DNA from: Ekhidna sp.
GTDB lineage: Bacteria; Bacteroidota; Bacteroidia; Cytophagales; Cyclobacteriaceae
Length of the DNA: 64,000 nucleotides
Assembly (NCBI RefSeq): GCF_040223195.1
Contig: NZ_JAVKDX010000010.1
Coordinates: 73,982-137,981 of the forward strand
Reading direction: 5' to 3'
In this document: one piece after another, positions 1 to 64,000 of the stretch
Layout of the letters: every line of letters begins with the position of its first letter
Numbering within the stretch: position 1 is the first letter of the stretch
Program-made: the position numbers and the translations under genes
The notes under the pieces: model-generated
What the model was told of the DNA's origin: nothing
Databases searched by the model: none
The model's input: only the letters and a program-made list of their open reading frames with translations

Positions 1-1530
1 GGGACTTTCACCGTTCCAAGTAGTGCTGTGGAAGGAACCACTCGTTTGAGAGTTTCCATGAAATACAATGGAATACCAACATCTTGCGAGTCATTCCAAT
101 ACGGGGAAGTAGAGGATTACACAGTAAACATTACCGTAGGTGGAGATACCCAGGCACCAACTGCACCTACTGGTTTGAATGCTTCAAATGTTACACAGAC
201 GACCCTGACATTGAACTGGAACGCTTCGACGGATAATGTGGGAGTAACGGGATATGACGTGTATCAGGGAGCTTCCAACATCGGAAGTGTAACCGGAACA
301 TCTGCTAATATTACAGGTCTGGCAGCTGGCACTTCGTATACTTTTACTGTAAGAGCGAAAGATGCGGCAGGTAATGTTTCAGCGGCAAGTAATGCCCTGA
401 ATGTGACTACCCAAAGTGCGGGAATGAGTTGTGCATCTACAGTTACACTACCATATGCTGAAGGTTTTGAAACCGGAGCTGGGTGGACGCAGGTTACCGG
501 TGATGATGGTAACTGGCTTAGAGATGCCAACGGCACCCCTTCATCAAATACAGGACCAAGCTCAGCAGCCCAGGGATCATATTACATGTATCTGGAGGCA
601 TCAACCTCAGGAACAGGACAGATAGGAAGCAATGCGACCGCCATTTTGGAAAGTCCATGTTTCGATTTATCAGGTGAAAGTGCGGCAACCTTCGCATTCA
701 AGTACCACATGTATGGAAGCAATATAGGCTCACTCACGGTCCAAGCTTCCACGGATGGAAATAACTGGACGAACATTTGGACGCAATCTGGAAATCAGGG
801 TAACTCATGGCAGACTGCCAATATTGATCTGGCTGCTTACCTGGGTGATGACGTGAAACTGAGAATGATAGGAACCACTGGAAACGGATGGTCAAGTGAT
901 ATTGCAATCGATGATCTTTCGGTAAGCGCGGGAAGTACCGGTGGAGATACGGATGTGACATTGACAATCGTATTGGATAACTATCCTGAGGAAACCAGCT
1001 GGCAGATCAGAGACGGTTCGACCGTGCTAGCTTCAGGTGGAACTTACGGTTCCCAGCCCGATGGATCAACCGTGACAGAAGTAATTTCCCTTGCTACCGG
1101 ATGCTATGATTTTGTAATCAATGATAGCTACGGTGACGGAATCTGCTGCTCATACGGAAGCGGCTCATATAGCCTGACAGATGGAAGCACTACGCTTGCT
1201 ACAGGGGGCTCATTTGGATCCAGCGAGACCACCAGCTTCTGTGTTGGTGGAGCTACTTCTTCGATATTTGCCGTGCAGTCATCTGCTTCTGTAGGTTCGC
1301 CTGTGAGCGTAAGCATGTATCCAACTTACCGAGTAGGGGAGCAACTGACAATTGCATCAAATAGGTCTGAGGTGTCTTACACCATTACAAACCTGAACGG
1401 TCAGGCAGTTGAAAGTGGTCAGTTGGTAAATGGTAAGGTATATGTAGGAAACCTGAATGCGGGAATGTACATGATTCACCTCATGGATGAAGGTGGAAAA
1501 TCAATCATGAAGAAGTTTGTAAAAGAGTAA
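1..1530 (+). CDS. Secreted multidomain surface protein with its 5' end outside the window (GEVED-like / fibronectin-III / MAM-like / Cys-rich DNYPEETSW module / T9SS C-terminal sorting domain)
   Basis: Frame 1 is open from base 1 (GTFTVPSSAVEG...), so the listed ATG at 28 is internal. Motifs read from the translation are YGEVEDYTV, an FN3-like stretch PTGLNASNVTQTTLTLNWNASTDNVGVTGYDVY...YTFTVRAKDAAGN, and a MAM-like stretch GFETGAGW...GSYYMYLEAS...IAIDDLSV. The last ~80 aa are a beta-rich tail (MYPTYRVGEQLTI...GMYMIHL) typical of type IX secretion CTDs. Confidence 0.8.
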   Translation, partial: GTFTVPSSAVEGTTRLRVSMKYNGIPTSCESFQYGEVEDYTVNITVGGDTQAPTAPTGLNASNVTQTTLTLNWNASTDNVGVTGYDVYQGASNIGSVTGTSANITGLAAGTSYTFTVRAKDAAGNVSAASNALNVTTQSAGMSCASTVTLPYAEGFETGAGWTQVTGDDGNWLRDANGTPSSNTGPSSAAQGSYYMYLEASTSGTGQIGSNATAILESPCFDLSGESAATFAFKYHMYGSNIGSLTVQASTDGNNWTNIWTQSGNQGNSWQTANIDLAAYLGDDVKLRMIGTTGNGWSSDIAIDDLSVSAGSTGGDTDVTLTIVLDNYPEETSWQIRDGSTVLASGGTYGSQPDGSTVTEVISLATGCYDFVINDSYGDGICCSYGSGSYSLTDGSTTLATGGSFGSSETTSFCVGGATSSIFAVQSSASVGSPVSVSMYPTYRVGEQLTIASNRSEVSYTITNLNGQAVESGQLVNGKVYVGNLNAGMYMIHLMDEGGKSIMKKFVKE

Positions 1531-1550
1531 CCTAAATCTAACCTAATCGG

Positions 1551-1584
1551 AAGCCCTGTTCACACTTGTGGATGGGGCTTTTTG
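1551..1584 (+). terminator. Intrinsic terminator after the secreted protein gene
   Basis: An AAGCCCT / GGGGCTT stem with an inner CAC/GTG pairing is followed by TTTTGTTT. It begins 20 nt after the stop at 1530. Confidence 0.5.
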
Positions 1585-1602
1585 TTTGGCTAGCTTCCCC
1601 AA

Positions 1603-1981
1603 ATGAAATTGAAAATTCCACCGGTCATAATATTCTCTTTATCCCTCGGGTTGTTATTTGGCTCATATTATCTCATTCACGATTTGGCATATTCATTCAT
1701 ATCAAGAACTCATTTCCAGGGTGTTTTTGATAGGCGGAATGTTGTGTGTTATGATGGGCCATCATTGCTTTTCGGAACAAGAGTACCACGGTAGATCCAA
1801 TGAATCCTCAAAAAGCTTATGTACTTGTGACTCACGGCATCTACAAATACACCCGAAATCCGATGTACATAGGAATGTGGTATATCCCCGATTCCCAATC
1901 AAACCGGAAGAAGAAGCGATAACCAAGCTATTCGGAAAGGAGTATAGAGAGTATTGTGAGAAAGTGAGGAGGTGGGTGTGA
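1603..1981 (+). pseudogene. Frameshifted and shortened isoprenylcysteine carboxyl methyltransferase (ICMT/PEMT-like) family gene
   Basis: The family signature is split over three frames. The N-terminal TM part MKLKIPPVIIFSLSLGLLFG is in frame 1. FLIGGMLCVMMG is in frame 2. AIIAFRNKSTTVDPMNPQKAYVLVTHGIYKYTRNPMYIGMW is in frame 3. The C-terminal EEEAITKLFGKEYREYCEKVRRWV is back in frame 2. Only a few nt separate NPMYIGMW from that C-terminal motif, so an internal deletion is also likely. Confidence 0.6.
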
Positions 1982-2098
1982 GGATTTTACTATTTCTCTG
2001 TATGCCCATCAGAATCATGTAGTACTATTTGTACATTCAACACAGCAAAAGTAGCAGCCTCTTTCACTTTCTTTTTAGTATTATTTATTGAAAAGGAA

Positions 2099-2106
2099 TA
2101 GTTTTG
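2099..2106 (+). promoter_or_regulatory. Bacteroidota-type -7 promoter box (TAnnTTTG) for the lipoprotein operon
   Basis: The exact sequence TAGTTTTG lies 45 nt upstream of the ATG at 2151. I saw no clean -33 TTTG at the ideal spacing. Confidence 0.35.
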
Positions 2107-2150
2107 ATGAAAATCATTAAAAACCTAATCCATTAAGTATAAAAATTTTC

Positions 2151-3869
2151 ATGAAAAAATTTCTCCTGCTGACCTTTGTATCAGTAATAATCATCCGATG
2201 CAACCCTAACGAAGAACAAATACAGCCCGATGAACCGAGGGAGAATCCGGGCCACTCCTATGGTAAGGTGAGGATAGATGATGACCCTACCCTTAAAAAC
2301 CTCATGAGTGCCCTTCAGTCCTCTTCCGGTAGAGTGGCAGCCCTGGACCTGGATAGTGCGGAATATCTACATGACGAAGTATTGGACCTGACCAATTATT
2401 CCATTCTTACTTCCGGTAACCGACTGGACCGTATTGAGAACATTGTATTTGTAGACTTTGATTCTGTATACGCCGCATACAATATCATATATGAGCCATC
2501 CCAGTATCATCTGGCCAATTTGGACACGGCAAGTTTTTTGGCCTATTTCTCAGGAACAATTTCTTACCAATCTTTGGAAACAGGCGAAATCTTTTATGCC
2601 ACAGAAATGCAGGATGGGGTATCCATTGATGGGGAAGCGCATGAGGGAGGACGAACCGACGGTGATGGCGATTTTCAGTACGGATGCTACATTGACCAGC
2701 AGGAAACCATGAGTTCCGAATGCTTTATACAGGTGAACACCTATGAAGTAGGTGGCCGGGTAAAATACACAACAATAAAAGTGGAAAAAACCGGCAAAAA
2801 TGCCGGCCAAACACAAACAAGTACCCACTGGGTGCGCTCCGATACCAAAGAGACGATTACTGACATTACCATCACCTGCCACCTGGACACTGACTTTTCC
2901 GAATGCCACTACAATTGGTTCAATACCAATGGATACCAGGTGATCCCGCAGTTTTCCGGCAACAACTTTTCCGGGGTGCTCAGCCTGGTGCCCAGCGGCG
3001 GACCCCAGCTTAGCCTGCTTGATGCCATAGAGAAGCAATTTTACGACTTATTAGAGCAAGATCCCTTTGCCCTTATTCAAAATTGTGACCAGATCGAAAA
3101 CTGGCAAGCCTTAGCCCAACATACACCCCCACAAGAGGTAATAGATAAAATTCAGAATTTAGATGACAACTATACAAGTATAATTTCTGGAGATTGGGAT
3201 ATACAGTACATCAAAGATGCCAAAGGCCCAGTAGTGAACCTGGACTATTTTCCTGTTAAGATCACCCAGCTTCCGATCAATCCTAACACCGGAAATCGGT
3301 TTGGGCCAACTGGTTTTTTTAACTATGTGAGAAAAAACCTAAACACCTTCTTTGCTAATAACTCTACTGAATTTGGCCCTTACAATGATGATGAATTGCT
3401 GAACTGGCTGTCCGATGACTATTTAGGCACAATTATGAGGTTTGATATCGACCTTCCAGGTCCATTTCAGCAAGATGGGAGCGTCATATGTTCTGATCAG
3501 AAAAATAGGAGTTGGATATTTACTACAATTGAATCACCACAAGATTGGAATCATCCTGTGAGTGGAAACAGACAATTTGGATTAGAACAAAATCAAGATG
3601 GAAGCTATACTTTCTTCACAAGAGGTGTTGATAGAGTAGCGGAAACGTTTGACAATTTTGTTGGAGACTTGCCAATTGCCCCATCAGCTTTTGAAGGAGC
3701 GGATGCTCTCTGGAGTGCGTTTCAGGATAATCTGGAAAATTACATCAATGACCCAGCAAATGGAGGGCAAGCACAAAAGGAAAATCCGCAAATTGATCGC
3801 CCTGATTGGGATAAGGTAAATGAAGTATTAATGGGTACCAGGCCGATTTCTGACTTAGGATGTAATTAA
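2151..3869 (+). CDS. Lipoprotein of unknown function whose last ~160 aa form a C-terminal module that recurs downstream
   Basis: The 572-aa ORF has a lipoprotein signal MKKFLLLTFVSVIIIRC followed by NPNEEQ. I recognise no named domain. The C-terminal region WIFTTIESPQDWNHPVSGNRQFGLEQNQDGSYTFFTRGVDR...NGGQAQKENPQIDRPDWDKVNEVLMGTRPISDLGCN* is paralogous to 4584..5063 and to three tail fragments. Confidence 0.8.
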   Translation: MKKFLLLTFVSVIIIRCNPNEEQIQPDEPRENPGHSYGKVRIDDDPTLKNLMSALQSSSGRVAALDLDSAEYLHDEVLDLTNYSILTSGNRLDRIENIVFVDFDSVYAAYNIIYEPSQYHLANLDTASFLAYFSGTISYQSLETGEIFYATEMQDGVSIDGEAHEGGRTDGDGDFQYGCYIDQQETMSSECFIQVNTYEVGGRVKYTTIKVEKTGKNAGQTQTSTHWVRSDTKETITDITITCHLDTDFSECHYNWFNTNGYQVIPQFSGNNFSGVLSLVPSGGPQLSLLDAIEKQFYDLLEQDPFALIQNCDQIENWQALAQHTPPQEVIDKIQNLDDNYTSIISGDWDIQYIKDAKGPVVNLDYFPVKITQLPINPNTGNRFGPTGFFNYVRKNLNTFFANNSTEFGPYNDDELLNWLSDDYLGTIMRFDIDLPGPFQQDGSVICSDQKNRSWIFTTIESPQDWNHPVSGNRQFGLEQNQDGSYTFFTRGVDRVAETFDNFVGDLPIAPSAFEGADALWSAFQDNLENYINDPANGGQAQKENPQIDRPDWDKVNEVLMGTRPISDLGCN

Positions 3870-3876
3870 TATAAAT

Positions 3877-4281
3877 ATGAAAAAATTTATTTTCAAATCT
3901 ATAATACTAGGGCTGCTCTTATATACAATTCATATGGGTTCAATATTGATTTGTGATCACTTTTATGGACAACCGTCCGGTTATGTTTTTTCTGGCTTTG
4001 GTGTTTTTGTGTACGGTTTAATATTTGGGCTATGGGCATATGTTCTACTCAATGGCATATATATATATATATCAAGAAATGATGTTAAGAGGAGCGCTAG
4101 GTATTTAAAAGCCGTTATCATTCTTATGCTAGGATATTTCCTTTCAAGAATACCCGATATGATTGATAGTGATTTCTTTAGCAACTTTAGTTGGAGAGAA
4201 ATTATTGGATTCTTACTATTGATTCCCGCTTTGGTCGAAATTGAGTTCTTACTAAGGAAAAAATTGAATAAGAGTACTTAA
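3877..4281 (+). CDS. Small multi-pass membrane protein (about 4 TM), a candidate cognate partner or immunity protein of the upstream lipoprotein
   Basis: The 134-aa ORF starts 7 nt after the lipoprotein stop and has four hydrophobic segments. It shows no similarity to the other two small membrane proteins in the array. Confidence 0.7.
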   Translation: MKKFIFKSIILGLLLYTIHMGSILICDHFYGQPSGYVFSGFGVFVYGLIFGLWAYVLLNGIYIYISRNDVKRSARYLKAVIILMLGYFLSRIPDMIDSDFFSNFSWREIIGFLLLIPALVEIEFLLRKKLNKST

Positions 4282-4304
4282 AGGTCTATTCAACGATCTT
4301 TCAA

Positions 4305-4460
4305 ATGGAGGTCAACCCTCTAGATCAGAAAATCAAAAACAATGGTGGGTCGTCAGTTGTCCCCAAAGCCTCAGATAATATAATTTATCGACCAGATTGG
4401 GAAAAGGTGAAGGAAGTGTTAAATGGTAATCGTCCAATTAGCGATTTAGAATGTGACTAA
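4305..4460 (+). pseudogene. Displaced C-terminal tail fragment of the lipoprotein family (51-codon remnant ORF)
   Basis: It translates to MEVNPLDQKIKNNGGSSVVPKASDNIIYRPDWEKVKEVLNGNRPISDLECD*, which matches the NGG...RPDW...RPISDL.C.* tail of 2151..3869. A further partial NGGQPSRSENQ remnant is readable in another frame at about 4285-4335. The fragment has no signal peptide or N-terminal domain. Confidence 0.5.
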
Positions 4461-4556
4461 ACACACAATCATGAATACCTTAGCAAAAGTACTCCGTTAC
4501 ATCCTTATTGTCGATGGTTCAATTTTCCTAATATCATTGGTGGCTTCATTAATGAT
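4411..4556 (+). repeat. Direct repeat copy A (146 nt), covering tail end, 10-nt spacer and the first 86 nt of the membrane-protein gene
   Basis: Hand alignment with 5396..5541 shows 144 of 146 identical positions. The mismatches are G/A at 4418/5403 and G/A at 4455/5440. Confidence 0.9.
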
Positions 4557-4584
4557 GCTTACTTTGAGCCATATCCTGATCTGA
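4471..4584 (+). pseudogene. Truncated 5' copy of the membrane-protein gene at 5456..5893
   Basis: The first 86 nt (MNTLAKVLRYILIVDGSIFLISLVASLM) are identical to 5456..5541. Identity ends at 4556/4557 and the frame stops at TGA 4582-4584, which overlaps the ATG of the next ORF. Confidence 0.6.
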
Positions 4585-5063
4585 TGCCCGAAGAAGGTCT
4601 GTTTTGGAGCGGTAATGAATTAGGAACCATAATACATATCGATCTATCCCCTCATGATGGAACAGTGATAGTTACAGAAGCAGAAAATAATCGCTGGATA
4701 TTTAGTGTTATAAGATCACCTCTTGATTTACATCATCCGGTAAGTGGTAACAGGGAGTTTGGATTTACACAAAACAGTGATGGATCTTATACCTTCTATA
4801 CGATGGGTGTTGATCGGCTTACTCAACCAATAGCCAGTTTGGTTCGAGATTTAAGATATTTAATTGATGGTCAAGATATGATGAATCGAGCAGACGATCT
4901 TTGGATGTCATTTCAGGACAAAATAAAGGAATTTGTTGAGCAAAATGGTGGATCCGCTACCCTACCATCTCAAAGGAATCAAGGAGACAGGCCTAACTGG
5001 CATGAAGCGCAACAGTTCTTAAATGGTGAAATTACTTTAGAAGAATTAAGAAATGATTGTTAA
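4584..5063 (+). CDS. Orphan C-terminal module, a paralogue of residues ~415-572 of the 2151..3869 lipoprotein without signal peptide or N-terminal region
   Basis: The core WIFSVIRSPLDLHHPVSGNREFGFTQNSDGSYTFYTMGVDR aligns with WIFTTIESPQDWNHPVSGNRQFGLEQNQDGSYTFFTRGVDR at 29 of 41 identical positions by hand count. It ends in NGGSATLPSQRNQGDRPNWHEAQQFLNGEITLEELRNDC*. It may be silent or a pseudogene rather than expressed. Confidence 0.55.
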   Translation: MPEEGLFWSGNELGTIIHIDLSPHDGTVIVTEAENNRWIFSVIRSPLDLHHPVSGNREFGFTQNSDGSYTFYTMGVDRLTQPIASLVRDLRYLIDGQDMMNRADDLWMSFQDKIKEFVEQNGGSATLPSQRNQGDRPNWHEAQQFLNGEITLEELRNDC

Positions 5064-5313
5064 AGCATTTGAATTCTTTTTGCTAATAGCATTTATTGTA
5101 TGGAGTGTACTTCTTTTCTATTACTGGGACAGAATACTTTATCCAGCAGACTACTTTAGCTACTATTTAGTTTTAACCATAGTATTTTTAGCATATAAGT
5201 CTTTTATGATTATTCAGTTCTTTGCAAATAAAAAAAAACCCAAATTATATCATTTTTTTGGATTGATTGGTTTTGTTATTTCAACAATTCTTTTCATAAT
5301 TTATCCTATCTGA
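5053..5313 (+). CDS. Small multi-pass membrane protein (about 3 TM), a candidate cognate partner of the orphan module
   Basis: The 86-aa ORF has an ATG that overlaps the last 11 nt of 4584..5063. It contains three hydrophobic segments and is unrelated to the other two small membrane proteins. Confidence 0.6.
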   Translation: MIVKAFEFFLLIAFIVWSVLLFYYWDRILYPADYFSYYLVLTIVFLAYKSFMIIQFFANKKKPKLYHFFGLIGFVISTILFIIYPI

Positions 5314-5349
5314 ATAAACCAATTTGGAATTAATAAAATATCATTCATA

Positions 5350-5445
5350 CCATCCCAAAGAAATCAAGGCGACAGACCTAACTGGGAAAAAGTAAAGGAA
5401 GTATTAAATGGTAATCGTCCAATTAGCGATTTAGAATGTAACTAA
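5350..5445 (+). pseudogene. Displaced C-terminal tail fragment of the lipoprotein family
   Basis: It reads ...IPSQRNQGDRPNWEKVKEVLNGNRPISDLECN*. The PSQRNQGDRPNW stretch is shared with the orphan module, and the remainder is nearly identical to the 4305..4460 tail. No upstream domain is present. Confidence 0.55.
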
Positions 5446-5541
5446 ACACACAATCATGAATACCTTAGCAAAAGTACTCCGTTACATCCTTATTGTCGAT
5501 GGTTCAATTTTCCTAATATCATTGGTGGCTTCATTAATGAT
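5396..5541 (+). repeat. Direct repeat copy B (146 nt)
   Basis: See 4411..4556. The two copies are 985 nt apart in the same orientation. Confidence 0.9.
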
Positions 5542-5893
5542 ATCTGATCGCATTATCAGTATGAATTTTGCATATATTAACTTGATAAGCATGATCGTCT
5601 TTCCAATATCTTTATTTGCTTATATTCTAATTAAAGATATCCTAAGGAATAGCACTCAATGGACAAAATTGATCTTTTACATAGGCATCAGCATCGCTTT
5701 TTTGGCTCTGCTTTTTGTGAAATATAAAAATTATTTGAATGGCTATATTGTAGTAATTCCTGGAATTGCTGCAATTCTAGCTCTCATTGTTACAACAATT
5801 TCTGATTTCAAATCAAAAAAAAGGTTAGCTTATGCATGGAGCTACCTATCCCTTATTCTTTTAATCACGTATCTAATTGCCAACTATTTCTAA
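5456..5893 (+). CDS. Small multi-pass membrane protein (about 4-5 TM), an orphan partner with only a tail fragment upstream
   Basis: The 145-aa ORF starts 10 nt after the tail fragment stop and is strongly hydrophobic. Its 5' end is duplicated at 4471. Confidence 0.7.
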   Translation: MNTLAKVLRYILIVDGSIFLISLVASLMISDRIISMNFAYINLISMIVFPISLFAYILIKDILRNSTQWTKLIFYIGISIAFLALLFVKYKNYLNGYIVVIPGIAAILALIVTTISDFKSKKRLAYAWSYLSLILLITYLIANYF

Positions 5894-6046
5894 TCAAAAG
5901 GAATAACATCTTAATTGATCAGAAAATGCTATTCAATGTGCCAAAGATATCTCATGAAATATCTATTCCTCCCTTTATCCCTTTTTTAACCTTCCCCTTC
6001 AGTACCCATTTAGCAAAAAATTATAGAATATAAGGCCATAGTGCAT

Positions 6047-6139
6047 CAGGAAAATCCGCAAATTGATCGCCCTGATTGGGATGAGGTGAAAGAAGTCCTT
6101 CTAGGACTGAGACCAATTTCTGATTTAGGATGCAATTAA
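6047..6139 (+). pseudogene. Displaced C-terminal tail fragment closest to the tail of the intact lipoprotein
   Basis: It reads QENPQIDRPDWDEVKEVLLGLRPISDLGCN*. Positions 6048-6082 are identical over 35 nt to 3778-3812, and the rest is similar with scattered substitutions. Its stop lies 38 nt from the convergent uvrD stop. Confidence 0.6.
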
Positions 6140-6177
6140 AAAATATAATGAAGTTTATTCTAAAATTTGAAAGTATC

Positions 6178-8445
6178 CTAGCCAAGAATCCTCAACTTGG
6201 CAAAGCTCAGCAGCAGCGTTTTCTCTCCGGCTTGTTCAAAATCCACTTTGGCTTTTTTATTGGCACCTTGCTCATCTATCTCCGTCACCACGCCAAAGCC
6301 AAATTTCGGGTGTTCCACCTTCATGCCTTCGGCCAGGTTGCTGGTATCGCTCGGCTCAAAATCAGCACTTGGGGTATGGTTCACCTTCGCAGCAAAGCGT
6401 TTGTTGGTGTTTTCCTTCCGGATATTCGAAACGAAGTTTTTGGTAACATAATTCACCCCGGGCGAGACCGGATCACTTGAAGAAAACTTCCGGTTTACCT
6501 TGATGAATTGCGGGTCTACTTCCTCCAGGAACCTGCTGGGCTCACAGTTTTTGAGTCGGCCAAATCGATATCGGTTTAGCGCATAGCTCATATAAAGTTT
6601 CTTCTCCGCACGTGTGATCGCCACATAGAAAAGCCTGCGCTCTTCTTCCAAATCGGCGCGGCTACTCAGCATCATCTGAGAAGGGAAAAGTTCCTCTTCC
6701 AGACCTACGATGAAAACGTACGGAAACTCCAACCCCTTCGCCATGTGAATGGTCATGAGGGTTACGGCATCTTCATTTTTTTGATTTCGATCCTCGTCTG
6801 TCAGAAGTGCTACATCCTGCAGGAACGCTCCAAGGCTTTTATCTTCCCGCTCCGGATCATCGGTAAATTCTTTGATCGCATTCAGGAGCTCCTGCGTATT
6901 CTCATAGCGGTTCATGCCTTCGATGGTCTTGTCCTCATAGAGCTCCTTCAGCAAGCCAGAAGTCTTGGCTATTTGAGAGGCTGTTTCGTAGGCATCCTTC
7001 TTCTCGTTGGTCAGCCGGAAAGACTTGATCAGGGCGGCAAAATTTTCTACCTGAGTGCCTCCACGGTTTCCTACGTAGGAAGAAGCTTTTTCCATGATTT
7101 CCCAAAGTTCCTTCCCTTCTTCATGGGCAGAGACTACCATCTTATCAATCGTTGTTGGCCCGATCCCTCGCTTGGGTAGGTTGATGATCCGACGCATGGC
7201 TGCTTCATCGTTTGGATTGACCGTGTAGCGGAAATAGGCGAGGAGGTCTTTGATTTCCTTGCGTTGGTAGAATGAAACACCACCCACAATCCGGTACCGG
7301 ATGTTGTTTCGTCGCAGCGCTTCTTCAATGGCCCTGGATTGACTATTGGTGCGGTACAGTACAGCAAACTCTTTCTCTGAAGCATGGCTTTGCATCTTCG
7401 TCTCAAAGATGGCGGAGGCCACCAGCTTTCCTTCCTCATTGTCTGAAGTGGCTTTGATGAGCTCAATGAGATCACCATCATCATTGGCCGTCCAGACGTT
7501 CTTTTTTAGCTGGGCAGTGTTCCTCCCGATCACTGCATTGGCAGCATTTACGATTGTCTTGGTGGATCGGTAATTCTGCTCAAGCCGGATGGTTTTTAGG
7601 TCAGGATAGTCTCTCTCAAAATTTAGAATGTTTTGGATATCGGCTCCCCGGAAAGCATAGATACTTTGCGCATCGTCACCCACCACACAGATGTTTTGTC
7701 GGACGGCAGCCAGTCTTTTGGCTATCAGGTACTGCGAGATATTCGTGTCCTGAAACTCATCGATCATTACGTAATGAAAACGCTGCTGGTATTTGTTAAG
7801 CACATCATCATGTTGCTGGAAAAGGATGTTCGTATTGAACAGGAGGTCATCGAAATCCATTGCATCGGCAGCAAAGCATCGCTCACAATACGTCTTATAA
7901 ATACGCCCCATTTCCGGTCGCATATTCTGCGTATCGTCTTCCAGGTAGATGGGGTTGTTCAGGTACTCCCTCCATGACACGAGTCTGTTTTTCGCTCCAG
8001 AGATTCGGCTGTAGATGATGTTAGGTTTGTAGACTTTGTCATCCAGGTTGAATTCTTTGACGATCAGCTTGATAAGGGATTTGGAGTCATCCGTGTCATA
8101 TATGGTGAAGTTGCTGGGATACCCGATTCGGCTAGCTTCTGCTCGTAAGATTCGAGCAAACACCGAGTGGAATGTCCCCATCCACAGGTTTCTGGCTTCA
8201 GCCCCCACCATTTGCTCAATTCGCTTTTGCATTTCCCTGGCTGCTTTGTTGGTAAATGTCAGTGCCATGATGTTGAACGGATCTACATCATGGGCGCGAA
8301 TGAGGTGGGCTATCCGATAGGTGAGTACCCTTGTTTTGCCTGATCCGGCACCTGCTATGATCATGCAAGGTCCTTCTACATTTACTACACCTTCTCGTTG
8401 GGGGGGATTGAGTTGATCAAGGTAATCTGCCTGCGCTTCTGCCAT
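6178..8445 (-). CDS. uvrD: UvrD/PcrA-family ATP-dependent DNA helicase
   Basis: The 755-aa ORF carries AGAGSGKT (Walker A), IDEFQDTN, VGDDAQSIYAFRGA and TIHMAKGLEF. It also has the C-terminal VEHPKFGFGVV motif. Confidence 0.95.
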   Translation of the reverse strand: MAEAQADYLDQLNPPQREGVVNVEGPCMIIAGAGSGKTRVLTYRIAHLIRAHDVDPFNIMALTFTNKAAREMQKRIEQMVGAEARNLWMGTFHSVFARILRAEASRIGYPSNFTIYDTDDSKSLIKLIVKEFNLDDKVYKPNIIYSRISGAKNRLVSWREYLNNPIYLEDDTQNMRPEMGRIYKTYCERCFAADAMDFDDLLFNTNILFQQHDDVLNKYQQRFHYVMIDEFQDTNISQYLIAKRLAAVRQNICVVGDDAQSIYAFRGADIQNILNFERDYPDLKTIRLEQNYRSTKTIVNAANAVIGRNTAQLKKNVWTANDDGDLIELIKATSDNEEGKLVASAIFETKMQSHASEKEFAVLYRTNSQSRAIEEALRRNNIRYRIVGGVSFYQRKEIKDLLAYFRYTVNPNDEAAMRRIINLPKRGIGPTTIDKMVVSAHEEGKELWEIMEKASSYVGNRGGTQVENFAALIKSFRLTNEKKDAYETASQIAKTSGLLKELYEDKTIEGMNRYENTQELLNAIKEFTDDPEREDKSLGAFLQDVALLTDEDRNQKNEDAVTLMTIHMAKGLEFPYVFIVGLEEELFPSQMMLSSRADLEEERRLFYVAITRAEKKLYMSYALNRYRFGRLKNCEPSRFLEEVDPQFIKVNRKFSSSDPVSPGVNYVTKNFVSNIRKENTNKRFAAKVNHTPSADFEPSDTSNLAEGMKVEHPKFGFGVVTEIDEQGANKKAKVDFEQAGEKTLLLSFAKLRILG

Positions 8446-8781
8446 GCGGCAAAAGTATTTGATTTGGTCAAATAATATTTTTCGACCTAAACGAAATCAG
8501 GAAATGAACCGGAAAATGTTGTTGAGAATGATGAAGCCCAGAAAGGCCAGAAAAAAAATTACTTCCAGAATGAGAATAATATTTCTTGCTTTGAATGCAG
8601 GCTTCTTCACGCGGGTGGCTTGTGTATATAAGTCGAGCTTTTGCAATTGATAAAATTACAACATTATAAAAATGTTATTGCAATGTTAACGCACTCAGCT
8701 AAATCTCGAAAATCAAATTACTTCCGTAATGGATTAAAATAGTTATCTTGTTTAGCATCAAACTAACTTAATTACACTATT

Positions 8782-9189
8782 ATGGATTTTTCATCAATTA
8801 ATTGGCTGGCAGTGGTAGTAGCTTCTGTTTCAGCATTTATTGTAGGGGGATTATGGTACGGCCCATTGTTTGGAAAGGCCTGGATGGCTGAGATGGGCTT
8901 TACCGAAGATGATTTAAAGAATGCCAACATGGCCAAAATTTATGGTACGGCCTTCGTGCTTGAGTTCATCATTGCACTTCAGCTGGCGTACTTTCTGGGT
9001 CATGGAAATACGGATCCATCCGTAGGGCAGGGAGCAGCCTATGGGTTGCATATCGGCTTGTTTTTCATCGCCGCGGCGATGGGTGTCAATGCCCTGTTTT
9101 CCAGAACGTCCCTGAAGCTATGGTTTATCAATGCGTTCTATTTCGTGATCCTTCTGACACTGATGGGAGTGATTTTGACAGTGATGTGA
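8782..9189 (+). CDS. DUF1761-like small membrane protein
   Basis: The 135-aa ORF has 4 hydrophobic segments. Its N-terminus INWLAVVVASVSAFIVGGLWYGPLFGKAWM resembles that family. Confidence 0.6.
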   Translation: MDFSSINWLAVVVASVSAFIVGGLWYGPLFGKAWMAEMGFTEDDLKNANMAKIYGTAFVLEFIIALQLAYFLGHGNTDPSVGQGAAYGLHIGLFFIAAAMGVNALFSRTSLKLWFINAFYFVILLTLMGVILTVM

Positions 9190-9209
9190 AAACAGATAAA
9201 GAATAAATG

Positions 9210-9234
9210 GCCCTCTTTTGAGGGCTATTTTTTT
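9210..9234. terminator. Hairpin between convergent genes
   Basis: The hairpin GCCCTC-TTTT-GAGGGC is followed by TATTTTTTT. It overlaps the stop of the minus-strand gene. Confidence 0.5.
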
Positions 9235-9716
9235 CGCTTAAAACCCCCCTCGTGAAAGGTTTGATCACACGTTTCATCTTTCATAGAGCATACCTGATAC
9301 CTGTACTCATCCTCAGATAGAAATATCCAACTGTCCCTGAGTAGCATGTCACCATAGGCATATTCATAATAGATGTTTTTTCCTTCGATTTTGATTATTC
9401 CCTTACTCACACCCCCTAGCTTATCAAACTCATAGAATTCAAGTTGCTTTGTTTCCGAATTAAAAGCTCTAACACCCTCATTTCTCAATCCAAACTCTAG
9501 AGTCTTAGGATCTGTGGTGTAGGTTTTCACTTTCACAATCTTCCTTTCCAGTCCCCATTCGAATTCCTTCACGGTTTTGCCGTCATGACCTCCGAGTTGT
9601 TTTCCATCAGCAATCCAGGTGCTCCCGACTAGATTCTCGAAGGCCTTTATTGATTCATTTTGTGCCTGAGTAAACTGTGAGGCAATGAGAAGGGAAATCA
9701 GCAGCAGGTTTTTCAT
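9225..9716 (-). CDS. Secreted hypothetical protein
   Basis: I trimmed this to the internal ATG at 9716, which gives a signal peptide MKNLLLISLLIASQFTQAQ. The longer listed ORF would overlap the upstream peptidase gene. Confidence 0.65.
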   Translation of the reverse strand: MKNLLLISLLIASQFTQAQNESIKAFENLVGSTWIADGKQLGGHDGKTVKEFEWGLERKIVKVKTYTTDPKTLEFGLRNEGVRAFNSETKQLEFYEFDKLGGVSKGIIKIEGKNIYYEYAYGDMLLRDSWIFLSEDEYRYQVCSMKDETCDQTFHEGGFKRKK

Positions 9717-9720
9717 CTCT

Positions 9721-11079
9721 TTAGTTTCTTGAATTAGGGCTAAGTTTTCTCGGGATGGACATAATCTCCATTTGCCTTCCGTCAATATACCTGACGGTCT
9801 CGCCATCGAAGAACGCATCTTCTTCCAGCATGATACGGATTTCTTTACCCCACTCTTCAATAAATACCCCAGCATTCAATTCGATGGAGTGAGCGGTATT
9901 TGGATAGAGTGGATAATCGCCCTTGCCAGGTACACCGCCCTGCATGTCCCACAGTCCGATGGTTGGCCCGGCTGCATGCCCATGAAAGCCAATTGGGTGT
10001 GTGTAGATCACACCCTTGAGGCCCTCAGATGCGCATTGATCCAACGTAGACCTGAGTATTTCATTCCCACTACGGCCACTTACGAAATTAGAGGTAAGGA
10101 TGTCCTGAACACGATTCCCTTTTTTAAATGCGGATTTTAAAAAATCCGGCACATCCTGTTCACCGGGCTTCAGCACGTAGGCATGTTGCTGCGTGTCGGT
10201 ATTGAGTCGGAGATATGTAATCCCAAAATCTACATGCAGCAGATCCCCGGGATAGATTATTTGCTGTTCTGGTCGCTCGGAGAATGAGCGCAAATGATCA
10301 AAAGATTCCGGATCCTTTCGCTGGATGGATACCGAAGGATGGAACCAGGCAGTGAAACCCAACTCACGAATCCTGTCACGGTACCACCACACCACATCGT
10401 CGGTAGTTGTGATGCCAGGTTGAATTACTTTTTCTGAAAAACCCTCTGCAATGATCTGATGGGCGATCCTCACAATATTTTGATAAACGATCATCTCACT
10501 TTCGGTGCGGGTTTCCAGCCATCCTATTGCCACATTTTCCGCACCTACGACACGATCCTGATATTTCTTCGGCAGTACATCCATCAGCATATCATAGTGG
10601 GTGGATGAGATGCCATCCGCAAGCGCAAATGTTTCTGATTTATTGATACCTATTTTTTTGGGATCTTTTTTCAGGATCATATCTGCCAGCGCTTTCCACT
10701 GATCTGGCTGCATTTCCTTATTCCACATGGTCTTGAATAATTCACCTGTGTTGTAGCGGGACATCCCGAAAGTTTCCAGGGGCTTGCCTTCCCCGGGATC
10801 GAAAGCGATGAGCATTGTGGTTCTCCTGGCCGATTGCCAGGTAGCTGGCAAGAGGGTCTTAATTACAGGATCTTCGTTGTATTCCCTGGCAATGATGACC
10901 CACATATCAATGCCGGTGCGTCGCATCACCTCAGGGAGAACCGTTTGTATTCGCTCTTCCAGCCAGTTGTCAATGACCTCTGCTCTTTCCTTCATGGAAA
11001 GGATTTTTGGAGTATAGGGATTTTGAGCCCAGAGAGCTGTGCCGAGAATAATAAGGGAAAGATTAAGAATTGATCTCAT
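9721..11079 (-). CDS. M24-family metallopeptidase (Xaa-Pro aminopeptidase-like), secreted
   Basis: A signal peptide is present, along with pita-bread fold signatures DLLHVDFG, HPIGFHGH, HSIELN and MLEED. Confidence 0.8.
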   Translation of the reverse strand: MRSILNLSLIILGTALWAQNPYTPKILSMKERAEVIDNWLEERIQTVLPEVMRRTGIDMWVIIAREYNEDPVIKTLLPATWQSARRTTMLIAFDPGEGKPLETFGMSRYNTGELFKTMWNKEMQPDQWKALADMILKKDPKKIGINKSETFALADGISSTHYDMLMDVLPKKYQDRVVGAENVAIGWLETRTESEMIVYQNIVRIAHQIIAEGFSEKVIQPGITTTDDVVWWYRDRIRELGFTAWFHPSVSIQRKDPESFDHLRSFSERPEQQIIYPGDLLHVDFGITYLRLNTDTQQHAYVLKPGEQDVPDFLKSAFKKGNRVQDILTSNFVSGRSGNEILRSTLDQCASEGLKGVIYTHPIGFHGHAAGPTIGLWDMQGGVPGKGDYPLYPNTAHSIELNAGVFIEEWGKEIRIMLEEDAFFDGETVRYIDGRQMEIMSIPRKLSPNSRN

Positions 11080-11122
11080 GCTTTAGTGTTTGGGCACTAA
11101 AGATAATGATTCAATCTGGAGG

Positions 11123-12277
11123 TTATTCTACAATTATACGAGAGCTATGTTGATCACCTTCTGACGAGGAAAGTTTTATTAAGTAAATCCCTTTTTCCAA
11201 TCCACTCAGGTTTACGGAATAATTCAAAGGATTTTCTTGCACGAGTTGCTCATTAAGGCTCTTAGATTCACCTCCAGAAAGGCTATAAAAAGTAATATTC
11301 TGAATTTGAAATGGTTTCGTCGAAGAAAGGTTCATTTGGCCATTTTTTACTATTGTGGGATAGGCTGTAAACTCATTTTTCTCTTTTGCTAAACCTGTTT
11401 CTACCCTGTGAACTTGAAAGTATTCAAACTGACCGTCAAAGTCCACTTGCTTCAGGCGATAGTATTCTATAGGGGCAAAAGCAAACTTATCTGTAAACTC
11501 GTACTCAATAACCTCATTGGAGTCACCATTTCCAGCTACTCTACCAATCTCATAGAAATATTTTCCATCCTCAGAACGCTCAATCGAGAAGAAATCGTTA
11601 TTCAACTCAGTGGCTGTGGCCCAGCTAAGTTTTATCTCTTCGTTTGATTCCGTGGTGAAGTATAGTAGGTCCACCGGGAGTGGCGTAGTACCCCCACCGT
11701 TGATGAATTCTTCAATTTCACTAAATCCATCCCCTGAGAGGTCAGTCACGGATTCCGATTGGCTTGTGTTTCCTGTCTCATCATCAATCCAATCCCCTGT
11801 GGTAGGATTTCCAGGTCCGCCTACAGGTCCGTAGCTGGTAGCATACACTTTTCCTGAACCTGTAAATGATCCCTGATTGGCAGAGCCGTCCTTATCGAAA
11901 GTCCCACCAACAGCAATTACACCATTGTTGTTAATGTTAAGCTGATTGGCAAAATCAAAGTCTCCCAGCACTATCAAAACTCCATTTGCACCAACTGTTA
12001 AAGTGGCACCATTTTGATCCATATTGAAATTACCCTCCACAATCAGGGTGTCATTGACTGTTACACTACCAGTTATGGTGAGCAGGGCGGCTCCATTGGT
12101 GATTTTACCATTGATAATAAAACTTCCATTTTCATCATTACTAGTCGCCTGTGCATCTGTCCAACTTGCGGAAGAATTCCAGTCACCAGAATAATTATTA
12201 TGCGTTGACCGTTGAGCAGAAGCCCATACAGACAAAGAGATCAGAGCTAGGTAAAGTCCGTGTTTCATTATTATCAT
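11123..12277 (-). CDS. Secreted protein with a T9SS C-terminal sorting domain
   Basis: The signal peptide is MKHGLYLALISLSVWASAQ, followed by a Gly/Asn-rich beta region and a CTD-like tail (FTAYPTIVKNGQMNLS...GIYLIKLSS). The start could instead be the ATG at 12268. Confidence 0.75.
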   Translation of the reverse strand: MIIMKHGLYLALISLSVWASAQRSTHNNYSGDWNSSASWTDAQATSNDENGSFIINGKITNGAALLTITGSVTVNDTLIVEGNFNMDQNGATLTVGANGVLIVLGDFDFANQLNINNNGVIAVGGTFDKDGSANQGSFTGSGKVYATSYGPVGGPGNPTTGDWIDDETGNTSQSESVTDLSGDGFSEIEEFINGGGTTPLPVDLLYFTTESNEEIKLSWATATELNNDFFSIERSEDGKYFYEIGRVAGNGDSNEVIEYEFTDKFAFAPIEYYRLKQVDFDGQFEYFQVHRVETGLAKEKNEFTAYPTIVKNGQMNLSSTKPFQIQNITFYSLSGGESKSLNEQLVQENPLNYSVNLSGLEKGIYLIKLSSSEGDQHSSRIIVE

Positions 12278-12290
12278 TTGATAAATTATG

Positions 12291-12298
12291 CAAATATA
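12291..12298 (-). promoter_or_regulatory. -7 promoter box (TATATTTG on the minus strand)
   Basis: This is an exact TAnnTTTG match, 14-23 nt upstream of the candidate starts of 11123..12277. Confidence 0.35.
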
Positions 12299-12388
12299 CG
12301 TAGTTGTTTATGCAACTGGTTTTCTTTTAGAAGCAACCTTCAAATTCTTCGATGGAGTCAGTATTTATGGCTTTGAAGTCCTTTTATC

Positions 12389-12396
12389 TACCTTTG
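12389..12396 (+). promoter_or_regulatory. -7 promoter box (TACCTTTG)
   Basis: This is an exact TAnnTTTG match, 24 nt upstream of the ATG at 12421. Confidence 0.35.
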
Positions 12397-12420
12397 TGGC
12401 TCAATTCGAAAAAAGCATAA

Positions 12421-13794
12421 ATGAAGTATCTGAATAATCTAACGGAGGGAATAGGAAATACCCCACTCCTCAAATTGAACCGTATCAATGAAGGCATAAA
12501 GGGAACGATTTTGGTCAAAGTAGAATATTTCAATCCCGGCAATTCGGTGAAAGATCGAATCGCCCTAAAGATGATCGAGGATGCGGAGCAAAAAGGAATT
12601 TTAAAGCCGGGCGGCACGATCATCGAAGGTACTTCTGGAAACACCGGAATGGGCCTGGCACTGGTGGCAATTTCTAAAGGATATAAATGCATTTTCACCC
12701 TGGCTGACAAGCAGAGCAAAGAGAAAATGGATGTACTTCGCGCGATGGGTGCTGAAGTGGTGGTATGTCCTACCAACGTCGCACCTGATGATCCTAAATC
12801 GTATTATTCGGTGGCCAAGCAGCTGGAGAAAGACATCCCCAATTCATTCTATCCCAATCAATACGACCACCCGGCCAACACGCTGGCACACTATGAAACC
12901 ACTGGCCCGGAAATCTGGAAAGATACCGATGGAAAAATCACCCACTATGCAGCAGGAATGGGCACAGGCGGGACAATCAGCGGGACGTCAAAATACCTGA
13001 AAGAGCAGAAACCGGATATCATTACCATCGGATTGGATACCTATGGCTCAGTTTTTAAAAAATATAAAGAGACAGGAATTTTTGATGAGAAAGAGATTTA
13101 CCCATACCTGACGGAGGGGATCGGAGAGGACATCCTGCCGAAGAATGTAAATTTTGATCTTGTGGATCATATAGTAAAAGTGACGGATAAGGATGCAGCG
13201 ATCATGACGCGCAGATTGGCAAGAGAGGAGGGACTTTTTGTGGGATGGTCATGTGGATCAGCGGTTTATGGCGCGCTAGAGTATGCGAAGGAAAACCTGA
13301 AAGAAGATGATGTAATGGTGATTATCCTGCCGGACCATGGAACCAGGTATCTGGGTAAAGTGTACAATGATGATTGGATGAAAGATCATGGATTTCTTGA
13401 GGATCGAAAGTTCGCTACCGCAAAGGATATTATCAGGAGCAAAAATGGATCAGCTGACCTGGTCACTTTGGATCACAAAATGAAGGTGGGAGAGGCTATC
13501 AGAGTGATGCATCAAAAGGGGATAGATCAGGCTCCTGTGGTAGAGGGGAGTGAGTTCGTTGGAAGCGTATCTGATAGTTTGCTGCTCAAAAGTCTCGTAG
13601 AGAATCCGGCATTGAAAGAGAAGTCTGTTTCCGAGATCATGGAGCCGCCTTTTCAGTTCATCTCCTCATTGGAGCCCATAGACGTGATGTCGTCCATGCT
13701 TGGAAAGGAAAAGAAAGCCTTGATGATCAGGGATGAAAATAATCAGCCGCACATCATCACGCAAAGTGACCTTTTGGTGGCTATGACGAATTAA
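12421..13794 (+). CDS. Cystathionine beta-synthase-like PLP enzyme with a C-terminal CBS pair
   Basis: Fold-type II PLP motifs NPGNSVKDR and GTSGNTG are followed by a ~120-aa tandem CBS region. Confidence 0.85.
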   Translation: MKYLNNLTEGIGNTPLLKLNRINEGIKGTILVKVEYFNPGNSVKDRIALKMIEDAEQKGILKPGGTIIEGTSGNTGMGLALVAISKGYKCIFTLADKQSKEKMDVLRAMGAEVVVCPTNVAPDDPKSYYSVAKQLEKDIPNSFYPNQYDHPANTLAHYETTGPEIWKDTDGKITHYAAGMGTGGTISGTSKYLKEQKPDIITIGLDTYGSVFKKYKETGIFDEKEIYPYLTEGIGEDILPKNVNFDLVDHIVKVTDKDAAIMTRRLAREEGLFVGWSCGSAVYGALEYAKENLKEDDVMVIILPDHGTRYLGKVYNDDWMKDHGFLEDRKFATAKDIIRSKNGSADLVTLDHKMKVGEAIRVMHQKGIDQAPVVEGSEFVGSVSDSLLLKSLVENPALKEKSVSEIMEPPFQFISSLEPIDVMSSMLGKEKKALMIRDENNQPHIITQSDLLVAMTN

Positions 13795-13840
13795 TTACAT
13801 TTGACCAGCACAAATTAAATTTTTAACTCTTTACTTGCAG

Positions 13841-13872
13841 CCCCTTGGTTTATTCACTGAGGGGTTTTTTAT
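13841..13872 (+). terminator. Intrinsic terminator
   Basis: A CCCCT...AGGGG stem is followed by TTTTTTATTTT. Confidence 0.5.
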
Positions 13873-14103
13873 TTTGACCACAAAATCCCAAAAATAAAAG
13901 AGCCAAATTTCAAACTTCAATGTCTGATAGGTTTAGCATTGAGTAAAAATGATTTCTTCCTTAGAGTTAAAATTTGATGAAGCAATTGAATTGAAAGGAT
14001 ATTATCTGCCATAATCAATAAATCAAGTTAAGGTCAGGTCTATGTATAATGATTTTGGAGTTTGTTTGTGATTTATTATTTGAAATTTGGAGGTTTATAA
14101 CAT

Positions 14104-14928
14104 ATGAAATCAAGTCAACCAATCGGGATTTTTGATAGCGGAATAGGCGGGCTGACTGTGGCCAGAGCCGTAAAGAAGCTTCTCCCGGATGAGTCCATCA
14201 TCTATTTTGGGGATACGGCGCATTTGCCCTACGGAGACAAGTCGACTGCAGCCATTCAGGCCTATTCCGTTCGTATTGCGGATTTGCTTTTAAAGCACAA
14301 ATGCAAAGTGATTTTGATTGCGTGCAATTCCGCCTCTTCAGCGGCTTTTGATTTGGTCACCGAGTATGTAGGCAAGCGGGCAAAAGTGTTTGATGTGATT
14401 AACCCCACGGTTGATTTCATTAGGGAAAATTACACGGATGAGAAGGTTGGACTAATTGGCACGAAGCAGACCGTTTCTGCAGGTGTATACGCCAGAAAGA
14501 TTGAGACCCTCAATCAGGGAATTTCATTCACCTCGCTAGCTACACCACTTCTGGTGCCCATGATAGAGGAGGGCATTTACGATGACGAAATCAGTCAGAA
14601 TATTATTGCCAAATATCTGAATGATCCTTCTTTAGCGGACATCAGGTCGTTGATCCTGGGCTGCACGCATTACCCGATTATAAAAAATGAGATACATGAT
14701 CACTTCAAAAAGCAACATCAGCAAGTAGAGATTATTGACTCAGCGGAAACGGTAGCCAAGGCCCTAAAAGCTTTCCTCGAGTACCATCAGCTGGTGAATA
14801 CCGCCAGACAGGGAGCGGATAAATTTCTGGTTTCCGACTTTACGGAATCATTCGAGCATACCACCAAAACCTTCTTTGGCAGAGAAGTACACCTTGAGCT
14901 GGTTCCAATTTGGGATGAATTAGCGTAG
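14104..14928 (+). CDS. murI: Glutamate racemase
   Basis: Motifs GIFDSGIGGLTV, IACNSAS and LGCTHYP are present. Confidence 0.9.
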   Translation: MKSSQPIGIFDSGIGGLTVARAVKKLLPDESIIYFGDTAHLPYGDKSTAAIQAYSVRIADLLLKHKCKVILIACNSASSAAFDLVTEYVGKRAKVFDVINPTVDFIRENYTDEKVGLIGTKQTVSAGVYARKIETLNQGISFTSLATPLLVPMIEEGIYDDEISQNIIAKYLNDPSLADIRSLILGCTHYPIIKNEIHDHFKKQHQQVEIIDSAETVAKALKAFLEYHQLVNTARQGADKFLVSDFTESFEHTTKTFFGREVHLELVPIWDELA

Positions 14929-14937
14929 TTTTACCGA

Positions 14938-15426
14938 ATGCTCCGATTCATCATTTTAATAGCCGCTATTTCTTTTTCGGCATGTAGCGTGACCAAGAGC
15001 ACACAATCTATGCACCCATTCGATGGTGGAAGCGTAGGCTGTGGGAATTTCATCGTTTACAAACTGTCCGGTGATAATCAGGAATATGTCTCCGTGGTGC
15101 TGGATGTGACTTCTATTGAATTGCAGAAGATGCAAGCATACTCTGTAGATAAGGCTGAGGTGGTAAAAGTGAAAAGAAAAAAATACGACGGCCCGATCAA
15201 TGCCTCACTTTGCAATGATGTGATGATGCAAAAACCTAATGAGCTTCTTGAAGAAGTGGCGATTGATGGCATTGTAGAAGTATATGTAGACTTGCTGGAA
15301 AAGGAGAAAGCAGAAAAAAAGGAACCTTATAAAGTGACCATAGTTCTCAAGAAAATAGTTTTTGAGACCATGACCATAGATTATTTACGTCTCGAAAACA
15401 TTAATGTAGGATGGCTACCAGGATAA
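14938..15426 (+). CDS. Hypothetical lipoprotein
   Basis: The signal and lipobox read MLRFIILIAAISFSAC. Confidence 0.6.
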   Translation: MLRFIILIAAISFSACSVTKSTQSMHPFDGGSVGCGNFIVYKLSGDNQEYVSVVLDVTSIELQKMQAYSVDKAEVVKVKRKKYDGPINASLCNDVMMQKPNELLEEVAIDGIVEVYVDLLEKEKAEKKEPYKVTIVLKKIVFETMTIDYLRLENINVGWLPG

Positions 15427-17549
15427 CAGTATTAGCAACAATTCTTTTTGCACTTTCAATCGATCTAAAATCCCAGGAACTTCAATGTTATACTCCTGAG
15501 CTTACATTGGCTCAGAAGCAATTGCTGGAAAATTTTCAAAATCAGAGAAGCACATCAGTCAATCTTTTATCTGATCCGGCCACAGTTGCTATTACAGCTC
15601 ACATTATCAGACGTGATGATGGCGGTGGAGGCCTCACGGATCAGCAGCTATTTGATGCAATAGATAATGTAAACGATTACTATGCAAACGCAGGGATGTC
15701 ATTTTTCATCTATGAAATTAACTACATCAACAGCACTCAATTTTTTGATTTCGTCACTTCTGATGAGGATGCACTTAACGAGCCAAATGATATTGAAAAC
15801 ACCATCAATATCTATTTTGCCAATAGCGTTGGAGATGGGGAGGGGGGATTCTATTGTGGTTACGCATATTTCCCAGGTTGGAAAGACATCATTCTGATGG
15901 ACAACTCATGTGCAATAAATGGAAGCACCTTACCTCATGAGATTGGTCACTACTTCACTCTTTACCACACTCATGGAACTACAAATACCGGCACAACCGA
16001 CGAGATTGTTATAAGACCAGGGGAGGAATCAACAGCATGTGAGGTAGATTGTCTGCCAGCAAACTGTGATACCGCAGGTGATCAGCTTTGTGATACAGAG
16101 GCAGACCCTAATTTATCAGGCGTAGTGTCAGGCTCATGCGATTACACCGGGACCGCCGTGGATGGGAATGGCGATATTTTTTCACCTAATACCCACAACA
16201 TAATGTCTTATTCTGTTAAGAATTGTCGTGATTTTTTCAGTCAGGGTCAATATGATCGGATAGCCTCAGGATATGTAAACCACCGATCCTATCTGTTGGG
16301 CTATGCTATCAAGTTTGAGGTTGAAAACCAGCAAGTGTGTGTGAACGATATGGTTGAGTTTTCAAATACTTCTGAAGAAATGACCGGATTTAGCTGGACA
16401 TTTGAAGGCGGGTCTCCCTCGTCTTCTAGTGATGAAAGCCCAATGGTTAGCTATGCCGAGCCGGGCACCTATGATGTAACCCTCACAGCCATGACTCCAG
16501 GAGGAGACGAAGAAGAGCTTTATCTGGAAAATTATATAACCGTATATCCGGGCGGTGAAGCGGAAGGTATAATGGCTATTTCTGATTTTGAGGAGTTCGA
16601 TGAAGCCAATACAATAGATGCACAACTGACAAATGATGATGGGTTTTCATTTATTATTTCAACCGAGGCATCAAGAAGTGCGACCCAGTCTTTGCATATG
16701 GATCATTACAATTATGAAGGGGCTGATGAAATCGACTACTTCAATTTGCCATTAGTAAAGACAGATCAGCACAAGGTGTTCGAATTGACTTTTGAATATG
16801 CCTATACTTATTATTCTGATATAGAGGAAGGTGACTACACCGATACGCTGGACATAGTCTTTTCTGATGCATGCAACATTGATTGGGAATCTGCATGGAG
16901 AAAAGGTGGGGAAGAGCTTAGTACAGCTGATCCATTGACTGACCGTTTTGTTCCGGAAGCTGGTGATTGGATGAGTGAAACTGTACTAATTGAATTTGAC
17001 CAATCCATGGAAGGTTATGGGCGAGTGGCATTTCGAACCAAGAATGGATATGGGAATAGTCTATTTGTTGACGACTACAGGCTTGAGCCTGCTGTATGTG
17101 AAGAGGTATATGAGATTGTACAAGATGGTGATCAACTTATGGTTGATGTATCTGAAGAATTAGATTTACAATGGTACTTTGATGAGGAAGCTCTTGAAGG
17201 AGAAACAGGTTCATCAATAACGGCTACTGATATCGGGGCATATACCGTTGATGTCAGCAATAGCTCCTGTACCAATACCACTGAACCATTTATAATCCTT
17301 GGTGTAGATCAGATCGAGGCTAGTCTAAAAATATATCCCAATCCCGCTCAGGATTATTTGAACCTATCACTCACCGGAGAGCCTAAAAATGATATTCAGC
17401 AGGTTTCAATTCGAGATATTTCCGGGAAGGAGATTTTAAATCAATCGTTTGCTGAAAGGGTAGACGTGCGATCGTTAAATTCAGGTCTCTACATTGTAGA
17501 GTTTCATATGAATGGACAAAAGATCAGTCGTCGCTTCCTGAAACAATAA
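15411..17549 (+). CDS. Secreted zinc metalloprotease (pappalysin/M43-like HExxH) with a PKD-like repeat and a T9SS CTD
   Basis: The zinc motif is HEIGHYFTLYHTH. A PKD-like stretch FSNTSEEMTGFSWTFEGGSP...GTYDVTLTA follows. The C-terminal tail is KIYPNPAQDYLNLSL...GLYIVEF. Confidence 0.8.
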   Translation: MATRITVLATILFALSIDLKSQELQCYTPELTLAQKQLLENFQNQRSTSVNLLSDPATVAITAHIIRRDDGGGGLTDQQLFDAIDNVNDYYANAGMSFFIYEINYINSTQFFDFVTSDEDALNEPNDIENTINIYFANSVGDGEGGFYCGYAYFPGWKDIILMDNSCAINGSTLPHEIGHYFTLYHTHGTTNTGTTDEIVIRPGEESTACEVDCLPANCDTAGDQLCDTEADPNLSGVVSGSCDYTGTAVDGNGDIFSPNTHNIMSYSVKNCRDFFSQGQYDRIASGYVNHRSYLLGYAIKFEVENQQVCVNDMVEFSNTSEEMTGFSWTFEGGSPSSSSDESPMVSYAEPGTYDVTLTAMTPGGDEEELYLENYITVYPGGEAEGIMAISDFEEFDEANTIDAQLTNDDGFSFIISTEASRSATQSLHMDHYNYEGADEIDYFNLPLVKTDQHKVFELTFEYAYTYYSDIEEGDYTDTLDIVFSDACNIDWESAWRKGGEELSTADPLTDRFVPEAGDWMSETVLIEFDQSMEGYGRVAFRTKNGYGNSLFVDDYRLEPAVCEEVYEIVQDGDQLMVDVSEELDLQWYFDEEALEGETGSSITATDIGAYTVDVSNSSCTNTTEPFIILGVDQIEASLKIYPNPAQDYLNLSLTGEPKNDIQQVSIRDISGKEILNQSFAERVDVRSLNSGLYIVEFHMNGQKISRRFLKQ

Positions 17550-17568
17550 AGAGCAGGTAAATTCGAGT

Positions 17569-18543
17569 GTGATTTCATTCGTCTTCTATCTGGCCTTCCT
17601 TCTGATCTTCGTAGTTTTCGCTGTGTATGCTGAGCGGAAAACAGCGGCATTTATCCAGAATCGACTGGGTCCTATGGAAGTAGGGCCCAAAGGAATCCTT
17701 CAAACAGTAGCAGATCTGCTAAAGATGCTCCAGAAAGAAGATATTCGAGCTAATGCAGTTGATATAGTCCCATTTTTGATTGCCCCCTTCATTGTCTTTG
17801 CAGCTGTTTTTTGTGGATATTCTGTACTTCCAATAAGCAGTGAATGGACAGGATCAGCAATTTCCAGCGGAGTATTTTTTTTGCTTGCTATTGTCTCATT
17901 AGACGTGCTCGGGATTTTGATGGCTGGCTGGGCCTCCAACAATAAATACAGCCTTTATGGTGCGATGAGATCTGTTGCACAAATTGTCTCCTATGAGGTA
18001 CCACTGGGGTTAAGTGTGCTTTGTGTCATCATCATGAATGGCACCCTAAATCTGAACCAGATGAGTGCGCTTCAGGATGGTGGGATGCTGGCCTGGAACA
18101 TTATCAGGTTCCCGATCCTGATTATCCCGTTCATTATTTTTTTTATAGCAGGCCTGGCGGAATCCAATCGGGCACCCTTCGATTTACCAGAGTCTGAGTC
18201 AGAACTTATTAGTGGATATCACACCGAATATTCCGGCTTTCGCTGGGGTATGTTTATGCTCTCAGAGTACGGAATGATGCTACTGATTTCCATTCTTGGC
18301 GCCATACTTTTCTTCGGTGGATGGAGTTCACCGATTGCCGATATGGTCAGTGGACCTATTTGGGGAGCTTTTTGGTTACTGTCCAAGGCGTTAATATTGG
18401 TATTCATTCAAATGTGGGTGCGCTGGACTTTCCCACGACTGAGAGTAGACCAGTTGATGAGCCTTTCGTGGAAGTACCTAACACCAGCTTCCATTTTAAT
18501 GTTGTTTGTGTGTTCCTTGTGGAAACTTTGGATAATGAGCTAG
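17569..18543 (+). CDS. nuoH: NADH-quinone oxidoreductase subunit H
   Basis: The ORF has a GTG start and is multi-TM. It carries YAERKTAAFIQNRLGP and AESNRAPFDLPESESELISGYHTEYSG. Confidence 0.9.
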   Translation: MISFVFYLAFLLIFVVFAVYAERKTAAFIQNRLGPMEVGPKGILQTVADLLKMLQKEDIRANAVDIVPFLIAPFIVFAAVFCGYSVLPISSEWTGSAISSGVFFLLAIVSLDVLGILMAGWASNNKYSLYGAMRSVAQIVSYEVPLGLSVLCVIIMNGTLNLNQMSALQDGGMLAWNIIRFPILIIPFIIFFIAGLAESNRAPFDLPESESELISGYHTEYSGFRWGMFMLSEYGMMLLISILGAILFFGGWSSPIADMVSGPIWGAFWLLSKALILVFIQMWVRWTFPRLRVDQLMSLSWKYLTPASILMLFVCSLWKLWIMS

Positions 18544-18547
18544 GTAC

Positions 18548-19198
18548 ATGAGCTACTTTGGAAATATAGCGATTGGAGCAAAGACAACCTGGAAAGGATT
18601 GATGCTTTCTATCCGTTACTTTTTTCAGGCCAGGTTTGGTAGGAAAAAGGAATGGGTGGGGGAGGACAACTATTTTGAAAAAGCTCGTGGCACTTTCACG
18701 GTGCAGTATCCCAAGGAGCAAATCCCAATTCCTGATCATGGCCGGTACCAGCTTCACAATGAAATCGACGATTGCATCGTGTGCGACAAGTGCGCCAAGA
18801 TCTGCCCGGTGGATTGCATTGACATTGAGCCAATTCGGTCGCCGGAGGTTTTCGGGCAGACATCCGATGGCACGCCTCTTCGCATTCATGCAGCCAAATT
18901 CGATATCGACATGTCGAAGTGCTGCTTTTGCGGGCTATGCACGGTGGTATGCCCAACCGAGTGCCTCACCATGACCAAGGAATTTGATTTTAGCACTACA
19001 GATATCCTTGATCATAATTTCTCATTCAGCAAGATGACCGATCAGGAAATTGCGGAGAAAAAGAAGGAATTTGAAGACTATCAAGCAGACAAGTTGAAAG
19101 CTAAGCCGGAACTGCCGCCTGTGACAAGCGAAGCAGATGTGATGAAACGACCAACTGCTAAACCTGTTTTTAAACCACGAATCCCGAAAAAGAAATGA
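18548..19198 (+). CDS. nuoI: NADH-quinone oxidoreductase subunit I
   Basis: Two 4Fe-4S motifs are present, CIVCDKCAKICP and CCFCGLCTVVCP. A Lys/Pro-rich C-terminal extension follows. Confidence 0.9.
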   Translation: MSYFGNIAIGAKTTWKGLMLSIRYFFQARFGRKKEWVGEDNYFEKARGTFTVQYPKEQIPIPDHGRYQLHNEIDDCIVCDKCAKICPVDCIDIEPIRSPEVFGQTSDGTPLRIHAAKFDIDMSKCCFCGLCTVVCPTECLTMTKEFDFSTTDILDHNFSFSKMTDQEIAEKKKEFEDYQADKLKAKPELPPVTSEADVMKRPTAKPVFKPRIPKKK

Positions 19199-19686
19199 TC
19201 ATCGCTATCCAGGTTTTTTTGGTATTGATGGTGCTTATGGGAGTATCAATTATCGTGCTGAGCAGAAACATTATACATGCCGCCTATGCACTTTGTCTGA
19301 CTCTGATAGGCATTGCCGGTATTTATGTGGTCTTGATGTCTGAGCTGCTGGCGGTTGTTCAGATCATGCTGTATGCTGGAGGAGTGGTTATTTTGTTGGC
19401 CTTTGGGGTGATGATGACCAACCGGCTGAGAGGAGAAAAAGTACTATCAGGATCAAATAACAAGGTATTTGGAGGAATACTTTCGTTGAGCCTTTTTTCA
19501 GGATTGGTTTATGCCATATCAAAAACCACATTTAATATTACAACAGCCGGGGAAACAGATCAGATTAGGCAAATCGGAGTTTCCTTTTTAACCGAGCACA
19601 TTGTTGCTTTTGAACTCATTGCATTTATCCTGTTGATTGCGCTGGTAGGAGCGGCATACCTTGCCAAAATGGCTGCTGATGAATGA
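19195..19686 (+). CDS. nuoJ: NADH-quinone oxidoreductase subunit J
   Basis: It is a 163-aa multi-TM protein in the expected position between nuoI and nuoK, with a 4-nt overlap on nuoI. Confidence 0.85.
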   Translation: MIIAIQVFLVLMVLMGVSIIVLSRNIIHAAYALCLTLIGIAGIYVVLMSELLAVVQIMLYAGGVVILLAFGVMMTNRLRGEKVLSGSNNKVFGGILSLSLFSGLVYAISKTTFNITTAGETDQIRQIGVSFLTEHIVAFELIAFILLIALVGAAYLAKMAADE

Positions 19687-19990
19687 AACGATGCTAACAT
19701 ATTATCTCTACTTAGCCGCCTTCCTCTTTTCATCGGGAACCTACGTGGTGCTCACCAAGCGAAGTGCCATTTTCGTGTTGATTGGTGTGGAGTTGATGCT
19801 CAATGGAGCCAATGTAGTGCTGGCTGCTTTCTCACAGTTTGATGCTGGATTGAAAGGACAGATTTTTGCCATTTTTGCTGTAGTACTCACGGTTTGTGAG
19901 GTTTCCATTGCCCTGGCCATTCTTTTAAATATTTACAGGAAAACCAAAGCATCCAATCTGGATGAGCTGACGGAGGTAGGAAACCCATGA
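19679..19990 (+). CDS. nuoK: NADH-quinone oxidoreductase subunit K
   Basis: It is a 3-TM protein of about 100 aa. The start is ambiguous among 19661, 19679 and 19691, and I chose 19679 (MNETMLTYY). Confidence 0.8.
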   Translation: MNETMLTYYLYLAAFLFSSGTYVVLTKRSAIFVLIGVELMLNGANVVLAAFSQFDAGLKGQIFAIFAVVLTVCEVSIALAILLNIYRKTKASNLDELTEVGNP

Positions 19991-21876
19991 GCCCAATCAT
20001 CAGTATCATATTGGTTTTGCTTGCGCCGCTGATCGGAGGGGTACTGACGTTTATTTTAAAGAAAAGTGCAGTTTCAATAGCCAGCCTCTCTATTGCTTTC
20101 CTTACATCCATGTTGCTCGTATTTTCATCGGAGTTAGTGATAGCTTTTGAGTGGCTTCCGGGATATGAACTAAGCCTTCGGATTGACGCGGTGGCAAGTA
20201 TACTGATCGCACTCGTTTCATTCATTTCGCTATTGGTGCATGTTTTCTCGCTAGAGTATATGAAGGAAGAGCAAGGGAAGCACCGATACTTTGCCAAGCT
20301 CGGTTTATTCACCTTTTCCATGATTGGTCTTTTGACGGCTGACCATCTGATTTTGCTGTTCGTTTTCTGGGAATTGGTGGGATTGTCCTCGTACCTGCTC
20401 ATTGGCTTTTGGTATGGAAAAGATGGAGTTCCTGCTTCTGCGCGACTGGCCTTCATGGTAAACCGGGTGGCCGATGTGGCGCTCTTGGCTGGTATATTGA
20501 TCCTTGATTTTACTGGCGAATTATCAATTTCAGCATTTGACAAGCAGTGGCTTTTTCTTCCGTCCATCCTGATAGCGATTGGAGCATTTGGGAAGTCTGC
20601 TCAGTTACCATTTTCCGGCTGGCTCACCAAAGCCATGGTGGGACCTACTCCGGTTTCCGCATTGATCCATGCTGCCACCATGGTAACAGCAGGTGTGTAT
20701 CTTCTTTTCAGGGTGGCCCCTTTTCTGCATCCGGCAGCTCTGATGGTGATTGCATTGGTTGGGATCCTGACTGCCTTTTATGGTGCCTTGTGTGCCCTTT
20801 TCCAACATGACATTAAAAAAGTATTGGCCTACTCTACCATCTCCCAACTAGGTTACATGGTTATGGGGGTTGGGGTAGGTGGTGCCGATGCGTCCCTTTT
20901 CCACCTATTTACCCATGCCTTCTTCAAGGCCGGGATGTTCCTGGGAGCTGGGGCCATCATTCATTACTTGCATCAGGTGAGTGACAAGGATCCTCAGGAC
21001 ATGCGTAATATGGGTGGGCTGAGAAATCTGATGCCGTGGACATACAGGACATTTATGATGTGCGGATTGGCACTGGCAGGTATCCCGTTTTTTAGTGGAT
21101 TCATGTCAAAGGAAGGAATTCTGATTGCGGGATGGGCCTGGGCAGAGCAGCATGGCACCTGGGCATATCTTGTTCCTGATTTAGGCTTAATTACCGCCTT
21201 CTTGACGGCACTCTATGTGGGCAGAATGATGCTATTGGTATTCTGGGGTGAACCACGAATTGCTGGATTCAAAACAAAATTTACAGAGGGGTTCGGTTTC
21301 CGAATTCCATTGACAATCCTCGCACTGGGTGCTTTGTGGGTCTTCTACAGTTGGAGCCCATTTTCACATTACAGCTGGCTAAATGCTTTACTTCCTCAGG
21401 GGATTGAGCCGGTTTCGGACTCAGCGTCAATGATCATTATGTTCCTTTCAATTTTGCTGGCATTGGCAGGGATGGTTTTGGCGTACTCCTTTTTCAAGCC
21501 GGGTTCATCCTATTCATCGAGCTACGGTAAATATGAAGTTGAAAGATTCAGGCTGGCATTGAATGGATTTCTGCTAGTACGCTCGTATGAGAAAATTGGA
21601 AGTGGAATAGAGCAGTTATCTCAGTCTACTTTCAAGGTGGATCAGCGAGTGATTGATGGTACAATCCACCTTCTTGGTGTGTGGACGGTGGTTTTATCGA
21701 AGATCATTTCACTCATTGATCGTTTTATTGTCGATGGGCCTATTGACCTTTTTGGGCAGATCTCCTCATTCATTGGAAGTAGATTAGCGTCGCTAAGTTC
21801 ACGTGACTCACAGACGCAACTAGCGTGGTTGGTGTTGGGAGTTATTTTGATTTTAACCTGGATACTATTTCTTTAG
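19987..21876 (+). CDS. nuoL: NADH-quinone oxidoreductase subunit L
   Basis: It is a 629-aa antiporter-like protein carrying WELVGLSSYLLIGFW. Confidence 0.9.
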   Translation: MSPIISIILVLLAPLIGGVLTFILKKSAVSIASLSIAFLTSMLLVFSSELVIAFEWLPGYELSLRIDAVASILIALVSFISLLVHVFSLEYMKEEQGKHRYFAKLGLFTFSMIGLLTADHLILLFVFWELVGLSSYLLIGFWYGKDGVPASARLAFMVNRVADVALLAGILILDFTGELSISAFDKQWLFLPSILIAIGAFGKSAQLPFSGWLTKAMVGPTPVSALIHAATMVTAGVYLLFRVAPFLHPAALMVIALVGILTAFYGALCALFQHDIKKVLAYSTISQLGYMVMGVGVGGADASLFHLFTHAFFKAGMFLGAGAIIHYLHQVSDKDPQDMRNMGGLRNLMPWTYRTFMMCGLALAGIPFFSGFMSKEGILIAGWAWAEQHGTWAYLVPDLGLITAFLTALYVGRMMLLVFWGEPRIAGFKTKFTEGFGFRIPLTILALGALWVFYSWSPFSHYSWLNALLPQGIEPVSDSASMIIMFLSILLALAGMVLAYSFFKPGSSYSSSYGKYEVERFRLALNGFLLVRSYEKIGSGIEQLSQSTFKVDQRVIDGTIHLLGVWTVVLSKIISLIDRFIVDGPIDLFGQISSFIGSRLASLSSRDSQTQLAWLVLGVILILTWILFL

Positions 21877-21882
21877 CGCAGC

Positions 21883-23466
21883 ATGCAAAACATCCTGACC
21901 TACATATTCCTTTTTCCATTGCTCGTATCGCTTGCGATGCTCTTCATTCCATCCGAGCGATGGAGGATATTCAGAAGACTGGGACTGGCTGCAGTGGGGG
22001 TGCAGTTTATGCTTTCCATCCTGCTGATGGTGAATTTCGACCAGAGCCTGAGCCCGGAGAGCTGGGCTGGTGCTTTTCAGTTTGTGGAGAAAATGGACTG
22101 GATCAACCTATCGATGGGATCCATTGGGTCTATCAGCATTCAGTATTTCCTGGGCGCGGATGGGATCAGCCTCCCACTTGTGGTTTTGTCCACATTTGTG
22201 TTGCTCATCGGGGTGATCTCTTCATGGAATGTCCAGGAAAAGGCAAAAGGGTATTTTATCCTATATCTCATACTCAGTTCCAGTATCATCGGGTGCTTCA
22301 TCGCACTTGATTTCTTCCTTTTCTACCTCTGCTTTGAGTTTATGCTTCTTCCGATGTTCTTCCTGATTGGGATTTGGGGAGGTACCAGAAGATCTTACGC
22401 TTCCATCAAGTTTTTCCTGTACACACTACTAGGTTCACTCTTTATTTTGGTGGTAATGATCGGCCTTTACCTGAGTGTCTTGGATGGAGAAGTGAATACG
22501 TTTAGCCTGGTGAACATGATGGATGGCAACTATGAGTCAGGTACCATCCTTGATCCAAATTCATCACAGCTGATACTAGGATATTCTGCTAGAGCACTAG
22601 CATTCCTATTTCTGATAATCGGTTTTGGAATCAAATTACCGGCGGTTCCGGTACATACCTGGCTGCCGGATGCGCACGTGGAAGCACCCACACCTATTTC
22701 GGTGGTATTAGCCGGATTGCTTTTGAAGGTAGGAGCTTACGGATTGCTTCGGATTGCTTATGGGATATTCCCGGATGTGGCGGTTGATTTTTCAGGATTT
22801 GTTGCTATCGTAGGGGTATTATCTATTCTTTATGGAGGAATGAATGCCCTGGCCCAGCGGGATCTGAAGCGTATGGTAGCTTATTCTTCCGTTTCTCATA
22901 TGGGGTTTGTACTGGTAGGGCTTGCTTCATTGACAGCCGTCGGCTTCTCCGGCTCACTCTTTCACATGGTCTCTCACGGTTTGATTTCCCCGGCTTTGTT
23001 TCTTATCGCCGGAGTTATTTATGATCGGACAGGAAACCGACAGATGGAGAACTTTAGTGGTTTGGCGTCAAAAATGCCCATGTACACCTTTTTCATGGCG
23101 GTCTTTTTCTTTGCCGGGCTGGGGCTGCCAGGTCTCTCGGGATTTGTGGGTGAGTTGATGGTGTTGATGGGGGCATTTGGAAGTTCGAAGCTTTCTGTGT
23201 GGATTGGAATTTTGGCAACCATAGGCATTGCAATTTCGGCAGCCTACTTCCTGTGGACGATCCAGCGCATGTTCTTTGGGAAATACTTTGTGCGGGAGTC
23301 GGTCTGGGAGCCGAATATGACTGACCTGACCATGCGTGAAAAACTGATGCTAATCCCTCTGGCCATATTGGTTTTACTCTTAGGTGTTTATCCACGTTTC
23401 ATGCTTGATTATTCTAACGAGACCATCGAATTTTTCATTCGGCAGATCACCAATCTTCAGCCATGA
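21883..23466 (+). CDS. nuoM: NADH-quinone oxidoreductase subunit M
   Basis: The motif TWLPDAHVEAPTPISVVLAGLLLKVGAYG is present. Confidence 0.9.
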   Translation: MQNILTYIFLFPLLVSLAMLFIPSERWRIFRRLGLAAVGVQFMLSILLMVNFDQSLSPESWAGAFQFVEKMDWINLSMGSIGSISIQYFLGADGISLPLVVLSTFVLLIGVISSWNVQEKAKGYFILYLILSSSIIGCFIALDFFLFYLCFEFMLLPMFFLIGIWGGTRRSYASIKFFLYTLLGSLFILVVMIGLYLSVLDGEVNTFSLVNMMDGNYESGTILDPNSSQLILGYSARALAFLFLIIGFGIKLPAVPVHTWLPDAHVEAPTPISVVLAGLLLKVGAYGLLRIAYGIFPDVAVDFSGFVAIVGVLSILYGGMNALAQRDLKRMVAYSSVSHMGFVLVGLASLTAVGFSGSLFHMVSHGLISPALFLIAGVIYDRTGNRQMENFSGLASKMPMYTFFMAVFFFAGLGLPGLSGFVGELMVLMGAFGSSKLSVWIGILATIGIAISAAYFLWTIQRMFFGKYFVRESVWEPNMTDLTMREKLMLIPLAILVLLLGVYPRFMLDYSNETIEFFIRQITNLQP

Positions 23467-24890
23467 ACCTGAGTGAGCAGCTAAATGAAATTCTCAATGA
23501 CCTGCAGCAGGTTTCTGCAGAAAGTACCCTCATGCTTGGGGCAATTCTGTTGCTGATTGTGGGATTGATTAGTTCAAGAGCATTTCTCTTAAAGACCATT
23601 TTTTCGGTCGCTATTATAGTAGCGCTCTATTTTAATGATCATTCAACATCTGGGGTGCTTATTCTGGGTAGCATTAGCGCATCTCCCATAAGTATTCATT
23701 TCAGCTCTTTGTTCCTAAGGGTTGCCCTTCTCATACTGATTTTCCGCAGAGGGAACGAGCATGCAGTAGAGTTTTATTTCTTCATTCTGGCCATGCTGGT
23801 TGGAAGCATATTTATGATGAAGGCTAACAGCCTGCTGATTGTTTACCTGGCCATCGAAACCGTTTCACTCGTATCTTACATCCTTACCAACTTTTCCTTT
23901 AAGAAAAGTGGCTTTGAAGCCGGAATCAAGTACTTACTGTTTGGAGCCATCAGTTCGGCAGTGATGCTGTTTGGTTTAGGGTTGATTTATGGATCAACGG
24001 GCACCTTTCTCCTCTCCGAATGGAATGAAACCACATTTCAACCGCTGATCGCTCAGGTGGGATTTGTGATGATGCTTTTCGGATTTTTCTTCAAAATTTC
24101 CATTGTGCCATCGCACATTTGGGTGCCTGCCACCTATCAGTCTGCACCGGCGGATGCAGTGGCTTTCATGTCTGTAGTGCCCAAGATTGCCGGATTGGTA
24201 TTACTTAAAAAAGTATTTGAGACTAGTGTGTTTCTTCCCGATCATTGGGTGTATGACCTGACACTGATTTTGGGAATTGCAACTATCATCATTGGTACAC
24301 TGGGTGCATTTCGACAAACCAATGCCCGCCGGGTGGTCAGCTTTGGAGCGATTGCTCATTCCGGTTTTTTGCTACCATTTGCCTTGATCAATACCGAATT
24401 GTCCGATCAGTCTTTCTGGTACTACTCAGTTATTTATGCGCTGATGAATTTAGTAATATTCTTCCTTCTCGATAGCTATGAAAGAAAGGGGATAAATGAG
24501 CTTTCGGATTATTCAAAAACAAAGCCAGAGTGGATTGGGGTAATGTTTTCCTTAATACTGGTTTCTTTGGTGGGTCTACCACCGCTGGCCGGATTCATGG
24601 CGAAATTCTTTCTCTTCAGCACTTTATGGGAGAACTATTATTTACTGGGAGATACACTTTATCTGTGGTACCTGATTGTTGCGGTGCTGGCTACTGTTGG
24701 TTCATTGTTTTTCTACCTCCAAATCCCCAAGCGGATTTTCCTCGATAGCGGTGAGAACAACCAGTCTGTCAATTTCAATTTCTCAACGAAAATTGTTGCA
24801 ACTCTTTTCACTATTGCGCTGTTATTGTTGTTCTTTGCACCTAAGCTGGTAACTGTAATGCAACAATTGGTTAACAACGTCCATGAGTGA
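23463..24890 (+). CDS. nuoN: NADH-quinone oxidoreductase subunit N
   Basis: It is a 475-aa antiporter-like membrane protein and the last gene of the cluster. Confidence 0.9.
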   Translation: MNLSEQLNEILNDLQQVSAESTLMLGAILLLIVGLISSRAFLLKTIFSVAIIVALYFNDHSTSGVLILGSISASPISIHFSSLFLRVALLILIFRRGNEHAVEFYFFILAMLVGSIFMMKANSLLIVYLAIETVSLVSYILTNFSFKKSGFEAGIKYLLFGAISSAVMLFGLGLIYGSTGTFLLSEWNETTFQPLIAQVGFVMMLFGFFFKISIVPSHIWVPATYQSAPADAVAFMSVVPKIAGLVLLKKVFETSVFLPDHWVYDLTLILGIATIIIGTLGAFRQTNARRVVSFGAIAHSGFLLPFALINTELSDQSFWYYSVIYALMNLVIFFLLDSYERKGINELSDYSKTKPEWIGVMFSLILVSLVGLPPLAGFMAKFFLFSTLWENYYLLGDTLYLWYLIVAVLATVGSLFFYLQIPKRIFLDSGENNQSVNFNFSTKIVATLFTIALLLLFFAPKLVTVMQQLVNNVHE

Positions 24891-26769
24891 CCCGATAAAA
24901 CACGAATGTGGCATAGCCCATCTCCGCCTCAGGAAACCCCTCCAATATTACATTGACAAATACGGCACGCCTGCCTATGCAGCCAAAAAAATGTACCTGC
25001 TAATGAAAAAGCAGAGCAATAGAGGGCAGGATGGAGTAGGAGTAGCCAGCATCAAAATCGACATACCACCGGGATTGAGATATATTTCCAGATATCGTAC
25101 GATCAATTCCAATCCGATTGAAGAAATTTTCGGGAAGATCAGTAAGAAATACCTAAAAGCTCAGAAAGACCCAAGCGGCGACATGACCAACGCAGAATGG
25201 TTGAAGGAAAACTACGCCTTTACTGGGGAATCATGGCTGGGACACCTCAGATACGGGACTCACGGCAAAAACAGCATTGAAAACTGCCATCCGTTCTTGC
25301 GACAAAACAACTGGCGAAGCAGAAACCTGGTGATGGCGGGCAATTTCAACATGACCAATGTGGAGGAGCTGTTCAATATTCTTGTTGGGTTGGGCCAGTT
25401 TCCAAAGGATAAGGTGGATACTGTGACCGTGATGGAAAAAATTGGCCATTTTTTGGACGAGGAGAACCAGCGAATTTTTGATAAATACAAAGACCAGTAC
25501 ACCAACGAGGAGATCACCTATAAGATTGAGGAGGAGATAGACCTTCAGCGGGTGCTTCGCAGATCATGTAGGGATTTCGACGGAGGCTATGCCATGGCGG
25601 GAATCATCGGATATGGCGCATCGTTTGTAGCCCGTGATCCGGCAGGGATTCGTCCGGCCTACTATTATGCGGATGATGAAGTGATCGTGGTGACGTCAGA
25701 GAAGCAGGCCATCAAAACGGCTTTTGGTTGTGAATATTCTGAAATCCAGGAGGTGAAACCGGGTCATGCCTTGATCATCTCCAAAGACGGAAGCTATGAA
25801 CAAAAGCAATTTATAGAGCCAATTGAGAGAAAATCCTGTTCGTTTGAGCGAATCTATTTTTCACGAGGTACAGATCCGGATATCTATAATGAGCGAAGAA
25901 AGCTCGGTGAGTTGCTGGTGCCACAGGTATTGAAGGCAATCAATTTCGATCTAAAAAATACAGTCTTCTCATACATACCAAATACTGCGGAAACATCCTT
26001 CCTTGGGCTGATGAGAGGAGTGGAGCAGTACCTCATCGCCAAGCGCAAAGAAGTGATCCTGGAAGGAAAACCTTCAGCAGATTCCATCGAGGAGATGCTA
26101 AACTTCCAGCCCAGGGTAGAAAAATTGGTGCTGAAAGACGCCAAGCTCCGAACGTTCATCACCGATGATAATAGCCGGGATGAGCTGGTGTCTCACGTGT
26201 ATGACACCACTTATGAGGTAATCAATAAGCATACGGATACGCTCGTGGTGATTGACGATAGTATTGTCAGGGGTACCACACTGGAGAAAAGTATCCTTAC
26301 ACTCCTTGATAGACTTGAGCCGAAAAAGATTGTCATCGTATCATCCGCTCCTCAGATCCGTTTCCCTGATTGCTACGGGATCGATATGAGCAAGATGAAA
26401 GAATTTACTGCCTTCAGAGCAGTGCTTGCGTTGCTCAAGGAACACAACAAAGAAGAGTTACTCGACGAAGTTTTTGACAAATGTCTTGCTAGTCAAGCTG
26501 AAGATAATCCAAAGAACTATGTGAATGAGTTGTACAAGCCATTTACTTATGAGCAGGTTTCGAGGAAAATAACCGAGATTGTGAAGCCGGAGGGAATGAA
26601 GGCGGAGGTTGAGGTGGTTTATCAGACCGTTGAAAACCTACACAAAGCCTGCCCTAATCACTTGGGAGACTGGTACTTCACCGGAAACTATCCGACCAAG
26701 GGAGGAAACCGGGTAGTTAATCGAGCCTTTGTGAACTACATGAAAGGTGTGGAAGTGAGGGCTTACTAG
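24883..26769 (+). CDS. purF: Amidophosphoribosyltransferase (long Bacteroidota-type)
   Basis: It has the Ntn nucleophile context HECGIA and the PRPP-binding loop LVVIDDSIVRGTT. Its start overlaps nuoN by 8 nt. Confidence 0.85.
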   Translation: MSDPIKHECGIAHLRLRKPLQYYIDKYGTPAYAAKKMYLLMKKQSNRGQDGVGVASIKIDIPPGLRYISRYRTINSNPIEEIFGKISKKYLKAQKDPSGDMTNAEWLKENYAFTGESWLGHLRYGTHGKNSIENCHPFLRQNNWRSRNLVMAGNFNMTNVEELFNILVGLGQFPKDKVDTVTVMEKIGHFLDEENQRIFDKYKDQYTNEEITYKIEEEIDLQRVLRRSCRDFDGGYAMAGIIGYGASFVARDPAGIRPAYYYADDEVIVVTSEKQAIKTAFGCEYSEIQEVKPGHALIISKDGSYEQKQFIEPIERKSCSFERIYFSRGTDPDIYNERRKLGELLVPQVLKAINFDLKNTVFSYIPNTAETSFLGLMRGVEQYLIAKRKEVILEGKPSADSIEEMLNFQPRVEKLVLKDAKLRTFITDDNSRDELVSHVYDTTYEVINKHTDTLVVIDDSIVRGTTLEKSILTLLDRLEPKKIVIVSSAPQIRFPDCYGIDMSKMKEFTAFRAVLALLKEHNKEELLDEVFDKCLASQAEDNPKNYVNELYKPFTYEQVSRKITEIVKPEGMKAEVEVVYQTVENLHKACPNHLGDWYFTGNYPTKGGNRVVNRAFVNYMKGVEVRAY

Positions 26770-26775
26770 CCAGTA

Positions 26776-27102
26776 TCACACCGAAAAACTCTCTCCGCAT
26801 CCACAGGTTCTGGAAGCATTCGGATTCACAAACTGGAATCCTTTGCCATTAAGCCCATCGGAGAAATCAAGTGTAGTTCCGAGTAGGTAAAGCAGGCTCT
26901 TTTTGTCAACCAGGATTTTCACTCCTTTATCCTCGAACACCTCATCCGCATCCTGCACTTCAGGATCAAATGAAAGGTCGTACATCAGGCCGGAACAACC
27001 CCCGCCTTTTACCGATACACGGATATTATGATCCAATGATTTGCCCTCTTTTCCCAAAAGGGTCACAATTTCTTCTCTCGCTTTGTCAGTCACATTTATC
27101 AT
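26776..27102 (-). CDS. IscA/ErpA/HesB-family iron-sulfur cluster insertion protein
   Basis: Motifs GGCSG and the C-terminal CGCGESFSV are present. Confidence 0.85.
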   Translation of the reverse strand: MINVTDKAREEIVTLLGKEGKSLDHNIRVSVKGGGCSGLMYDLSFDPEVQDADEVFEDKGVKILVDKKSLLYLLGTTLDFSDGLNGKGFQFVNPNASRTCGCGESFSV

Positions 27103-27509
27103 CAGGCCACAGGGTTTAATACAATGCTAAATACTGTTATGTTATTCATGTCTCGCCCATAATACAGCTTGTCCATGGCATCATACATGTTTTTTGCGCG
27201 GAAATAGGAGGTTTGCAGCTCGTTCATTCCCTTCATCATCCACTGGATCGTAAAAGAGCTCTCTTTGTCCTTATGTGTTCGCACATAGTCGAGCATTTTA
27301 TGGAGCACATCCGTCTTATCAAATCCGGTGATGGCTTTGAACAGAAACGACTGATTATGTCTTGGGTTGATAGTGATCAAATCCAGCCTGGTTTTCCCAT
27401 CGTTTTTTGAAAACTCAAAAATCACCTCATCGCTCCTCAGTCCCAGGAAGTTTTTTATCTCATTTTGAATCTTTGCCGATTCTACGTGAATGTCTGATCG
27501 TAGCTCCAT
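27102..27509 (-). CDS. Hypothetical protein
   Basis: The 135-aa ORF has a stop that overlaps the iscA-like start by 1 nt. I recognise no motif. Confidence 0.55.
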   Translation of the reverse strand: MELRSDIHVESAKIQNEIKNFLGLRSDEVIFEFSKNDGKTRLDLITINPRHNQSFLFKAITGFDKTDVLHKMLDYVRTHKDKESSFTIQWMMKGMNELQTSYFRAKNMYDAMDKLYYGRDMNNITVFSIVLNPVA

Positions 27510-27577
27510 TCTCTATCAATTAATCGGTAAACTTTTCAGATCGACTGAAAGTTCCTGCATTTTTGCAAACTTACTTA

Positions 27578-27997
27578 ATGAACACGCAAATGTGGAAAAA
27601 CGTTGAGCATATTGGCATAGCGGTCAGAGATTTAGCAGGTGTTAATGAAATTTATACAAGGTTATTTGGCGAGCCACCATATAAAATGGAGTCTGTAGAT
27701 ACCGAACAGGTGGATACTTCTTTTTTCAAAGTAGGTCAAACCAAAATTGAGTTTTTGAGTGCGACCGATGAAAATAGTGCGATTGCAAAGTTTATTGAAA
27801 AGAGAGGGGAGGGCATCCACCATATAGCATTTGAAGTGGAAGATATCCATTATGAACTGGAGCGTTTACAAAAGGAGGGCTTTCAGTTCACTCGACCAGA
27901 AGTATCAAAAGGAGCGGATAATAAGCTGGTGTGTTTTGTGCATCCAAAATCTGCGAATGGGGTGTTGGTAGAGCTTTGTCAGGAGATACGGGAATAG
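27578..27997 (+). CDS. mce: Methylmalonyl-CoA epimerase (VOC family)
   Basis: Motifs VEHIGIAVRDL and GIHHIAFEV are present. I chose the ATG at 27578 over the listed TTG at 27563. Confidence 0.8.
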   Translation: MNTQMWKNVEHIGIAVRDLAGVNEIYTRLFGEPPYKMESVDTEQVDTSFFKVGQTKIEFLSATDENSAIAKFIEKRGEGIHHIAFEVEDIHYELERLQKEGFQFTRPEVSKGADNKLVCFVHPKSANGVLVELCQEIRE

Positions 27998-28053
27998 AAA
28001 TTTTAAGTCACCCTGAACTTGTTTCAGGGTCTAGATGCTGAAATAAATTCAGC

Positions 28054-29103
28054 ATGACAATAGAAACGGATATGAGCGAAGAAAAAAGAACAGAAATAGG
28101 AGAGATTGGGGAGTTTGGTCTCATCGAGCGGATTGCCGGGCATTTCATACCTAAAAACGAAAAGACCGTCAAAGGAATCGGGGATGATACTGCTGTCTAT
28201 GATCTGGGCGATAAATATTTACTGACCACATCTGACATGCTGCTGGAGGGAGTTCACTTCGACTTATCCTACATGCCACTGCCACATCTGGGATACAAAG
28301 CAGTCGCCGTAAATATCTCAGACATTGCTGCCATGAATGGCACGCCCACACAGATCACGGTTAACCTGGGATTGAGCAATCGCTTTTCCGTAGAAGCCGT
28401 GGAGGCGATCTATGAGGGAGTAAAAGCTGCCTGTGATGAGTATAATGTCGATTTGGTAGGTGGAGATACCACCGCCTCACCTTCCGGACTTGTGATTTCC
28501 GTGACCGCATTGGGTGAGGTAGATAGAGATAAAGTCGTCTACCGAAATGGTGCGATGGAAAATGATATACTCTGTGTGACTGGCGATTTGGGTGGTGCAT
28601 TTGTTGGGCTACAGGTGCTGGAGCGTGAGAAGCAGGAATACCTCGCCAACCCGGATATGCAACCCCAGCTTGAAAAATACGACTATGTGGTGGGACGCCA
28701 GCTAAGACCCAAGGCCAGAATGGACATCATTCACGAATTCAAAGATTTGGGTATTCAGCCCACATCTATGATTGATGTTTCGGATGGGTTGGCTTCCGAA
28801 GCTTTCCACCTGTGCAAGCAGTCAGGACTTGGGGTGGCCATCTATGAGGATAAACTCCCGATTGAGAAGCAGGCCTTTGAAACTGCTGCTGAGTTTAGCA
28901 TCGATCCCAACTCCTGCGCTATGAACGGCGGGGAAGATTACGAACTACTTTTCACCATTGGTCAGGATGATTTTGAAAAGATCAAAAACCACCCGGACAT
29001 CCATACGATCGGGTATATGCAAGCAAAAGAGAAGGGTAGAACATTTGTGACCAGAAGCCAGAATGTAGTGGAACTTCAGGCGCAAGGTTGGAGGCATTTT
29101 TAA
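28054..29103 (+). CDS. thiL: Thiamine-monophosphate kinase
   Basis: It has an AIR-synthase-like fold with GIGDDTAV and VGGDTT. Confidence 0.85.
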   Translation: MTIETDMSEEKRTEIGEIGEFGLIERIAGHFIPKNEKTVKGIGDDTAVYDLGDKYLLTTSDMLLEGVHFDLSYMPLPHLGYKAVAVNISDIAAMNGTPTQITVNLGLSNRFSVEAVEAIYEGVKAACDEYNVDLVGGDTTASPSGLVISVTALGEVDRDKVVYRNGAMENDILCVTGDLGGAFVGLQVLEREKQEYLANPDMQPQLEKYDYVVGRQLRPKARMDIIHEFKDLGIQPTSMIDVSDGLASEAFHLCKQSGLGVAIYEDKLPIEKQAFETAAEFSIDPNSCAMNGGEDYELLFTIGQDDFEKIKNHPDIHTIGYMQAKEKGRTFVTRSQNVVELQAQGWRHF

Positions 29104-29136
29104 AACAAAAAAACCACCCGCCAGTTTGGCGGATGG
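29104..29136 (-). terminator. Intrinsic terminator of the YceI-like gene, also placed behind thiL
   Basis: The minus strand reads CCATCCGCCAAACTGGCGGGTGG followed by TTTTTTTTGTTTT. Confidence 0.55.
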
Positions 29137-29172
29137 TTATCACCTAATCACTAACTCTACTACTACTACTAT

Positions 29173-29742
29173 TTATTTACTTGCCACCAGTCTTACAGTC
29201 AGATCGAAATTGTCGTAGATCGTCTTGTCGCCCAGGTTGTCGAAGAAGCTACCAGAACCATATCTCACATCATATTTAGATCTATCGATTATGAGTGTAG
29301 CGGTAGCAGTCACTTTCCCGTCTTTTTCTTCCACATTTGCTGTGAACTGCACTTCCTCCGTTTTGTCTTTGATCGTCATGTTTCCGATCACTTTGTATTT
29401 TCCAGGGCCTTGAGGTACTGTTTTTGTTATGACAAAAGTGGCTGTTGGGTATTTTTCCACGCCAAAGAAATCGTCAGACTTTAGGTGTCCTTCCAATTTT
29501 CCCTTGTAATCTCCGGATAGATCGTTATTAGAAATAGTGGTCATATCGATTGTAAAGATTCCACCAACCAATTGCCCGTCTTCCATTTCCAGTCTGCCCC
29601 CTTGCAATTGTACTGTTCCATTATGCTCTCCAGTTACTTTTTTGCCGAGCCACTCTACGGTGCTCTCTTCAGTGTTTACATTGTACTTTTCTTTAGCCTG
29701 TCCGCTCAGTATTACCGCCAGGATGATGAATGTTTTAATCAT
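29173..29742 (-). CDS. YceI-family periplasmic protein
   Basis: A signal peptide is present, with STVEWLGKKVTGEHNGTV and LEGHLKSDDFFGVEKYPTATF. Confidence 0.8.
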   Translation of the reverse strand: MIKTFIILAVILSGQAKEKYNVNTEESTVEWLGKKVTGEHNGTVQLQGGRLEMEDGQLVGGIFTIDMTTISNNDLSGDYKGKLEGHLKSDDFFGVEKYPTATFVITKTVPQGPGKYKVIGNMTIKDKTEEVQFTANVEEKDGKVTATATLIIDRSKYDVRYGSGSFFDNLGDKTIYDNFDLTVRLVASK

Positions 29743-29835
29743 GGTTTTTGTGTGTTAAGTTTTCTTTTGTTCAAAATAAATGTACATACATTTAATGTAC
29801 AAACTCTACAACGCTTTAAGTCGAAAATTGTTCCA

Positions 29836-29843
29836 TACTTTTG
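29836..29843 (+). promoter_or_regulatory. -7 promoter box (TACTTTTG)
   Basis: This exact TAnnTTTG match lies 17 nt upstream of the ATG at 29861 and supports that start. Confidence 0.35.
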
Positions 29844-29860
29844 AAGAAAATTTAAAAAAT

Positions 29861-30433
29861 ATGATTGAGGTAGGGAAGACGTTGATTTCTGATGATGTGA
29901 TAGATGAGGCGTTCGTGTGTGATCTCACCAAATGCAAAGGCGCCTGCTGCGTGGAAGGTGACCTGGGCGCTCCGCTCTTGGAAGAGGAGTTAGAGGAAAT
30001 TGACAAAGTAATTGATTTGGTGAAACCCTACCTCACAGATGAAGCCATCGCGATACTGGAAAAGGAGGGCGGCTACCTGCTGGATGAGGACGGGGACCTG
30101 TCCACCACCACGATCCATGGAAAGGAGTGTGCCTTTGCCTTTTATGATGAAAAAGGGATTCTTAAATGCAGTATTGAGCAGGCGCATAAGGATGGCAAAA
30201 CAGACTGGAAAAAACCGATTTCCTGTCACTTGTATCCCATTCGTGTCGCTAAGCTACCGGATTTTGAAGCGCTCAACTATGATCGCTGGCAAATCTGCTC
30301 ACCCGCCTGCGAACTGGGAAAGGAGCTTAAGGTACCTGTCTACAAATTCCTGAAAGACGCACTAATCCGTAAGTACGGTGAGGATTGGTATGCGGAGCTG
30401 GAGGAAATCGTTGAGGCAAGAAAAAATCACTAA
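29861..30433 (+). CDS. DUF3109-like Cys-rich protein
   Basis: The motif CDLTKCKGACCVEGDLGAPL is present. I trimmed the ORF to the ATG at 29861. Confidence 0.7.
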   Translation: MIEVGKTLISDDVIDEAFVCDLTKCKGACCVEGDLGAPLLEEELEEIDKVIDLVKPYLTDEAIAILEKEGGYLLDEDGDLSTTTIHGKECAFAFYDEKGILKCSIEQAHKDGKTDWKKPISCHLYPIRVAKLPDFEALNYDRWQICSPACELGKELKVPVYKFLKDALIRKYGEDWYAELEEIVEARKNH

Positions 30434-30649
30434 TCAGTCTGCTGCTTCTTCTTCATACGCCAGGATATCTCCAGGCTGGCATTCCAGTACCTTACAGATA
30501 GCTTCCAACGTGCTAAATCTTATGGCTTTTGCTTTTCCGGTCTTCAAGATTGAAAGGTTTGAAAGAGTCAAATCAACTCGGGCGGAAAGCTCATTGAGAG
30601 ACATCTTTCGCTTGGCCATCATTACGTCCAGGTTTACAACTATCGACAT
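30434..30649 (-). CDS. Short Cro/C1-type HTH transcriptional regulator (YozG-like)
   Basis: The 71-aa protein carries MSLNELSARVDLTLSNLSILKTGKAKAIRFSTLEAICKVLECQPGDIL. Confidence 0.8.
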   Translation of the reverse strand: MSIVVNLDVMMAKRKMSLNELSARVDLTLSNLSILKTGKAKAIRFSTLEAICKVLECQPGDILAYEEEAAD

Positions 30650-30652
30650 GGC

Positions 30653-31174
30653 TTAGATGGTTAGTTCGTTTTCAGACTGCAGCTCAATTCCTCTCTTGTA
30701 AATCTGTGCGATAACAAACACGATACCCGCAAGAAGCAGAAACTCTGTGCCTCCACTTTCATAGGTAAAGGAGAGCCCCTTTTTCATCAACCATTTGGCA
30801 TAGCCATCTGCGATCACCGCAGTGATACCGATTTGCAGGGCAATCGTGCTGATCTTAGAAATCAACGTAGAGATTTCCTTTGTAAATGGGTGCGTCACAT
30901 TGACCTTCGAAATAATTTTCACTACTTGAAAAAAGAGATATGCTTTCAGTGCAGCGAGCGTCACAACAAGACTGACCAGGGCAATGTAATGGCTGAGGCC
31001 ATAAGAATGAAGCTGGCTGAGATCCATACCCATGTATAGGTCTTTTGCCGCTTCGGTGTTGACAAACAGGCTTACGGTAAAAGCAGTGAGAATAGCACCG
31101 GCGTAGATGCACAGCCCGATGAAGAGCACCCAGGAAACTACCTTCAGGATGTCAAGTATTTGTTTTGTTGTCAT
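30653..31174 (-). CDS. DUF2975-like membrane protein
   Basis: The 173-aa ORF has about 5 TM segments and lies 3 nt upstream of the short HTH gene. That is the usual arrangement for this family. Confidence 0.65.
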   Translation of the reverse strand: MTTKQILDILKVVSWVLFIGLCIYAGAILTAFTVSLFVNTEAAKDLYMGMDLSQLHSYGLSHYIALVSLVVTLAALKAYLFFQVVKIISKVNVTHPFTKEISTLISKISTIALQIGITAVIADGYAKWLMKKGLSFTYESGGTEFLLLAGIVFVIAQIYKRGIELQSENELTI

Positions 31175-31388
31175 AAATGATAATTACTGATCGTTTAGCA
31201 ATTATCGGTATATATTTATTTAAAAACAATAAATAATTATTTTTTATTAAGAAGTTAACCTTAGTTGAGAAAAGCCGAAAGACATTCTTGGAGGAATCTC
31301 GCCATTGTTGGCCTTGTGACCGACTATACTTTGAAATTAGGATAGCTTATTGGTGAGAAACACCAACAAGGGCTGAACGGCCATATAA

Positions 31389-31697
31389 TCATTCTTTCGT
31401 TACAGCTTCTTCACTGATCACTCTGTCAATAACAGCTTTCAATTCTAGCAGTTCAGTCTCATCAAAACTGTTTGTGGATAACCATTTGCCTTCTTTTTTA
31501 TAAATCTTCTTTACCTGGAAGTTCTTCCATGTCGTCCCGTCACTTTTTTTGTTAACCCACACGGTAACGATAGCTGATCCTAATTTATACTCAGCTTTAG
31601 GCCTCTGACCTTCGTCGGCTGCTTGTGGGTCTTTTACGTCTTGTGAAAATGCAATGACAGAGAATGTAATTAGCAAAGTTGTTAATAGCTTTTTCAT
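31389..31697 (-). CDS. Small secreted hypothetical protein
   Basis: The signal peptide is MKKLLTTLLITFSVIAFSQ. Confidence 0.6.
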   Translation of the reverse strand: MKKLLTTLLITFSVIAFSQDVKDPQAADEGQRPKAEYKLGSAIVTVWVNKKSDGTTWKNFQVKKIYKKEGKWLSTNSFDETELLELKAVIDRVISEEAVTKE

Positions 31698-31747
31698 TTT
31701 TTTATATAAAGCTACACAATATCTCTTATACCTCTTTTTATGAATGG

Positions 31748-31783
31748 TTAAAACAAAAACCCCTCACCGTTTCCGGCAAGGGG
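31748..31783 (-). terminator. Intrinsic terminator after accC
   Basis: The minus strand reads CCCCTTGCCGGAAACGGTGAGGGG followed by TTTTTGTTTT. Confidence 0.5.
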
Positions 31784-31808
31784 TTTCAATCTTTACAAGA
31801 TTTCCTAA

Positions 31809-33155
31809 TTATTTCAACACGCTGAAGTCCCACGTGTCGAGATACTTCGTAGTGAAGTTCCCGGACTTAAATGCTTCGTCATCCATCATCGCTAGGTGGA
31901 AAGGAATCGTCGTTTTGATACCTTCAATTACCGTTTCTTCCAATGCGCGCTTCATCTTAATGATCGCTTCTTCTCTGGTCTGTGCACTCACGATCAGTTT
32001 ACCTATCATCGAGTCGTAGAACGGTGGGATCACATAGCCCGCATACACATGGCTATCGATACGTACGCCATGTCCACCGGGGAAGTGTAGATTCGTGATT
32101 TTTCCCGGACTTGGTCGGAAGCCGTTTGCTGGATCTTCTGCATTGATTCGCACCTCTATCGAGTGTAGCTGCGGGAAGTAGTTTCTTCCTGAGATCGGCT
32201 CTCCGGCTGCCACTTTGATTTGCTCTTTGATCAGGTCATAGTCCGTCACTTCCTCAGTGATCGGGTGCTCCACCTGAATACGGGTGTTCATCTCCATAAA
32301 GTAGAAGTCGCCATGCTTGTCCACCAGAAACTCAACTGTACCAGCTCCTTCGTACTTGATCGCCTCAGCACCTTTGATCGCTGCGGCTCCCATCTTTTCC
32401 CGTAGCTCTTGCGATACAATAGGGGATGGAGTCTCTTCAATCAGCTTCTGGTGTCTCCGCTGGATCGAACAATCTCTCTCTGACAAGTGGCAGGCTTTTC
32501 CTCTGCTGTCGCCCACAATCTGGATTTCTATGTGGCGAGGCTCTTCCACAAACTTCTCCATGTACATCCCGTCATTGCCAAACGATGCAGCGGCTTCTTG
32601 TCTGGCACTATCCCATGCCTTTTTGAATTCGCTTTCTTCTTTGATGAGACGCATCCCTTTACCACCACCACCGGCAGTTGCTTTGATCATCACCGGGTAG
32701 CCAATTTCTTTCGCCAGCTCCATCCCTTGTTCAGCAGACTCCAATAGTCCGTCAGATCCAGGAACAACAGGAACACCAGCGGCAATCATCGTTGCTTTAG
32801 CCGTGGCTTTGTCTCCCATTTTGCTGATCATCTCCTCGCTTGCGCCGATGAACTTGATTCCATTTTCTGCGCAAACCCTGGAGAATTCTGCATTTTCTGA
32901 CAGGAATCCATATCCCGGATGGATGGCATCTGCATTGGTGACCTCAGCAGCTGCGATAATATTAGGAATTTTTAGGTATGAATCCTTGCTGGCTGCAGGG
33001 CCGATGCACACGGCTTCATCTGCAAATCGTACGTGAAGACTTTCCGCATCAGCTTTGGAGTAAACAGCCACCGTCTTGATGCCCATTTCCTTGCAGGTAC
33101 GGATAATGCGTAATGCAATCTCGCCTCGATTGGCAATCAAAATCTTATTAAACAT
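31809..33155 (-). CDS. accC: Acetyl-CoA carboxylase, biotin carboxylase subunit
   Basis: Motifs [26 protein letters not shown] and [15 protein letters not shown] are present. Confidence 0.95.
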
Positions 33156-33167
33156 AAGCGTGATGTG

Positions 33168-33641
33168 TTACGATGGATCAACAAGGAAAAGCGGCTGATC
33201 GTATTCCACCGGCTGAGCATTGTCAACCAGTACCTTCACGATCTTGCCAGAAACTTCCGATTCAATTTCATTGAACAGTTTCATTGCTTCGATGATGCAG
33301 ACCGGATCGCCTGCATTTACAGAGCTACCCACTTCCACAAACGATGGAGACTCTGGGTTTGGTGATCGGTAGAACGTGCCGATCATTGGAGATTTGATCT
33401 CTACAAGGTTACTATTAGCAGCAGCAGGAGCGCCACCATCTGTCGACGGGGCAGGAGCAGCTTGAGGGGCCGGGACTGGGGCGGGTGCCGCAGCGGGCTG
33501 AGCTATAGGAGCAGAAGCGATCACGTGTTGCTCGGCACTTCGCTTGATGCTTACCTTGAAATCATCTGTTTCAATATTTACTTCTTCCAATCCTGACTCT
33601 GACAGGAAGTTGATTAATTCTTGAATTTCTTTGGCCTTCAT
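33168..33641 (-). CDS. accB: Biotin carboxyl carrier protein
   Basis: An Ala/Pro-rich linker is followed by the biotinylation motif [13 protein letters not shown]. Confidence 0.9.
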
Positions 33642-33794
33642 AGGTTAAATGTTGATTAAAAAATCTTAAGAACTAAGGTAGTTAAATTCTTTCGGGTGAG
33701 TGAAATTATTTCACGTCCGTGATTCATTTTCAGCGGCGACATGGAATTCACATAAATCTGATTTTGCTTCATTTTGAAGCTTATGGATTTATGC

Positions 33795-34358
33795 TCATTT
33801 CACTCGCTCCACATACGAACCATCCACGGTATTGATTTTGATCACCTCATCCTGCTCAATGAACATAGGAACCTGGATGGTAGCCCCTGTTTCCACCACA
33901 GCATTTTTAGTTGCATTGGTAGCGGTGTTGCCTTTTACGCCAGGATCCGCTTGTATCACAGTCATGACCACATGCTGAGGTAGCTCACAAGCTAATATTT
34001 TCTCTTCTTCGGCATGAAAGAGGATCTCAACTTCCTGTCCGTCTTTTAGGAACTTTGGAGCGTTGATAAGCGACTCCTGCACTGCTACTTGTTCGTAGGT
34101 GTTGGTGTCCATGCAGTGGTAGCCCAAATCGTCCTTGTAAAGGAACTGATAGGGCCTGCGCTCTACTCGCGCTGTGGTGATTTTGTGTCCGGATGAAAAA
34201 GTGTTGTCGATCACTTTTCCCGTGGTAATGCTTTTCAGCTTGGTTCTAACGAATGCAGGACCCTTTCCGGGCTTCACATGTTGGAATTCTACTACGCTAA
34301 ACAGATCGTGGTTAAACTCTATCACCAATCCGTTTTTGATGTCTGCTGTAGTTGCCAT
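33795..34358 (-). CDS. efp: Elongation factor P
   Basis: The 187-aa protein carries HVKPGKGPAFVRTKLKS. Confidence 0.95.
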   Translation of the reverse strand: MATTADIKNGLVIEFNHDLFSVVEFQHVKPGKGPAFVRTKLKSITTGKVIDNTFSSGHKITTARVERRPYQFLYKDDLGYHCMDTNTYEQVAVQESLINAPKFLKDGQEVEILFHAEEEKILACELPQHVVMTVIQADPGVKGNTATNATKNAVVETGATIQVPMFIEQDEVIKINTVDGSYVERVK

Positions 34359-34434
34359 TTTGGAATGTTAATTATCTAATTATTCTTGATTTTTCTGAGG
34401 TAGATTTCTAAATATATTCCTCACGGGTGCCGTA

Positions 34435-35436
34435 TTATTTTGGATCGTACGCCCACTTTACCCAAATTGACCCCCAGGTAAATCCTCCACCAAATGCTGC
34501 AAGGATCAGGTTGTCTCCTTTTTTTAGTTTGCTTTCATAATCCCACAAGCAAAGCGGAATCGTGCCACTGGTCGTGTTTCCATAGTTTTCTATGTTGAGC
34601 ATCACCTTATCTTCACCTACACCCATCCGGCTTGCTGTCGCATCGATGATTCGCTTATTTGCCTGGTGAGGTACCAAGTACGATACATCGTCGGCTGTCA
34701 GGTTGTTTCGCTCCATCACCTCCGCTGCTACATCTGCCATGTTTTTCACGGCAAACTTGAATACCATCGAACCTTCCTGATAAGCAAAGTGCTCTCGGTT
34801 TTGTACCGTTTCAAGGGTGGCCGGTCTTCGGCTACCACCAGCTTTCATGTGAAGAAATGGCTCACCGGAACCATCAGACCTTAGTATTGAATCTTTGATT
34901 CCAAAATCTTCCTCGGTAGGCTCAAGCATAACAGCACCAGCACCATCTCCAAAGATGATGCAGGTAGCCCGGTCGGTGTAGTCTACGATGGAGGACATTT
35001 TATCTGCCCCGATAACGACCACTTTCTTGTATTTGCCCGTCTCGATGAATTGCGAGCCAGTAGCCAACGCATAAAGGAATCCTGAGCATGCCGCCTGCAG
35101 GTCATAGCCGAACGCATTGGTGGCTCCAATCTTGTTTCCAATGATGTTGGCAGTGGCCGGAAATACCAAATCCGGAGTGGTAGTCGCACATATAATGAGA
35201 TCGATCTCCTCCGGATTTGTATTGGTTTTCTTCAGCAGCCCCTCCAGTGCCTTTACGGCCATTACTGAGGTACCCTGATTCTCGCCTTTAAGTATGTGTC
35301 TTTGTTTGATGCCTGTTCGGGAGGTGATCCACTCGTCGTTGGTGTCCACCATCTTTTCCAAATCATGGTTGGTAAGCACGTCCTCTGGAACGTACCCGTG
35401 AACGCCTGTAATGGCTGCTTGAATTTTAGGCATCAA
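34435..35436 (-). CDS. fabH: 3-oxoacyl-ACP synthase III
   Basis: Motifs [19 protein letters not shown] and [11 protein letters not shown] are present. Confidence 0.9.
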
Positions 35437-35444
35437 TCGTTAGC

Positions 35445-35636
35445 TTATGCCAGAACTTCCTTTTCCATCACCACTTTACCCTTATAGTAAAGTTTGCCTT
35501 CGTGCCAGAAGGCCCTGTGTGGAAGGTGTGCCTCACCGGTGGTAGGGCAGATCACAAAGCTCTTAGGAGTTGCTTTGTAATGAGTTCTTCGCTTGTCTCT
35601 TCTGGTTTTCGAAATCTTTCGTTTTGGATGCGCCAT
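35445..35636 (-). CDS. rpmF: 50S ribosomal protein L32
   Basis: The N-terminus reads [21 protein letters not shown]. Confidence 0.9.
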
Positions 35637-35660
35637 CTTCTTTCTCTATCTAAATTTTTC

Positions 35661-36179
35661 TTATTTCAATTTTTTCAGGGCTTCCCATCTGGGATCAGTG
35701 CTTTCTCCTTGCGACTCGTCACTGTTTTCAGAAACGTAAATCATTTCGTCAGTGTCAGCGTCGTTCTGGAATTTCGGATGCAATTTTTTCATCGGTATTT
35801 CCAGACTGATGGATTCGTACAAAAACATAGCGATGTTGATTTCCTGCTCTCCCTTCAAAATCACAAACACATCTTCACTCAATTCTTTTTCTTCATCTCC
35901 ATACTTGTAGATGACTTCTTTGGAAACTGAGATCGGGTAATCGAACAGTTCTAAACTGCGATCGCACTCCAGTTCAATCGATCCCTCAATCTGTAAATTG
36001 AGTGTGATCATCGAATCTGTTTTTGTCAAAATCACGTCACAAGAGCCCTTGCCCTTGCTTACCAGGCTGTTTTCAAAATGTGAAAAGAACTGATCGTCAA
36101 ACTTGAAATTGTAGTCATGAACCTTGTTACTCAGGCCAAAAATCTCAATTTTAAACGCTTTCAATTCCTTCATATCCAT
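35661..36179 (-). CDS. YceD/DUF177-family protein
   Basis: It sits in the conserved position upstream of rpmF and has an acidic C-terminus. I used the ATG at 36179 rather than the listed TTG at 36203. Confidence 0.75.
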   Translation of the reverse strand: MDMKELKAFKIEIFGLSNKVHDYNFKFDDQFFSHFENSLVSKGKGSCDVILTKTDSMITLNLQIEGSIELECDRSLELFDYPISVSKEVIYKYGDEEKELSEDVFVILKGEQEINIAMFLYESISLEIPMKKLHPKFQNDADTDEMIYVSENSDESQGESTDPRWEALKKLK

Positions 36180-36242
36180 CCGCTTCCCGGTAAAGACCCG
36201 CAAATTTAGATAGAATCCAAGTACTAGAAAAACTTTAGCTAA

Positions 36243-37286
36243 TTACTTTTTATCAGCGTTTTCATACCTATTCTCGTTGCGCTGACGGATAATGTCATTG
36301 GCCAGGTAGAGCGCATTTCGGAAGGAGGTAGGATCAGCCTGATTTTTACCAGCTATGGCAAAGGCTGTCCCATGGTCGGGTGAGGTACGTACAAAAGGTA
36401 GTCCGGCCGTATAATTCACGCCTTCCTCAAAGGCTAATGTCTTAAAAGGAATCAGTCCCTGATCGTGGTACATTGCCAATACGCCATCATACTGTTTGTA
36501 TGAGCCCATTCCAAAGAATCCATCGGCAGGAAAAGGACCGGATACAATATTGTGACCCTTCCTTACTTCCTCCATGGCGGGAATGAGTACTTTGATTTCT
36601 TCATCTCCCAATAATCCATTTTCCCCTGCATGAGGGTTAAGCCCCAGAACAGCAACCTTTGGTTTTTTGATGCCAAAATCCTTCTGCAGGGATTTGATCA
36701 TTTTTTGGAGTTTCGAAATGACTTTGTCCTTTGATACTTTTTTGCTTACCTCCTGGAGGGGGATATGCCCGGTAACAACACCAACCCGCAAACCATCGTG
36801 CACCAGAAACATCAGACTGTCAGATTCTCCTGCTTCCTGGGTGAGGTATTCGGTGTGACCTGGAAATTTAAAATCATCGGACTGCACAAGATCCTTGCTG
36901 AGGGGCGCAGTGGTGATGGCGTCAATTTTTCCTTCTTTCAAATCAGCCACAGCTTTTTGCAATGAAATTACTGCGTATTTCCCACCGATTTCATTGGCAT
37001 GGCCTGGTGTTATTTCCACCGCTTCATCCCACACATTAAGCACATTCACCTTTTTGTGTGCTACCTTATCAATGCTCGCGATCTGCTGAAAGTTGAAGGT
37101 CTCTTTGTCCAGGTTTTTACGATAAAAGGAAATCACCTTTGCAGATGAATAGATCACCGGAGTGAATAGACGCAGGATGCGATTATCCTCCAACGCCTTG
37201 ATTATTACCTCGGGACCAATTCCATTTATATCACCGATGGTGATTCCAATGACAGGTTTACTTTTTTTGTGTGAGGATTCACCCAT
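36243..37286 (-). CDS. pdxA: 4-hydroxythreonine-4-phosphate dehydrogenase
   Basis: Motifs GDINGIGPEV, NPHAGENG and VRTSPDHGTAF are present. I trimmed the ORF to the ATG at 37286, which removes the overlap with rsmA. Confidence 0.9.
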   Translation of the reverse strand: MGESSHKKSKPVIGITIGDINGIGPEVIIKALEDNRILRLFTPVIYSSAKVISFYRKNLDKETFNFQQIASIDKVAHKKVNVLNVWDEAVEITPGHANEIGGKYAVISLQKAVADLKEGKIDAITTAPLSKDLVQSDDFKFPGHTEYLTQEAGESDSLMFLVHDGLRVGVVTGHIPLQEVSKKVSKDKVISKLQKMIKSLQKDFGIKKPKVAVLGLNPHAGENGLLGDEEIKVLIPAMEEVRKGHNIVSGPFPADGFFGMGSYKQYDGVLAMYHDQGLIPFKTLAFEEGVNYTAGLPFVRTSPDHGTAFAIAGKNQADPTSFRNALYLANDIIRQRNENRYENADKK

Positions 37287-37356
37287 TTGCACAGTACTTT
37301 TATCAAAATTGAAGTTAATCCGAAAAATTCGACCAATTATATAAACACCAAAGAAG

Positions 37357-38112
37357 TTGTCAAGCGTAAAACCCAAAAAACATTTAGGCCAGCACTTTTT
37401 GAAGGATGAAAACATTGCCTTCAAAATTGTGGAGGCATTGAAGAATGATGCCGTTCTTCCTCTGCTGGAAATCGGCCCGGGTACCGGAGTGCTTACCAAA
37501 TATCTGATCCAGCACGAGGTGGATTTTTATGCGCTTGATGTGGACAAAGAATCCATCGAATACCTGAAGAACACATACCCAACCTTCGGATATCGGTTTA
37601 TACTTCAGGACTATCTGAAGTATGATGTTCCTTTTGATCGATTTAATGTCATTGGAAATTTTCCCTACAACATTTCCTCTCAGCTTTTTTTTAAAATCTG
37701 GGATGATCGAAGCAAGGTTGACGAGGTGGTCTGCATGATCCAAAAAGAAGTGGCTGATCGGATCTGTGCGAAGCACGGAAACAAAACCTACGGTATTCTG
37801 AGTGTTTTGCTTCAGGCGTTCTTCGATATCGAATATTTATTCAAAGTGTCACCTGGAGTTTTCAATCCGCCACCCAAGGTACAGTCTGCTGTAATCCGCC
37901 TGAAACGGAATGAAGTAACTCAACTACCATGCGATGAAAAGCGATTCAAGCAGGTAGTGAAGACCGGGTTTGGCAAGCGCAGGAAAACCTTGCGCAACGC
38001 CCTAAAAGACCTAAATTTGTCGGAATCTGCAAAAGCACTCGCCGAAATGGACCTGAGGGCTGAGCAGTTATCCGTTCAAGATTTTATCTCGCTTACCGAA
38101 AAAATTTCCTGA
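37357..38112 (+). CDS. rsmA: 16S rRNA (adenine1518/1519-N6)-dimethyltransferase
   Basis: Motifs KKHLGQHFL, EIGPGTG and GNFPYNISS are present. The start is TTG. Confidence 0.9.
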   Translation: MSSVKPKKHLGQHFLKDENIAFKIVEALKNDAVLPLLEIGPGTGVLTKYLIQHEVDFYALDVDKESIEYLKNTYPTFGYRFILQDYLKYDVPFDRFNVIGNFPYNISSQLFFKIWDDRSKVDEVVCMIQKEVADRICAKHGNKTYGILSVLLQAFFDIEYLFKVSPGVFNPPPKVQSAVIRLKRNEVTQLPCDEKRFKQVVKTGFGKRRKTLRNALKDLNLSESAKALAEMDLRAEQLSVQDFISLTEKIS

Positions 38113-38113
38113 C

Positions 38114-39478
38114 ATGGAAGCAGCAATGACTTTTGAATTATCTGTCGAATTCAAGGATCGGTTTCAGCAGGCCCTTGATGCTCAGGATACTGCTTTCATT
38201 AAATCCACCCTGGAGGGAGTAAACCCTGCGGATATTTCGGCCTTGCTGGATGAGTTTGACTCCAAGGAATGCAAGTATGTATTCGACCTTCTGCCCAGAG
38301 AGGTGGGGGCACGGATATTAGAAGACCTGGAGGAGGATGTTAGAGAAGAATTTTTGAAAGAATTCTCAGCGACTGATCTGGCTTCTTTTGTGGAGTTGAT
38401 GGATTCCGATGATGGCACAGATATACTCTATGAGATGTCGGTTACTGATCGTAATGAGGTGATTCGACAGATATCCGATGAAGAGAAAGCTTCCAACCTG
38501 ATGGAGCTTCTGGAATATGACGAAGATGTGGCTGGGGGGCTGATGGCAAAGGAGCTAATCAAAGCCAACATGAACTGGAACATTCTCCAGTGTATCGAGG
38601 AGATCAGAAAGCAGGCAGAGAATGTGGAGAAAATTTACTCTGTATATGTGGTAGATGATCATGACCGACTGGTGGGCAAAGTGGCGGTAAAGAACCTGAT
38701 CATTGCAAAATCTTCATCTAAGGTTGCAGATGTCTTCGATAGTCAACTTATATCTGTCGAGACCTCAACATCTGAAGATGAGGTTATTGACATCATGCAA
38801 AAATATGACTTGGAAGCAGTGCCTGTGGTGAATGCCCGTGGCAAGCTTGTGGGGCGTATCACCATTGATGACGTGATTGATGTAATCAAAGAGATCGCCG
38901 ATGAAGAAAGGCAGTTGATGACAGGTATGAGCTCCGATGTGGAGGAGGATGATACCGTATGGAAAATCTCACGTGCCCGGTTGCCGTGGTTGATCATCGG
39001 GATGGTAGGAGGGTTGGTGGGAGCACAGTTCATGGGCTTCTTTAAAGATGAGATTATCATCGTGCCGGCGTTAGCTTTTTTCATTCCACTTATTACTGCA
39101 TCGGGTGGTAACGTTGGAATTCAATCTTCCTCTATTGTGGTTCAGAGTTTGGCCAATCCCAATGTCTTTGCGGACAGTATGTGGAAGCGCCTCCTGAAAG
39201 TATTCATGGTGGCCATTGTCAATGGAGCCATTCTTTCGCTAATGGTTTTTGGTGCGGTGATCCTGGTGATGCGGGAGCAGCCCCTTGCGGCCACAGTAGC
39301 CATTGCTTTGTTTTCTGTGGTGCTGCTGGCCTCTTTCATGGGCACTATCACACCACTTTTACTTAATCGCTTTGGCGTAAATCCGGCACTGGCCTCAGGT
39401 CCGTTTATTACTACAACGAACGATTTGTTGGGTTTGGCTGTCTATTTCTCGACAGCACACCTACTGTATAATTTATGA
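38114..39478 (+). CDS. mgtE: Magnesium transporter MgtE
   Basis: It has an N-terminal acidic domain, a CBS pair and a 5-TM C-terminus with GGNVGIQSS and PFITTTNDLLGL. Confidence 0.9.
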   Translation: MEAAMTFELSVEFKDRFQQALDAQDTAFIKSTLEGVNPADISALLDEFDSKECKYVFDLLPREVGARILEDLEEDVREEFLKEFSATDLASFVELMDSDDGTDILYEMSVTDRNEVIRQISDEEKASNLMELLEYDEDVAGGLMAKELIKANMNWNILQCIEEIRKQAENVEKIYSVYVVDDHDRLVGKVAVKNLIIAKSSSKVADVFDSQLISVETSTSEDEVIDIMQKYDLEAVPVVNARGKLVGRITIDDVIDVIKEIADEERQLMTGMSSDVEEDDTVWKISRARLPWLIIGMVGGLVGAQFMGFFKDEIIIVPALAFFIPLITASGGNVGIQSSSIVVQSLANPNVFADSMWKRLLKVFMVAIVNGAILSLMVFGAVILVMREQPLAATVAIALFSVVLLASFMGTITPLLLNRFGVNPALASGPFITTTNDLLGLAVYFSTAHLLYNL

Positions 39479-40416
39479 CGACCAAGAAGCGAATTCTCAT
39501 CGCTGACGATATGCACGAATGCATCCTTCCACTACTCAAGGGGATGGGGTATGAGCCTGTATATATGCCTGTCATAGATCGGTCTGGTATCCTGGAAATT
39601 ATTGGTGGCTTTGATGGGCTGATCATTCGTAGCAAGGCTGCAGTAGATCGTGAGTTGATTGATGCAGGAAAAAATCTAAAGTTTGTGGCAAGGGCAGGGG
39701 CCGGAATGGACAAGGTGGACAAGGATTATCTCATTGTGAGGGGCATTAAGGCAATCAACGCTCCGGAGGGAAACAGAGATTCTCTTGGGGAACATACGCT
39801 GGGGATGTTGCTCTCATTGCTACACAAGATATCTTCAGCGCATCAGGAAATCAAGAATCATGTTTGGGATAGAGAAGGCAATCGGGGCATTGAGCTCAAG
39901 GGCAAGGTGGTAGGTATTTATGGTGTGGGAAATATGGGGATGTCATTTGCCCAAAAACTCAAGGGATTTGAATGTGAGATCATAGGATTTGATAAATACA
40001 AAGGAGAATTTGATGGAGGTTTCATTAAGAATGTGGAGTTGGATGAGTTGATGGAGCGGACGGAAATATTAAGTTTACACATTCCGCTCAATGATGAAAC
40101 CCGACAACTTTTTAATGAGACTTACCTTCGAAAATTTAAAAGTCTCAAAGTGTTGCTCAACACAGCGAGAGGTGAGGTGTTGGACACCTCGGCACTTATC
40201 AAGCTTTTGGAAGATGGGACACTCTATGGCGCAGGACTGGATGTTTTGGAAAATGAGAAATTGGAGAGCTATACTGATAAGGAAAAGGCTCTGTTGGACA
40301 AACTGACATCCCAACCCAATGTGCTCATTACGCCACACATTGGGGGGTGGACCTATGAGTCTTATCGGCGTATAAGCGAGGTAATCGCACAAAAAATCAA
40401 AGACGAGCTTTCATGA
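39475..40416 (+). CDS. D-isomer-specific 2-hydroxyacid dehydrogenase (phosphoglycerate dehydrogenase-like)
   Basis: The Rossmann motif GVGNMGMSFAQKL is present, along with NTARG and TPHIGG. Confidence 0.8.
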   Translation: MTTKKRILIADDMHECILPLLKGMGYEPVYMPVIDRSGILEIIGGFDGLIIRSKAAVDRELIDAGKNLKFVARAGAGMDKVDKDYLIVRGIKAINAPEGNRDSLGEHTLGMLLSLLHKISSAHQEIKNHVWDREGNRGIELKGKVVGIYGVGNMGMSFAQKLKGFECEIIGFDKYKGEFDGGFIKNVELDELMERTEILSLHIPLNDETRQLFNETYLRKFKSLKVLLNTARGEVLDTSALIKLLEDGTLYGAGLDVLENEKLESYTDKEKALLDKLTSQPNVLITPHIGGWTYESYRRISEVIAQKIKDELS

Positions 40417-40445
40417 GATTTTGTGTTTGAGGGGCAAATTCTATA

Positions 40446-40453
40446 TATATTTG
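40446..40453 (+). promoter_or_regulatory. Candidate -7 promoter box (TATATTTG) upstream of the greA leader
   Basis: This is an exact TAnnTTTG match. TTTG elements lie 16 and 22 nt upstream, at 40426-40429 and 40420-40423. Confidence 0.3.
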
Positions 40454-40480
40454 CATCATCAAAATATCAAAAGACGAGAA

Positions 40481-40510
40481 AACGGCTTCAATGTGAGGCC
40501 GTTATTTTTT
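40481..40510 (+). terminator. Strong intrinsic terminator 21 nt upstream of the greA start
   Basis: A 10-bp stem AACGGCTTCA / TGAGGCCGTT (one G-U pair) with a 3-nt loop is followed by ATTTTTTGTTT. Confidence 0.65.
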
Positions 40511-40531
40511 GTTTAAAGGGGTAATACCATT

Positions 40532-41002
40532 ATGGCAGTTAATTACTACACAAAAGAAGGTCTGGACAAACTCAAAGCAGAGTTGAACGAGCTTAAGACC
40601 AAAGGGAGAGCGGATATGGCAAAGCAAATTGCCGAGGCTCGTGACAAGGGAGATTTGAGTGAAAATGCTGAGTACGATGCAGCAAAAGAAGCTCAGGGGC
40701 TACTTGAATTGAAGATTTCCAAACTGGAAAAAGTGGTGGGAGATGCTCGTGTAATTGATGAGTCATCGATTGATACCTCCAAGGTTTCCATCCTTTCTAC
40801 GGTGAAAATCAAGAACAAGAAAACAAACATGGAAGTGACCTACCAGCTGGTGGCAGAGGAAGAGGCTGATCTGAAAAGTGGCAAGATCTCTGTACAGTCG
40901 CCAATCGGTAAAGGGCTGCTAGGAAAGAAAAAAGGTGAGAAGGCCATGATCAAAGTACCGGCCGGGGATATTGAGTTTGAAATTCTGGACATTTCCATCT
41001 GA
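40532..41002 (+). CDS. greA: Transcription elongation factor GreA
   Basis: Motifs YTKEGLDKLKAELNELK and DLSENAEYDAAKE are present in a 156-aa protein. Confidence 0.9.
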   Translation: MAVNYYTKEGLDKLKAELNELKTKGRADMAKQIAEARDKGDLSENAEYDAAKEAQGLLELKISKLEKVVGDARVIDESSIDTSKVSILSTVKIKNKKTNMEVTYQLVAEEEADLKSGKISVQSPIGKGLLGKKKGEKAMIKVPAGDIEFEILDISI

Positions 41003-41400
41003 TGGCAAGTATTTTCAGCAAGATCGTAGATCGTGAAATTCCTGCGCATATCGTAGCAGAGGACGACAACTACCTCGCATTTTTAGATATTAATCCACTG
41101 GTAGAGGGGCATACATTGGTGATTCCCAAAAAAGAGGTGGATTACGTGTTTGACCTGGATCATCAAACCTTGGCTGGCTTATTCTCTTTTTCCAAGGGAG
41201 TGGCTAAGGCAATCGAAAAGGTAGTGCCATGCGAGCGAATCGGTGTGTCGGTGATTGGCCTGGAAGTGCCCCATGCACACGTTCATCTGATCCCAATCAA
41301 TTCAGTTGATGACATGAACTTTAGCCGAATGAAACTCTCCCCAACCAAAGAAGAACTCGCTAAGACGGCTAAGAGGATTAATGAGGCTTACGGGAAGTAG
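41002..41400 (+). CDS. HIT-family hydrolase
   Basis: HTLVIPK and the histidine triad HAHVHLIP are present. Confidence 0.85.
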   Translation: MASIFSKIVDREIPAHIVAEDDNYLAFLDINPLVEGHTLVIPKKEVDYVFDLDHQTLAGLFSFSKGVAKAIEKVVPCERIGVSVIGLEVPHAHVHLIPINSVDDMNFSRMKLSPTKEELAKTAKRINEAYGK

Positions 41401-41403
41401 GAG

Positions 41404-41901
41404 TTAGTAGCAAGTAGTTGGTAGTTGGATGTTAGATATTGGATCCACCGGAAGGTGGGTTTTTTGTTTGAAAAGTCGTCCTTCGACGATCACGCGTATT
41501 TTGTTAATGTCCGCATTAAAAACCCCTTCAGGCATATTAAGTGCATAAACCCAGTTTTGTTCTTCATGATAAAGCGCCATCATATCCAGGGAGCCCGTGA
41601 TACTTTGCGTAATCTTGCAATAGACGCAGGAATATTTCTCATCCCAGATTTTGGCCAGCCACTCGTGGGCTTCAGCCTTGATGGGGAAGTCGGGGTAGGG
41701 TTTGCCTTCGATATCGCAAATTATTTCCATCACTGCCGGGATGTTCCAATCGTAAAACGCAGGAAGTTGTCCCCGGGCAGCTTCACATAAATTCCTTATT
41801 TCCTCTTCTGGCACTCCCAGGGCTTTTACTTTGGCATTGGGGTCTTCGGTTTGTGCCGGCAGGGTGAGGGGGAGCAGGAGTAGAATGGTTAGGTATCTCA
41901 T
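41404..41901 (-). CDS. Secreted hypothetical protein
   Basis: The signal peptide is MRYLTILLLLPLTLPAQ. Confidence 0.55.
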   Translation of the reverse strand: MRYLTILLLLPLTLPAQTEDPNAKVKALGVPEEEIRNLCEAARGQLPAFYDWNIPAVMEIICDIEGKPYPDFPIKAEAHEWLAKIWDEKYSCVYCKITQSITGSLDMMALYHEEQNWVYALNMPEGVFNADINKIRVIVEGRLFKQKTHLPVDPISNIQLPTTCY

Positions 41902-42242
41902 TGGACATAGGTGATTTTTCGTACTTGTCTAATTTATATAATATCCCTCAAATCCATTTTGCGGGGAAACCAACCCGGCGGTTTTTGATCCCTAAATTGC
42001 TTTATCAGGTAACGAAAGTAAATACCTAATTGGGGGTATTTTGCTCGATGCATGGGGAATCCAAACAAAAGGAAAAGAAAAACAACCTCCTTGACCTTCC
42101 GAAACCATGGTTTTCAGATTTCAAATCTGAAAAATTGGCGGTTGGATATTAATTAGATATACCGGAAGTAGTTTTTTTGTTTTATTCCATCTTGAAAATC
42201 TATTCTCACAGAAAATCGTTATTTTGTAAAAAACTTTTAAGG

Positions 42243-42470
42243 ATGAACAGTGTCTCTGATTTACAAGTACAACTACATCAAGTTATTGATAGCATACAGG
42301 ATGAAGAAAAACTGATGGCTATACACACAATTTTAAAAGGTTCATCAGGCCCATTCTCATCAATGACCATGGATGAGTATATCAATTTTATTGACGAATC
42401 AAGAGACCAAATAAGAGCGGGGAGATTCACCTCTGTTGAAGATTTGGAAAAGGAATCTGACAATTGGTGA
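42243..42470 (+). CDS. Putative antitoxin of the ParE/RelE module
   Basis: The 75-aa acidic protein starts at the ATG at 42243. Its stop overlaps the toxin start. Confidence 0.55.
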   Translation: MNSVSDLQVQLHQVIDSIQDEEKLMAIHTILKGSSGPFSSMTMDEYINFIDESRDQIRAGRFTSVEDLEKESDNW

Positions 42471-42775
42471 GAAAGAAAAAAGTAATATGGTCTGAAAGAG
42501 CTAAAAAGTCTCTAAAGTATCATCATGACTTTATAAAGCAAGATTCCAAGGTGGCAGCACAAAGAGTCAAAAAAGAAATCATAGACGCTTCCAAATCACT
42601 AAATGAACATCCTGAGAAGTATCAGCTAGATGAATATTACACCAATAATCCCGGAAACATCCGAAGATATTTTAAGTGGAGTTACAGGATTGTTTATCAG
42701 GTAAGTGATGAGACAATTGATATATTGAATGTCATCCACACGAGTCAAGAGCCTAATAAAGATTTAACTCTGTAA
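42464..42775 (+). CDS. RelE/ParE-family type II toxin
   Basis: The protein is about 100 aa, with VIWSERAKKSL...WSYRIVYQVSDETIDILNVIHTSQ typical of the family. The start is TTG or GTG and overlaps the upstream ORF. Confidence 0.75.
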   Translation: MVRKKKVIWSERAKKSLKYHHDFIKQDSKVAAQRVKKEIIDASKSLNEHPEKYQLDEYYTNNPGNIRRYFKWSYRIVYQVSDETIDILNVIHTSQEPNKDLTL

Positions 42776-42781
42776 GTATTT

Positions 42782-43336
42782 TTACTTCACCCTACCCGGA
42801 TTATCTGCAATAAACGATTTCCAGCTTTTCTTTCCTGCGTTGGGGATTCCTGATTTGGAGGAATAGTGATGACAAATCGCAACCGCAAGTGCATCTGTAG
42901 CATCCATGAGTTTAGGAGCGTCTTCGAACTTCAGGAGCATCTGGATCATGTTTGCAACTTGCTCTTTACTAGCATTGCCATTTCCGGTTACCGATTGCTT
43001 CACCTTTTTCGGAGCGTACTCATGAATGGGCATATTACGATTGAGGGCTGCAGCCATCGCCACGCCCTGCGCACGACCCAGCTTTAGCATAGACTGCACA
43101 TTTTTTCCAAAGAATGGAGCCTCCAGTGCTACTTCATCGGGAAGGTATTCTTTGAGGAGCTCAGTTACCCGCTCAAAGATTTTCTTTAGTTTGATTTCGT
43201 GGTTTTTGTATTTATTGAGATGGATCACCCCAAACTGGATTACATTCATTTTCTCACCTTTGCAGTGGATCAGCCCATATCCCATTACATTCGTACCCGG
43301 GTCTATGCCTAAAATGATTCGCTCTTTTATCGCCAC
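42782..43336 (-). CDS. ruvC: Crossover junction endodeoxyribonuclease RuvC
   Basis: The catalytic motif ILGIDPGTNVMGYG lies at the N-terminus. The start is GTG. Confidence 0.9.
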   Translation of the reverse strand: MAIKERIILGIDPGTNVMGYGLIHCKGEKMNVIQFGVIHLNKYKNHEIKLKKIFERVTELLKEYLPDEVALEAPFFGKNVQSMLKLGRAQGVAMAAALNRNMPIHEYAPKKVKQSVTGNGNASKEQVANMIQMLLKFEDAPKLMDATDALAVAICHHYSSKSGIPNAGKKSWKSFIADNPGRVK

Positions 43337-43338
43337 AG

Positions 43339-44241
43339 ATGCAAATTAAGAACAACCATTCAAACTACCTTCAAAACGCATGGCTCATTGGAGCGATCAA
43401 AGTGGTAGTATTAGCTGGCTGCCTCTACTTCATTCTCTCAAAGCTTCAAGACCAATCAATCAGACTCACTGATTTTGTATGGCCCGGTTCGTTCGAATTT
43501 ATCGTTGCACTTGTTCTTTTCCTGATGGTTTTTAATTGGTATCTGGAGGCTCTGCGATGGAGAATGTCTGTAAAAACTTTTGAATCCATCTCCATGAATG
43601 GAGCCTGGAGAGCTATCCTTGGCGGACTTGCGCTTAATTGGGTTCTGCCTTTCACCTCGGGTGATTTGATAGCCAGAATAGAACCACAAAAGGACAGGCA
43701 TCAATCCACTGCCGCCGCTATGATGAATCGGGGAATCATGTTGTGCTTCACCGCGGTGCTTGGGCTTTATGGCGTGAGTAAATTAGCTGTCAGCTACGAA
43801 TGGAAAGGCTGGCTGACCGGCCTGGGTTTTCTTGTGATGTCAGCGGGTGTATTTGCTTTCAAGAAACCTCTCCGAAAATTTCTCATCTACTTCCGAAAAT
43901 TGAAGCCATCGACCTTTCTTCAAATCACTTTGATCTCCTTCATCCGTTATGCGGTTTTCGTCTTGCAGTTTTATTTGCTGTTGTCGACATTTTTGCCGGA
44001 TTTATCAGCTGAGCTACTATTTGCCGGTATCGGTTGGATTTTTCTGATTCGTTCGATGCTACCCTTGTTTTTCGGAGGTGTAGGAGTGAGGGAGGCCTCT
44101 GGTATTTTGTTTTTTGAGCCGCATGTTGCGAACCTACAGTTGGTGATTGTCCCGATCTTTTTCATTTGGATCATTAATACCGTCATCCCCTCATTCATCG
44201 GGCTGATCTTCATACTTCGCTATAAGACCCTATCTGCTTAG
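43339..44241 (+). CDS. Flippase-like / lysylphosphatidylglycerol-synthase TM-region (UPF0104-like) membrane protein
   Basis: It is a 300-aa polytopic protein adjacent to a GT2 gene. The family assignment rests on overall resemblance only. Confidence 0.5.
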   Translation: MQIKNNHSNYLQNAWLIGAIKVVVLAGCLYFILSKLQDQSIRLTDFVWPGSFEFIVALVLFLMVFNWYLEALRWRMSVKTFESISMNGAWRAILGGLALNWVLPFTSGDLIARIEPQKDRHQSTAAAMMNRGIMLCFTAVLGLYGVSKLAVSYEWKGWLTGLGFLVMSAGVFAFKKPLRKFLIYFRKLKPSTFLQITLISFIRYAVFVLQFYLLLSTFLPDLSAELLFAGIGWIFLIRSMLPLFFGGVGVREASGILFFEPHVANLQLVIVPIFFIWIINTVIPSFIGLIFILRYKTLSA

Positions 44242-44277
44242 GTATGATTGTCGGATTATTCGGGTTAACATTGCGCG

Positions 44278-45387
44278 ATGATCTTTTTGATTGGCGGATT
44301 CACTTTACTTAATGTGCTTTTCTACCTGAGACTGGCTCAGGGATGGAGCAGAATTCCCTCCGTTTCGGCGCATGAAAAAATGATTCCTTTTTCGGTGATC
44401 ATCCCGGTTCGAAACGAAGAGCAAACAATCGATCGGATTTTAAGTCACCTGGCAAAGCAGGACTATCCTAAGGATCTTTTTGAAGTCATTATAGTGGATG
44501 ATTTTTCCGAGGATCACACGGTACAAAAAGTGATTCAGGCAACTGACGCATTGGATATTGCTGTTCGGTCAGTACAGTTGGAGGATCGGGAAAAGCAGGG
44601 GAAGAAACACGCTCTGACTAAAGGTATCTTGGAAGCCACTCACGAAACCATCCTCACCACTGATGCGGATTGCTGGTTTGGGAAAAACTGGATTCGATCA
44701 TATAATGATGCATTTGACGAATCCACCAATATGGTCGCCGGGCCTGTGGCGATCAGGGGAAAGGGCTTGTTTGCCCGATTGCAGCAGGTAGAGTTTTCAG
44801 GATTGATGGGTTTTGGGGCAGTCACCATCTCCGATGAAAACCCCAGCATGTGTAGCGGGGCAAACCTGGGCTTTCGCAAACGAGCATTCGAGGAGGTAGG
44901 CGGATATACCAATAACCTCTTCACACCTTCCGGTGACGATGAGTTTTTGCTCTTCAACATTATGAGAAAATTCCCGCACTCCACGCACTTCTTGAAAAAC
45001 CCAGAAGCAGTGGTGAGCACTGCTGCCCATCCCAGTTTGCGAGGGTTCATCAATCAGCGTACTCGCTGGACAAGCAAGTGGAAGCACAACAGAAACCGGA
45101 AAGTGCGCGTGAGTGCCGTGCTTTTCTTTTTAGATTACCTCTTCTTTTATGTGGGCATCTTTGGAGCTATTGTTGGTTGGTTCAATCCGCTCTGGATGAG
45201 TGGAATTGTGCTGCTGCGGTTCATTGCTATGTTGACTTTTGTGGCACCCGTCAATCGGTTTGTTCTGGGGAAAAACGCCTTTTTGCCATTGCTCATCTTT
45301 CAATTTATTTATCCATTGCATGTCTTATTCATGGGGATGAATTCTATCTTTGGTTCATACACCTGGAAAGGAAGGAAATACGGATGA
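44278..45387 (+). CDS. Membrane-embedded processive family-2 glycosyltransferase (D,D,D,QxxRW type)
   Basis: Motifs FSVIIPVRNEE, VDDFSED, TDADC, GDDE and QRTRW are present. TM segments flank the domain on the N- and C-terminal sides. Confidence 0.85.
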   Translation: MIFLIGGFTLLNVLFYLRLAQGWSRIPSVSAHEKMIPFSVIIPVRNEEQTIDRILSHLAKQDYPKDLFEVIIVDDFSEDHTVQKVIQATDALDIAVRSVQLEDREKQGKKHALTKGILEATHETILTTDADCWFGKNWIRSYNDAFDESTNMVAGPVAIRGKGLFARLQQVEFSGLMGFGAVTISDENPSMCSGANLGFRKRAFEEVGGYTNNLFTPSGDDEFLLFNIMRKFPHSTHFLKNPEAVVSTAAHPSLRGFINQRTRWTSKWKHNRNRKVRVSAVLFFLDYLFFYVGIFGAIVGWFNPLWMSGIVLLRFIAMLTFVAPVNRFVLGKNAFLPLLIFQFIYPLHVLFMGMNSIFGSYTWKGRKYG

Positions 45388-45638
45388 CCGACGAGGAATT
45401 TGATATTATAGACGAATTATATTTCGTTACTGCCTACAATGATCTGAAAGAAGCTACCGGGTTTTCTGACGATCAATTAAAGAAGAACTTAATGGAAATG
45501 ACAAAAAAGGGATGGGTGAGGGTGTATAAGTCCGTCGATGAGCAATCGGAGCTGGAGAAGCTGGATTTGGATAAGGACTTCCAATCGTTCTTTTACCTGG
45601 CATCTAAGAAGGGATTATTTGAACACAACACTCAATGA
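45384..45638 (+). CDS. Small acidic hypothetical protein (84 aa)
   Basis: I trimmed this to the ATG at 45384. It overlaps both neighbours through ATGA. The longer listed ORF lies inside the GT2 gene in another frame. Confidence 0.55.
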   Translation: MTDEEFDIIDELYFVTAYNDLKEATGFSDDQLKKNLMEMTKKGWVRVYKSVDEQSELEKLDLDKDFQSFFYLASKKGLFEHNTQ

Positions 45639-46822
45639 AGGAAACTTCACTGGACATAAAGGATTTGCAACTCAATGCGCTGCTGGAAGTGACCCAGGCG
45701 GTAAATAATAATTTGCCTGAGGATGATCTCCTCAAGATCTACAAATTCACACTTCTAGCCGACTTGAAAATCAATAAGTTGGCACTTTACACGCAGCAGC
45801 AGGATCAGTGGATGTGTAGGGTAAATTTTGGCACAACGAATAATCTGATAGGCAGCACCCTGCCGGAGGAGTATAAGGAGCTAAAAAATCAAATGGGCAT
45901 GGTGGAGACTTCCTTTGATGAGTTTGATTCGGTATTCCCCGTGTTTCATAAAAGCAAATTACTGGCAGTAGTTTTTATGGAGTCGGATACTAAACTGGGT
46001 GTTCAAAATCGCTTCTTGAACGCCTTGACCAATATCATCCTGGTGGCCATTGAAAACAAGCGACTGGCCCGTCAGCAGATGGAGCAGGAGGCGTATCGCA
46101 GGGAACTGGAAATAGCCAAGAAGGTTCAGAATTTCTTGTTTCCGAAGGAGTTGCCCAAAATAGAGCGATTGCAAATTGAGGCTTTCTACCTTCCTCACCA
46201 TGATGTAGGCGGAGACTACTACGATTACATCCAGATTAATGAAAATCGCTTCCTTGCATGCATTGCGGATGTTTCGGGAAAAGGGGTACCTGCCGCTTTG
46301 TTAATGTCCAATTTTCAGGCGTCCTTAAGGGCATTGGTTAGACAGACGAAAGACCTTTATGAGATAGTCACGGAGCTCAATCATACCACCTATGTGAGCG
46401 GAAATGCGGAGAATTTCATCACTTTTTTTGCGGGGATTTACGACTTCAAGACCAAAGAGCTGGAGTATATCAATTGTGGTCATAATGAGATAGTCTTAAA
46501 GCATGGAGGTGGCATTGACCTCCTGAATGATGGAACCACGGTGCTTGGTATGTTTGACCCATTGCCCTTCATAGAGACCCAGCGCATTGCCAGTCTGGAG
46601 GATTTTTTCCTCTTTATGTACACGGATGGTTTGACAGAAACTTTTAATGAAAAGGATGAGGCCTTTGAGTTTGATAGGCTCATTGAGTTGCTGAAGGAAG
46701 ATTGCCCGGAGGATTTGTCCGAGCATCACAGCGAAATCCTGCAGCGGTTAAATGACTTCAGGGGAAATGAGCCCTTTCATGATGACATCACCATGCTCAC
46801 CTGTCGGGTTCATAATAAATGA
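45635..46822 (+). CDS. PP2C/SpoIIE-family serine phosphatase with an N-terminal GAF-like sensor region
   Basis: Motifs GGDYYD, ADVSGKGVPAALLM and YTDGLTE are present. Confidence 0.8.
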   Translation: MKETSLDIKDLQLNALLEVTQAVNNNLPEDDLLKIYKFTLLADLKINKLALYTQQQDQWMCRVNFGTTNNLIGSTLPEEYKELKNQMGMVETSFDEFDSVFPVFHKSKLLAVVFMESDTKLGVQNRFLNALTNIILVAIENKRLARQQMEQEAYRRELEIAKKVQNFLFPKELPKIERLQIEAFYLPHHDVGGDYYDYIQINENRFLACIADVSGKGVPAALLMSNFQASLRALVRQTKDLYEIVTELNHTTYVSGNAENFITFFAGIYDFKTKELEYINCGHNEIVLKHGGGIDLLNDGTTVLGMFDPLPFIETQRIASLEDFFLFMYTDGLTETFNEKDEAFEFDRLIELLKEDCPEDLSEHHSEILQRLNDFRGNEPFHDDITMLTCRVHNK

Positions 46823-47436
46823 TGCGGTTCTACAGAACACCCCGATTCATATCTCTCTTATATCCTGAATTAACCTGGCGTATTCGGTCAGAAGATGCGA
46901 TTTACCTGACTTTCGATGATGGGCCGGATGCAGAGGTGACCCCCTGGGTATTAGAGATACTTGGGCAATTTGATGCAAAAGCAACCTTCTTTTGTTTAGG
47001 GAAAAATCTGGAGGCAAATCCTGAAATGGGGAAGCGAATCATGGATGAAGGGCATCAGATCGGGAATCATACCTACAGTCACCTGGAAGGATGGAAAACA
47101 AAGGACCTGCAATATTTGGAGGATGTGAAGCTGGGAGAAGAGGTCATGGCGGAATTAGGGATGAAGTCCAACTTATTCAGGCCTCCTTATGGGAGAATTC
47201 GGAAACGCCAGATCAAAATATTGGATAGGAAAATCATCATGTGGAGCCACCTTTCGTGGGATTTTGATCAAAAACTGAATGTTGAAAAATCGATCCGTCA
47301 GCTTAAAAAAGCCGGTTCGGGGAGCATCCTCGTTTTTCACGATTCTTCCAGAGCTTTCAAGAACCTGAAGAAGATTCTTCCCGAAATCCTTTTGCACTTT
47401 CGAGACAAAGGGTTCAAATTCGAAATAATACCATGA
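46819..47436 (+). CDS. NodB-homology (CE4) polysaccharide deacetylase with no signal peptide
   Basis: Motifs LTFDDGP, GNHTYSH and FRPPYG are present in a 205-aa protein. Confidence 0.85.
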   Translation: MMRFYRTPRFISLLYPELTWRIRSEDAIYLTFDDGPDAEVTPWVLEILGQFDAKATFFCLGKNLEANPEMGKRIMDEGHQIGNHTYSHLEGWKTKDLQYLEDVKLGEEVMAELGMKSNLFRPPYGRIRKRQIKILDRKIIMWSHLSWDFDQKLNVEKSIRQLKKAGSGSILVFHDSSRAFKNLKKILPEILLHFRDKGFKFEIIP

Positions 47437-48203
47437 TTGACACCCACGCCCACATATATCTGGAGCATTTTCAGGAAGACATGGAAGAAGTAATCCAAAG
47501 AGCAATGGATGCCGGGGTTAAAAAAATCCTCCTCCCCAATATTGACAGCACCTCCATTGACTCTATGTTGAAATTGGAGGAAAAGTACCCAGGTGTCTGC
47601 CATGCCATGATGGGGTTGCATCCATGTTCCGTAAAGGAAGACTTTAAAAAGGAACTTAAACTGGTGGAAGAATGGCTGGAAAAGCGACCATTTTTAGCAA
47701 TAGGGGAAATGGGCACAGACTTGTATTGGGACAAAACCTTCTGGGAGCAGCAAAAGGAAGCCTTCCATTTTCAATGCGAACTGGCATTGAAGCATGATCT
47801 GCCAATCGTGATTCATTGCAGGGAGACCATCGATGAGACCATTGAATTGGTAAGAAACTATGAAGGAAGAGGTTTGCGAGGAGTCTTTCATTGCTTTACC
47901 GGTACCGTGGAGCAGGCCAGGCAAATCACAGAACTTAATTTTTATCTTGGCCTGGGAGGTGTGAGTACTTTCAAAAATGGAGGTATGGATCAGGTCATCC
48001 CTCACCTGGACCGATCCAGGATAATTCTCGAAACGGACAGTCCGTATCTGACGCCTGCACCACACCGGGGAAAGCGAAATGAGCCTGCATACGTGTCTCT
48101 GGTAGCAGACAAGGTGGCTGAATATCTCGCCATCACAAAAGAAGCGCTGGATGAATTGACCACAGCTAATGCAAATGCGCTATTTTTCCCGACTCAAAAG
48201 TAA
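47433..48203 (+). CDS. TatD-family metal-dependent hydrolase
   Basis: Motifs MIDTHAHI, IGEMGTDLYW, VIHCRE and ETDSPYL are present. Confidence 0.9.
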   Translation: MIDTHAHIYLEHFQEDMEEVIQRAMDAGVKKILLPNIDSTSIDSMLKLEEKYPGVCHAMMGLHPCSVKEDFKKELKLVEEWLEKRPFLAIGEMGTDLYWDKTFWEQQKEAFHFQCELALKHDLPIVIHCRETIDETIELVRNYEGRGLRGVFHCFTGTVEQARQITELNFYLGLGGVSTFKNGGMDQVIPHLDRSRIILETDSPYLTPAPHRGKRNEPAYVSLVADKVAEYLAITKEALDELTTANANALFFPTQK

Positions 48204-48209
48204 CAGGCA

Positions 48210-49274
48210 TTGAAATACAAGATTGTAAACATCAATGAGACGGGGGATCGGTCGGTGCTGATCATCTACACCGGCGGCACGTTCGGGATGGTTCAGGATG
48301 CTACCGGAGCGCTCGCTCCGTTCAATTTTGGAAAAGTGGTGGACAGGGTGCCGGAGTTGCGCCAGTTAGGAATTAAACTCACCGTCATTTCCTTTCCCAA
48401 ACCCATCGATTCCTCCAATATCCTCGTGCAAGACTGGAAGGACATGGCCTACATCATTGAGGAAAATTATGCTCAATACGATGCTTTTGTGATCTTGCAC
48501 GGAACCGACACCATGGCCTATTCATCTTCCATGCTGAGCTATATGCTGGATGGCCTCAACAAACCGGTAATTTTCACAGGAGCACAAATGCCCATCGGAT
48601 CCATTCGGTCGGATGCCAGGGAGAATTTGATCACGGCGCTGGAGATCGCAGCTGCCCACAATGAAGGCAGACCAATCATAAGTGAAGTCTGTGTGTATTT
48701 CAATCATCTGCTCCTCAGGGGGTCACGAGCGCAGAAATTGCGGAGCAGCACTTTTGCCGCTTTCGAGTCAGAAAACTATCCGGTGCTGGCAGAGGCGGGA
48801 ATTGAAATCGAATACAACTATGCGGCTCTGAAACCCTTTAATCCTGACGCGAATCTGGTGGTTAGGAATCAACTTGATCCGCATGTCACCATCCTTAAAA
48901 TATTCCCTGGCATCACAGAGGCGGCTGTCCGGGCCACTATTCTGGAACCCAGCGTGAAAGGAATTGTCTTGGAGTCATTTGGCTCAGGAAACATCATGAA
49001 GTTTGACTGGTTTATCAATTGCCTGAAAGATGCGATAGCGGCAGGCAAAATCATCCTGAATGTGAGCCAATGTGTAGGTGGGCAAGTAGAGCAGGGCAAA
49101 TATGAAACAAGTAAAAACCTGACTAGGATAGGGGTTTTGAGTGGCGGGGACATTACTACGGAGGCTGCAATCACCAAACTGATGTTTTTGCTGGGAGAAG
49201 AAAAAGATGAAAATTTGAGAAAACAACGACTAACCCATTCATTAGCTGGTGAGATGGATCATGAGCTTGACTGA
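48210..49274 (+). CDS. ansA: Type I L-asparaginase
   Basis: Motifs IIYTGGTFGM and ILHGTDTMAYS are present. The start is TTG. Confidence 0.85.
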   Translation: MKYKIVNINETGDRSVLIIYTGGTFGMVQDATGALAPFNFGKVVDRVPELRQLGIKLTVISFPKPIDSSNILVQDWKDMAYIIEENYAQYDAFVILHGTDTMAYSSSMLSYMLDGLNKPVIFTGAQMPIGSIRSDARENLITALEIAAAHNEGRPIISEVCVYFNHLLLRGSRAQKLRSSTFAAFESENYPVLAEAGIEIEYNYAALKPFNPDANLVVRNQLDPHVTILKIFPGITEAAVRATILEPSVKGIVLESFGSGNIMKFDWFINCLKDAIAAGKIILNVSQCVGGQVEQGKYETSKNLTRIGVLSGGDITTEAAITKLMFLLGEEKDENLRKQRLTHSLAGEMDHELD

Positions 49275-49288
49275 TTGCTCCGAAATAG

Positions 49289-49327
49289 CCTTTATGTTTA
49301 AGATAAAACTTGCATAAAGGTATTTTT
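49289..49327 (+). terminator. Intrinsic terminator after ansA
   Basis: CCTTTATG and CATAAAGG form a perfect 8-bp stem around a 16-nt loop, followed by TATTTTT. Confidence 0.5.
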
Positions 49328-49366
49328 CGTGATTTATTTGTAGCCCGTCAAAAAGTGACGACCTAC

Positions 49367-49454
49367 AGAGAGGTGGCCGAGTGGTCGAAGGCGCACGCCT
49401 GGAAAGTGTGTATACCCCAAAAGGGTATCGAGGGTTCGAATCCCTTCCTCTCTG
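49367..49454 (+). tRNA. tRNA-Ser (anticodon GGA)
   Basis: I folded it by hand. The acceptor stem is AGAGAGG/CCTCTCT with discriminator G. The D stem is 3 bp (GCC/GGC). The anticodon stem CACGC/GTGTG carries the loop CTGGAAA. A long variable arm TATACCCCAAAAGGGTATC is present. The T arm is GAGGG-TTCGAAT-CCCTT. Confidence 0.9.
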
Positions 49455-49594
49455 CGATTTTTGCAGAGCCAGGCCTGCAGAGTTCGACATTTTTGATGAA
49501 TGGTGCGAATTTTGTGGGAATGAACATGCAAATTTGGATTTACTAAAACTTAAATATTTAACTAAACCGAAGACTTAACTTACAAGACTGAATT

Positions 49595-50425
49595 ATGAAA
49601 AAGTTATTGACTCTCTTAATGTTGGCAGGTGTATTCACCTTCAGTGCTTCAGCACAAGGTTTTTCTGACTCTGAAGCAGATTCCACTGAAGTAGCTGCTG
49701 CTGACTCAGCTCAGGCAGAAGAGGCCTACGAAGAGCCTGTAGAAGAAATTGCAGAGATCGTTGCTCCTGTAGAAGAAGAAGCACCATCCAAAGGATTTCA
49801 CCAAGTAGTAAAAGAACAATTCATCGATGGAGGACCAACTTTCATGGGTATCGTTCTTGCATGTTTGATCCTTGGTTTGGCTATCGCAATAGAAAGAATT
49901 ATTCACCTTAATATGGCTTCTACCAACACGAAGAAGCTTCTTGCTGACGTGGAAGATGCACTAAGTGCAGGTGGTCCTGATGCAGCTAAAGAAGTTTGCA
50001 GAAACACAAGAGGTCCTGTGGCTTCTATTTTCGTGCAGGGATTGATGAGAATGTCTGAAGGTATTGAAATGGTTGAGAAATCAATTATCGCATACGGATC
50101 AGTAGAGATGGGCAAGCTGGAAAGAGGAATGATCTGGATCTCACTTTTCATCTCTCTTGCACCGATGCTTGGTTTCATGGGTACGGTAATTGGTATGATC
50201 GAAGCTTTCGATGCGATTGCAGAAGCTGGTGACGTATCTCCGGCACTTGTGGCTAGTGGTATTAAAGTAGCACTTTTGACTACTGTAGGTGGTTTGATCG
50301 TGGCTGTTATTCTTCAGCTTTTCTACAACTACCTGGTGTCAAAAGTTGACTCAATCGTGAACAGCATGGAAGATGCATCTATCTCTTTGGTAGACCTTCT
50401 TGTGAAGCACAATCTTTCTAAGTAA
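49595..50425 (+). CDS. MotA/TolQ/ExbB-family proton channel protein
   Basis: A signal sequence and an acidic linker are followed by 3 TM segments with GFMGTVIGMIEAF. Confidence 0.85.
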   Translation: MKKLLTLLMLAGVFTFSASAQGFSDSEADSTEVAAADSAQAEEAYEEPVEEIAEIVAPVEEEAPSKGFHQVVKEQFIDGGPTFMGIVLACLILGLAIAIERIIHLNMASTNTKKLLADVEDALSAGGPDAAKEVCRNTRGPVASIFVQGLMRMSEGIEMVEKSIIAYGSVEMGKLERGMIWISLFISLAPMLGFMGTVIGMIEAFDAIAEAGDVSPALVASGIKVALLTTVGGLIVAVILQLFYNYLVSKVDSIVNSMEDASISLVDLLVKHNLSK

Positions 50426-50446
50426 TCATCTAAAATAGAGTAGACT

Positions 50447-50749
50447 ATGGTAGATGTAGGATTATTTATATCGTATATACTCATTGGCGTATGTGTTCTC
50501 ACAGCAGTGGGAATGCCGTTAGTGAAGGCGTTTGGCGACCCGGATTCTTTAAAGAAAATGGGGATCGGAGTGGGAGCACTTGTTGTGGTTTTTCTTGTAT
50601 CGTATCTTACTGCGAGTGGAGAAGCCATGGGTGATGCTTCTGTGAGTGCAACGAAAATGGTAGGTGCAGGATTGACCACTTTTTATATTTTGGCGATTGC
50701 AGCTATTGGAGGAATTGTTTATACAGAAATTAAAAAAGCAGCTGAATAA
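50447..50749 (+). CDS. Small membrane protein between the ExbB-like and ExbD-like genes
   Basis: The 100-aa ORF has 3 hydrophobic segments and lies in operon context. Confidence 0.55.
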   Translation: MVDVGLFISYILIGVCVLTAVGMPLVKAFGDPDSLKKMGIGVGALVVVFLVSYLTASGEAMGDASVSATKMVGAGLTTFYILAIAAIGGIVYTEIKKAAE

Positions 50750-51369
50750 TGGCGAGGAATAAAGATAGAGGCACTCCGGAAGTGAGTTCAGGCTCTATGG
50801 CAGACATTGCCTTCCTTTTGCTCATTTTCTTCCTGGTTACAACCACGATTGCGAATGACAAAGGAATTTTGATGCAGCTACCTCCTCCACCAGAACCAGA
50901 TCAGCCTGAAATTGAATTTCAGGAGCGAAATATCTTTAAGATATTGGCAAATTCGAATGATCAACTTTTGGTTGAGAATGAGCCTTATAACAAGCCCATG
51001 TCGGAGTTGAAAGAGGAAGTGAAAGCTTTCGTCTTAAACTTTGGGAATCCTGATCAGGAAGGTATTGATACATACAACAGCCTCCCTTCTCAGATGAAAG
51101 CCCGAGCTGGACAAAGCCCGAGTTCTTCAGATCACCCAGGCAAGGCGGTTGTTTCATTTAAAGCAAACAGAGGTACCAGCTACGAACTTTATATAGATGT
51201 ATTGGATGCGGTGCAAGCGGCATACAATGAAATTTATGGCGAGCGAGTGGGTATTACCGCTGATGAATTTCTACAGCTTGATCAAAGCAAGGATGTAGAG
51301 AAGCGAATGTATCAGCAGGCGAGACAGGGGATTCCTAAGGCAATCTCAATTGCAGAACCAGATAAATAA
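50749..51369 (+). CDS. ExbD/TolR-family protein
   Basis: The N-terminal TM signature is ADIAFLLLIFFLVTT. Confidence 0.8.
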   Translation: MARNKDRGTPEVSSGSMADIAFLLLIFFLVTTTIANDKGILMQLPPPPEPDQPEIEFQERNIFKILANSNDQLLVENEPYNKPMSELKEEVKAFVLNFGNPDQEGIDTYNSLPSQMKARAGQSPSSSDHPGKAVVSFKANRGTSYELYIDVLDAVQAAYNEIYGERVGITADEFLQLDQSKDVEKRMYQQARQGIPKAISIAEPDK

Positions 51370-51377
51370 GAGATACT

Positions 51378-51839
51378 ATGTCGAAGTTTAAGAAAAATTC
51401 TAAAGCATCACAGGATATACCTACGGCAGCATTGCCAGATATTATCTTCATGCTGCTATTCTTCTTCATGGTAACTACTGTGATGAGAGAGCAGGAGATA
51501 CTTGTAAAGCAGGTATTACCTCAGGCGCAGCAGCTTTCTAAGATTCAGAAGAAATCGTTGGTGAGCCACATTTACATTGGTGAGCCTAAGAATATTGGAA
51601 CTTATGGTGAAGAACCAAGGATTCAAACAAACGATGTATTCATGGAGCCGGAAGAATTAACTCTTTTTGTAAATCAGGAAAAGGATAAGCTTTCTGAAGC
51701 AGAGAGAGATCGCATCACCATGGCACTGAATATTGACTCTGAAGTAAAAATGGGGATTGTCTCCGATGTGGAGCAGACACTAAGAAAGTCTAATGCGCGA
51801 AAAATCCTTTATAAGTCACTTAAAGGTCTTGATAAATAA
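51378..51839 (+). CDS. ExbD/TolR-family protein (second copy)
   Basis: The signature LPDIIFMLLFFFMVTT is present. Confidence 0.8.
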   Translation: MSKFKKNSKASQDIPTAALPDIIFMLLFFFMVTTVMREQEILVKQVLPQAQQLSKIQKKSLVSHIYIGEPKNIGTYGEEPRIQTNDVFMEPEELTLFVNQEKDKLSEAERDRITMALNIDSEVKMGIVSDVEQTLRKSNARKILYKSLKGLDK

Positions 51840-51862
51840 ATAACTTTTTCTACAGATAAGTA

Positions 51863-51890
51863 AAGAACCTGATCATTTGATCAGGTTCTT
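51863..51890. terminator. Bidirectional hairpin terminator between convergent genes
   Basis: A 12-bp stem AAGAACCTGATC / GATCAGGTTCTT is followed by TTTTG on the plus strand. Confidence 0.65.
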
Positions 51891-51897
51891 TTTTGTT

Positions 51898-52245
51898 TCA
51901 GTCTTTGAGCTGCTTTTTCTTCTCTTTCAACCATTTCTCGTACTCTTTTCTGGCTTCATCAAGTGCATTTTCCAGTTCTTTGCTCGTTGCTTTCCGGAGT
52001 TTGTCTGCTTCCTTGATTACTTTCTCTCTTTGGCGTTCAAGGTTTTTCAGGGACGTTTCAATTTCCCTTTTCGCATCATCAGCGGCCTCTTTGGAGTCTT
52101 CCTTGAGTTGCTGTATTTCTTCTTCAAGCTCACGCTTTTGCTCTTCAAACTTTTCGAGGGTCTCATCCCGTTCAGATTCTTCTTCACTTCCCGGGTTGCA
52201 TCCAAAGGCAAGTACGGTGATCAGGAAAAGGGCTAAATACTTCAT
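51898..52245 (-). CDS. Glu/Lys-rich coiled-coil lipoprotein
   Basis: The signal and lipobox read MKYLALFLITVLAFGC. The remainder is low-complexity and rich in E, K and L. Confidence 0.6.
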   Translation of the reverse strand: MKYLALFLITVLAFGCNPGSEEESERDETLEKFEEQKRELEEEIQQLKEDSKEAADDAKREIETSLKNLERQREKVIKEADKLRKATSKELENALDEARKEYEKWLKEKKKQLKD

Positions 52246-52755
52246 TTATGCACTTACTTTTTTAGGGTTTAAATAAGGAGCCCAATCCTCCCTGTAGATG
52301 CTTTTATTCATTCGCAGGAAGGTAAGATAGGAAGGTTTTACAGGCTGCTTTAGCAACTTCATTCCCACTTTTTCCAGGGCATAATCACTTTTTCTGGAGT
52401 TACAATTCTTGCATGCAGTCACCAAATTGGTCCACGTGGATTTTCCTCCCTTGGATCGCGGGATCACATGATCAATGGTCAGGTCTTTGTTGGTACCACA
52501 GTATTGACACTTTCCACCGTCTCTTTTAAAAATATTATGACGGCTCATCACCACCCCTTTGTAAGGTATGCTGACATAATACTTTACTTTGATCACAGAT
52601 GGGAATGGAAAGGTCTGACTGATTGATCGAAGCTTCTTGTTTTTCATTTCAGTAACAAGGTCAGCCTTTTTCAGGAAGACAAGCATAAACGCACGCTGCA
52701 CGGAACAAACGGTGAGCGGAGTGTAATCCTGATTAAGTACCAGCACGGCGTTCAT
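52246..52755 (-). CDS. HNH endonuclease
   Basis: The motif CQYCGTNKDLTIDHVIPRSKGGKSTWTNLVTACKNCNSRK is present. Confidence 0.8.
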   Translation of the reverse strand: MNAVLVLNQDYTPLTVCSVQRAFMLVFLKKADLVTEMKNKKLRSISQTFPFPSVIKVKYYVSIPYKGVVMSRHNIFKRDGGKCQYCGTNKDLTIDHVIPRSKGGKSTWTNLVTACKNCNSRKSDYALEKVGMKLLKQPVKPSYLTFLRMNKSIYREDWAPYLNPKKVSA

Positions 52756-53219
52756 AGCTTCATTCGATCCAGTTCACGTTTTTGATCCTTTTTCTTAATG
52801 CTGTCTCGCTTGTCGTAGATTTTCTTCCCTTTCGCCAAAGCAATTTCCAGCTTGGCAAGCCCCCGGCTGTTTATGTAAATCCGGACGGGAATGATTGTTA
52901 ACCCTTTTTCTTCCATTTTGGATTTGAATTTTTCCAGCTCCCGCTTTTTCAAAAGAAGTTTTCTATCACGGGTCATGTCATGACTTTCAAAGCTTGCCTG
53001 GGAGTAAGGGGAGATGTTCATACCTTTAATGAAGAGTTCATCTTTTTTAAAAAAACAATAAGCCTCCTGTATACTCGCCTTCCCTTCACGCAAGGATTTT
53101 ATCTCTGTGCCCTTCAGCATAATGCCTGCTTCCACCTTTTCCACAAATTCATACTCATAGCTCGCTTTGCGATTCTTGATTTGAATATTGTTGGAAAATC
53201 TGCTCTTATCCTTACTCAT
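52752..53219 (-). CDS. smpB: SsrA-binding protein
   Basis: NRKASYEYEF...GTEIKSLREGK is present, followed by a basic C-terminal tail. Confidence 0.9.
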   Translation of the reverse strand: MSKDKSRFSNNIQIKNRKASYEYEFVEKVEAGIMLKGTEIKSLREGKASIQEAYCFFKKDELFIKGMNISPYSQASFESHDMTRDRKLLLKKRELEKFKSKMEEKGLTIIPVRIYINSRGLAKLEIALAKGKKIYDKRDSIKKKDQKRELDRMKL

Positions 53220-53245
53220 GGGTTAAATATATAAATATCAGCTTG

Positions 53246-54247
53246 TTAAAAGGGCATTCGTGGCAGGGGACTGTCAGTAATTGAGCCGAAAGCCCCATGC
53301 TCATACAGCAGATGTCCACTGATTGCGATCATGCCCGCATTGTCGGTGCAATATTGGAAGTCAGGGATAAATACATTCCAGCCCCGTTTATTTGCTTCTT
53401 GTTCCAGCCTCTGTCGCAAACCGCTATTGGCAGATACGCCACCGGCAATGGCCATCTGATGGATTCCTTCTTGTTCTGAAGCTTTTATGAGTTTAGTCAT
53501 GAGCATTGAAATAAGTGTGTGCTGTATGCTTGCGGCCAGGTTGTGGATATTTTTATGGATAAAATCCTTGTCTTGCTGCACCTCTTTCCTGAGGAAATAG
53601 AGAATAGAAGTTTTGATGCCGCTAAACGAGTAGTCCAGGTAAGGCATCTCCGATTCGGCGAATTGAAAAGCACCAGGATCGCCATCTCTTGCCAGCTGGT
53701 CAATCATTGGTCCGCCAGGATAGGGAAGCCCCAGCAACTTGGCGGCTTTATCAAAAGCCTCTCCTACAGCATCATCCTGAGTCTGTCCGAGGATGACCAT
53801 ATCTGTAGCGCCATTCACCCGTAAAATTTGGGTATGACCACCGCTCACTGTCAGGCAAAGAAACGGATAGTCGGGTTTTGGATCGTCGATAAAGTGTGCA
53901 AGCACGTGGGCCTTCATGTGGTGGACAGGGATCAGGGGGATATCCAATGAGGCAGCCATGGATTTTGCAAAGCTCGAACCAATCAGCAGGGCACCAAGCA
54001 GCCCGGGTCCCCGAGTATAGGCAATCCCATCCAGGTCTTTTGCGTTTATACTAGCGTGAGTGAGCACATGATCTACAACTGGCACGATATTTCTCTGATG
54101 TTCCCGTGAGGCAAGTTCGGGCACTACACCGCCGTACTGCTCATGGATAGCTTGGCTGGCAATTTCATTATTGATTACTTTGCCGTTTATACAGATTGAT
54201 GCTGAAGTTTCGTCACAAGAAGACTCGATACCAAGAATAACCGCCAC
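53246..54247 (-). CDS. tsaD: tRNA N6-adenosine threonylcarbamoyltransferase
   Basis: Motifs ILGIESSCDETS and AIAGGVSAN are present. The start is GTG. Confidence 0.9.
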   Translation of the reverse strand: MAVILGIESSCDETSASICINGKVINNEIASQAIHEQYGGVVPELASREHQRNIVPVVDHVLTHASINAKDLDGIAYTRGPGLLGALLIGSSFAKSMAASLDIPLIPVHHMKAHVLAHFIDDPKPDYPFLCLTVSGGHTQILRVNGATDMVILGQTQDDAVGEAFDKAAKLLGLPYPGGPMIDQLARDGDPGAFQFAESEMPYLDYSFSGIKTSILYFLRKEVQQDKDFIHKNIHNLAASIQHTLISMLMTKLIKASEQEGIHQMAIAGGVSANSGLRQRLEQEANKRGWNVFIPDFQYCTDNAGMIAISGHLLYEHGAFGSITDSPLPRMPF

Positions 54248-54255
54248 CGCTTTTT

Positions 54256-57200
54256 TTGAAGGCCAAGATAACGATATCGCAAGTTCGCAGGGTACTCTGG
54301 AAGGTTATTTCAGGTGTTTTATTCTATTCTTTGATATTTTTTCTTTTAGTGATGTTGCTCCTGCAGCTTCGCCCGGTTCAAACATTTCTGGCGCAAAAAG
54401 TTCTGGAGATTCTTTCAGAAAAAACTGATCACGAGATTTCTCTAAGCAGGGTTAAAGTTTCATGGCTGGATCAGGCCAGCATGGAGGAGATTCTTATTCG
54501 GGATAGGGAAATGGACACCCTGATTTTTACCAAAAGTCTAACGGTTAATTACCGGCTAATGGATTTGATCAATGGGGATTATTTGAATGTGCAGGAGATC
54601 GAATCCAGTGGGCTTAGATTGAAGCTGGTGAAATATGACTCTATGTCTAAACTCAACCTATCGGAATTTCTCAATGCTCTTAAGAAGGATACTGTAAAGA
54701 AGCAATCAAAGCCGCTTCATATCGGTCAGATTTCGTTGACAGACCTTGACTTAAGCCTGAGGGACATGACCAAACGGACAGATAGTAGCAAGCTCGATTT
54801 TGGCAATCTGAAATTTGATATCCCCGATCTACTTGTTTCGGAGCTGGAGCTGAAATCAGATACCATCCTGGCCAACATTCTTCAAATGAGAGGGGTGGAG
54901 CAGTATTCTGGATTTAGCATCTCTGATTTCAATACCAAAATGAGGCTCAGCAATCAATCGCTTAGTGTGGATGATCTGAACTTTATCACCCCAACGAGTC
55001 ACATTTCAGATAGTCTTGAGTTCTTCTACAATGGATTGGATGATTTTGGAAGTTTTGTGGATAGTGTCTCATTCATTCTTCATTTCAAAAAATCTAAAAT
55101 CTCACAAAAGGATTTTAAAACCGTGACAGGCCTGGATCAAATTAAATCTGACATAACCATCGATGGAGTCATATGGGGCACGGTGGGGGACTTTAATATT
55201 GAGGATACGCGCTTTGGATATGGCAATTCTTATTTTGTAGGAGGGGTGAGCTGTTTTGGATTACCGGATATTTCGCAAACTTTCATCCTGGCAGACCTTA
55301 CTGATTCCCACGTGCTATCTTCAGACCTTCAACCCTACATTGGTAAATACTCCAGCAACCTGGAGCGCATGGGTAAGATTGACTTCACTGGGAGCTTTGC
55401 CGGATTTGTAAAGGACTTTGTCGCCCGTGGAGATTTTGTGACGGACCAGGGTTCTGTGCACACGGACATCAACCTCAAAATCCCCGATGATCCCACACAA
55501 ATGTCTTATGCCGGAAATCTCGAGTTTAAGGATGTGAACGTGGGGGCTTTTTTCAGGAACCAGGTTATTCAAAAAATAAATTTGAAAGCTTCCATCAATG
55601 GAAAGGGGATCAGGCCTGATAATGCAGATTTTGACTTGGATGCACTCATCTACCAGAGTGGCTTGAAGGGCTATGTTTATGACACCATCAAAGCCAATGG
55701 AAAGTTTGCAAAGAACTATTTCAACGGTACATTTTCAGTATACGATCCCAATTGCAGGCTCAATGGCACAGCGCAGATCGACCTAAAACAAAAGGATGAA
55801 ATTCTTGAAGTGGATATGAATGTGGATGTATTCAATGCTGATGATCTCAATCTTACTGGCAGGCAAATTGAATCAAAAGGAAAAATTCAGCTTGAGGTGC
55901 ATAATTTGGATATCGATGATTTCACTGCAAAACTGGAAATAGATTCTGGGTTATTTGTCCTGGATGGAAAACAGATAGTATTGGACTCAATCCGGTTCAA
56001 TGCTCAGATCGATGAGGATAGCTCCAGAACAATTGAATTAGCATTTCCAGGCTTTAAGTCGACCGTGAAGGGTAATTTTAAAGTGTCGGATGCGATAAAG
56101 GACATACCTGCAATGGCGGCTAGCTATGCATCGGAGCTAAGACTGAGAGGGGACACAACCGAATTGGAAGGAAGTGGTCAAAGCTACAAGATCAATCTAA
56201 ATGCAAGGATTGACGACATTTCGCCTTATATAGACTCATTGAAGCTTCCTATTTCGATTGGGGGAAAAACCTTTGTGGAGGGTAGTTTTAGACAGAGTAA
56301 AAATGCCAATATTTCCTTCTACTTGGAAGCTGACACACTTTTTATCGGAAGAAATGAATTTCATCATCCCATCCTCGAAATAAACGGTTCCCAAGAGCTG
56401 GATTCTGATGGAATACTTACCAATTTCATCTTCGAATCCAGTGAGCAGGTAATTTCAGGTATGCCAAACACTCAGGATTTGCTTCTAGAAGGTGTATGGT
56501 ATAATGATAACATTGACCTGACAACTATTGTGAGCCAGCCGGGAACAGCCAGCGCACTCAGGCTTCAGAGTAGCTTAGATCTTATGGAAGACTCAATCAT
56601 CTTGAAAATGCTACCATCAGAGATCAAGTTGTTGGATGATGATTGGACGTTCAATCCCACCAATCAGATAGTCATCAAATCGACAAAGACCACTATTTCA
56701 AATTTTGAAATCTATGATTCCAGCGAATCAATTTCAGTGGAGGGAGTATATGCCGATTCAATCCCAACCTCCATTACAATAACTTCGGAAGACTTAAACA
56801 TGAACAAAGCAGGGCTTTTTTCTGAGGCGTCTATAGGAGGATTTTTAAATGGAAACTTTAGGATGTTTAGGGAAACAAGTACCGAGTCATTCAAATTTGA
56901 TGGTGGGTTTTTGCTAAAGAATCTCACATATGACGAACTCAATGTGGGCGATGTGAGTGGATCTTCCAGGTGGAATCCACTCGAGCAGAGCGTTTTTTCA
57001 AAGGTCGAGATAGAACGTGAAAATGTAAATGCGGTCCAGATCGAAGGTTACTATTACCCGCTCAGTGAAAAGGAGCAACTCAATTTTGATGTGAAATTTG
57101 ATGATGCGGATTTGGTGATGGGACAGCCGTTTCTTGAGACTAATTTTTCAAACATTGCCGGATCAGCCAGTGGTTCACTAAAACTTACTGGGAGCATAAA

Positions 57201-58758
57201 GAACCCAAATGTGATAGGGAATTGCAGGGTTCAAAACGGGAACGTCACCGTCAACTACCTCAACACTACCTATGGCTTTGAAGGACGGATCGACTTTGAT
57301 CCCAAAAGTATTCGATTGACGAATTTTGATTTGACAGACCGTAAGGGATCCCGGGCTGTGGTTTCAGGATCAATAAGACATTCGGGCTTTACCAACCTTA
57401 CTACAGATGTGCAGATCAGGGCAAATAATTTTGAGTTTCTAAATACCACCTCTCTGGATAACAAACTATACTATGGTTCAGCGTATGGAACGGGCACCAT
57501 AAATGTTACCGGACCACTCAAGGACTTACACATTGGCGCAAGCATTCGGACAGAGTCAGATACCAGATTTTTTGTACCGATCTCAGACGGCACCAGTGTA
57601 GGGCAGGAAGAGTATATCTCTTTTGTGGATTTTACTGATACCACAAGAGTAGAGATTGAAGAGAACTTCAATATATCAGGCCTCACACTAGATTTTGATA
57701 TTGAGGTCACACCTGATGCTTACTGTGAGCTGATTTTTGACATAAAAACAGGAGATATCATTCGTGGGCGAGGGCGAGGTAACCTAAAACTTAGGCTCGA
57801 CACAGATGGGGACTTCAATATGTTCGGTCCTCTCGAAATTACGGAAGGTGCTTACAATTTCACCGTTCCTAATTTCATCAATAAGGAATTTGACGTAGTT
57901 CCGGGGAGTCGAATCACCTGGTATGGGGACCCATACAACGCAACTCTGGATTTAGATGCGACATATTTACAACGGGCATCTTTTGAGGAGCTTGAAAATC
58001 CGACAGATCAGGATCCGACGGATTTGGCAAATAAGGTTCCTATTTTAGTATTTCTTCGAATCGAAGGTGGCATGCTTTCACCGCAAATTGATTTTGATTT
58101 AGAACTACAGAATCAAGCAGATGCCAATCAACATAACATTCCGCTTCTTTCACAGATTCGCAATGATGAGCAGGAGTTAAAAAGGCAAGTCATAAGTCTC
58201 CTTTTTTTGAAGAGATTCTCGCCTCGTCAGAGTTTCACCCTGAGTGGGGGCGGTAGTGTTGGTAATAGTGTAAGCGAATTCCTGTCAAGCCAAGTAAGCT
58301 ACCTGGTGAGCCAGATTGATGAGAATTTGGAAGTGGAAGTTAACCTCGCAGACTTGAACCGAGATGCCTTCAATACCTTCCAGCTTAGATTCGCTTACAC
58401 CTTCCTCAATGGCAGACTGAAGGTCACAAGAGGAGGAACTTTTGGAAATCAAAATGACAACAATGACAATGTGCTGAATGATATCGTAGGGGATTGGTCT
58501 GTGGAATACAGTCTGACCAAAGATGGAAGACTAAGGGCCAAGGTATTCAGAAACACCAATCAAAGAATTCTGATTAACGAAAATCAACAAAATCAGGAAA
58601 CAGGCATAAGTCTGAGGTTTGTACATTCCTTCAATGATTTGACCGAACTTCTTACTTTGAAGAGGGACGAAGCAATATTGCGAAGAAGGGAAGAAGAGAC
58701 CGAGCCAAAGGTTGAGAATGATTCCACATCTCAAAAAGACCCATCCAGTAGCTATTAA
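54256..58758 (+). CDS. tamB: TamB-like translocation and assembly module protein
   Basis: The 1500-aa protein has a single N-terminal TM anchor and a long beta-rich body. Its C-terminal region resembles DUF490. The start is TTG. Confidence 0.75.
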   Translation: MKAKITISQVRRVLWKVISGVLFYSLIFFLLVMLLLQLRPVQTFLAQKVLEILSEKTDHEISLSRVKVSWLDQASMEEILIRDREMDTLIFTKSLTVNYRLMDLINGDYLNVQEIESSGLRLKLVKYDSMSKLNLSEFLNALKKDTVKKQSKPLHIGQISLTDLDLSLRDMTKRTDSSKLDFGNLKFDIPDLLVSELELKSDTILANILQMRGVEQYSGFSISDFNTKMRLSNQSLSVDDLNFITPTSHISDSLEFFYNGLDDFGSFVDSVSFILHFKKSKISQKDFKTVTGLDQIKSDITIDGVIWGTVGDFNIEDTRFGYGNSYFVGGVSCFGLPDISQTFILADLTDSHVLSSDLQPYIGKYSSNLERMGKIDFTGSFAGFVKDFVARGDFVTDQGSVHTDINLKIPDDPTQMSYAGNLEFKDVNVGAFFRNQVIQKINLKASINGKGIRPDNADFDLDALIYQSGLKGYVYDTIKANGKFAKNYFNGTFSVYDPNCRLNGTAQIDLKQKDEILEVDMNVDVFNADDLNLTGRQIESKGKIQLEVHNLDIDDFTAKLEIDSGLFVLDGKQIVLDSIRFNAQIDEDSSRTIELAFPGFKSTVKGNFKVSDAIKDIPAMAASYASELRLRGDTTELEGSGQSYKINLNARIDDISPYIDSLKLPISIGGKTFVEGSFRQSKNANISFYLEADTLFIGRNEFHHPILEINGSQELDSDGILTNFIFESSEQVISGMPNTQDLLLEGVWYNDNIDLTTIVSQPGTASALRLQSSLDLMEDSIILKMLPSEIKLLDDDWTFNPTNQIVIKSTKTTISNFEIYDSSESISVEGVYADSIPTSITITSEDLNMNKAGLFSEASIGGFLNGNFRMFRETSTESFKFDGGFLLKNLTYDELNVGDVSGSSRWNPLEQSVFSKVEIERENVNAVQIEGYYYPLSEKEQLNFDVKFDDADLVMGQPFLETNFSNIAGSASGSLKLTGSIKNPNVIGNCRVQNGNVTVNYLNTTYGFEGRIDFDPKSIRLTNFDLTDRKGSRAVVSGSIRHSGFTNLTTDVQIRANNFEFLNTTSLDNKLYYGSAYGTGTINVTGPLKDLHIGASIRTESDTRFFVPISDGTSVGQEEYISFVDFTDTTRVEIEENFNISGLTLDFDIEVTPDAYCELIFDIKTGDIIRGRGRGNLKLRLDTDGDFNMFGPLEITEGAYNFTVPNFINKEFDVVPGSRITWYGDPYNATLDLDATYLQRASFEELENPTDQDPTDLANKVPILVFLRIEGGMLSPQIDFDLELQNQADANQHNIPLLSQIRNDEQELKRQVISLLFLKRFSPRQSFTLSGGGSVGNSVSEFLSSQVSYLVSQIDENLEVEVNLADLNRDAFNTFQLRFAYTFLNGRLKVTRGGTFGNQNDNNDNVLNDIVGDWSVEYSLTKDGRLRAKVFRNTNQRILINENQQNQETGISLRFVHSFNDLTELLTLKRDEAILRRREEETEPKVENDSTSQKDPSSSY

Positions 58759-58818
58759 ATGAGATTTGAAAATAATTCAATTGGAATTCGCTAACTTATA
58801 AGTGAAAACTCATAAGCC

Positions 58819-59217
58819 ATGAATTATAGAAAGTTTAGTCAAAACTACGCCAAAGAAATTGGAGGGGAATATAGAGAGTATGACGATACTCAGTCAGTGA
58901 TTATTGTACCACTTAAGCGAGGAAGGTTTCAGACGGTGACCGGTCACATTGTAAAGCATCCCGGCTACAATAGGGAGGTCATCCACCTTAAATCCAAAGT
59001 TTGTGAACTCACCTACGATATCCCATTTCAAGAGTGCCTGGAGGCATCCAAAGATTATCCATATACCAAGTTTGTAGTCGAGGATGGATTTTTGAAAGTA
59101 GAAGCCATCAATTTTCTGGTCAATCTTAAGGAAGACATGGTCAAGGAAATGATTACCGAGATCGCTGAACATGCGGATGATTGGGAATTAAAAATCACTG
59201 GTAAGGATATTCATTGA
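58819..59217 (+). CDS. Hypothetical cytoplasmic protein
   Basis: It is a 132-aa ORF with no motif I recognise. Confidence 0.55.
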   Translation: MNYRKFSQNYAKEIGGEYREYDDTQSVIIVPLKRGRFQTVTGHIVKHPGYNREVIHLKSKVCELTYDIPFQECLEASKDYPYTKFVVEDGFLKVEAINFLVNLKEDMVKEMITEIAEHADDWELKITGKDIH

Positions 59218-59225
59218 TATTTTTG
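59218..59225 (+). promoter_or_regulatory. -7 promoter box (TATTTTTG) for rnpB
   Basis: This exact TAnnTTTG match ends 5 nt before the predicted 5' end of RNase P RNA. Confidence 0.4.
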
Positions 59226-59229
59226 CAAC

Positions 59230-59578
59230 GCAAGCCGACTCATCGTTCCCCACCTGTTAGGTGGAGAAAGGAAAGTCCGGGCAGCATAGAGCAGCGCACT
59301 TCCTAACGGGAAGCGTTCCGCCTACACGCGGGATAGAGACAGTGCCACAGAAAACAAACTACCTCGCTTGCGGGGAAAAGGTGAAAAGGTGAGGTAAGAG
59401 CTCACCGGGCTATTGGTGACAATAGTCGCACGGTAAACCTTGCGCGCTGAAAGACCAAATAGGTTCTGCACTTGAGGGTAGCTCGTCCAAGCAGAATTGG
59501 GTAGGTCGTTAGATCTTATCGGTGACGGTAAGGCTAGATAAATGATGGGATAAAACAGAACCCGGCTTACTGGCTTGC
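59230..59578 (+). ncRNA. rnpB: RNase P RNA, bacterial type A
   Basis: Universally conserved elements GGAAAGTCCGGGC, GTGCCACAGAAAACA, GGTAAGAGCTCACC, GGTAAACC and ACAGAACCCGGCTTA are present. A P1 helix forms between GCAAGCC (59230-36) and GGCTTGC (59572-78). Confidence 0.85.
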
Positions 59579-59609
59579 TTTTTGTTTACAAAGCTTCAAA
59601 AATTCTAAA

Positions 59610-60767
59610 ATGGCAAAAATTCTTGTAGTGGACGATGAAAAGAGTATCAGGGATGCACTAAGCGATATCCTTACCGAGGAAAATTATGAGGTACTCACCG
59701 CAGAGGACGGAGAGGCAGGATGGGAAAAACTGGAAAATGAAAAGATCGATCTCGTACTCTGTGATATAAAAATGCCAAAAATGGATGGCATGGAGCTTTT
59801 GAGTAAAGTTTCAGGAGAGGGTCTGGATATTCCATTTGTGATGATCTCCGCTCATGGCACCATAGACACAGCAGTAGAAGCTACAAAGAAGGGAGCCTAT
59901 GACTTTATCCAAAAACCACCTGATCTGAACAGGATATTACTGACTGTGCGAAACGCCCTGGAGAGTTCTAAGCTAACTAGTGAGACGAAAGTTCTGCGCA
60001 AAAAGGTAAGCAAAGGCTATGAAATCATTGGAGAGTCAAAGGGGATACATGAGGTAAAGGAAACAATAGAAAAAGTAGCTCCTACGGAAGCCAGGGTACT
60101 AATCAATGGTGAAAATGGAACAGGCAAGGAACTGGTGGCAAGATGGTTGCATGAGAAAAGTGCACGGTCTAAGGCGCCACTTGTAGAGGTCAATTGTGCT
60201 GCCATTCCTTCAGAGCTGATTGAAAGTGAGCTGTTCGGTCATGAAAAGGGATCGTTTACCTCTGCTCATAAGCAGCGAATCGGAAAATTTGAACAAGCAC
60301 ATGGCGGAACGCTCTTTCTTGATGAAATTGGGGATATGAGCCTTTCTGCGCAAGCTAAGGTTCTCAGAGCTCTTCAGGATAAGAAAATAACCAGGGTCGG
60401 GGGTGATAAGTCGATAAATGTGGATGTGAGGGTGCTGGCTGCTACCAACAAGAACCTAAAGAAGGAAATAGAGTTGGGGAATTTTAGAGAAGACCTTTAT
60501 CATAGGCTGAGTGTAATGGTGATTACGGTTCCTTCATTGCGTGATAGAAAAGATGATATTGAACTGCTGACTGATTATTTTCTGGAACAAGTTGCCGAAG
60601 ATTACGGGGCTGCCAAGAAGAAAATAGATAGTGAGGCAATCAGCCAACTACAGGAGTATAACTGGACCGGAAATATTCGTGAACTTCGGAATGTAGTGGA
60701 GAGGTTAGTTATTATGTCTCAAGACACAATAACTAAGGAAGATGTAACAAAATACGTAGAAGCTTAA
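59610..60767 (+). CDS. Sigma-54-dependent response regulator (receiver plus AAA+ domains) with no C-terminal HTH
   Basis: The receiver shows KILVVDDEKSIRD and DLVLCDIKMPKMDG. The AAA+ domain shows GENGTGKE, LFLDEIGDM, REDLYHRLSV and GNIRELRNVVER. The protein ends about 25 aa after that last motif. Confidence 0.85.
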   Translation: MAKILVVDDEKSIRDALSDILTEENYEVLTAEDGEAGWEKLENEKIDLVLCDIKMPKMDGMELLSKVSGEGLDIPFVMISAHGTIDTAVEATKKGAYDFIQKPPDLNRILLTVRNALESSKLTSETKVLRKKVSKGYEIIGESKGIHEVKETIEKVAPTEARVLINGENGTGKELVARWLHEKSARSKAPLVEVNCAAIPSELIESELFGHEKGSFTSAHKQRIGKFEQAHGGTLFLDEIGDMSLSAQAKVLRALQDKKITRVGGDKSINVDVRVLAATNKNLKKEIELGNFREDLYHRLSVMVITVPSLRDRKDDIELLTDYFLEQVAEDYGAAKKKIDSEAISQLQEYNWTGNIRELRNVVERLVIMSQDTITKEDVTKYVEA

Positions 60768-60889
60768 GCGTTAGCCTGCTCAGTTTTTACTTCTTTGGTA
60801 TCTTCCTGAGCATATGTAGGGCATGTTCTTTGAGTACATGCACTCATTGCTAAGATAATTACTGCCAGAATTGTAAGTTTTAGTTTCAT
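60764..60889 (-). CDS. Candidate 41-aa lipoprotein (below the ORF-track cutoff)
   Basis: It translates to MKLKLTILAVIILAMSACTQRTCPTYAQEDTKEVKTEQANA*. An exact TAnnTTTG box (TATTTTTG) lies on the minus strand at 60935-60942, 46 nt upstream of the ATG. Confidence 0.35.
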   Translation of the reverse strand: MKLKLTILAVIILAMSACTQRTCPTYAQEDTKEVKTEQANA

Positions 60890-60997
60890 AAGCGGATTTT
60901 TCGTGAGCGAGCTCTTCTATTACTCTAACTATTTCAAAAATAGAAGAAATAATCTACTATACAACATGGATTTTGCTAAAATATTTCATCCTTTTCG

Positions 60998-61954
60998 CTA
61001 AATCAGCAAGTTGCATCCACGAATATCACTATTATCGAAACGACCCAGGACTTCAAAAGTATTGTCTACAATTCGTCCCAAATCTTTGGTTTCAATGAAA
61101 CAACACGTATCAATATTGGCCAGATCAATCACATTGATCCCGCCGGTTTTGCCATCTTCCAGGTAAGAAAGCGGATCATTGATATCTCTAATCAGACATT
61201 TAGCCCACTTTGGGAATTGAAAATATCCATTCCTTCCATAAGCCTGAGTGAGTAGTTCTGTCATTCCATATTCAGACCAGACTTCTTCTACACCAAAAGA
61301 ATCTCTAAGGACCTGATGCAGTTCAGTCCGGGTCATTTCCTTTCTACGTCCTTTCATTCCTCCGGTCTCCATTACTACCGCATTGTGTGCTGGTATCTTT
61401 TTTTCAGCAAGGTCTAAGAGTGCGTAAGAAACCCCGATCAATAATTTCTTTTCTTTGTTTTCTAGTAGATCAGAGATTTCTGAATCAAGAAAATATCCCG
61501 ACCCATCGGCAGCATTTTTTATGAAATAATCAACCATACTAATGAGAGATGAGTCTCCTTGCTCTTGATAGGATGGGAGCAAGGCCACAATTTTAAAAGC
61601 GGAAATTGAACCAAAAATTTCTTCAAAGTTTTGAATGGAAGAAGTTTGGTAGTGATTCAAATCTTTAACAAAATGTTTGCTTCTTCCGGTAGATGTGGTT
61701 CCGCTACTTTTAAATACTTTTGATTCTTTCCATCTCCCACTTTTTATGGTATGGCTTTTGAAGAATTCGATGGGGAGAAAAGGGATGTCATTGATGGCTT
61801 TTACTTTCTTGGGATTGATTTTTAGATAATTACAGTACTCTTGATAAATGGCACATTTCTTATATTGAAATTCAAAGGCATCTAACGAACTATCGACTAT
61901 GTTTTTTTCGTTTATCTCAAAAATCCTACGTTTGAATTCTTCCGCAAAGTTCAT
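60998..61954 (-). CDS. LuxE/PaaK-like acyl-adenylate-forming protein (acyl-protein synthetase family)
   Basis: The 318-aa protein resembles that family overall, for example in SSGTTS..SKHF. The assignment is tentative. Confidence 0.5.
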   Translation of the reverse strand: MNFAEEFKRRIFEINEKNIVDSSLDAFEFQYKKCAIYQEYCNYLKINPKKVKAINDIPFLPIEFFKSHTIKSGRWKESKVFKSSGTTSTGRSKHFVKDLNHYQTSSIQNFEEIFGSISAFKIVALLPSYQEQGDSSLISMVDYFIKNAADGSGYFLDSEISDLLENKEKKLLIGVSYALLDLAEKKIPAHNAVVMETGGMKGRRKEMTRTELHQVLRDSFGVEEVWSEYGMTELLTQAYGRNGYFQFPKWAKCLIRDINDPLSYLEDGKTGGINVIDLANIDTCCFIETKDLGRIVDNTFEVLGRFDNSDIRGCNLLI

Positions 61955-61988
61955 TAGGGGTAAAATGATTTTTTTTGTTTAAAGGTAT

Positions 61989-62873
61989 ATGAATCGATTT
62001 CTAAAGGTTTTAAGTCCTCTAATAATTATCATTTTCATGACTGGATGTTATGAAAAAGATGTTTTCCCCGATACTCCAAAACTGACTTTTGAAGATCTGG
62101 TTTTTTATGATGGAAATTTGACAGATTCTCTGATTCTTTCATTTTCTTTTGAAGACGGCAATGGTGATATAGGCATCATTGAGGGGCAAGATGTACTCCC
62201 TCCATTCAATGAATTTGATGTTTATATAGATTCACGGGATACCGTAGCTAACATAGAAAACCTTGCTGATTTGGTGCCACCGATTTTTACGGCACCATTG
62301 ATCACCCAAAATTTCATTCCAAGAAATCTCTCTAACAATACACTGACTGTTGAGCCATCCGATTCTGATTATCCGATTTTGGCTTTCGCAAGAGAAATGT
62401 TCTCTGAAGATGTTAATGACATTCCATTTCTATGTCCGGGACTAGCAAATCAGGATGGTACGTTCTTAAGTAGTACTACGCTTACTTCCTATCAATTTGC
62501 TAGTGGAACTACAATAACATCATCAACCGGGCCTCAGGTAATCACTTCTACTATACCAGTAATTCGGAATGAGACTCACTTCAATTTTATCATCGAATTT
62601 CAAAGGAAGGTTGGCGAGTCCTACTTGCCCCTAAATTATCAGGAAATTTTTGGTACAGAGCTTTGTGATATTGGTGTTTTTAATGGGAGAATACCGCTGT
62701 ATGATCCTGACGGAAAAAGTGGAACAATCACCTATGCCATTCAGTCAACAGTATTGAGGTTGGCTTTTCAGGATGATGTTATTCGTGCCAAGTTCTACGT
62801 TTATGACAGAGCCGGAATCAAAAGCAACGAGATTTTTACTCCCGACTTTGTGTTGGCAGATATCACTCAATAA
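61989..62873 (+). CDS. Hypothetical lipoprotein
   Basis: The signal and lipobox read [13 protein letters not shown]. Confidence 0.6.
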
Positions 62874-64000
62874 ATCGGGGGATAATCATGTGGATTAGCC
62901 TCTGAAATCAATTCGTAGATTTTATCAAACACATCTTCTACACTTGGTTTTGAGAAATAGTCCCCGTCACTTCCATATGCCGGCCTGTGATTCTTGCCGG
63001 CAATGGTGAGCGGCTTAGAGTCCAAGTGGAAGTAGCCATTATCCCTTTCCAGTACTTGCTGAAGAATATAAGCAGAAGCCCCGCCTTCTACATCCTCATC
63101 CACCACTACCAGACGGTTGGTCTTTTCGAGCGACTTCACGATGGTTTGTGGCCTATCAAATGGGATCAATGTCTGAGCATCGATCACTTCTACTTCAATT
63201 CCCTCATTAGCCAACTGGTTTGCTGCTTCCATTACCACTCTGCAGGTAGATCCATAGGTCACCACAGTAGCATCGTTTCCTGCCCGAAGGATCTCCGGCT
63301 CGCCAAGAGCAAGTTTAAAATCCGTCAGGTTATCGGGAACCCTCTCCTTAAGGCGATATCCATTGAGTGATTCGATGACTAATGCCGGGTCATCAGAATT
63401 TACAAGGGTATTATAAAATCCAGCGGCCTGCGTCATGTTTCTTGGAGTTAGCACATACATTCCTCTCAATGAGTTGAGGATCATTCCCATGGGTGACCCT
63501 GAGTGCCAAACACCCTCAAGCCTGTGACCTCTGGTTCGGATAATTAATGGGGCTTTTTGACCTCCGTAAGTTCTGTACTGGAGTGTTGCTAAGTCATCCG
63601 AAAGCGTTTGAATAGCATAAAGGAGGTAATCCAGATACTGGATCTCTGAGATAGGACGAAGGCCTCTGATTGCTGCACCTATTCCCTGGCCGATGATGGT
63701 GGTCTCCCTGATGCCTGTATCAGTCACTTTCAACTCTCCGTATTTCTCCTGCAGTCCGGCAAAGCCCTGGTTTACATCCCCAATTTTTCCAACATCCTCT
63801 CCAAAGGCGAATATCCGAGGATCGGTCTTTAGTAGATGATCAAAGCAAGCATTTAGCACTTCCCTGCCGTCTACCAATTCGCTGTTCTCTGAATACTGAG
63901 CAGGAATAGTCTCGATTTTCAATGCAGAATCTGCTGACTCACTGTATAGCTTAGAATTATACTGCCGGGCGTATATTTCACTTTTATCTTTTAGCCAGCT
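62867..64000 (-). CDS. 2-oxoacid dehydrogenase E1 component, probably a fused alpha/beta form, with its 5' end outside the window
   Basis: The visible part is the E1-beta-like transketolase pyrimidine-binding and C-terminal domains. The minus-strand frame stays open upstream of the listed TTG at 63922 to the window edge ([33 protein letters not shown]). Confidence 0.8.

Follow-up and report, generated by a model that had tools for sequence, protein, structure and literature searches.

What does a lipoprotein gene encode when it is followed by a run of small membrane-protein genes interspersed with pieces of its own 3′ end? Such a locus lies in a 64,000-nucleotide stretch of an Ekhidna sp. genome (the window), and an initial annotation had read it as a toxin–immunity-like layout with displaced 3′ remnants and unrelated membrane proteins. 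The ORF list, a repeat search and tblastn place the ORFs, remnants and repeats where they had been annotated. The block is indeed AT-richer than its surroundings (GC 0.28–0.39 over 3800–6200 versus 0.46–0.50 in the flanks) and its upstream border is, as also proposed, a decayed pseudogene on the forward strand (about 1566–1981), a frameshifted PEMT/ICMT-type methyltransferase remnant of broken ORFs, in which a 40-aa piece matches PF04191 (E = 1e-4, below cut-off) and PF04140 (E = 4e-3). Downstream, a convergent uvrD-like helicase gene (6178–8445, reverse strand) has its stop 39 nt beyond the last remnant, and the 3′ end of this gene marks the limit of synteny. The suggested comparison with relatives found the locus missing from the nearest ones: window positions 6185–11079 are collinear with three Ekhidna relatives up to the uvrD stop, with different genes at the breakpoint in each and a family gene within 9 kb in none of the three. 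Genomic contexts vary across the family's loci and no neighbours are conserved; given these differing contexts, the low GC and the synteny breakpoint, the lipoprotein gene and its membrane partner are an autonomous two-gene module at a variable genomic site.

The lipoprotein gene (2151–3869, forward strand) is full length and its 572-aa product is 100% identical to a hypothetical protein of an Ekhidna sp. metagenome-assembled genome. It has no sequence match in Pfam, NCBIfam or the PDB and is a member of a large unannotated family, widespread in Bacteroidota; a scan of 185,579 species genomes found 222 loci, and clustering at 50% identity gives about 4,700 clusters. The gene comprises a signal peptide, Cys17 (codon 2199–2201), an N-terminal half (about 2202–3005), a short, Gly-rich Gly/Pro linker and a C-terminal domain (C-domain; about 3006–3866). 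Homologues align to residues ~290–572 only: conservation lies in the C-terminal ~285 aa (40–71% identity across genera), whereas the N-terminal half is hypervariable and unrecognisable between members, the reverse of the arrangement envisaged, in which a conserved carrier would bear a variable toxin tip. One qualification is that the lipobox is atypical in the window (IIIR-C, with Arg at −1, codon CGA) and canonical in close homologues. Acidic residues resembling the lipoprotein surface-export signal LES (PMC5080379) follow the lipobox cysteine in 31 of 43 members, and judging from these signals the protein is probably surface-exposed.

The C-terminal module, which the initial annotation could not name and which sequence matching likewise leaves unassigned, does acquire a name from its structural model. 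Foldseek searches with the AF2 model of the C-domain (pLDDT 89.9) returned Bet v 1/PR-10/START folds (E = 1e-5, probability 1.0), with matches over residues ~365–535 to Bet v 1, PR-10, PYL, STARD10 and CoxG at a target-normalised TM of about 0.6, and we are confident in the predicted START/Bet v 1-like helix-grip fold. The likeness to the START/Bet v 1/SRPBCC superfamily is one of predicted fold in this region, without sequence-profile membership. The domain differs in its extra N-terminal helices, in a C-terminal RPDW...PISDLGC tail that an invariant pair of cysteines ties back, in its own invariant HPVSGxR...GVDR signature and in being extracytoplasmic and lipid-anchored. Invariant residues are C312, H468-P-V-S471, R474, D494-R495, W521 and C571, and the Cys pair closing the domain points to an oxidising, extracytoplasmic location. 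START/Bet v 1 is classically a ligand-binding or enzymatic fold; to our knowledge it is not among the known antibacterial toxin folds, and our literature search found no paper describing it as one. Core-domain homologues also occur elsewhere: a signal-less one of ~217 aa is encoded in a T6SS cluster of Azospirillum, flanked by hcp and tssG, and another precedes a small lipoprotein gene. A T6SS setting was seen in only one of the six contexts examined, and as a pointer to a toxin role this neighbourhood is a hint only.

The annotated layout proved general as regards the partner gene. At 79 of 81 loci a gene for a small 3–6-TM protein lies directly 3′ of the family gene (an ORF of 76–190 aa with at least two TM segments, starting −60 to +150 nt from the stop; TM counts are from a simple hydropathy scan), mostly starting no more than 20 nt from the stop. 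In the window this putative immunity partner is a 134-aa polytopic membrane protein (3877–4281, forward strand; 3–4 TM; partner family cluster 3) that begins 7 nt past the lipoprotein stop and has no Pfam match. Partners fall into at least five families without detectable profile–profile homology (hhalign probability <13%, except clusters 0/6 and 3/5), as immunity proteins typically do and a functional subunit seldom would. Partner family appears to track the C-domain, not the N-terminal half. Homologues of the 134-aa partner (35–46% identity) stand behind the closest C-domain relatives (L001, L003 and L005), and the window's lipoprotein and that of L001, 71% identical in the C-domain and with homologous partners, have unrelated N-terminal halves; at 35 of 46 loci the partner family agrees with that of the nearest-neighbour C-domain, against 6.9 ± 2.7 in label shuffles, a comparison confounded by shared descent. 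Two pairs of loci (L016/L025 and L013/L042) nevertheless combine 70% identical C-domains with unrelated partners, a finding that sits uneasily with strict cognate specificity.

These observations bear on a non-toxic envelope role, which we consider unlikely, in which a ligand-binding START-like lipoprotein and a small inner-membrane partner would take up, transfer or sense hydrophobic molecules, and the downstream stubs would be duplication and decay debris in a recombination-prone region. The domain shares its fold with START/Bet v 1/CoxG proteins, which bind ligands, the invariant polar H468, R474, D494 and R495 could form a ligand site, no known toxin domain was detected, and related C-domains tolerate unrelated partners. 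A functional subunit would however be expected to be homologous family-wide, yet the partners are not, and this role leaves unexplained both the regular succession of a stub and an intact, conserved partner gene of another class and the sporadic, context-free, low-GC character of the module.

That succession is seen on the forward strand behind the partner gene. Tail fragment 1 (class B; 4305–4460; HMM positions 242–284, 36 bits) is what remains of a lost family gene, its final ~45 codons, and its best external match is an intact Reichenbachiella faecimaris gene (L012; 59.5% over 42 aa) whose partner belongs to the family of TM145, a membrane protein encoded further downstream. The following element (4471–4584) is a truncated 5′ copy of a TM145-type gene, its first 28 codons, which are identical to the start of the gene at 5456–5893; it falls in a 167-nt direct repeat (4390–4556 versus 5375–5541, 96% identical), is cut at about 4556 and is joined out of frame to a family gene without its 5′ part, the class C fragment (4545–5063; HMM positions 118–281, 199 bits). 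Homology of the latter starts at about 4545, and its 159-aa ORF (4584–5063) is 40% identical to the last ~160 lipoprotein residues (tblastn E = 8e-31). It keeps HPVSGNR and GVDR and, of the START-like domain, the second half only, without the first strand and the N-terminal helices, and is probably a non-functional remnant. Overlapping its stop by 11 nt is the gene for an 86-aa 3-TM membrane protein (5053–5313; cluster 8), a candidate orphan immunity-type gene that pairs with the class C fragment and is 42% identical to an 87-aa orphan in L001; the class C tail is itself closest (67%) to an orphan fragment in L001, also 5′ of a cluster-8 membrane protein.

Tail fragment 2 (5347–5445, from direct repeats and alignment) is a mosaic, with ~45 nt of class C-like sequence at its 5′ end and then 96% identity to tail 1 from the RPNW codons, where there is a real recombination breakpoint. 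TM145 (5456–5893; 145 aa, 4–5 TM, cluster 4) starts 10 nt past the stop of tail 2 and is an intact, putative orphan immunity-type gene, its product being 65.5% identical to the primary partner in L012 over all 145 residues with no indels; its family also supplies the primary partner in L023, L024, L028 and L031. Tail fragment 3 (class A-like; 6041–6139) has 81% nucleotide identity to the main gene's tail and an abrupt 5′ breakpoint, with no membrane-protein gene 3′ of it. Together the four tails make up a family of 100-nt direct repeats (62–81% identity), and at the protein level they match the lipoprotein C-terminus (E = 5e-12 to 6e-6).

Displaced fragments are a recurrent property of the family and not a one-off: 26 extra family-gene fragments (a count that leaves out one frameshift split) occur in 16 loci plus the window, all downstream and on the same strand, nearly all reaching the C-terminal end and about 20 directly preceding a small TM ORF. 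The orphan membrane genes stay intact. Short stubs and intact membrane-protein genes make up most of what lies downstream, which would best be described as orphan immunity-type modules and not as the supposed reserve of alternative toxin tips.

The tails might also be recombination sites, integron-like or Campbell-type, for circular or linear units of a tail plus a membrane gene, making the array mainly a defence island of captured immunity genes and not a set of displaced resident pairs. The main tail and tail 3 do bracket the 2.2-kb array as a direct repeat, tails outnumber membrane genes by one in the window, the parentage switch in tail 2 falls exactly at the RPNW codons, and eight fragments elsewhere begin beside the RPNW motif (HMM positions 254–263). 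We nonetheless hold such capture to be improbable: the ORF list and Pfam reveal neither an integrase nor a recombinase within the locus or next to it, arrays elsewhere normally terminate in a membrane gene and not in a tail, some fragment starts may be mere HMM detection limits, and the longer fragments (HMM starts 118–237) are ordinary truncations. Tail DNA is moreover less conserved than the core motifs (mean pairwise nucleotide identity 0.52–0.54 versus 0.60–0.65), so that of the annotated recombination homology at the extreme C-terminus the breakpoint inside tail 2 stands, while a general mechanism is not established. Silent-cassette gene conversion varying a surface lipoprotein, also raised by the initial annotation, is very improbable, for although several partial copies lie behind one expressed gene, the mosaic tail records past recombination between copies and the protein is probably exposed, these copies span the conserved 3′ end only (three of the four just 30–45 codons) and lack the hypervariable half, are too diverged from the expressed tail for efficient conversion, are interleaved with intact conserved membrane-protein ORFs superfluous to the model, and come with neither a recombinase nor, in the ORF list and repeat search, inverted repeats.

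We therefore return to toxin and immunity, and think it reasonably probable that the locus encodes a bacteriocin-like, membrane-acting lipoprotein toxin and its polytopic immunity protein, followed by orphan immunity modules that retain toxin stubs, in what looks like a new, uncharacterised system widespread in Bacteroidota. The toxin would be the lipoprotein, which in most members carries the acidic export-type signal past its lipid-anchored cysteine and may be delivered from the surface or in outer-membrane vesicles. Its hypervariable half would serve targeting or presentation, and the START/Bet v 1-fold domain would be the active module, probably binding or attacking a hydrophobic component, such as a lipid, on the periplasmic side of the target's cytoplasmic membrane, while the polytopic protein encoded next to it would protect the producer. 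Each stub and membrane gene would be the leftover of an earlier or acquired toxin–immunity pair, the array growing as toxin genes erode from the 5′ side and immunity genes are retained by selection; immunity-gene expression signals probably lie in the toxin's last ~100 nt, which would likewise be kept. The orphan immunity genes would confer resistance to the toxins of neighbours.

Several known systems share parts of this logic. Ross et al. reportedly described acquired interbacterial defence (orphan immunity) islands of Bacteroidales in Nature in 2019, said to hold immunity genes against T6SS effectors and to include a recombinase-associated type with a tyrosine recombinase. Those islands and the present array both place toxin-less immunity genes, some with toxin remnants, in a Bacteroidota genome, but here the array immediately follows a toxin-like gene that is intact and of the same family, and a recombinase is absent. 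Rhs, CDI and MafB loci (PMC3482391) likewise have an immunity-type gene directly 3′, downstream arrays of promoterless 5′-truncated toxin pieces each with its own immunity-type gene, and evident inter-class recombination. In the present family, by contrast, polarity is reversed (a variable N-terminal half and a C-terminal domain of one conserved fold), a VENN or PxxxxDPxGL demarcating motif and a T5SS, T6SS or T7SS scaffold are absent, and most orphans are short stubs, not full toxin tips.

A lipoprotein carrier, initially taken as a departure from known toxin systems, has a precedent in myxobacterial SitA (PMC5562445), lipoprotein toxins delivered by outer membrane exchange: these, too, are outer-membrane lipoproteins, made with a type II signal and a lipobox, that have a C-terminal active domain and an immunity gene directly 3′. 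The toxin domains at the C-terminus of SitA are varied and act in the cytoplasm, a WHH nuclease being one example; their immunity proteins are cytosolic and of SUKH type, and delivery needs TraAB (PMC5562445). In the present family a single conserved START-like domain goes instead with polytopic membrane proteins. We know of no TraAB-type system in these taxa.

The closest logic, by analogy, appears to be that of colicin M-like bacteriocins with PmiA and BmiA immunity proteins (PMC5277000). PmiA (about 137 aa, 4 TM) and BmiA (3 TM) are integral-membrane proteins encoded downstream on the same strand, and orphan pmiA genes have toxin-gene remnants directly 5′ (PMC5277000). The present family is found in Bacteroidota, lacks the ColM domain (no Pfam match, with Bet v 1/START as the best Foldseek result) and is a lipoprotein where colicin M-like proteins are released in soluble form. 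Both nevertheless combine a variable N-terminal part with a conserved C-terminal active domain, a same-strand downstream polytopic partner gene (3–4 TM, about 100–140 aa) from several unrelated families, a toxin or toxin-like domain far better conserved than its immunity protein (~69% versus 36–40% there, 60–71% versus 35–46% here), and orphan immunity genes behind toxin-gene remnants.

The locus is built around a plus-strand gene for a 572-aa lipoprotein (2151–3869), followed by a gene for a 134-aa membrane protein (3877–4281) and then by tail 1 (4305–4460), the class C fragment (4545–5063, with an ORF of 159 aa), an 86-aa orphan membrane protein (5053–5313), tail 2 (5347–5445), a 145-aa orphan membrane protein (5456–5893) and tail 3 (6041–6139). 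Based on a six-frame ORF listing and direct reading of 3780–6260, every element listed in the initial annotation is present in its place; the feature is real and not due to chance, and its layout had been read correctly. Four tails form a family of 100-nt direct repeats (starts at 3778, 4369, 5354 and 6048; 62–81% identity), and a longer repeat of 167 nt (4390–4556 versus 5375–5541, 96% identical) runs from a tail across the 10-nt spacer into the gene for the 145-aa membrane protein, covering its first 28 codons. A protein-level comparison with the last 287 residues of the lipoprotein finds four segments (4551–5048, 40%, E = 8e-31; 6041–6136, 78%, E = 5e-12; 5365–5442, E = 7e-7; and 4341–4457, E = 6e-6) and nothing else in the 64-kb window. 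The block is AT-rich, as had been proposed (GC of 0.28–0.39 over 3800–6200 versus 0.46–0.50 on either side), and the decayed pseudogene noted upstream is a frameshifted PEMT/ICMT-type methyltransferase remnant (1566–1981; GIYKYTRNPMYIG motif; PF04191, E = 1e-4) adjoining the lipoprotein gene.

The gene at 28–1530, which extends past the window start, encodes a secreted protein with GEVED, fn3, MAM and T9SS Por_Secre_tail domains and has no relation to the array. An AT-rich spacer of ~150 nt (5894–6040) between the 145-aa gene and tail 3 may be a further decayed gene remnant; within it, 22 nt (5917–5938) match a segment just upstream of tail 1 (4323–4344) at 77%. The tails might carry the promoters of the immunity-type genes; a scan for sigma-70 promoters and terminators gave no excess over shuffle expectation, the sigma-70 model being ill-suited to Bacteroidota promoters.

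A hypothetical protein from an Ekhidna sp. metagenome-assembled genome (MAG) has exactly the sequence of the 572-aa protein. Scans of the lipoprotein, the 159-aa fragment and the three membrane proteins against Pfam, NCBIfam, PADLOC and PHROGs returned nothing meaningful; at E ≤ 1, Pfam gave no significant match for the 572-aa protein or the 159-aa fragment and listed only a sub-threshold GYF domain (E = 0.16), and searching PDB sequences with the family profile yielded no relative, only spurious matches to glycine linkers. We identified 72 homologues, all annotated as hypothetical, in Cyclobacteriaceae, Reichenbachiella, Roseivirga, Bizionia, Flavobacterium and Pedobacter. Nearly all of these align over residues ~290–572 only (40–71% identity), and their N-terminal halves are mostly unalignable, forming mostly singletons when clustered at E = 1e-5. 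The polarity is therefore opposite to the variable C-terminal tip on a conserved carrier initially envisaged: the C-terminal ~285 aa are conserved and the N-terminal half is variable. Scanning one genome per species for a family pattern recovered 222 loci, almost all from Bacteroidota. With the full alignment A1 as query, a profile search against 1.84 billion cluster representatives gave 4,700 proteins at E ≤ 1e-3, of which 1,190 reached E ≤ 1e-30; lengths are typically 520–660 aa.

Invariant positions are C312, H468-P-V-S471, R474, G477, G492, D494-R495, W521, G539 and C571. One of the two invariant cysteines lies at the start of the C-domain (residues ~286–572) and the other is the penultimate residue, a placement that suggests a disulfide tying the tail back onto the domain; such a bond would imply an extracytoplasmic location. 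Long family members carry no informative Pfam trafficking domains, with a single match in P0136, a 1077-aa protein with Por_Secre_tail at its N-terminus followed by CBM96, an arrangement that looks like a gene-calling artefact joining two adjacent genes and not a genuine architecture. Family members also occur in MAGs labelled Janthinobacterium, Halioglobus, Gemmatimonadales and Neobacillus (L072, L074, L075 and L083). The N-terminal half of the 'Neobacillus' protein clusters with those from two Sphingobacterium loci (L057 and L064) and a Chryseobacterium locus (L070), suggesting bin contamination. An array of stub and membrane genes is present on the Halioglobus contig itself.

An AlphaFold2 model of the C-domain, built from the family alignment, reached a pLDDT of 89.9 and a pTM of 0.85, and Foldseek returned 110 PDB matches at E ≤ 1e-3, of which the best 50 were all of Bet v 1, PR-10, PYL, STARD10 or CoxG type (E of about 1e-5, probability 1.0 and target-normalised TM of about 0.6 over ~177 columns for the best matches). 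We are confident, on the strength of this model, in a predicted START/SRPBCC helix-grip fold, to which the family adds N-terminal helices and a tail of ~35 residues; the C-domain matches no START, Bet v 1 or SRPBCC family in Pfam or NCBIfam. The invariant His, Arg and Asp residues would presumably line the predicted pocket, which suggests a lipid or lipid-phosphate ligand. The 159-aa ORF, initially described as a paralogue, begins at profile position 118 and lacks the first strand and helices, and is thus a truncated remnant that does not amount to a module in its own right. The full-length model shows an alpha+beta domain of moderate confidence at residues 35–160 and leaves residues 161–287 unmodelled (pLDDT below 50); a Pfam scan of the N-terminal half found no domain.

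Most homologues have a canonical lipobox (35 of 80 by a strict pattern and 43 of 80 by a relaxed one, with many N-termini truncated or their starts miscalled). At least two acidic residues stand at positions +2 to +7 in 31 of the 43 proteins with a recognisable lipobox cysteine (for example, C-EKDDFEE, C-QKDDGHE and C-QQDDLRD), resembling the export signal that directs Bacteroidetes lipoproteins to the surface (C-X-K-(D/E)2-X, QKDDE or SDDDD; PMC5080379). The N-terminus of the window protein reads IIIR-C-NPNEEQ, and its atypical arginine at −1 makes lipidation probable and not certain. The codon for this residue is CGA (arginine and cysteine codons, 2196–2201), whereas the corresponding residue of homologues is Ser, Ala or Gly; the arginine may be a true variant, a consensus error in the MAG or a sign of lost lipidation.

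Small membrane-protein genes accompany the family almost without exception: at 79 of 81 loci with sufficient downstream sequence, an ORF of 76–190 aa with at least two hydropathy-predicted transmembrane segments starts between −60 and +150 nt from the family-gene stop, usually within 20 nt, giving the immediately downstream, same-strand, immunity-type gene of polymorphic toxin layouts. BLAST clustering divides these partners into many families, none with a Pfam match, and profile–profile comparison joins only clusters 0 and 6 and clusters 3 and 5 (probability below 13% for other pairs), so that one slot is taken by small polytopic proteins of no fewer than five unrelated kinds. Partner family tracks the C-domain and not the N-terminal half. 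The four to five C-domains nearest to that of the window all have cluster-3 partners, 35–46% identical to the 134-aa protein, and their N-terminal halves differ. Nearest-neighbour C-domains have the same partner family in 35 of 46 cases versus 6.9 ± 2.7 in shuffles, a comparison confounded by common descent; exceptions at 70% C-domain identity are the locus pairs L016/L025 and L013/L042. Across 80 loci, no conserved neighbours were found beyond the pair. At one locus, in Chishuiella changwenlii (L052, 8839–11782), six consecutive small membrane-protein genes from two alternating partner families follow the family gene, with no toxin stubs detectable between them.

Displaced fragments paired with immunity-type genes, a feature of polymorphic toxin systems proposed for the window, recur across the family. 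Searching six-frame translations with a C-domain HMM revealed extra fragments at 15–16 other loci (Cytophagia, Flavobacteriia and one gammaproteobacterial MAG), for a total of 26 fragments, 4 in the window and 22 elsewhere, after exclusion of one frameshift split. All 26 lie downstream of an intact family gene on the same strand, nearly all extend to the C-terminal end with 5′ ends ranging from profile position 118 to 263, and about 20 are directly followed by a small transmembrane ORF. Over its entire length, the orphan 145-aa protein of the window shares 65.5% identity with the primary partner of Reichenbachiella faecimaris, and the stub preceding the truncated copy of its gene is closest to the intact family gene of that same species. 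The class C fragment and the 86-aa protein are also orphans in a Cyclobacteriaceae MAG (L001), where the array order is different. Modules are common to different genera, and cassette number and content vary among genomes with the same first pair.

The locus occupies a variable spot. Window positions 6185–11079 are collinear with three Ekhidna genomes, whose UvrD proteins are 93–98% identical to that of the window (an exact look-up of the window UvrD had no match, and the relatives were found by homology search). Collinearity stops exactly at the uvrD 3′ end (window 6184–6197; around 11260 in L084, L085 and L086), and each relative has different cargo beyond it, including a tyrosine integrase, a Gp49/HTH pair, a methyltransferase and a group II intron reverse transcriptase in L085. 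No family gene lies within 9 kb of the uvrD end in these three nearest relatives, and the uvrD 3′ end looks like an insertion hotspot.

Searches with tblastn found no match in phages and a single distant one in plasmids: a signal-less 216-aa protein on plasmid p3 of Azospirillum argentinense Az39 (L087, 4704–5354), encoded between hcp and tssG in a T6SS cluster. It covers profile positions 63–258 (75 bits), keeps HPxSGxREFG and has no adjoining immunity-type ORF in L087. The protein belongs to a subfamily of ~218 aa, whose five other contexts contain no secretion genes; in one, the relative (L089, 5631–6287) is followed by a gene for a 133-aa lipoprotein (6327–6728). A T6SS context in one of six cases at most hints that the core domain may serve as a secreted effector.

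Taken together, we think it somewhat more likely than not that the locus encodes a toxin and its immunity proteins. This logic draws on an extracytoplasmic, probably surface-exposed lipoprotein with a variable N-terminal half, a linker and a conserved C-domain; on tightly linked small polytopic partners from unrelated families, with intact orphans behind truncated stubs; and on the lack of other conserved neighbours, the low GC content and the sporadic, context-free occurrence. By analogy, the polytopic nature of the immunity-type proteins points to action at the cytoplasmic membrane. A pair that handles lipid without toxicity and is trailed by decayed duplicates would be consistent with the predicted pocket and with stubs as such; it would also have to accommodate the unrelated partners and the intact orphans, and we judge it unlikely.

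On the toxin–immunity reading, the simpler account of the array is that displaced toxin genes were truncated from the 5′ side and that selection keeps each immunity gene together with the preceding ~100 nt. An array growing mainly through tail-mediated capture of immunity genes has some appeal in the repeats themselves: tail 2 is a mosaic whose first ~45 nt resemble the class C tail and which, from the RPNW codons onwards, is 96% identical to tail 1 and the beginning of the 145-aa gene, and the main gene tail and tail 3, the most similar pair (81%), bracket the entire array. The 5′ end of tail 3 is abrupt, and this tail lacks a membrane gene behind it. The initial annotation placed the recombination homology at the extreme C-terminus, but DNA conservation does not peak in the tail (mean pairwise nucleotide identity among 68 family genes of 0.52–0.54 versus 0.60–0.65 at the VNMDYFPV and HPVSGNR/GVDR motifs). 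The tail is accordingly one possible anchor, not an established one, and capture as the main process is quite improbable. Silent-cassette gene conversion of the pilE/pilS or vlsE type, also raised initially and resting on the same homologous fragments, is very hard to credit, as these cover only the conserved 3′ end and are 62–81% identical to the expressed tail. An integron-like or recombinase-associated cassette array would call for an adjacent integrase or recombinase and dedicated recombination sites, and does not fit the locus: between the 28–1530 gene and uvrD (6178–8445) we found no recombinase-size ORF or recombinase Pfam match, and the locus has one weak inverted repeat.

A broader proposal, which we advance tentatively and hold to be rather doubtful as a whole, is that these are phylum-wide, surface- or vesicle-borne lipoprotein bacteriocins with a START/Bet v 1 killing module, unrelated polytopic immunity proteins and arrays formed via 3′-tail recombination. 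The killing domain would act on a membrane lipid, by binding or by cleavage; an undecaprenyl-phosphate-linked precursor and a quinone are two examples. If the toxin reading is true, the START-like domain would be a new antibacterial effector fold, probably with a new membrane or lipid target, and a function would be assigned to thousands of lipoproteins now called 'hypothetical', as well as to the unannotated small membrane proteins paired with them. The family occurs across Cytophagia, Flavobacteriia, Sphingobacteriia and Saprospiria, including Elizabethkingia, Tenacibaculum and Chryseobacterium, which are fish and human opportunists; among cultured carriers are Reichenbachiella faecimaris DSM 26133, Kordia algicida OT-1, Elizabethkingia meningoseptica, Pedobacter nototheniae and Chryseobacterium angstadtii. 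Antagonism in Bacteroidota has so far been studied mainly for T6SS effectors and MACPF proteins; a surface lipoprotein or vesicle would allow warfare against neighbours independent of secretion systems, and orphan arrays would record the toxin classes that a lineage has encountered.

Judged from sequence, the locus is plausibly a variant of the bacteriocin and polymorphic-toxin theme on an unannotated, phylum-wide family of putative function. Literature searches on START/SRPBCC or Bet v 1 toxins and on Bacteroidota lipoprotein toxins with orphan immunity genes turned up no account of this family, and a comprehensive 2012 survey of polymorphic toxins does not list a START/Bet v 1-type toxin among those covered. 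The C-domain has the helix-grip fold of START/Bet v 1/SRPBCC proteins by model but no curated sequence-family match. As in Rhs, CDI and MafB systems, a same-strand gene lies just downstream, followed by orphan toxin-fragment and immunity-type modules, whereas their conserved N-terminal scaffold with a hypervariable C-terminal toxin tip is absent. A lipoprotein as toxin carrier has a precedent in SitA (PMC5562445), and a type II signal peptide with lipobox is found in most homologues (the window IIIR-C being atypical); however, SitA proteins have polymorphic, cytoplasm-acting C-terminal domains, soluble immunity proteins and TraAB transfer, in contrast to the one conserved fold and polytopic partners here. 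Colicin M-like bacteriocins have integral-membrane immunity proteins, PmiA and BmiA, and orphan pmiA genes behind pseuM remnants (PMC5277000). The ColM catalytic domain is lacking here, with no significant Pfam match and top 50 Foldseek matches of Bet v 1/START type, but the layout agrees in its variable N-terminal part, conserved C-domain and small downstream integral-membrane gene. By analogy, the closest precedent is the colicin M-like bacteriocins with PmiA or BmiA.

Follow-up and report, generated by a model that had tools for sequence, protein, structure and literature searches.

We propose that a locus on a contig from an Ekhidna sp. MAG carries a two-gene conflict-type module, a predicted lipoprotein toxin system in which orphan "toxin 3'-end + immunity" cassettes have accumulated, and we hold this reading with moderate confidence. 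Sequence comparison supports the view that the repeated tails in the locus all derive from a single gene family, whose 3' ends have been displaced. A layout of spare immunity cassettes is typical of toxin/immunity loci, and it would here belong to an uncharacterised family of Bacteroidota lipoproteins.

Five related gene ends in one locus

In the 64-kb window, by which we mean the whole stretch of DNA analysed, a full-length gene and its neighbour memA are followed by four fragments (Table 1): tail 2 with a truncated memB, a 170-codon fragment with memC, a chimeric tail 4 with memB, and tail 5 alone. Translation of all five tails bore out the original prediction of five stop-terminated copies. 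A profile HMM built on the family C-terminus picks up tails 1, 2, 4, and 5 (domain E = 3e-14 to 3e-17). Tail 3 is part of the 170-codon fragment, which matches the C-terminal-domain HMM (E = 1.5e-56), and the family profile HMMs find zero copies in the window beyond these five. The tails are mostly 63-83% identical to one another. RP[DN]W is kept in 5 of 5, as claimed, and the NGG described for three copies is present in tails 1-3 only, 11-15 residues before RP[DN]W; the Cys placed near every stop is penultimate in four tails, whereas in tail 3 it is the final residue. A sixth, partial scar had also been proposed. Its sequence, GLFNDLSNGGQPSRSENQ, is readable at 4283-4338 in a different frame, but it scores E = 0.05 with Z = 1 against the family HMM, which is not significant, and a DNA match of 26 nt is no more than the chance repeats of this region show.

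Tails 1 and 5 (92 nt each) match at 76 of 92 positions. The 35-nt segments at 3778-3812 and 6048-6082 are indeed the same, and each of the 16 mismatches lies beyond position 35; a run this long without a mismatch has P = 0.003 under random placement of mismatches along the 92 nt. The repeat 4390-4556 versus 5375-5541 is 96% identical and spans tail 2/4 together with the first 86 nt of memB. That the 92-nt pair brackets a single insertion, with tail 5 as the original gene end, is one possible history; an in-frame stop lies upstream of tail 5. Tail 5 stands without a membrane gene, an observation that counts against the module reading.

Table 1. Coordinates of features in the locus, numbered from the first letter of the window
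Feature	Position	Strand	Remarks
Full-length family gene, 572 aa	2151-3869	+	100% identical to an NCBI hypothetical protein of an Ekhidna sp. MAG
Tail 1, final 30 codons and stop of the intact gene, ENPQIDRPDWDKVNEVLMGTRPISDLGCN	3778-3869	+	
memA, 134-aa ORF, 3-4 predicted TM helices	3877-4281	+	putative cognate immunity gene
Fragment 2, 3' end of a second allele, ~45 codons (HMM 239-281)	4320-4460	+	
Tail 2, end of fragment 2	4369-4460	+	
memB', truncated memB copy, first 86 nt	4471-4556	+	homology ends at 4556
Fragment 3, 3' end of a diverged allele, ~170 codons (HMM 114-278), closes with the divergent tail 3	4545-5063	+	
memC, 86-aa ORF, 3 TM helices	5053-5313	+	overlaps fragment 3 stop
Fragment 4 / tail 4, chimera	5348-5445	+	
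memB, intact 145-aa ORF, 5 TM helices	5456-5893	+	
Tail 5, orphan copy of the last 30 codons	6048-6139	+	no membrane gene after
uvrD, convergent	6178-8445	-	stop 38 nt beyond tail 5 end

The memA ORF, which starts 8 nt past the stop of the full-length gene and contains an (AT)8 run at 4057-4072, has homologues at the equivalent position in loci L001-L004, L006, L081, and L085. The SDNIIYRPDWEKV sequence of fragment 2 resembles the tail of a Reichenbachiella faecimaris gene (L010) that is paired with a memB-type protein, a memB homologue sitting downstream of it; memB is also profile-related to a second family (hhalign probability 92.5%). memC is a singleton cluster with a weak relative at the equivalent position in L085 (7368-7634).

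The tail as an ordinary C-terminus

Judged by its sequence, the tail is the normal C-terminus of a large, unannotated family, RPDW..V..VL.G..P.S.LGC-x-stop. A search with the C-terminal domain returned 1,623 clusters, mostly from Bacteroidota, and most of these are not arrayed. The tail shows no excess synonymous-site conservation. It is not an element dedicated to recombination or sorting; related proteins in over 1,600 clusters have this conserved stretch as their ordinary end. Family members are ~500-700 aa long. Most are lipoproteins, and they combine an N-terminal domain that diverges with a START/Bet v 1-like C-terminal domain that is conserved (13-37% identity family-wide in the N-terminal half and 35-70% in the C-terminal half). 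Of 108 full-length members, 72 have a lipobox, often with acidic residues after it, and the lipobox Cys is nearly invariant in family alignments; many homologues have a Gly/Ser-rich linker. Among 185,579 species genomes we found 205 matching stretches, a patchy distribution over ~0.1% of genomes. The loci occupy variable genomic contexts, with IS elements near those of relatives, and zero copies were found on plasmids or phages.

The 572-aa protein of the window carries a signal peptide that includes a lipobox-like Cys17, followed by a divergent beta-alpha-beta N-terminal domain (~residues 35-156), a Cys-rich linker, and a C-terminal domain that is helical plus START/Bet v 1-like (~residues 289-572). 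The residue preceding its lipobox Cys is Arg, which is atypical. The protein has zero matches in Pfam and NCBIfam (both at E <= 1), PADLOC, and PHROGs, and a PDB profile search gave low-complexity matches only. No Pfam domain was found among 281 profile hits and the long members, and no toxin, immunity, or secretion domain was detectable by sequence. This and the atypical Arg count against the module reading.

The AF2 model of residues 281-572 (pLDDT 89.9, pTM 0.86) predicts a helix-grip fold, a beta-sheet around a long C-terminal helix. Foldseek matched it to Bet v 1/PR-10/CoxG (prob 1.0, E = 2.6e-5, TM ~0.6), and the matches include PYL, with TM 0.5-0.67 normalised by target. Residues 35-156 are modelled in beta-alpha-beta4+ order, compatible with a cystatin fold, although the best Foldseek match, at E = 1, is not significant. 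An invariant polar set, His468, Arg474, Asp494, Arg495, and Trp521, lies in the C-terminal domain. In the model, tail 1 packs against the domain as a pair of short strands plus one short helix, with pLDDT 87-95 as far as model residue 280. The terminal Cys is nearly invariant along with Cys312, and the sole homologue without it also lacks Cys312; this pattern suggests a structural disulfide between the two. The sorting role once considered for the tail found no support.

Membrane-protein partners, orphan ends, and junctions

A tail was detected in 79 loci, and in 77 of them the gene is followed, after ~20 nt or less, by a small ORF for which 2-6 TM helices are predicted; no other conserved neighbour was found across loci. 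These downstream ORFs form ~39 sequence clusters, the larger of which are mostly unrelated to each other by hhalign, while the upstream C-terminal domain stays conserved. The tail sequence does not track the membrane-protein family. The downstream proteins have short loops, and memA, memB, and memC carry no lipobox. Where a toxin binds its immunity protein specifically, it is unusual for a single conserved domain to go with dozens of membrane proteins that are unrelated, and this sits against the module reading.

About a quarter of the loci also hold 5'-truncated copies of the gene's 3' end. We count ~32 such orphan ends in ~20 other loci from genomes and metagenomes; all retain the stop codon and about three-quarters are followed by an intact TM ORF. 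Serial displacement, as put forward in the original prediction, leads one to expect such recurrence of the array layout. The orphans usually begin a few to a few dozen nucleotides past the stop of the preceding membrane gene, and no N-terminal halves or promoter remnants are left before them. In L085 the second gene copy is nearly full-length and frameshifted.

Several recombination junctions cluster at the Trp codon of RPDW. Tail 4 follows tail 3 as far as the RPNW TGG, with 11 of 12 nt the same across RPNW, and then continues as tail 2 and memB, the identity of tails 1 and 5 stops 3 nt past the TGG, and orphans elsewhere also start at or near this codon. Fragment 3 shares 42% identity with the intact gene and meets memB' at a 12-nt microhomology, TTCATTAATGAT, at 4545-4556, with a second copy at 5530-5541; this junction is an illegitimate join inside a membrane gene. 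Breakage is not confined to the tail, because orphan 5' ends spread over HMM positions 114-270. The proposal that incoming modules recombine within the tail is partly supported, in that some junctions do lie inside it.

Proposed mechanism and alternatives

We propose that gene 1 encodes a lipoprotein that may be exported to the cell surface, since acidic residues are common past the lipobox Cys across its family, a pattern resembling the Bacteroidota surface-export signal. Toxicity would reside in its START/Bet v 1-like domain, with a lipid or other membrane-embedded target, and the polytopic membrane protein encoded by gene 2 would be the immunity factor. The tails would be structural extensions of the domain, their near-terminal Cys probably bonded to Cys312. 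New segments, each consisting of a gene-1 3' part and a membrane gene, would arrive by recombination, with one end anchored in the homologous 3' region, repeatedly at the RPDW Trp codon, and the other at times attached by an illegitimate join such as that at the 12-nt microhomology. After every event the previous 3' end would remain downstream together with its membrane gene. The truncated gene-1 fragments, which have lost the signal peptide and much the greater part of the domain, are probably inert, and the membrane genes may be kept intact because they guard against neighbours' versions of the toxin.

The array could also arise by decay of tandem paralogues, an explanation we consider unlikely, in which complete gene pairs came to lie side by side by duplication or insertion and later deletions, microhomology-mediated ones included, took the 5' parts of all but the first gene. 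The tail would then need no role in recombination and would survive because it abuts the retained membrane gene, whose expression signals it may carry. The 4545-4556 junction does look precisely like a deletion between two 12-nt direct repeats, and the scatter of orphan 5' ends, the frameshifted copy in L085, and the unexceptional synonymous conservation of the tail are in keeping with such decay. However, orphans lie near the preceding membrane gene's stop with N-terminal halves and promoters all absent, and similarity switches exactly at the Trp codon between tails 3 and 4, 2 and 4, and 1 and 5, with homology starting there in orphans elsewhere, which argues for exchange at that codon and against deletion at random. 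Lipid carriage is the classical role of START domains and a toxin signature is absent, as would suit a non-antagonistic envelope module whose START-like domain carries or senses lipid, with the membrane protein as inner-membrane partner and the fragments as neutral debris. We find this improbable, given that a housekeeping partner would not be swapped among so many mostly unrelated clusters, that the family is rare among species genomes and its context is not conserved, and that intact membrane genes are repeatedly retained behind dead gene fragments.

Two further explanations concern the repeats themselves. The 92-nt direct repeats flanking the inserted block, and the recurrence of junctions at a short GAYTGGGA, recall site-specific capture at an att- or attC-like recombinase site, a process known from integrons and from integrative elements, which rebuild the 3' end of the gene they target. 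Such capture is very improbable here: integrase and recombinase ORFs are absent from positions 1-10000 and from conserved neighbours, the tails have no hairpin or inverted repeats, repeat identity is just 63-83%, and plasmid or phage copies are absent. The MAG assembly as sequence source counts against the module reading and, together with a 142-nt nearly identical repeat, raises the question of whether strain variants of one locus were concatenated via shared repeats during metagenome assembly. We give this very little credence, since most tails are too divergent for mis-joining and the memB'/fragment 3 junction shares 12 nt only. The same array layout is also seen in other, independent assemblies and in genomes of isolates such as Mangrovivirga (L004) and Sinomicrobium (L065), and an identical form recurs in several independent metagenome samples (L081-L088).

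Comparison with known systems

Orphan toxin-CT/immunity cassettes are reportedly found in CDI (cdiA-CT/cdiI), Rhs, and Neisseria MafB systems. The locus described here resembles these in its same-strand, 5'-truncated 3' ends downstream of a full gene, mostly with their own small gene, in shared sequence that permits recombination with the main gene, and in its patchy, accessory distribution. Those systems have conserved homology upstream of a hypervariable C-terminal toxin domain, whereas here the C-terminal domain and tail are conserved while the N-terminus and downstream gene vary; given this reversed polarity, which counts against the module reading, the orphans would not bring new toxin types. 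The putative immunity proteins also differ in being polytopic membrane proteins, and no T5SS, T6SS, T7SS, Rhs, or PAAR delivery module was found in the 281 profile hits, the long members, or conserved neighbours. A general framework for polymorphic toxins is that of Zhang et al. 2012 (PMC3482391).

The closest published mention is one sentence, given without experiments, in section 29 of Burroughs, Nicastro & Aravind 2025 (eLife, PMC12419801). That section describes Bacteroidota polymorphic toxins with a lipobox, a Cystatin-like domain, and a linker, and lists a "START-domain-like helix-grip" among their C-terminal toxin domains. These START-like toxins may be the family studied here, as both share the phylum, lipobox, Gly/Ser-rich linker (in many homologues), C-terminal helix-grip, and predicted lipid-directed toxicity. 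The immunity proteins reported there are lipoprotein BamE-like or jelly-roll, unlike the multi-TM proteins found here, and orphan arrays are not described in that paper. Against a toxic role, START-fold proteins are usually ligand binders or enzymes, and earlier "toxin" labels on bacterial START proteins have been revised (PMC13525633).

Tandem membrane immunity genes stand beside T7SS membrane-depolarising toxins in TspA/TsaI (Garrett et al. 2022, PMC9484751). Both systems have rows of non-identical small polytopic membrane genes past one toxin gene and recombination between repeats, but the Firmicutes arrays are paralogues of one immunity family with no toxin 3' fragments between them, whereas the membrane genes here are unrelated and each comes with a toxin-gene stub. 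Myxobacterial SitA proteins are lipoprotein toxins delivered by TraA-dependent outer-membrane exchange (PMC5562445, PMC8546572). They too are lipobox-anchored and polymorphic and form mobile toxin-immunity cassettes without a dedicated secretion apparatus, yet their toxins, at the C-terminus, are variable and of nuclease type, their immunity proteins are cytoplasmic, and they are unrelated to the present family in sequence and fold.

Pore-forming colicins combine a conserved C-terminal killing domain with variable N-terminal uptake domains, and their immunity protein is a small inner-membrane protein of 3-4 TM helices. The present family shares the conserved C-terminal domain, the variable N-terminus, and a small, here putative, membrane immunity protein. 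The colicin killing domain is a helical bundle rather than a helix-grip, its immunity gene lies on the opposite strand, and colicins are plasmid-borne and not lipidated.

A genuine array of five related gene ends

The array is a real feature, beyond chance. As originally predicted, five stop-terminated tails, each about the last 30 codons of a lipoprotein gene, end at 3869, 4460, 5063, 5445 and 6139 with the expected translations, and positions 3778-3812 are identical to 6048-6082. Small predicted membrane-protein ORFs (memA, memB, memC and memB', a cut-off copy of memB) stand behind tails 1 to 4. Across their 92 nt, tails 1 and 5 have 76 bases in common, and all 16 mismatches fall beyond position 35, a mismatch-free run with P = 0.003 under random scatter of mismatches. 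A repeat finder places tails 1, 2, 4 and 5 in one 100-nt repeat family (62-81% identity to tail 1) and reports two further pairs, 4390-4556 with 5375-5541 (96% identical) and 4963-5027 with 5348-5412 (77%). With an HMM built on the C-terminus of the family, these four tails reach E = 3e-14 to 3e-17; tail 3 sits in a 170-codon fragment that matches the C-terminal-domain HMM at E = 1.5e-56. An HMM search of the 64-kb window returned no tail copies elsewhere, and the sixth, partial scar that had been proposed, at 4283-4338, is readable yet lacks statistical support. Exact 32-nt tail matches, used to seek variants of this array in metagenome contigs, numbered zero.

Features of the array, in window coordinates
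Feature	Position	Strand
Intact gene ending in tail 1	2151-3869	+
memA	3877-4281	
Fragment 2, ending in tail 2	4320-4460	
memB' (truncated)	4471-4556	
Fragment 3, ending in tail 3	4545-5063	
memC	5053-5313	
Tail 4	5348-5445	
memB	5456-5893	
Non-coding DNA, about 150 nt	5894-6047	
Tail 5	6048-6139	
uvrD, convergent	6178-8445	minus

The tail is the end of a large protein family

The 572-aa product of the intact gene is identical to a hypothetical protein of an Ekhidna sp. MAG, and almost every homologue has RPDW..V..VL.G..P.S.LGC plus zero to two residues at its C-terminus. Searching 1.84 billion cluster representatives by phmmer with the C-terminal 282 residues yielded 1,623 clusters at E <= 1e-3, of which 1,212 reach E <= 1e-10; among the best 150 of the 1,623 matches the alignment nearly always extends to the protein C-terminus, the exceptions being a few truncated fragments. 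In a collection with one genome for each species, 205 stretches matched, almost all in Bacteroidota, where carriers belong to Cytophagales, Flavobacteriales, Sphingobacteriales, Chitinophagales and Balneolales. Culturable carriers include Reichenbachiella faecimaris DSM 26133 (L010), Kordia algicida OT-1 (L037) and Elizabethkingia meningoseptica (L047). No Pfam domain occurs among 281 profile hits, and those that are named are almost all 'hypothetical'. Proteins of a large unannotated family ordinarily end in this tail, which rules it out as an array-specific element. In six close orthologues, identity at third codon positions is 0.50-0.57 in the tail, within the 0.37-0.68 of other sliding windows of the domain (one edge window has 0.27), so special constraint at the DNA level is likewise ruled out.

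A lipoprotein with a START-like C-terminal half

A signal peptide and lipobox are present in 72 of 108 full-length members, and acidic residues are common after the lipobox Cys. Judged by sequence, these residues resemble the Bacteroidota lipoprotein surface-export signal, which was reportedly described by Lauber et al. 2016 and Valguarnera et al. 2018. The N-terminal half is only 13-37% identical, yet iterated HMM searches show it to be homologous family-wide; its AF2 model has a beta-alpha-beta-rich domain at residues 35-156, for which Foldseek gave no significant match. In a technically limited search for other fused C-terminal domains, the N-terminal-domain profile retrieved one family member only.

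The C-terminal half is modelled by AF2 with a pLDDT of 89.9 and a pTM of 0.86, as three helices, a helix-grip core and then the tail, which forms two short strands and a short helix. Foldseek gives it matches to Bet v 1/PR-10, CoxG, PYL receptors and STARD10, with probability 1.0, a target-normalised TM of about 0.5-0.67 and about 10% identity. His468, Pro469, Arg474, Asp494, Arg495 and Trp521 are invariant in the family, and Cys312 and the near-terminal Cys571 nearly so; the one homologue that lacks the terminal Cys lacks Cys312 too. We infer from this pattern that a Cys312-Cys571 disulfide would staple the tail onto the domain. Neither the lipoprotein nor any of the three membrane proteins had a meaningful match in Pfam, NCBIfam, PADLOC or PHROGs, and a PDB profile search returned Gly/Ser low-complexity matches only.

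The representative search also retrieved P0192, a 1077-aa protein that shares the START-like C-terminal domain and the tail but has another N-terminus, made of two CBM96 modules and a Por_Secre_tail-like segment directly behind the signal peptide. It is a hint that N-terminal modules of other kinds can stand before the C-terminal domain; P0192 could also be a gene-calling fusion.

A replaceable membrane partner behind the gene

Of the 79 loci in which a tail was detected, 77 have a membrane ORF behind the family gene; it encodes 76-188 aa with 2-6 predicted TM helices and starts about 0-20 nt downstream or overlaps the gene by a short stretch. Other conserved neighbours were not found around the family gene. 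The partners fall into about 39 clusters, and by hhalign the larger families are mutually unrelated, except for the memB family and one other (probability 92.5%). Because unrelated membrane families stand behind near-identical tails, the tail carries no code for partner specificity and is ruled out as the determinant of immunity specificity.

Within the coding sequence of memA, a perfect (AT)8 run at 4057-4072 encodes YIYIYI. Slippage there would shift the frame, so that memA could conceivably be switched on and off; the run could also be nothing more than a site where sequencing or assembly tends to err.

Truncated copies in other genomes and metagenomes

About 32 5'-truncated 3' ends of the family gene, which we call orphans, occur across about 20 loci, among them those of Mangrovivirga, a Flavobacteriia MAG, Sinomicrobium and a Halioglobus-labelled MAG (L004, L005, L065 and L070, respectively). 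Every orphan counted keeps its stop codon because the tally took in only fragments that reach the gene end. About three quarters of them have an intact multi-TM ORF within the next 60 nt downstream. They begin anywhere between HMM positions 114 and 270, more than half of them at 239-270; RPDW occupies positions 259-262.

The largest arrays belong to the closest relatives, in JGI metagenomes: L081 has three orphans, and L085 has at least six tails with IS elements nearby. These longer arrays (L085 1-9151, L081 5040-11030) belong to relatives whose C-domains are 68-69% identical. Their leading copy is frameshifted or without its N-terminal half, and within a few kb there are transposases of the IS21 type and DDE transposases; the arrangement recurs in several samples. 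The family is also present on contigs assigned to Janthinobacterium, Halioglobus, Gemmatimonadales and Neobacillus MAGs (L069, L070, L071 and L078), with two orphans in L070, which reflects either mis-binned contigs or horizontal spread beyond Bacteroidota. A tblastn search for plasmid or phage carriers of the family gave no match.

Junctions and the history of the array

Several junctions fall at one codon. Tail 4 is a chimera: up to the TGG of RPNW it tracks tail 3 (11/12 nt), and beyond it tracks tail 2 (38/39 nt, then 40/40 nt into memB). Tails 1 and 5 show no difference up to 3 nt beyond the same TGG, from where their identity is 72%, and orphans in L081, L005, L065 and L085 start at, or a few codons from, the RPDW Trp codon. 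Tail 2 with memB resembles the intact pair of Reichenbachiella faecimaris (L010). The join between memB' and fragment 3, which have TTCATTAATGAT in common at 4545-4556, is illegitimate or deletion-type. A promoter and terminator scan reached shuffle level only, with a sigma-70 consensus unsuited to Bacteroidota.

The original prediction held that each incoming module pushed the previous 3' end downstream. The layout fits such serial displacement, in which the newest module would adjoin the intact gene and older ends would be shoved downstream; the order of events is not provable. A possible alternative is that the array arose by duplication plus deletion. We give low weight to integron-like capture of the modules, and equally low weight to an assembly artefact. 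Under serial displacement the truncated memB' would be tolerable, because an intact memB was already there.

Within fragment 3, an ATG-initiated 159-aa ORF at 4584-5063 takes in the START-like domain's distal half and has no signal peptide; by its sequence, its translation might yield a half-domain in the cytoplasm.

A probable toxin and its candidate immunity proteins

The family combines a tight two-gene unit, a fast-replaced small membrane partner, a patchy distribution in variable contexts, and dead stubs before intact partners. This set is the signature of toxin-immunity conflict loci that gather orphan immunity cassettes, and on this ground we take the lipoprotein to be, probably, a toxin carried on the cell surface or on vesicles. 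We propose a membrane lipid or lipid-linked molecule as the target of its START-like domain, immunity as the role of the membrane proteins and, for the tails, that they would be homology travelling with each immunity gene. Against the toxin reading, no toxin domain is detectable by sequence, the polarity is reversed relative to classical polymorphic toxins (the C-terminus is conserved and the N-terminus variable), and one conserved domain faces many unrelated putative immunity proteins.

In the way it works, the array architecture is comparable to the orphan modules of CDI, Rhs and MafB and to T7SS membrane-immunity arrays (PMC9484751). The family differs from classical polymorphic toxins in having neither their variable C-terminal toxin nor a known delivery module. 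One sentence of Burroughs et al. 2025 (PMC12419801, section 29) lists a START-like helix-grip among the C-terminal toxin domains of Bacteroidota proteins with a lipobox and cystatin-like domain, and a 2026 review of bacterial START proteins only repeats it (PMC13525633). Our family has the lipobox and helix-grip domain of that description. As to the cystatin-like domain, the AF2 model of residues 35-156 has a compatible order of strands and helix and drew no significant Foldseek match. The family's partners, however, are multi-TM membrane proteins, whereas the immunity proteins there are lipoprotein BamE-like or jelly-roll (PMC12419801). In our literature search that sentence was the only statement to touch on the family, and no experimental work on it turned up. 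The anatomy is known in kind, as orphan cassettes; the family is uncharacterised and unusually organised, with a function that we infer. The genomic pattern is strong and its predictions are directly testable, within a familiar general phenomenon.

A broader proposition, which we consider doubtful, is that surface-lipoprotein toxins throughout Bacteroidota kill via a START-like lipid-binding or lipid-modifying domain and are countered by dozens of unrelated small inner-membrane families. The unit of exchange would be a mini-cassette of the last ~20 toxin codons plus the immunity gene, swapped at a hotspot on the RPDW Trp codon, and arrays would be immunity libraries against neighbours' toxins.

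To our knowledge, interbacterial toxins beyond T6SS and BSAPs are poorly known in Cytophagales/Flavobacteriales and Sphingobacteriia. If the toxin reading is true, the family would be an additional class of antibacterial weapon in Bacteroidota, including marine Cytophagales/Flavobacteriales and Sphingobacteriia, and its killing domain a fold without earlier demonstration of toxicity. Immunity would be conferred by many unrelated membrane proteins, which, like the fold, bears on the evolution of immunity specificity. Orphan arrays offer a ready list of candidate immunity genes for a family of 1,623 clusters that has no Pfam or NCBIfam model and whose members are annotated as hypothetical proteins.

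Surroundings of the array

At the left edge of the window, 28-1530 encodes a protein with T9SS C-terminal sorting, GEVED, fibronectin-III and MAM domains; it shows no evident connection with the array. Three overlapping short ORFs at 1603-1981, immediately before the lipoprotein gene, look like a frameshifted PEMT/ICMT-type membrane methyltransferase, either a pseudogene or the product of MAG sequence errors; a 40-aa piece matches PF04191 (E = 1e-4) and PF04140 (E = 4e-3), both under gathering thresholds. Two Rfam matches in the window, and only these, exceed the gathering score, a bacterial class A RNase P RNA (59227-59585, 268 bits) and a tRNA (49367-49454).

Follow-up and report, generated by a model that had tools for sequence, protein, structure and literature searches.

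Sequential displacement, retention of 3' effector remnants and homology-facilitated illegitimate recombination have been proposed for the effector-immunity arrays of the Vibrio cholerae T6SS (Kirchberger et al. 2017, PMC5361080). A locus in the window, by which we mean the whole 64,000-nt stretch of Ekhidna sp. DNA that was analysed, resembles these arrays. As in V. cholerae, a single effector-like gene remains intact upstream, older partner genes persist behind it, and the 3' ends of displaced genes remain before orphan partner genes; formation by homologous anchoring and an illegitimate join can be proposed without a dedicated recombinase (PMC5361080). The locus differs from the V. cholerae arrays in several ways. 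First, no T6SS or known delivery system is linked to it. In addition, its proteins are lipoproteins with a predicted START-like domain and are putative toxins. Finally, the conserved extreme 3' tail of the gene family is itself a recurrent crossover site, and the presence of one membrane-gene cassette (imm3) in both presumed parents would have left a long near-identical direct repeat.

Orphan CT/immunity modules and 'C-terminal displacement' have also been described for Rhs/CdiA (Poole et al. 2011, PMC3150448; Koskiniemi et al. 2014, via PMC5361080). In these loci, N-terminally truncated C-terminal modules and their cognate downstream genes lie behind a full-length gene, and repeats between main gene and orphan permit recombination that deletes or activates cassettes, as could happen in the window. 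However, the homology in Rhs/CDI lies 5' of an unrelated toxin domain, whereas the modules in the window share one fold (41-71% identity) and are homologous to the very 3' end. Moreover, the window's orphan module starts at an illegitimate junction inside the domain and not at a conserved pre-toxin motif as in Rhs/CDI. Campbell-type integration likewise yields an insert bounded by direct repeats that represent the common homology, and it is reversible through recombination between them. Unlike a Campbell-type insert, that of the window consists of gene fragments, and no replicon, integrase, att site or circle was detected. A product of the Campbell type also arises from linear-DNA or deletion pathways.

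The intact gene of the locus, here called the main gene (ORF at 2151-3869, plus strand), encodes a 572-aa lipoprotein-like protein that ends in ...RPDWDKVNEVLMGTRPISDLGCN and is 100% identical to P0001 of an Ekhidna sp. MAG. Its N-terminal half is variable and its C-terminal half (approximately aa 290-572) is conserved; the 72 homologues found were mostly aligned over the latter. Relatives occur in 223 stretches of species-representative Bacteroidota genomes, and the family loci occupy unrelated genomic contexts. Carriers include Reichenbachiella faecimaris DSM 26133, Kordia algicida OT-1 and Chishuiella changwenlii. Most homologues begin with a hydrophobic segment followed by Cys, which by eye resembles a lipoprotein signal; the window protein is atypical in this respect (...IIIRC). 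There was no match to the family in Pfam or NCBIfam at E<=0.1 or in PADLOC, and no meaningful sequence match in a PDB profile search. The main gene belongs to an unannotated Bacteroidota family.

An AF2 model had a pLDDT of 88.5 and a pTM of 0.85, and Foldseek returned 82 PDB matches to it at E<=1e-3. Almost all of the best 50 of these 82 matches were of the Bet v 1/PR-10/START type, with PYL receptors and CoxG also among them. The Bet v 1/START matches reached a probability of 1.0 and, normalised to the target, a TM-score near 0.6 at a sequence identity of 8-14%, and START was the best match of the model in a viral library too. This model predicts a Bet v 1/START-like structure for the C-terminal half, with the helix-grip fold of the SRPBCC proteins. 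Compared with Bet v 1/START, the predicted domain has additional helices at its N-terminus, is fused to a lipoprotein N-terminal half and carries two conserved features, an HPVSGNRxFG...GVDR motif and a pair of Cys residues (C29 and the penultimate Cys). No curated-family profile of the Bet v 1/START clan matched (Pfam, NCBIfam at E<=0.1). To our knowledge, the START-like fold is not a known toxin fold.

This one domain is conserved in all modules of the family, at 41-71% identity and with H, P, V, R, G, D, R, W and G positions that do not vary. Their variation is allelic or at the level of subfamilies, and the N-terminal half varies more. The constancy of the C-terminal fold, unlike that of classical polymorphic toxins, speaks against a toxin-immunity array. 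Polymorphic toxins are recognised by C-terminal toxin domains of unrelated folds that are exchanged as cassettes, where one conserved domain was found here, and by a specific immunity gene directly downstream that co-varies with the subtype, a pattern present here as judged by synteny only (Zhang et al. 2012, PMC3482391). They are also secreted or surface multidomain proteins with an N-terminal trafficking signal, for which the hydrophobic segment and Cys of most homologues would be a candidate. The myxobacterial SitA toxins are also reported to be lipoprotein-anchored polymorphic proteins with a specific partner gene downstream (PMC5562445) and offer a possible analogy for delivery; the likeness drawn is one of description and not of sequence. 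We also considered the tail as a dedicated recombination signal and rejected this, since the tail is the conserved C-terminal helix and Cys of the domain and occurs in all homologues.

Behind every gene of the family lies a small gene for a multi-pass membrane protein. The partner of the main gene is immA (3877-4281, plus strand), which encodes a 134-aa multi-pass membrane protein, as judged from homologues and hydropathy; immA-type partners (28-41% identical) directly follow homologous main genes at L001, L003 and L004. Intact imm3 (5456-5893, plus strand; ORF, hydropathy) encodes a 145-aa membrane protein of roughly 5 TM. The one homologue found for it, P0073 (66% identical), lies in Reichenbachiella faecimaris immediately behind a full-length gene of the family. 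The third partner is an 86-aa protein with three hydrophobic segments (5053-5313, plus strand; hereafter the 3-TM partner), the start of which overlaps the last codons of the orphan module. The same overlap is seen at L008, and a 38% identical homologue follows a GEITLNELRNDC-type tail at L001. These pairings, namely main-type tail with the 134-aa immA family, GEITLxELRNDC tail with an 86-87-aa 3-TM protein, and SDN(I/V)IYRPDWEKV tail with the 145-aa imm3, each occur in at least two genomes. The three tail/module subtypes are each linked to a different, mutually unrelated membrane-protein family, a co-variation established by synteny only. The small polytopic membrane proteins are presumed to be immunity or partner proteins, one per subtype.

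Downstream of the main gene lies an AT-rich island (29-39% GC vs 46-49% in the flanks) that contains the repeat and a series of plus-strand fragments of the family. The first, T2 (4287-4460), is a frameshifted 3' remnant (~57 codons) of an imm3-cognate family gene. It ends in ...KASDNIIYRPDWEKVKEVLNGNRPISDLECD before the stop and matches the R. faecimaris tail ...KSSDNVIYRPDWEKVRDVLLGKKQISELGCN of the full-length gene directly before the sole imm3 homologue. Next comes imm3', a truncated 5' fragment of imm3 (4471-4556; 28 codons and 2 nt), the frame of which continues to a stop at 4582-4584. It abuts the orphan C-terminal module (4557-5063; 168 codons), which has neither an N-terminus nor a signal peptide of its own and belongs to the subfamily with a tail ending in GEITLEELRNDC. 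The module is 41% identical to aa 408-569 of the main protein (BLASTP E 3e-34), and its closest relatives are P0075 and P0076 (61-64% identical). Behind the 3-TM partner, T3 (5345-5445) is a chimeric tail remnant according to the repeat search, alignment and tail comparison. Its first 38 nt are 89% identical to 4963-5000, its 5' part (to ~5386) resembles the orphan's own pre-tail (PSQRNQGDRPNW), and its 3' part is near-identical to T2. T4 (6046-6177) combines a tail remnant (~31 codons, QENPQIDRPDWDEVKEVLLGLRPISDLGCN and stop) with the first ~9 codons of an immA-like gene. The T4 region is 79-81% identical to 3778-3898, and it forms the distal end of the array, next to the stop codon (at 6178) of a helicase gene on the minus strand (6178-8445); on the other side, the locus is bounded by a T9SS-substrate gene (28-1530). 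The C-terminus of the family is the common end point of T2, the orphan module, T3 and T4, and each precedes a small membrane gene or a fragment of one.

The ORF list, family searches and a tRNA scan revealed no integrase, transposase, att-like site or tRNA in or beside the island. The explanation by a mobile element was rejected, given that no tRNA, integrase or transposase lies in or adjoins the island. IS- and RAYT-like genes occur in the related loci L007, L006 and L040 and not at the window locus. Promoter and terminator scans gave counts not above those of shuffled sequence; such scans are uninformative for Bacteroidota.

The repeat search and pairwise alignment placed the two copies of the direct repeat at 4390-4556 (copy A) and 5375-5541 (copy B), both on the plus strand. 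They are 167 nt long, 95.8% identical and spaced by 985, with 818 nt between them. In the whole 64-kb window, this is one of only two families of direct repeats of at least 40 nt, and the repeat searches ruled out an origin by chance or low complexity. Each copy holds the last ~70 nt of a family gene, the 10-nt spacer ACACACAATC and the first 86 nt of imm3; the tail stop codons are at 4458-4460 and 5443-5445, and the imm3 ATG is at 4471 and 5456. The copies differ at 4394, 4395, 4397, 4406, 4409, 4418 and 4455, and the longest exact run is 101 nt (4456-4556). The first-pass annotation had described a 146-nt near-perfect repeat of this content, with weaker similarity for about 20 nt further upstream. 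Position-by-position counting agreed, with 2 differences in 146 between 4411-4556 and 5396-5541, and the upstream similarity proved to be the extension of the repeat to 4390/5375. The copies differ four times within the coding portion of the imm3-type stretch, and three of these differences are synonymous. This bias fits two alleles that would have diverged while functional, rather than decay after duplication in situ.

The window comes from a metagenome-assembled genome (a 162-kb contig with the locus tags RLN88_04375 and RLN88_04380), and long-range linkage across the repeat depends on the assembler. This source, together with an exact run of 101 nt that exceeds many assembler k-mers, would allow a contig mis-threaded through a repeat common to two strains or loci, with copies that are not adjacent in reality. 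We consider such an artefact very improbable. The 7 differences include 4418 and 4455, and the copy A variants link T2 to the imm3'/orphan junction within ~170 nt, a distance that falls within a read pair. Furthermore, the novel junction 4556/4557 must exist in reads, and the gene order is biologically coherent and is paralleled in isolate genomes. The two internal differences likewise argue against a simple assembly duplication, which had been named at first as an outcome that would refute the proposal.

The two edges of the repeat are of different nature. On the right, similarity collapses directly after 4556/5541, and the alignment bore out the abrupt stop of identity at 4556/4557 and the fusion to the orphan module reported earlier. 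The last 12 nt before this junction, TTCATTAATGAT (4545-4556, plus strand), also occur in intact imm3 at 5530-5541, and at the corresponding site the orphan's closest relative shares 11 of these 12 nucleotides (L008: TTCACTAATGAT-GAC-GCATAC). Aligned across the junction, L008 reads TTCACTAATGATGACGCATAC, the window TTCATTAATGAT followed by GCTTAC, and imm3 TTCATTAATGAT followed by ATCTGA; the conserved motif FTNDDAYFQPY of P0075/P0076 corresponds to FINDAYFEPY read through the junction. The microhomology was deduced via a relative that is only ~61-63% identical in protein and not from the parental sequence. From these alignments, the right edge is an illegitimate join at ~12 nt of microhomology. 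On the left, the edge is graded: six of the seven mismatches lie within the first 29 nt of the repeat, and the switch from a sequence like that of toxC, the presumed full-length parent gene of the orphan module, to a T2-like one sits on RP(D/N)W codons. At the left edge, homologous sequences thus appear to pass gradually into each other over the conserved RPDW codons. Taken together, the edges show one illegitimate join and what looks like one homologous exchange.

The repeat is probably the boundary common to two cassette arrays joined by recombination, in a locus that behaves like a polymorphic toxin-immunity array. New pairs entering such a locus would reduce older genes to 3' remnants and leave the partner genes retained downstream. 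The hypothetical parents would have been main gene-immA-T2-imm3 and toxC-3-TM partner-T3-imm3, both with an imm3 cassette. They may have been joined illegitimately at the ~12-nt microhomology between nt 75-86 of imm3 and the FTNDD codons of toxC, and a homologous exchange, either inside the conserved tail/imm3 segment or upstream of it, would have been a second event. The product would be an imm3 fragment fused to an N-terminally truncated toxC, that is, the orphan module, followed by the 3-TM partner and intact imm3, with the 167-nt direct repeat as the part common to both parental arrays. The findings that bear on displacement are the 3' remnants before retained partner genes, downstream of one intact gene (in the window and at L001, L005 and L006), and an illegitimate joint at a short microhomology (11/12 nt vs the orphan's closest relative). 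The parental arrays are hypothetical, and a sister strain or insert-free allele was not found in public data; both points count against the merging of two arrays.

We infer the order and topology of the events, and at least four topologies give the identical product: single crossover of a circle, homology-facilitated displacement, deletion between adjacent arrays, and tandem duplication with allelic replacement. We dismissed a simple, recent duplication in tandem of the entire 985-bp unit, since the sequence upstream of 4390 is not a copy of 4557-5374. A more elaborate course would be an unequal sister-strand exchange at the 12-nt microhomology that duplicated the 985-bp unit in toxC-3-TM-T3-imm3. 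Main-immA-T2-imm3 DNA would then have replaced the left part, with the right crossover in the first tail-imm3 copy. Each step is a common process, the spacing of 985 equals the distance between both microhomology sites, and tandem duplications of tail plus partner are known in the family (L005; L012, 758 nt at 83%). However, we regard this course as a whole as improbable: a transient duplication must coincide with a transfer event, the first copy of the unit left no trace upstream of 4390, and the synonymous-biased differences must derive from the donor allele.

The first-pass annotation had favoured a circle that integrated by one crossover, and the 818 nt do behave as a duplication-flanked insert in a native cassette. 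In such a scheme, a 985-bp circle (orphan module-3-TM partner-T3-first 86 nt of imm3) would have integrated into a resident T2-imm3 by one Campbell-type homologous crossover. The product is as predicted, with the insert between direct repeats (167 nt, 96%, around 818 nt), and the native context of the imm3 cassette is split, its upstream part staying with the left copy and intact imm3 with the right. Slight differences between copies are expected of donor vs recipient alleles. In the presumed donor, the 12-nt microhomology would form two direct repeats separated by 985 bp and could also yield the circle, which may have arisen by microhomology-mediated excision or by circularisation of a toxC-array fragment. 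We judge integration of a circle to be unlikely and neither the unique nor the best reading. It needs two steps (illegitimate circularisation and integration) where one displacement event or deletion suffices, and the circle would hold truncated gene fragments only. The 818-nt insert encodes just the truncated module and the 86-aa membrane protein, with no match in Pfam, NCBIfam or PADLOC. Integrase, replication function, att-like site and tRNA are all absent from the locus, and comparable arrays elsewhere (family loci; PMC5361080) are explained without circles. Neither the circle nor an empty site was present in public data by exact-pattern scans and exact-protein look-ups. An exact 33-mer and 24-mer from the repeat core had no match in genome or metagenome contig collections, exact-protein look-ups of the main gene and imm3 gave no further contig, and among metagenomes a protein-pattern scan aimed at the orphan module's close relatives yielded one distant locus only; these exact-pattern, exact-protein and protein-pattern searches of public data revealed no insert-free allele, circle or sister strain. 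The claim that the event is recent is plausible but not demonstrable, with three of four coding differences synonymous. We prefer homology-facilitated illegitimate recombination, i.e. displacement, or an equivalent deletion, to the possible integration of a circle.

Downstream 3' remnants of the family gene with further small membrane genes occur in many genomes, and arrays of both are found at L001, L005 and L006. Extra same-strand fragments were present at 11 of 80 genome loci, all ending at the C-terminus with differing 5' truncation points, and high-identity tail repeats were seen at L014 (96%), L052 (93%), L066 (94%) and L084 (96%). The recurrence of this remnant/orphan/membrane-gene architecture in unrelated genomes suggests the general dynamics of cassette displacement that toxin-immunity arrays are known for, rather than a one-off plasmid-like insertion. 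In the 167-nt repeat we see an ordinary scar left by recombination within an uncharacterised gene family of Bacteroidota. Recombination between its copies could plausibly delete the 985-bp unit in a RecA-dependent manner.

The toxin and immunity functions are likewise what we infer from genome organisation. Tentatively, the locus may be part of a widespread antagonism system of Bacteroidota that has yet to be described, in which surface lipoproteins would carry a START/Bet v 1-like (lipid-binding) toxic domain and subtype-specific polytopic immunity proteins of the membrane would neutralise them. It is conceivable, with similar reserve, that the extreme 3' tail (RPDW...C) serves as the downstream homology arm that captures module-immunity-tail remnant cassettes before resident immunity genes. 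If so, the 167-nt repeat would be a fresh trace of cassette capture. The repeat provides a clean, datable example in which a microhomology join and a homologous edge show how an array may grow with older partners kept. Of wider value is the gene family that it exposed: the family lacks annotation, its START-like fold is predicted with confidence, its small membrane partners are strictly linked to it, and it forms orphan arrays. Such a combination marks interbacterial toxin-immunity systems at the genome level, and it makes the family a candidate, open to testing, for a new antagonism system directed at membranes or lipids.

A repeat search of the window and pairwise alignment placed a direct repeat where the first-pass annotation had reported one, at 4390-4556 and 5375-5541 (167 nt, 96% identity, spacing 985). 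The whole 64-kb window has only one other direct-repeat family that reaches 40 nt. Counted base by base, the copies differ at 4394, 4395, 4397, 4406, 4409, 4418 and 4455. This count reproduces the 2 of 146 differences annotated for 4411-4556 and the ~20 nt of weaker similarity noted upstream of them; 6 of the 7 mismatches lie in the first 29 nt. The alignment also breaks off abruptly after 4556/5541, as described. Each copy runs from the last part of an ORF 'tail' (with its stop codon at 4458-4460 / 5443-5445) through the spacer ACACACAATC into 86 nt of a membrane-protein gene, of which the intact copy lies at 5456-5893. The differences between the copies, and a junction that must be present in reads, make an assembly artefact unlikely. 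The differences at 4406, 4409 and 4418 are third-position and synonymous, and that at 4455 alters the final residue (D to N), a pattern that speaks weakly for two alleles having diverged while still functional rather than for decay following duplication in situ. A single inverted repeat in the window reaches 40 nt (13835-13874 / 31750-31789, 70% complementary); both its arms resemble GC-rich hairpin and T-run terminators.

The repeat lies in a plus-strand array. The main gene (2151-3869, 572 aa) is followed by immA (3877-4281), encoding a 134-aa membrane protein, the frameshifted tail remnant T2 (4287-4460), imm3' (4471-4556), a truncated 5' fragment, and the orphan module (4557-5063), whose 168 codons match residues 408-569 of the main protein at 41% identity (E 3e-34). 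The 3-TM partner gene (5053-5313, 86 aa) overlaps the end of the orphan module, and then come the tail remnant T3 (5345-5445) and intact imm3 (5456-5893, 145 aa). Finally, the tail remnant T4, together with the initial ~9 codons of an immA-like gene (6046-6177), is 79-81% identical to 3778-3898. An older outer direct repeat (3778-3898 / 6048-6166, 79-81%), made of the main-gene tail, spacer and first ~20 nt of immA, encloses the entire downstream array. The distal immA-like fragment runs precisely up to the stop codon (6178-6180) of a large minus-strand gene, which we take to encode a UvrD/PcrA-type helicase. The GC content of the island is 29-39%, versus 46-49% in the flanks, and no tRNA, integrase or transposase was found near it. 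Just upstream, the interval 1566-1981 contains three short ORFs that overlap in different frames; they carry an NPMYIG-type motif and presumably represent a frameshifted small membrane methyltransferase-like gene. The main gene (RLN88_04375) and the orphan ORF (RLN88_04380) have consecutive locus tags, so immA appears to have been left unannotated in the deposited genome; gene calls in related contigs do include homologous ORFs.

At the right edge of the repeat, the orphan frame read backward across 4556 gives FINDAYFEPY, and relatives have FTNDDAYFQPY. The window junction reads TTCATTAATGAT followed by GCTTAC, intact imm3 reads TTCATTAATGAT followed by ATCTGA, and the related contig L008 reads TTCACTAATGAT GAC GCATAC. 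The repeat's final 12 nt thus fit both parents (11/12 to L008; a chance match of a fixed 12-mer at 11 or more positions has a probability of ~2e-6), and no similarity continues further upstream. This edge is a microhomology-mediated illegitimate join. T2 and the orphan module share one reading frame over 4437-4640, with a single stop between them (4458-4460). The imm3' ORF ends in a TGA that overlaps the ATG (TGATG, 4582-4586) of P0074, which the deposited MAG annotates as an ORF of 159 aa; the two could conceivably be translationally coupled, though the product would be without a signal peptide.

The left edge has a different character. T3 resembles the orphan module's own pre-tail up to ~5386 and is T2-like thereafter, with the switch point at conserved RP(D/N)W codons; this edge is a homologous (homeologous) exchange point. 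The orphan pre-tail (LPSQRNQGDRPNW) recurs after the 3-TM gene (4963-5027 / 5348-5412; 77% over 65 nt, 89% over the first 38), so a short direct repeat flanks the 3-TM gene too, and T3 is a chimera.

An Ekhidna sp. MAG encodes a hypothetical protein identical to the main protein, which has 72 homologues (Cytophagia, Flavobacteriia, Sphingobacteriia), none with a Pfam domain; searches of Pfam, NCBIfam and PADLOC and a profile search of the PDB gave no match. Relatives are encoded in 223 stretches of species-representative genomes. Most homologues start with a lipoprotein-like signal ending in L(S/N/A/G)C; that of the main protein (2151-2210) ends in VIIIRC, with an Arg at -1 that is atypical of a lipobox. 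Conservation is mainly in the C-terminal half (71% identity to the homologue P0003 over aa 292-572), and the N-terminal halves are divergent. The domain has an invariant core (HPV..R..G...DR), one nearly invariant Cys near its start and another at its end. The C-terminal half was modelled confidently by AlphaFold2 (pLDDT 88.5, pTM 0.85); the top Foldseek matches were Bet v 1/PR-10/START helix-grip proteins (E ~2e-5, probability 1.0, TM-score ~0.6 to target), and START was likewise the best match in a viral library. All homologues end in RPDWxKVxxVLxGxxPISDLGC plus 0-2 residues. This makes the 'tail' the conserved C terminus of the domain rather than a special signal.

Linkage to membrane proteins recurs elsewhere. 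In three loci with mutually unrelated chromosomal contexts (L001, L003, L004), the gene immediately after the family gene encodes a membrane protein of 132-134 aa with 28-41% identity to immA. A 38% identical homologue of the 3-TM protein occurs in L001, where it comes right after a remnant ending GEITLNELRNDC, the tail type of the orphan module, and the module's closest relative (P0076, in L008) likewise overlaps a small membrane ORF with its last codons. For imm3 there is a single homologue (P0073, 66%), from the isolate Reichenbachiella faecimaris, where it immediately follows a full-length family gene of 576 aa. The tail of that gene, KSSDNVIYRPDWEKVRDVLLGKKQISELGCN, matches T2 (KASDNIIYRPDWEKVKEVLNGNRPISDLECD). 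Each of three module/tail subtypes is thus accompanied by a membrane protein of its own, and the three proteins are mutually unrelated.

By tblastn, 11 of 80 genome loci have extra family fragments; every one lies on the same strand, downstream, and extends to the C-terminus, with variable 5' truncation points. L001 has four tail remnants, L005 tandem tail-plus-partner units, and L006 an orphan module with its partner 2 kb downstream; L084 combines a 96% identical tail copy with a 90% identical orphan fragment. In L066 (6800-9800, Chishuiella changwenlii), two types of small membrane gene alternate behind the main gene, at least six in all, each preceded by a 68-80-nt copy (84-94%) of tail end and gene start. 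Such recurrent fragments carry the genomic signature of effector-immunity arrays growing by displacement. L066 is the biggest partner-gene array encountered. In-array ORFs of L006 (7441-7955, Mucilaginibacter) and L040 (7422-7999, Flavobacterium) have the motifs HIHILW and HIHLIV, which we take to be IS200/RAYT-like; a 172-nt, 97% repeat in L040 takes in the 3' end of its ORF. A Balneola MAG family gene (L007, 6313-8615; also L081) is interrupted by an IS1595-type transposase gene, and L007 has a 241-nt, 97% direct repeat at 5736-5976 / 9329-9569.

The sequence shows one illegitimate join, one homologous boundary, and imm3's native upstream context at the left copy with its native downstream context at the right; several topologies yield exactly this product. 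Two are ranked highest, as they involve the smallest number of steps and agree with the family-wide pattern. One is homology-facilitated illegitimate recombination, as proposed for Vibrio cholerae arrays (PMC5361080). DNA from a strain with the order main gene-immA-T2-imm3 would have been anchored upstream, and its end in imm3 joined at the microhomology inside resident toxC, the presumed full-length parent of the orphan module. This one event, whose selective rationale is clear, would displace the 5' 400 codons of toxC yet spare its 3-TM partner and also imm3. Alternatively, two arrays may have lain in tandem, followed by deletion between both microhomology sites. The single-crossover insertion in the first-pass annotation ranks second: here a circle of 985 bp would have arisen at that same microhomology, by excision or circularisation, and then integrated through one crossover. 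A further possible topology is a tandem duplication of the 985-bp unit, mediated by microhomology, with subsequent allelic replacement of the left part. The searchable sequence collections yielded neither a sister strain nor an empty site nor a circle that could separate these topologies. The repeats could plausibly serve as a substrate for deleting this unit.

In its working, the array resembles two known systems: the V. cholerae effector-immunity arrays formed by sequential displacement (PMC5361080) and the orphan modules of Rhs/CdiA (PMC3150448). Unlike in those systems, the modules of the window family all have one fold, homology reaches the very 3' end and provides a repeated crossover site, no delivery system is linked here, and toxicity is only putative. 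Since unrelated C-terminal folds, one defining feature of classical polymorphic toxin systems, are not seen in this family, the likeness is one of working and not of proven membership. The first-pass annotation is borne out as to the repeat and partly supported as to its interpretation. What the repeat represents is a known kind of recombination scar, within an uncharacterised gene family; it is itself of modest interest, and the gene family is the more interesting lead.
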